IMG/VR virus record: IMGVR_UViG_3300029878_000190
Location: 1 to 5,408 of that record
Strand: one strand, 5' to 3'
DNA from: a virus
Taxonomy: Duplodnaviria > Heunggongvirae > Uroviricota > Caudoviricetes
DNA: 5,408 bases
Part shown: piece after piece, positions 1 through 5,408 of the stretch
Numbering within the stretch: the stretch's first letter is position 1
Layout of the letters: each line of letters starts with the position of its first letter
Notes under the pieces: model-generated
Database searches by the model: none
Seen by the model: only the letters and a program-made list of their open reading frames with translations
What the model was told of the DNA's origin: nothing
Program-made: the position numbers and the translations under genes

Positions 1-2
1 CT

Positions 3-662
3 GATAGAAACAGAAGCCACTGGAGCACCTCAAAAACACCATCATACACTAAATCAGTAAGTTGGCAGCATCACCCGGAATTTGATGAGAGCGGGAAAAG
101 CGAACCAACGGACTTATTTACCTGGTACGGTAAAGATAAAAAAGGCGACTCTCTCGCTATTGTAATTAAAAATAAAAACGGAAATGATTACTTATCTCTC
201 GGTTACTACGATCAGGACGACTACCACATTCAAAGAGGAATTCGTATTAATGGTGATAGTCTCACCCAATATTGTAGTGAAAACGCCAGGAGTGCTTCAG
301 CGTGGTTTGAAAGCAGTAAAGCTATCATGGCAGAATCATTTGCAACAGGTTCCGATCATCAGGTTATAAACGAGCTCAACGGGGAAAGACTGAGAGAACC
401 TAACGAAGTTTTTAAACGTTTAGGTCGAGCAATAAGATATAATTTTCAAGTGGACGATGCAAAATTTAGACGCGACAATGTAAAAGAAACAATTTCTAAT
501 TTATTCGCTAACAAAGTTGACGTTGACCATCCTGAAAATAAATACAAAGACTTTAAGGATCTCGAAGATAACGTTGAAAAAAGACTTCAAAATCGCCAGG
601 CGAAATATCAAAATGAAATTAATCAACTATCTGCGCCAGGTGTTAATTTTGATGATATTTAA
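3..662 (+). CDS. Uncharacterized protein, 3' portion (5'-partial; gene begins upstream of the window)
   Basis: Seen in sequence: the frame containing ORF 327..662 has no stop codon from position 3 to the stop at 660-662 (about 219 codons), and has no ATG/GTG/TTG before 327, so the gene must start upstream of the window. Composition is AT-rich (about 30-37% GC on sampled 60-nt lines, versus about 55-60% in mlaA). By synteny this position upstream of mlaA corresponds to yfdF in E. coli K-12, but I do not recognise the protein sequence itself, so no symbol is given. Confidence 0.6.
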   Translation, partial: DRNRSHWSTSKTPSYTKSVSWQHHPEFDESGKSEPTDLFTWYGKDKKGDSLAIVIKNKNGNDYLSLGYYDQDDYHIQRGIRINGDSLTQYCSENARSASAWFESSKAIMAESFATGSDHQVINELNGERLREPNEVFKRLGRAIRYNFQVDDAKFRRDNVKETISNLFANKVDVDHPENKYKDFKDLEDNVEKRLQNRQAKYQNEINQLSAPGVNFDDI

Positions 663-802
663 AATTATTTTTCCAGTTTTTTGATTTTTCAACGCCTGAA
701 TATCGGAAATAGTCAGTGACGAACATCAGTATTTTTACATCATTACGTCCGGGTCATTGTCGGTTTATCTCCTTTTACTTGTGGTAATTGAGGGATAACA
801 AC

Positions 803-837
803 AAAAAAGGTGAGTTTTGCGACTCACCTTTTTTATT
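803..837. terminator. Bidirectional rho-independent terminator between the convergent upstream gene and mlaA
   Basis: Seen in sequence: perfect 7-bp stem GGTGAGT (809-815) / ACTCACC (822-828) with a 6-nt loop, flanked by AAAAAA (803-808) and TTTTTT (829-834, continuing TTTTTTATTTGTTT). This gives a U-tract on either strand. It sits 16 nt beyond the mlaA stop and about 140 nt beyond the + strand gene's stop. Confidence 0.85.
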
Positions 838-843
838 TGTTTC

Positions 844-1599
844 TTATTCAGAATCAATATCTTTTAAATCATCCTGAATCGCTTGTGCGTTCGGATTTTC
901 CTGCGGTTTGAGTTCGCCGCCATTAGCGATGAAATCATGACGCTGGAAGTACGCTTCGCGCACCATAATATAAGGATCGGACGACTGACGCAGCAGACCA
1001 TCGGAATCCAGCAGCTGAGCGCGGGTTTCGATCCCTTCAAGCGTCCATTTACCCACAGACATCGGCCAGGTCAGCCAGGAAAGAACCGGGTAAAGACCAT
1101 CCGCCATATCACCACCGTCATCACGCAGCGTGAAGCTACCGTAGAACGGTAACTGAACGTAAGGCCCATAACCCACGCCATAATGACCAAGCGTACTACC
1201 GAAGCGGTGAGGTTCAGTCCGTTGCAGTTTCGGGTTCGCCATCCCTGCAACATCAATAAAGCCGCCCATCCCCAAAATGGTGTTCAGGAAAAAGCGGGTA
1301 AAGTGGACCATCCCCTGATAAGGGTCGCCCTGCAAGAAGTAGTTAACCATCACCGCAGGTTCTTCAAGGTTGCCAGTAAAGTTGCTCAAACCATTACGCG
1401 CCGGTTGCGGAACATAATCACGCCAGGCGACAGCGACCGGTCGAACAATATACGGGTCTAATACGTTGAAGTTGAAGTTGTACATGGTGCGGTTGAACCC
1501 TTCTAACGGGTCAGAACGCCCTTGCTGATCTGTACCGGAACTCGCACACCCCACCAGAAGCGTAGTTCCCAGAGCAAGCGCCGACAGGCGAAGCTTCAT
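844..1599 (-). CDS. mlaA: MlaA/VacJ outer-membrane lipoprotein (phospholipid asymmetry maintenance)
   Basis: 251-aa ORF with ATG start at 1597-1599 and a GGAG Shine-Dalgarno upstream (minus-strand sense ...CAGGGAGACATTT-ATG). N-terminus MKLRLSALALGTTLLVGCASSG is a lipoprotein signal peptide with lipobox LVGC. Length and sequence match my recollection of E. coli MlaA (VacJ); not verified by search. Confidence 0.9.
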   Translation of the reverse strand: MKLRLSALALGTTLLVGCASSGTDQQGRSDPLEGFNRTMYNFNFNVLDPYIVRPVAVAWRDYVPQPARNGLSNFTGNLEEPAVMVNYFLQGDPYQGMVHFTRFFLNTILGMGGFIDVAGMANPKLQRTEPHRFGSTLGHYGVGYGPYVQLPFYGSFTLRDDGGDMADGLYPVLSWLTWPMSVGKWTLEGIETRAQLLDSDGLLRQSSDPYIMVREAYFQRHDFIANGGELKPQENPNAQAIQDDLKDIDSE

Positions 1600-1892
1600 A
1601 AATGTCTCCCTGTTTTTTTATGGCTTATGCAGTTTGCCATCCATGACGGAACGATACCGTATCCGCCTGTTTAGGTGTGGGCGATTGTAACAGCACGTCA
1701 ACTGATGTCCAGACGCCCTGATTTGCTGATTTGATCATAGCCTGGTAATCGCCGCCCTGTAGGCTACTTGATTCTATAGAAACAGAAAAAGGCAAACGCA
1801 GCCTTTTCTACATTTTCAGAGTAACTCCCGTCAGTTGCGAGCAAAAAAGCCGCTACGCTTTAGCTATACGTGCTAATTCAAGAGAAGAGACC

Positions 1893-2825
1893 ATGGACAA
1901 CGACAAAATTGATCAACACAGCGACGAAATTGAAGTTGAGAGCGAAGAAAAAGAGCGCGGCAAAAAAATAGAAATAGATGAAGACCGACTCCCCTCCCGG
2001 GCGATGGCAATTCATGAGCATATCCGCCAGGATGGTGAAAAAGAGCTGGAACGCGACGCAATGGCGCTACTGTGGTCAGCCATTGCGGCGGGTCTGTCGA
2101 TGGGCGCTTCGTTACTGGCAAAAGGGATATTTCATGTCGAACTGGAAGGTGTGCCGGGCAGCTTCTTGCTGGAGAATCTCGGTTATACCTTTGGTTTTAT
2201 TATCGTCATTATGGCCCGCCAGCAATTATTTACCGAAAATACCGTGACTGCGGTACTACCCGTCATGCAAAAACCGACAATGAGCAACGTCGGCTTACTT
2301 ATACGGTTATGGGGCGTCGTGCTGCTGGGTAATATTCTCGGGACAGGTATTGCGGCGTGGGCATTTGAATATATGCCTATCTTCAATGAAGAAACTCGCG
2401 ATGCATTTGTCAAAATCGGCATGGATGTGATGAAGAACACCCCCAGCGAGATGTTTGCCAACGCGATCATTTCCGGCTGGCTGATCGCCACTATGGTTTG
2501 GATGTTTCCTGCAGCGGGTGCGGCAAAGATTGTGGTGATTATATTGATGACCTGGCTTATTGCCCTGGGTGACACCACCCATATCGTGGTCGGTTCTGTT
2601 GAAATCCTCTATCTGGTGTTTAACGGTACGCTGCACTGGAGCGATTTCATCTGGCCCTTCGCACTACCTACTTTAGCGGGGAACATCTGCGGCGGCACCT
2701 TTATCTTCGCGTTAATGAGTCATGCACAGATTCGTAACGACATGAGCAATAAGCGTAAAGCAGAAGCACGCCAAAAAGCAGAACGTGCGGAAAACATTAA
2801 GAAAAATTATAAAAACCCGGCATAA
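1893..2825 (+). CDS. yfdC: Inner-membrane protein of the formate/nitrite transporter (FNT) family, YfdC-like
   Basis: 310-aa ORF, ATG at 1893, TAA at 2823-2825. Acidic, charged N-terminal tail followed by several hydrophobic helices, typical of FNT channels. Position between mlaA and argW matches K-12 yfdC. Overlapping antisense and out-of-frame ORFs in the track are treated as shadows. Confidence 0.85.
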   Translation: MDNDKIDQHSDEIEVESEEKERGKKIEIDEDRLPSRAMAIHEHIRQDGEKELERDAMALLWSAIAAGLSMGASLLAKGIFHVELEGVPGSFLLENLGYTFGFIIVIMARQQLFTENTVTAVLPVMQKPTMSNVGLLIRLWGVVLLGNILGTGIAAWAFEYMPIFNEETRDAFVKIGMDVMKNTPSEMFANAIISGWLIATMVWMFPAAGAAKIVVIILMTWLIALGDTTHIVVGSVEILYLVFNGTLHWSDFIWPFALPTLAGNICGGTFIFALMSHAQIRNDMSNKRKAEARQKAERAENIKKNYKNPA

Positions 2826-2860
2826 ATGGCGAGGGTTTAAGCAATCGAGCGGCAGCGTAC

Positions 2861-2889
2861 TTACCCCGCACTCCATTAGCGGGTATACT
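2861..2889 (+). promoter_or_regulatory. Putative sigma-70 promoter of argW
   Basis: Seen in sequence: -10 TATACT (2884-2889), 17-bp spacer, weak -35 TTACCC (2861-2866). A GC-rich discriminator (CATGCCGC) lies between the -10 and the tRNA start, as is common for stringently controlled stable-RNA promoters. The tRNA starts 11 nt after the -10. No transcription start site data. Confidence 0.45.
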
Positions 2890-2900
2890 CATGCCGCATT

Positions 2901-2975
2901 GTCCTCTTAGTTAAATGGATATAACGAGCCCCTCCTAAGGGCTAATTGCAGGTTCGATTCCTGCAGGGGACACCA
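2901..2975 (+). tRNA. argW: tRNA-Arg (anticodon CCU), with encoded CCA end
   Basis: Seen in sequence: 75-nt cloverleaf. Acceptor stem GTCCTCT / AGGGGAC (one G-U pair), anticodon loop CUCCUAA giving anticodon CCU, T-arm GCAGG-TTCGATT-CCTGC, discriminator A then CCA. Matches the E. coli argW tRNA from memory. Confidence 0.92.
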
Positions 2976-3070
2976 TTTATCAGTTCGCCTCCATCCGTAC
3001 CAGTCCGCAAAATCCCCTGAATATCAAGCCTTCCGTAGATTCACAGTTCGTCATGGTTCGCGTCAGATCG

Positions 3071-3100
3071 TTGACAGCCGCACTCCATGACGGGTAAAAA
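3071..3100 (+). promoter_or_regulatory. Putative integrase promoter
   Basis: Seen in sequence: consensus -35 TTGACA (3071-3076), 18-bp spacer, -10-like TAAAAA (3095-3100), about 37 nt upstream of the integrase ATG at 3137. The spacer sequence closely resembles the argW promoter spacer (see findings). Inference only. Confidence 0.3.
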
Positions 3101-3136
3101 GTGGATAAAATAATTTTACCCACCGGATTTTTACCC

Positions 3137-4294
3137 ATGCTCACCGTTAAGCAGATTGAAGCAGCAAAGCCGAAAGAAAAACCATACCGCCTTCTCGATG
3201 GTAATGGCCTGTACCTTTATGTCCCTGTATCAGGGAAAAAGGTATGGCAGCTTCGCTACAAGATTGACGGTAAGGAGAAAATCCTGACCGTAGGAAAATA
3301 TCCGCTAATGACTTTGCAGGAAGCAAGAGATAAAGCATGGACCGCGAGGAAAGACATCTCGGTTGGCATCGATCCGGTAAAAGCGAAAAAGGCTTCGTCT
3401 AACAACAATTCCTTTAGTGCCATTTACAAGGAATGGTACGAGCACAAGAAGCAAGTCTGGTCAGTAGGCTATGCAACTGAACTTGCCAAAATGTTTGATG
3501 ACGACATTTTACCCATCATCGGCGGTCTTGAGATTCAGGATATTGAGCCGATGCAACTGCTGGAAGTAATCCGCAGATTTGAAGATCGCGGTGCAATGGA
3601 GCGAGCAAATAAAGCCCGCAGAAGATGCGGCGAGGTTTTCCGTTACGCTATTGTCACCGGCAGGGCTAAATATAACCCGGCACCTGACCTTGCAGACGCC
3701 ATGAAAGGATACCGCAAGAAGAACTTCCCGTTTCTTCCTGCAGACCAGATCCCGGCATTCAACAAAGCACTGGCAACATTTTCAGGAAGTATCGTATCGC
3801 TCATTGCGACCAAAGTTTTACGCTACACAGCCCTAAGAACGAAAGAGCTTCGCTCCATGCAATGGAAGAACGTCGATTTTGAAAACAGGATTATCACCAT
3901 CGACGCCAGTGTGATGAAGGGCCGCAAGATTCATGTTGTTCCTATGTCAGACCAGGTGGTTGAACTTCTCACTACGCTAAGCTCAATCACTAAACCAGTA
4001 TCAGAGTTTGTTTTTGCCGGGCGCAACGATAAGAAGAAGCCAATCTGCGAGAACGCGGTATTGCTTGTGATTAAACAAATCGGCTATGAGGGTCTGGAAA
4101 GCGGTCACGGATTCAGGCATGAATTCAGCACGATTATGAACGAGCACGAATGGCCTGCTGACGCTATTGAAGTGCAACTTGCACATGCCAACGGCGGATC
4201 TGTGCGCGGGATTTACAACCATGCTCAGTATCTAGATAAGCGCAGAGAAATGATGCAATGGTGGGCGGACTGGATTGATGGGAAGGTGGAGTGA
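3137..4294 (+). CDS. intS: Prophage tyrosine recombinase/integrase (P4-type, IntS-like)
   Basis: 385 aa from ATG at 3137 to TGA at 4292-4294. The N-terminus MLTVKQIEAAKPKEKPYRLLDGNGLYLYV is the arm-binding domain typical of P4-family integrases. The C-terminus carries tyrosine recombinase catalytic residues (R in LRYTALRTKELR, H-x-x-R in HGFRHEF, catalytic Y in GIYNHAQYL). The ORF track begins at an upstream GTG (3101); I prefer ATG 3137 because it gives the 385-aa length I recall for IntS and the GTG would lie inside the proposed promoter. Confidence 0.85.
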   Translation: MLTVKQIEAAKPKEKPYRLLDGNGLYLYVPVSGKKVWQLRYKIDGKEKILTVGKYPLMTLQEARDKAWTARKDISVGIDPVKAKKASSNNNSFSAIYKEWYEHKKQVWSVGYATELAKMFDDDILPIIGGLEIQDIEPMQLLEVIRRFEDRGAMERANKARRRCGEVFRYAIVTGRAKYNPAPDLADAMKGYRKKNFPFLPADQIPAFNKALATFSGSIVSLIATKVLRYTALRTKELRSMQWKNVDFENRIITIDASVMKGRKIHVVPMSDQVVELLTTLSSITKPVSEFVFAGRNDKKKPICENAVLLVIKQIGYEGLESGHGFRHEFSTIMNEHEWPADAIEVQLAHANGGSVRGIYNHAQYLDKRREMMQWWADWIDGKVE

Positions 4295-4314
4295 TCCACC
4301 TTAACTATCGAATG

Positions 4315-4361
4315 ACACAAAGCTTTGCGATCAAGGGCAAAGCTTTGTGTGTTTTAGTTTT
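4315..4361 (+). terminator. Possible intrinsic terminator downstream of the integrase gene
   Basis: Seen in sequence: ACACAAAGCTTT (4315-4326) and AAAGCTTTGTGT (4339-4350) are reverse complements and could form a 12-bp stem with a 12-nt loop, followed by GTTTTAGTTTT (4351-4361). The stem is AU-rich, so stability is uncertain. Confidence 0.35.
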
Positions 4362-4387
4362 GTCCTGTGTGCCAGATATTGAATGGC

Positions 4388-4981
4388 CTACGCCTCCGGC
4401 TGTTCAGGCCAGATGATATCCGGCGCGGTGCTGGTATCTGTTGCCGTCACCGCGTCAATGTAATCCAGCACGGCGTTAAGTCGGGTTGTTTCTGCCTGCG
4501 TCAGCTTCCGCCCGGCCTGCAATTTCAGTTGAATCAGACTGATGGAAGCCATTGCAGCATCAATCAGCGACTGGCGCTGTGCTTCTGCCGCGTCTACTGC
4601 GGCACCGTGTTGTGCCTCAGAATCTGTCACCCATTTCTCACCATCCCATTTATCATATGGCGTTGAGGGTGCAGTGCTTGTAAACCCATTCTTTATGGGG
4701 CCAATATAATCGACCATTGATGTATCACCACTTTCAGTTGAGTAAACTGTTTCCCCGCGATAATCTTCCTGCTGCTCCCATCCAATACCAGTAAATACTG
4801 GAATCTTCCCAGCCACTTCATCACCTGGCTCAATATCAGTAGAATGGCCTGGCATGCTCACACCAACATGAATATACTCATCAGACCATCCCGTATATTC
4901 AAACGTCACCGCGTCGTAGTAATAGCATCGGATTTCACCGGCTTCTTTTGCCAGTCCATTTTCATCGAAAACAGGTTTCAT
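4388..4981 (-). CDS. Phage tail-fibre assembly protein (Tfa family chaperone)
   Basis: 197 aa, ATG at 4979-4981, TAG at 4388-4390. The C-terminal signature ...LDYIDAVTATDTSTAPDIIWPEQPEA and internal blocks (GETVYSTESGD, YDKWDGEKWVTDSEAQ) match the conserved pattern of lambdoid/Mu-type tail-fibre assembly proteins such as TfaE. Start overlaps the stop of the upstream tail-fibre gene (TAATG). AAGGG Shine-Dalgarno upstream. Confidence 0.85.
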   Translation of the reverse strand: MKPVFDENGLAKEAGEIRCYYYDAVTFEYTGWSDEYIHVGVSMPGHSTDIEPGDEVAGKIPVFTGIGWEQQEDYRGETVYSTESGDTSMVDYIGPIKNGFTSTAPSTPYDKWDGEKWVTDSEAQHGAAVDAAEAQRQSLIDAAMASISLIQLKLQAGRKLTQAETTRLNAVLDYIDAVTATDTSTAPDIIWPEQPEA

Positions 4982-5408
4982 TATTTAGCCCTTACTAAAA
5001 AGTTGAATGCAATGTTACGTGGGCGTGTTTCGGTGTCGCCTGTATCTTCAATCGCCCGAAGTTGCCCGCCGCCTGGTTGGTTAATGTTGTAAGTGAGCGT
5101 TCCATTTAAACTACTATCAATACCAATAACATTGCCGGTCCCTGCACTACCTGCGCTCATGAGCAATCGGTGCGAGTGGCTTTGATAGGTATGACCCTGA
5201 GCGCTTAACAGGCCACGGCCTGCATCAACTCCGCGCCCATCATCCCAGATACGAATAAATTCACCCCGTGATTCAGTAAGAACCAGGCCAGGGAAAACAA
5301 GCGCCAGTTTCGGGTAAGTTGTCGCTGAGAATGTCGCCCCGTTGAACTTCAGAAACACCATATCAGCCCATTCAGTCATTACCGTATTGGGCATCGCCGA
5401 GGACGGCC
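4981..5408 (-). CDS. Phage tail-fibre protein, C-terminal region with tail-collar-like motif (5'-partial; gene continues beyond the window)
   Basis: Minus-strand frame is open from the window edge (5408) to TAA at 4981-4983. The track's Met at 5392-5394 is internal, since the upstream in-frame codons read P-S-S-A with no stop. The motif RGEFIRIWDDGRGVDAGRGLLSAQGHTYQSHSH resembles the phage tail-collar domain signature as I recall it. Placement immediately upstream of a tfa gene is the usual fibre/chaperone pairing. Confidence 0.75.
   Translation of the reverse strand, partial: PSSAMPNTVMTEWADMVFLKFNGATFSATTYPKLALVFPGLVLTESRGEFIRIWDDGRGVDAGRGLLSAQGHTYQSHSHRLLMSAGSAGTGNVIGIDSSLNGTLTYNINQPGGGQLRAIEDTGDTETRPRNIAFNFLVRAK

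Follow-up and report, generated by a model that had tools for sequence, protein, structure and literature searches.

A motif shared by the argW promoter and the integrase promoter of an Sf6/HK620/KplE1-type prophage: a known promoter and a probably fortuitous likeness

The DNA that we analysed (the window, 5,408 nucleotides, from IMG/VR record IMGVR_UViG_3300029878_000190) is a segment of an E. coli chromosome that runs into a prophage, and its end at 5408 falls inside that prophage (Table 1). The integrase gene lies directly downstream of the tRNA gene argW and in the same orientation, and the next gene after it is a tail-fibre assembly gene. In the int region, DNA identity amounts to 96-97% with the int genes of the P22-like phages HK620, Sf6, and CUS-3 and to 98% with intS of the K-12 cryptic prophage KplE1 (also named CPS-53), and the matching E. 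coli genomes annotate the integrase gene as intS. The host part of the window, up to about position 2976, is matched by all 5426 complete E. coli genomes, 1711 of which continue into the integrase; in the genomes that lack this integrase the match ends at about 2976. Because all genomes match to this point and only 1711 go on, the boundary between host and prophage can be placed at the core sequence CTGCAGGGGACACCAT, which is the KplE1 core as published (Panis et al. 2010, PMC2951348). An "attP core" is also annotated at the corresponding place in the HK620 and Sf6 records. The prophage is of the Sf6/HK620/KplE1 type and sits in the 3' end of argW, and the locus is its attL; attR and the gene for a TorI/HkaC-type excisionase, which belong to modules of this type, would lie at the far prophage end, outside the window. 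A simple promoter and terminator scan of the window finds no terminator-like site between argW and intS.

Table 1. Features of the window; positions are counted from its first nucleotide.
Feature	Position	Strand	Remarks
IS1 element end	1-75		inside yfdF
mlaA	between the yfdF/IS1 end and yfdC	minus	
yfdC	1893-2825		formate/nitrite-transporter-family gene
Predicted argW promoter	2861-2897	plus	-35 TTACCC 2861-2866; 17-nt spacer 2867-2883; -10 TATACT 2884-2889; GC-rich discriminator CATGCCGC 2890-2897
Motif copy 1, CCGCACTCCATTAGCGGGTA	2866-2885	plus	host DNA; lies within the predicted argW promoter spacer
argW	2901-2975	plus	tRNA-Arg(CCU); ARAGORN; Rfam tRNA 63.4 bits
att core, CTGCAGGGGACACCAT	2961-2976	none	16 nt; 3' end of argW; separates host DNA (left) from prophage DNA (right)
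TorI (excisionase) site I1, GTTCG	2983-2987	plus	from motif and converted K-12 block positions
TorI site I2, GTCCG	3003-3007	plus	from motif and converted K-12 block positions
TorI site I3, GTTCG	3046-3050	plus	
TorI site I4, GTTCG	3056-3060	plus	
TorI site I5, GATCG	3066-3070	plus	abuts the PintS -35
PintS	3071-3107	plus	-35 TTGACA 3071-3076; 18-nt spacer 3077-3094; -10 TAAAAA 3095-3100; start T3106/A3107
Motif copy 2, CCGCACTCCATGACGGGTA	3078-3096	plus	phage DNA; P' arm of attL; PintS spacer and -10 edge
IntS arm-type site, probable P'1	3090-3101	plus	overlaps the -10
IntS arm-type site, probable P'2	3101-3112	plus	
IntS arm-type site, probable P'3	3112-3123	minus	
IntS arm-type site, probable P'4	3127-3138	minus	
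Further arm-type-like candidate site, ATGGGTAAAATG	3505-3516	minus	inside the integrase gene; matrix score 17.8, second best in the window
Integrase gene, IntS type	3137-4294	plus	ATG at 3137; 385 aa; Pfam Arm-DNA-bind_3, Phage_int_M, Phage_integrase
Tail-fibre genes	3' of the integrase gene	minus	

A motif occurs twice at this locus, once on the host side and once on the phage side of the core. Both strings of the original prediction were confirmed, copy 1 at 2866-2885 and copy 2 at 3078-3096, and each lies, as had been claimed, between a -35-like and a -10-like hexamer (TTACCC and TATACT for copy 1, TTGACA and TAAAAA for copy 2). A repeat search returns the exact 11-mer CCGCACTCCAT at 2866-2876 and 3078-3088, 212 nt apart, and in both copies the 11-mer is followed by CGGGTA, after a gap of 3 nt (TAG) in the host and of 2 nt (GA) in the phage. 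The CGGGTA block is in the same register to the -10 in the two promoters, and the 11-mer is offset by 1 nt. From this likeness the integrase promoter had been read as a copy of the argW promoter. The promoters themselves speak against that reading, as their -35, -10, spacer length, and discriminator all differ.

The promoter of argW was investigated in an alignment of 13 argW upstream regions from Escherichia, Citrobacter, Trabulsiella, Kosakonia, and one unclassified Enterobacterales bin. The TTA of the -35, the TATACT, the GCCGC of the discriminator, and the tRNA are invariant, and the columns of the spacer vary freely. This pattern supports the assignment of the argW promoter because the -35 TTA, the -10, and the discriminator are kept while the spacer changes. 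The simple promoter scan misses this promoter, whose -35 matches at just three of six positions, and a literature search for a mapped argW start site found none. The alignment shows copy 1 to sit in the least constrained part of the predicted promoter. The host promoter segment is present in 5256 of the 5426 E. coli genomes, irrespective of what occupies argW; over the 55 nt from 2846 to 2900 it is identical to the window in 1780 genomes, has one or two differences in 2440, and three to five in 1036. The alleles in E. coli include CGCACTCCAT (window and K-12), CGCAGTCCAT (O157 and Z1002), CGTAGTCCAT (CFT073 and UM146), CGCTGACCAT, and CGCTGAGCAT; those in other Escherichia include CGCAGCCCAT, CGCTGCCCAT, CGTCGTTCAT (E. 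albertii), and CGCTGTTTAA (E. ruysiae and E. whittamii). The other genera carry unrelated argW spacers between the conserved -35, -10, and discriminator, and Citrobacter, Kosakonia, and Trabulsiella no longer have the GGGTA in front of the argW -10.

On the phage side, the hexamers TTGACA and TAAAAA had been proposed as the promoter of the integrase gene, and they are a real promoter that drives this gene. The promoter reading is correct, but both the promoter (PintS) and its arrangement are already known and published in detail. In a K-12 intS mutant the start of intS was mapped by primer extension to a T and an A (PMC2951348). We converted the K-12 coordinates by subtracting 2461430, using as landmarks the ATG and the cloned attL, whose 5' end lacks 13 nt of argW. 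The converted starts fall at window positions 3106 and 3107, well placed for TTGACA and TAAAAA and about 30 nt upstream of the int ATG; a transcription start downstream of 3095-3100 therefore exists, as the proposal of an integrase promoter implied. The window is identical to K-12 from the PintS -35 to the int ATG. Because the sequence is identical across the promoter, the K-12 start site, the repression by IntS and TorI, and the narrow IntS optimum apply directly to the window. Window positions 3071-3120 are annotated as a promoter in the phage records, under the label "prophage excision" in HK620 and as pX in Sf6. The simple promoter scan misses PintS, whose -10 lacks the final T, and calls only ATGACG/AATAAT (3087-3092 and 3109-3114). 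The same pair is annotated in the 1991 Sf6 record X59553; we rejected it as being at odds with the mapped start.

Copy 2 lies among the binding sites of the integrase and of the excisionase TorI. We scanned the window with a matrix built from six HK620 arm sites (consensus RTGGGTAAAAT). The four P' sites score 15.7-18.8, and the repeats of the HK620 attP map to window positions 3091-3112 and 3112-3137. We infer that these four sites correspond to the published P'1 to P'4. In K-12, P'1 overlaps the PintS -10, a TAAA is common to all P' sites, and P'1 could not be mutated without killing PintS, since it overlaps the -10 (PMC2951348). The right block of copy 2, CGGGTAAAAA (CGGGTA running into AAAA), is the IntS arm-type site P'1, because the published P'1 overlaps the -10. 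Arm-type sites of this kind recur six times in attP, and the further candidate inside the integrase gene coincides with an HK620 "attP" repeat annotated at the equivalent place. The TorI motifs GTTCG, GATCG, and GTCCG fall within 1-4 nt of the published K-12 block positions after conversion, and mutation of I4 or I5 abolishes the TorI repression of intS (PMC2951348). IntS and TorI each repress PintS about 5-fold, and the repression ratios differ between exponential and stationary phase (PMC2951348). At this locus RNA polymerase with sigma-70 would use TTGACA at 3071-3076 and TAAAAA at 3095-3100 and start at 3106/3107; integrase bound at P'1, over the -10, would shut off its own promoter, and the excisionase at I4 and I5, abutting the -35, would repress PintS as well. 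The left block, CCGCACTCCAT, would be ordinary spacer to which no site is assigned.

How often such a match arises by chance depends on how it is sought. In 1000 dinucleotide-preserving shuffles of the whole window, 3.2 exact direct 11-mer pairs are expected per shuffled window, and 4 are observed in the window itself. An 11-mer with a 6-mer match at a distance of at most 4 nt is present in 5.3% of the shuffles as a direct repeat and in a further 4.5% as an inverted repeat; in a window of 5 kb, a match made up of an 11-mer and a 6-mer is thus not rare. When the comparison is limited to host positions 2826-2975 and P' arm positions 2977-3136, the best local alignment consists of the motif and a few scattered flanking matches. 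It scores 16, which 0.34% of 20000 shuffles attain (p=0.003), and this p value speaks against a chance reading once the regions are fixed beforehand. The chance figure of about 1e-3 in the original prediction is therefore roughly right only for two regions chosen in advance; for a discovery made by scanning the whole window the figure is about 0.05.

The polymorphism of host strains and phages can quickly show whether a match of this kind is under selection. The genomes of the free phages HK620 and Sf6 contain copy 2 without any change, and it is present in 1895 of the 5426 E. coli genomes; it is absent beside argW in CFT073 and Z1002, where the site is empty or differently occupied. The phage copy varies too, with CGCACTACAT in UM146, CGCACGCCAT in O157 strain 493/89, and CGCACACCAT, CGCACCCCAT, CGCACTCCGT, and others in IMG/VR. 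Among 119 IMG/VR loci the middle of the PintS spacer reads CGCACTCCATGA in 81, CGCACACCATGA in 9, CGCACTCCGTGA in 5, and CACACCTTTTGG in 4, with other forms in the rest, and the PintS stretch CCGCACTCCATGA has the natural variants CCACACCTTTTGG and CCGCACACCATGA. Klebsiella phage Chronis and two phages of Erwinia are more distant relatives; when these are aligned with the window, TTGACAGCC and CGGGTAAAAA are invariant, as are the arm sites TTTACCC and the TorI repeats GTTCG, and the stretch matching ACTCCATGA, between TTGACAGCC and CGGGTAAAAA, is not conserved. P'2 differs at a few positions in these Klebsiella and Erwinia relatives, and the other arm blocks are nearly invariant. The middle of the motif is lost in distant relatives on the phage side and on the host side alike, and the bases shared by the two copies lie mostly in the spacer, the least conserved part in both lineages. 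The one conserved shared piece, GGGTA, is part of an IntS arm-type site in the phage; its host version scores like background.

The two copies vary independently of each other. Both 11-mers are identical in 26 of 64 integrated E. coli-type pairs, where 24 are expected from the allele frequencies, and no covariation with the host argW spacer is seen in other Escherichia species. In Klebsiella-, Erwinia-, and Enterobacter-like hosts, as judged from IMG/VR flanks, the argW spacer is unrelated to the PintS spacer of the host's own prophage. The Klebsiella- and Erwinia-like hosts were reached through IMG/VR prophage flanks only, with taxonomic labels deduced from the tRNA and phage variants, and a contig scan with the 42 nt of the argW 3' end gave 28 loci, with no Klebsiella or Erwinia genome among them. 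The alignment p value is 0.003 for the allele pair of the window. With the commonest other pairs it is 0.02-0.09, and with most of the remaining ones, among them every pair that involves E. albertii or E. ruysiae, it is 0.4-0.9. The full match is present only for particular pairs of host and phage alleles, for example those of the window and of K-12. In a true duplication, similarity would extend beyond the seed and persist across alleles, and the copies would change together or copy 2 would track the argW promoter; we found none of these. Some spacers from the non-E. coli part of the family, for example CCGCACTCTTTAGCGGGTA, agree with that of E. coli argW at 18 of 20 positions in a hand count and share CCGCACTC and TTAGCGGGTA. 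Such spacers resemble argW at least as well as copy 2 does, and the E. coli phage allele is thus not alone in its likeness. The P arm of HK620 also has TAGCGGGTA in common with copy 1.

Two promoters with a motif in common might be under common control, and the original prediction had suggested as much. PintS might resemble tRNA promoters in being controlled by growth rate or by the stringent response, or it might share a regulator site with argW. In one version of this explanation IntS would bind a degenerate arm-type site, GCGGGTATAC, over the argW -10 and tune the supply of the rare tRNA-Arg(CCU). The GGGTA does abut the -10 in both promoters and is a place of IntS binding in PintS, and the published repression ratios of PintS do differ between growth phases. 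A link to rare arginine tRNAs is also conceivable, as 6 AGA and 4 AGG are among the 24 arginine codons of the integrase; neither codon is found in yfdC or mlaA. If IntS did act at the argW -10, the level of integrase would be linked to the tRNA-Arg(CCU) that its own AGG codons need. However, we consider shared control very unlikely. Stable-RNA promoters of this type have a GC-rich discriminator, a short, suboptimal spacer of 16 nt, and an upstream UP element or Fis sites; to our knowledge, the sequence of the spacer is not a determinant of stringent or growth-rate control. The discriminator of PintS (GTGGAT, 3101-3106) is not GC-rich and its spacer has 18 nt, compared with CATGCCGC and 17 nt in argW, and the TorI sites I3-I5 occupy the 30 nt before the PintS -35, the place expected for a UP element or Fis sites. 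The idea of a tRNA-like stringent promoter finds no footing in these features, and a literature search for a connection between intS and ppGpp returned nothing relevant.

The experiments in K-12 also bear on a shared regulator site. A pattL-gfp fusion that corresponds to window positions 2914-3200, and which therefore lacks copy 1, gave the same start site and the same repression ratio, about 5-fold, as the chromosomal gene (PMC2951348), and a 220-bp attL that starts inside argW suffices for efficient excision in vitro. Copy 1 is dispensable for the start site and the regulation of PintS. This result, together with the free variation of the shared 11-mer in both lineages, speaks against a common regulator. 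The version in which IntS acts on argW fares no better. The host site at 2879-2890, GCGGGTATACTC, has TATA in place of TAAA, its GGGTA being followed by TAC and not by AAA, and reaches a matrix score of 2.9, rank 21 in the window; unrelated host positions in mlaA and yfdC outscore it with up to 11.7. As a pseudo arm site at argW the host motif does not appear distinguishable from background, as far as the arm-site matrix can tell, and we rejected this idea as unsupported. In addition, the Klebsiella and Erwinia phages keep their arm sites, and Citrobacter, Kosakonia, and Trabulsiella have lost the GGGTA in front of the argW -10.

The likeness might instead be the footprint of an old recombination event at the tRNA gene. 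Part of the P' arm might come from a captured argW promoter region, or patches might have been template-switched from the host side of attL about 200 bp away, and the homology would since have decayed. The region-limited p value of 0.003 fits such a history; nevertheless, we consider it unlikely, and nothing specific supports it. For most natural allele pairs the similarity drops to chance, intermediate forms were not seen, and the right block of copy 2 is fully accounted for by an arm-type site that recurs six times in attP. The position of the motif argues in the same direction: it follows the core and lies next to int, and an imprecise excision that captured host DNA from the left of the core would be expected to leave it in the P arm. 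The D-loop of argW (AAATGGATATAA, 2913-2924) and P'2 (AAGTGGATAAAA, 3099-3110) form a second, weak colinear match, but its score is only about 8 (10 of 12 positions by hand), compared with a mean best score of about 9 in shuffles of a larger region pair. We rejected the idea that colinear homology extends further between the P' arm and the argW promoter with its tRNA, as the D-loop/P'2 match is all that we found of it and does not rise above chance. The centre of the host spacer is unusually polymorphic and is flanked by the inverted repeats CCCCGC and GCGGG, a setting that is known to favour templated mutation.

Fragments derived from the tRNA gene do occur elsewhere in elements that target argW. 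In HK620, 16 nt of the argW T-arm recur without a mismatch 294 bp upstream of the core, which demonstrates that such fragments do exist outside the core of this attP. A second family of integrases at argW (Z1002 and E. albertii) has a stretch of about 80 nt upstream of int that runs colinear with argW, starting at the -10 and reaching the T-loop, a likeness seen in 0 of 2000 shuffles. Neither Rfam nor ARAGORN recognises this argW-like stretch (locus L037) as a tRNA. The second integrase family is unrelated to the IntS family. One could assume that the int-proximal arms of argW-targeting elements repeatedly carry decayed patches of the argW promoter and the 5' part of the gene, weakly here (17 of 20 positions in the PintS spacer) and more clearly in the Z1002/E. 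albertii family, with the further possibility that IntS touches the argW -10; we think this generalisation very unlikely to be right. If it were true, the argW-derived patches would record how attP sites of this kind originate, or that short stretches were exchanged by templating between the P' arm and the host part of attL.

The explanation that we favour is that the likeness between the argW promoter and PintS is a coincidence of two GC-rich, weakly constrained promoter spacers, with neither common descent nor a shared factor behind it, and that copy 2 is part of PintS. We hold this coincidence to be likely. The promoter, its start, and its repression by IntS and TorI have been demonstrated in K-12, and our comparison reveals that the two copies vary independently; that the resemblance itself is due to chance is what these observations suggest. 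The likeness to argW would matter only if PintS shared control with a rare-codon tRNA or if it pointed to the origin of the attP arm, and the comparative data are against both. It has little significance beyond correct annotation. The region itself is a textbook case of an integrase promoter that lies within attL, where the integrase and the excisionase both shut it off, and this arrangement keeps the integrase in the narrow range of concentrations that permits excision.

Compared with known systems, the argW promoter has the GC-rich discriminator of stable-RNA promoters; PintS differs from these promoters in its consensus -35, its 18-nt spacer, and its discriminator, which is not GC-rich. The int promoter of phage P4 resembles PintS in that it overlaps att arm sites and is repressed by Int and Vis (discussion in PMC2951348). 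However, P4 is a different element with a different tRNA target and a different sequence, and according to the authors the mechanism may differ in detail (PMC2951348). The free phages HK620 and Sf6 have an attP (AF335538, AF547987, X59553) whose 160 nt from the core to int are nearly identical to the window, and the same promoter and arm repeats are annotated there; in place of the host argW promoter these phages carry the P arm ATGGGTAAAATAGCGGGTAAAAT.

The closest counterpart is the attL with PintS of KplE1 (CPS-53) in E. coli K-12 (Panis et al. 2010, PMC2951348), which occupies the same chromosomal site (yfdC-argW-intS) and shares the core of 16 nt. K-12 and the window do not differ in PintS, in the P' arm sites, in the five TorI motifs, or in the host allele of copy 1. 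Over the 81 nt from 3056 to 3136 there is one difference (98.8% identity), at 3062 between I4 and I5, where the window has G and K-12 has T. The body of the KplE1 prophage differs from that in the window, where a tail-fibre assembly gene follows int; in K-12 it is presumably the O-antigen glucosylation genes that follow intS. With its integrase, core, sigma-70 promoter, TAAA arm sites, and five TorI sites in two blocks, the window carries a recombination module of the KplE1/HK620/Sf6 type.

A second integrase family, unrelated to the first, is found at the tRNA-Arg gene argW in 231 of 5426 E. coli genomes. Between the intact tRNA gene and the ATG of its integrase gene, a stretch of about 80 nt runs colinear with argW over the interval from the -10 element to the T-loop. 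An earlier match in this stretch reads TATTCTCATGACG against TATACTCATGCCG in the host, a later one ATTGCTGGTTCGATT against ATTGCAGGTTCGATT, and the two are spaced 79 nt apart in the argW-like stretch and 76 nt apart in the host. The alignment to argW has a score of 21, which none of 2000 shuffled sequences reached. Neither ARAGORN nor Rfam calls a tRNA in the stretch. The likeness to argW is weaker in one relative, from Trabulsiella, and absent from another.

Part of argW is also found in phage HK620, where 16 nt of the T-arm, TTGCAGGTTCGATTCC, recur without a mismatch (L001, the HK620 locus, 277-292; window 2946-2961). The copy ends exactly where an att core would start, but the real core lies 294 bp further downstream; the copy overlaps the annotated cII-dependent integration promoter. 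The genes hkaC and hkaB lie between the copy and the real core, and the Sf6 homologue of hkaC is listed as a probable excisionase. By our own arithmetic, about 7e-5 such 16-nt matches would be expected by chance.

The centre of the spacer in the argW promoter (2869-2875) is a hotspot of multi-base differences, with at least six alleles in E. coli and further ones in other Escherichia; the 55 nt around it are nearly fixed. The inverted repeats CCCCGC and GCGGG flank this centre, and the polymorphism may have arisen by templated mutation at a quasi-palindrome.

At the integrase gene promoter, PintS, an 8-nt inverted repeat (CGTCATGG at 3049-3056 and CCATGACG at 3085-3092) brackets the -35 hexamer, and one of its arms falls within the downstream copy of the spacer motif. 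This repeat is probably due to chance, because the Klebsiella and Erwinia relatives do not preserve it. In the 1991 Sf6 record X59553, another pair of hexamers, ATGACG/AATAAT (window 3087-3114), is marked as the int promoter, and this pair is also the sole site called by a simple promoter scan; it does not fit the start mapped at 3106/3107.

Within the integrase coding region, ATGGGTAAAATG (3505-3516, minus strand) strongly resembles an arm-type site for the integrase IntS. Its matrix score of 17.8 is the second best in the window, and the equivalent position is annotated as an attP repeat in the HK620 record. Of the 24 arginines encoded by the integrase gene (3137-4294), 10 have rare codons, six AGA and four AGG; neither codon occurs in yfdC, mlaA or the tail-fibre assembly gene. 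AGG is the codon read by the tRNA of the neighbouring argW.

The window opens with the end of an IS1 element (1-75) inserted in yfdF; the terminal inverted repeat of the IS1 element stops at about 75 (...GTTGGCAGCATCACC). The IS1A transposase and yfdF are annotated at the window start in matching genomes, and the first 700 nt have a median of 10 match places per genome.

Coordinates of the argW-like stretch and of the genes following the integrase
Feature	Coordinates	Strand	Remarks
argW-like stretch	L037 599-678 (E. coli Z1002)		also in L008 (E. albertii)
Tail-fibre assembly gene	4388-4981	-	Pfam Caudo_TAP; directly after int
137-aa ORF	4981-5394	-	no match in Pfam

With the tail-fibre assembly gene and the 137-aa ORF after int, the content of this prophage therefore differs from that of the K-12 prophage KplE1, given the KplE1 gene order; yet KplE1 has an identical attL.

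Follow-up and report, generated by a model that had tools for sequence, protein, structure and literature searches.

High mobility of gtrABC clusters among prophages of the P22, lambda and P2 kinds has been described (PMC2629481), and the seroconversion genes of such phages are placed near the int-att region (PMC8787464). In Escherichia coli K-12 MG1655 (L001), the order in the CPS-53/KplE1 element is argW, intS, yfdG (gtrA), yfdH (gtrB), yfdI (gtrS), yodE (minus strand), a tfaS pseudogene (plus strand), yfdK (minus strand) and a yfdL pseudogene (minus strand), with torI further along. Phage HK620 has a hairpin, a K-12-like leader and then an 'O-antigen modification protein' gene, while in Sf6 int is followed by oac and then by a convergent tailspike gene. 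In HK633, int is directly convergent with the side tail-fibre gene. The slot behind int holds gtr in P22-like prophages as well. With regard to the tail fibres, convergent tfa/tfa' pairs are a hallmark of Pin/Gin-type invertible segments.

The window, by which we mean the whole stretch of 5408 bp that was analysed, carries an IntS-type argW module next to tail-fibre genes (Table 1). Both arm-binding and catalytic domains were found in the integrase (Pfam Arm-DNA-bind_3, 2e-25; Phage_int_M; Phage_integrase, 2e-39), and the gene lies directly 3' of argW. It is named intS as annotated in relatives, and its DNA is 95-97% identical to int of HK620, Sf6, HK633, CUS-3 and Kapi1. The ATG at 3137 fits the annotated 385-aa IntS (the mechanical ORF start is a GTG at 3101), and the stop codon TGA occupies 4292-4294. 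The window is collinear with K-12 in this region, where the annotated CPS-53 begins within argW, 15 nt short of its end; on this basis the 3' end of argW carries the attL core of an IntS-type prophage. The tfa gene (Caudo_TAP E = 3e-30; minus-strand stop TAG, 4390 down to 4388) has a 3' half of the TfaS type, and the tail-fibre gene behind it codes for 245 aa in L008, a locus that is 99.8% identical. The far end of the window's own prophage lies outside the 5.4 kb. In the related argW prophage of strain CX12 (L003), which was available whole, the early region is lambdoid, the tail genes are E217/PhiTE-like, and torI, the gene for a recombination directionality factor, lies at the far end.

Table 1. 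Features of the 5408-bp window, with the evidence for each assignment
Feature	Position	Strand	Evidence
IS1 end	1-75		
yfdF, truncated	76-662		
mlaA	844-1599	-	
yfdC	1893-2825	+	
argW, tRNA-Arg(CCT)	2901-2975	+	ARAGORN; Rfam tRNA, 63 bits
intS, tyrosine integrase of the KplE1/HK620/Sf6 argW integration module	3137-4294	+	Pfam; DNA identity
intS 3' flank, conserved	4295-4364	+	blastn breaks; 13-element alignment
Terminator-like hairpin and T-run	4315-4362	+	Repeat finder; terminator scan; fold; HK620 annotation
tfa' relic (YfdK type)	4365-4416	+	Translation/alignment
tfa, tail-fibre assembly (chaperone) gene, intact, 197 aa	4388-4981	-	Pfam Caudo_TAP
Tail-fibre gene, 3' part, runs off the window end	4981-5408	-	Translations; L008 gene calls; L008 collinearity

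The left edge of the window has a history of its own. Bases 1-75 are 100% IS1 terminal sequence, matched by more than 5000 plasmid records in regions annotated as IS1A/IS1B transposase. The 5' part of yfdF has been replaced by IS1 (junction 75/76), and yfdF is intact in the closest relatives (L008 and others), which indicates that the source strain carried an IS1 insertion in yfdF.

A first, sequence-only reading of this DNA had reported a gap of 93 bp between the stop of intS (4294) and that of tfa (4388), and the ORF list and the sequence reproduce these coordinates exactly (4295-4387). The K-12 gene order that it gave, with gtrA/B/S (yfdG/H/I) between intS and tfaS, agrees with the K-12 record; one difference is that K-12 tfaS lies on the plus strand, inverted with respect to tfa of the window. 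Its observation was thus confirmed, and its interpretation was supported in part. We consider it likely that the gap represents an unfilled version of the known cargo (moron) slot of IntS-type argW prophages, situated between the integrase and the genes for tail fibres or tailspikes, and that it is marked by a deletion scar in tfa'.

The gap consists of two parts, namely 70 bp of integrase flank on the left and 23 bp of a tfa' stump on the right, which continues over the next 29 bp within tfa. In blastn comparison with K-12, positions 76-4364 are 97.5% identical, through intS and 70 bp past its stop, and positions 4363-4664 match K-12 tfaS (L001 8131-7830) at 91.4% in inverted orientation. The homology also breaks at 4363/4364 against four other argW elements, including those of CRECJHTL34 (L004), S51 (L006) and 1217KP (L007). 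At the joint, ...AGTTTTGTC|CTGTGTGCCAGAT..., the two parts overlap by at most 2 nt (TC). The K-12 gtr leader starts at the base right after the equivalent of 4364, and the earlier proposal that the gap marks the boundary of the slot holds to this extent: likeness to K-12 runs through the palindrome to 4364 and the gtr leader takes over from the next base. Whether K-12-like sequence resumes exactly at the palindromes had been named as a check; the break does fall just after the palindrome, but the likeness resumes on the opposite strand.

The right part of the gap is the remainder of a second tfa gene. From about 4365 the plus strand reads ..V P D I E W P T P P A V Q A R stop, with the stop codon TGA at 4414-4416, and this relic comprises the last ~17 codons of tfa' (..VPDIEWPTPPAVQAR, then stop; ~51 nt). 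The C-terminus ...SSAPDIEWPTPPAVQAR, followed by the stop, is common to K-12 YfdK and the tfa' of CRECJHTL34 (444 nt, 147 codons) and matches the relic. Outside the coding sequence of the live tfa, 23 of the 25 bases of 4363-4387 are identical to K-12 yfdK. The frames of the relic and of the live tfa are convergent and overlap by 29 nt (4388-4416), and positions 4363-4430 match the overlap of convergent tfa pairs, such as tfaP/tfaE of e14, in 1868 of the 5426 complete E. coli genomes on which all population counts are based. The 41-aa plus-strand ORF at 4291-4416 was considered as a gene in its own right and rejected; homologues exist for no more than its last ~15 residues, which are the Tfa C-terminus, and the hairpin falls within its 5' part. 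Annotators may treat this ORF as spurious apart from the tfa pseudogene stump.

The relic also bears on the question of whether anything was lost. If int and tfa had always abutted in these elements, K-12 and others would have gained inserts and the window would preserve the primordial arrangement. The int module of HK633, directly convergent with a side tail-fibre gene, and the stable adjacency in 30 complete genomes would suit such a history; a YfdK-type stump with 23/25 identities and a C-terminal peptide that ends in its stop codon, however, needs a convergent gene that was once complete, and we hold a primordial arrangement to be highly improbable. The sequence-only reading had allowed that K-12 and its relatives might share the int-tfa adjacency. 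K-12 lacks it, but elsewhere it is normal (HK633 and the 30 complete E. coli genomes). The adjacency of int and tail-fibre genes is a recurrent configuration, and it reflects ordinary prophage mosaicism of a kind already known.

The left part of the gap is dominated by a hairpin, a perfect 14-bp inverted repeat (4315-4328/4337-4350; pair I6 of the repeat finder) with an 8-nt loop, followed by GTTTTAGTTTTG. Its stem has 6 G-C pairs and a U-rich tract (GTTTTAGTTT) follows directly on the plus strand, which are the features of an intrinsic terminator; the hairpin was the top terminator-like site in a scan of the window, and its RNA fold has a free energy of -30.7 kcal/mol (z = -3.7). The homologous hairpin is annotated in the HK620 record as 'terminator for prophage excision transcript'. 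The hairpin is accordingly annotated here as a predicted Rho-independent terminator of the intS/excision transcript, a function that we infer for this host. It could also shield intS from antisense read-through of the late tail operon, which is uncertain because the U-tract that follows the hairpin on the minus strand is poor. Across 13 elements the arms are kept mainly as sequence, and the K-12 and 1217KP variants are mismatches with no compensatory pairs. Rfam at gathering thresholds returned tRNA only, with no known sRNA in the gap. In the gtr-bearing element of CFSAN061768 (L022 ~6480-6560, equal to window 4315-4350) a deletion between the arms has left a single arm, suggesting that the terminator is dispensable in some elements.

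Behind this hairpin, relatives differ in what they carry. After intS and the hairpin, CRECJHTL34 has pinE (minus strand), an alternative fibre tip (plus), a full tfa' (plus, 444 nt), tfaE (minus) and the fibre gene (minus). Strain 300444 (L005) has an acyltransferase gene (Pfam Acyl_transf_3), a 222-nt tfa' fragment and tfa (minus), and S51 has ~200 bp of pin-side sequence with an 81-nt tfa' fragment (a partial tfa according to PGAP). In K-12 the slot is filled by gtrABS, yodE and a 303-nt tfaS fragment, and in 1217KP by a gene for a multi-pass membrane protein of no known family. The exact 93-bp gap and junction of the window recur in FXCREC004 (L002), CX12 and the loci L008, L009, L012 and L014. 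The lengths of the tfa' partner thus form a series (444 nt in CRECJHTL34, 303 in K-12, 222 in 300444, 81 in S51 and ~51 in the window), and such variously truncated partners suggest that the silent half of an invertible tail-fibre segment has decayed or been replaced several times independently.

Of 13 aligned elements, 11, some with cargo and some empty, retain the hairpin and are alike up to AGTTTTGTC (4364) but not beyond; the exceptions are CFSAN061768, with half a hairpin, and Sf6, with none. The continuation is a gtr leader in K-12, PK5074, CFSAN061768 and C41, pin-side sequence in CRECJHTL34, S51, 1217KP and phage HK633, an acyltransferase leader in 300444, and the tfa' stump in the window, FXCREC004 and L015. 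All classes of cargo start at the same base after the terminator, except in Sf6, which is without the hairpin.

Two further observations concern the slot. The multi-pass membrane protein of 1217KP (L007 8354-9169, at the position equal to window 4364/4365) has 271 aa and matches no Pfam family, and its gene may be an uncharacterised surface-polysaccharide modification gene, because the slot usually holds oac, gtr or O-antigen modification genes. Also, a leader of ~60 bp after the hairpin (TCATCAAC.AC.GCAAGTATCGATCGATT.AGACTTGGATGATAGACTTCA) is common to the K-12 gtr cassette (L001 4777-4860) and the HK620 O-antigen modification gene (from 38297 of its record downwards), while the downstream genes differ. 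It may serve the cargo genes of the slot as a shared promoter or regulatory region.

As had been noted from the sequence, the gtr cassette is missing from the window. No ORF and no tblastn match in the window corresponded to GtrA, GtrB, GtrS, Oac, an acyltransferase or Pin, and tblastn with K-12 YfdG/H/I found nothing in the window, L002, L003, L008-L015 or L019. The possibility had been raised that gtr genes sit elsewhere in the same prophage, and neither these nor oac or pin occur anywhere in the whole prophage of the relative CX12. No gtr leader or coding remnant was found in the gap, and to judge from the sequences compared here, nothing shows that a gtr cassette was ever present at this junction. 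The earlier alternatives of a gtr-less version or a deletion derivative thus both capture something, in that the element is gtr-less and the 3' stump of tfa' does attest a deletion; there is, however, no sign that the deleted DNA was gtr. The proposed bearing on serotype stands only in the trivial sense that the slot contains no modification gene.

A single deletion from the K-12 arrangement was considered and rejected, as the tfa pair is inverted with respect to K-12. A recent loss in situ at argW, in which an ancestor of the order int-gtrABS-tfa' lost K-12-like gtrA-gtrB-gtrS together with the 5' part of tfa', nevertheless has some appeal. K-12 gtrABS begins exactly after the equivalent of window position 4364 and has a truncated tfa adjoining it, and intS-gtrA junctions of the K-12 type were found in 598/5426 genomes. 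Against this, one deletion cannot interconvert the inverted tfa pairs, and leader and coding remnants of gtr are lacking. The scar occurs with divergent flanks (75% in FXCREC004) and in a prophage at lambda att, which argues for an old, mobile scar, and its bearers among the relatives have no gtr in the prophage (the whole of it in CX12, and within the available flank at the other loci). We regard recent gtr loss at this site as very unlikely. The closest fuller architecture, that of CRECJHTL34, has pinE, an alternative fibre tip and tfa' in this position rather than gtr.

The composition of the CRECJHTL34 locus suggests what the empty slot may once have held. Its segment is flanked by Pin-type crossover sites (TTCTCCCAAACCAAGGTTTTCGAGAG), which survive in K-12 yfdL, 300444 and S51. 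A pattern search for such sites (26-bp, TTCTCCCAAACCAAGGTTTTCGAGAG-like) found none in the window, and the equivalent position in the L008 fibre gene is degenerate and maps past the window end. A homologue of the serine recombinase PinE was absent by tblastn from the window and its closest relatives, though present in the argW relative CRECJHTL34, and the window has no second fibre tip and only the ~17 codons of a second tfa. Past invertibility of the fibre of the window is read from the tfa' relic only, because the crossover site in the nearest relative is degenerate. The tail fibre is now fixed in one orientation.

We suggest the following course of events, in which the order of steps and the content of the deleted DNA are what we infer. 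An ancestral tail-fibre module would have contained a convergent tfa/tfa' pair, and the simplest full ancestor would have had an invertible segment like that of CRECJHTL34, comprising pin, the alternative tip of the fibre and tfa'. All DNA from the terminator to the last ~17 codons of tfa' would then have been lost, leaving the fibre frozen and no cargo. The gtr genes (K-12), the acyltransferase, oac and the O-antigen modification genes would represent alternative fillings of the slot, probably swapped by recombination within conserved flanks. On the left, the deletion stops at the very base that forms the universal boundary of the slot, which is not expected of a random deletion. Because it coincides with the boundary of all cargo classes, an origin of the junction by cassette exchange is favoured, and this hints that the junction was not born by simple deletion in situ.

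The distribution of these arrangements was surveyed in the complete E. coli genomes. The intS gene is present in 1853/5426. As for the intS flank/gtrA junction of the K-12 type, identity to the K-12 sequence reaches 99% or more in 425 of the 1151 records that match, and the count of 598 genomes is probably inflated by K-12 laboratory strains. The junction of the window, defined as a match over at least 80% of 4300-4430, occurs in 30/5426 genomes, whose hosts are poultry, pigs, dogs and humans. The exact junction string had no match in GTDB species-representative genomes, among which the hairpin with its T-run was found in only two, both K-12-like E. coli with gtr. The complete E. coli genome that matches best covers the right part of the window at only 88.6%. 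The closest loci (L008 and others) were obtained by exact-protein look-up with Tfa, with a 10-kb flank each; in the 99.8% identical loci, this 10 kb of prophage contains only tail genes and a YafO-type toxin gene. The toxin gene (L008 5821-6237; a similar one in L002 20990-21406) lies with a small ORF among baseplate genes, as a separate moron within the tail operon of the prophage of the closest relatives.

The same junction is found in several contexts. FXCREC004 has the junction of the window and yet only ~75% identity across 4200-5030. L015, beside ybhB-bioA at lambda att, has the hairpin and the junction without intS; with the hairpin-scar-tfa unit at lambda att in the absence of intS, the scar need not have originated at argW. 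L021, on the lambda att side, has the hairpin with gtr, and an S51-type scar is common to S51 (argW) and L013 (lambda att side). The exact Tfa protein occurs in many public contigs, in prophages at three chromosomal sites. The 197-aa Tfa was also observed at prophage ends on the dacD side (L010/L011 ~10001-10700) and on the lambda att side (L013/L015), with other tail modules (Mu-like in L011; E217-like in L010 and L013) and tfa' stumps of various lengths. The occurrence of Tfa at further sites with differing tail modules and stumps indicates that the module of chaperone and fibre tip travels freely from one prophage to another.

These shared scars fit an exchange of whole hairpin-slot-tail fibre units across sites by recombination in conserved flanks. 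The scar may accordingly have been made elsewhere, for example in a lambda att prophage, with the hairpin-stump-tfa-fibre unit imported whole by homologous recombination; crossing over would have taken place in the hairpin on the left and in tail genes on the right. L015 with its junction but no intS, the scar shared by L006 and L013, the gtr-bearing L021 and the three sites of the exact Tfa are all in keeping with import, but the argW elements could equally be donors. Import is in any case a variant of the empty-slot explanation that differs only in the place of the event, and we see it as a genuine, if somewhat doubtful, possibility. A more speculative extension, which we think unlikely, is that the ~49-bp hairpin element (4316-4364) acts as a portable boundary or docking sequence for the exchange of cargo and tail fibres across unrelated integrases and att sites. 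If true, this would explain why every cargo class and the scar of the window start at one base, at argW and lambda att alike.

Our preferred reading of the gap as an empty slot with a tfa' scar has modest practical consequences. For annotators, it means that the usual slot of this argW prophage adds neither a glucosylation nor an acetylation gene for the O-antigen. The locus is a clean example of the decay of the silent half of an invertible segment, and of cargo cassettes sharing a terminator-defined boundary. Both principles have already been described for lambdoid and P22-like phages, and the finding matters little beyond bookkeeping.

Compared with CPS-53 of K-12, the window shares the argW site, the integrase module, the hairpin after int and a truncated silent tfa beside a live one. 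The K-12 slot differs in holding gtrA/B/S and yodE, and its tfa relic measures 303 nt as opposed to ~51 nt. The K-12 tfa pair is in the opposite inversion state; in the window the live tfa is of the TfaS type and the stump of the YfdK type, whereas in K-12 the roles are reversed. CPS-53 is, moreover, a 10-kb remnant, while the closest relatives of the window hold full sets of myovirus tail genes. The likeness to the Din family (the P segment of e14 and the G segment of Mu) lies in the convergent, overlapping tfa genes, although in the window the overlap is with a stump. In the argW relative CRECJHTL34, pinE, both tips of the fibre and two crossover sites persist, whereas the window lacks the recombinase, the second tip and a crossover site, and its invertible system is extinct.

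HK620, Sf6 and HK633 share with the window the IntS-type int/attP module at argW, and HK620 also the hairpin. In each of these phages, int is followed by a gene that faces or precedes the one for a receptor-binding protein, and in HK633 int faces the side tail-fibre gene as it faces tfa in the window. HK620 and Sf6 are P22-like podoviruses with tailspikes and a filled slot (an O-antigen modification gene and oac, respectively), while the prophage of the window, as seen through its relatives, has E217/PhiTE-like contractile-tail genes and a tfa chaperone. With the gtrABC and oac morons, the window has in common the logic of slot and boundary, a terminator and then the cargo leader and genes, and it represents the unoccupied allele of that slot.
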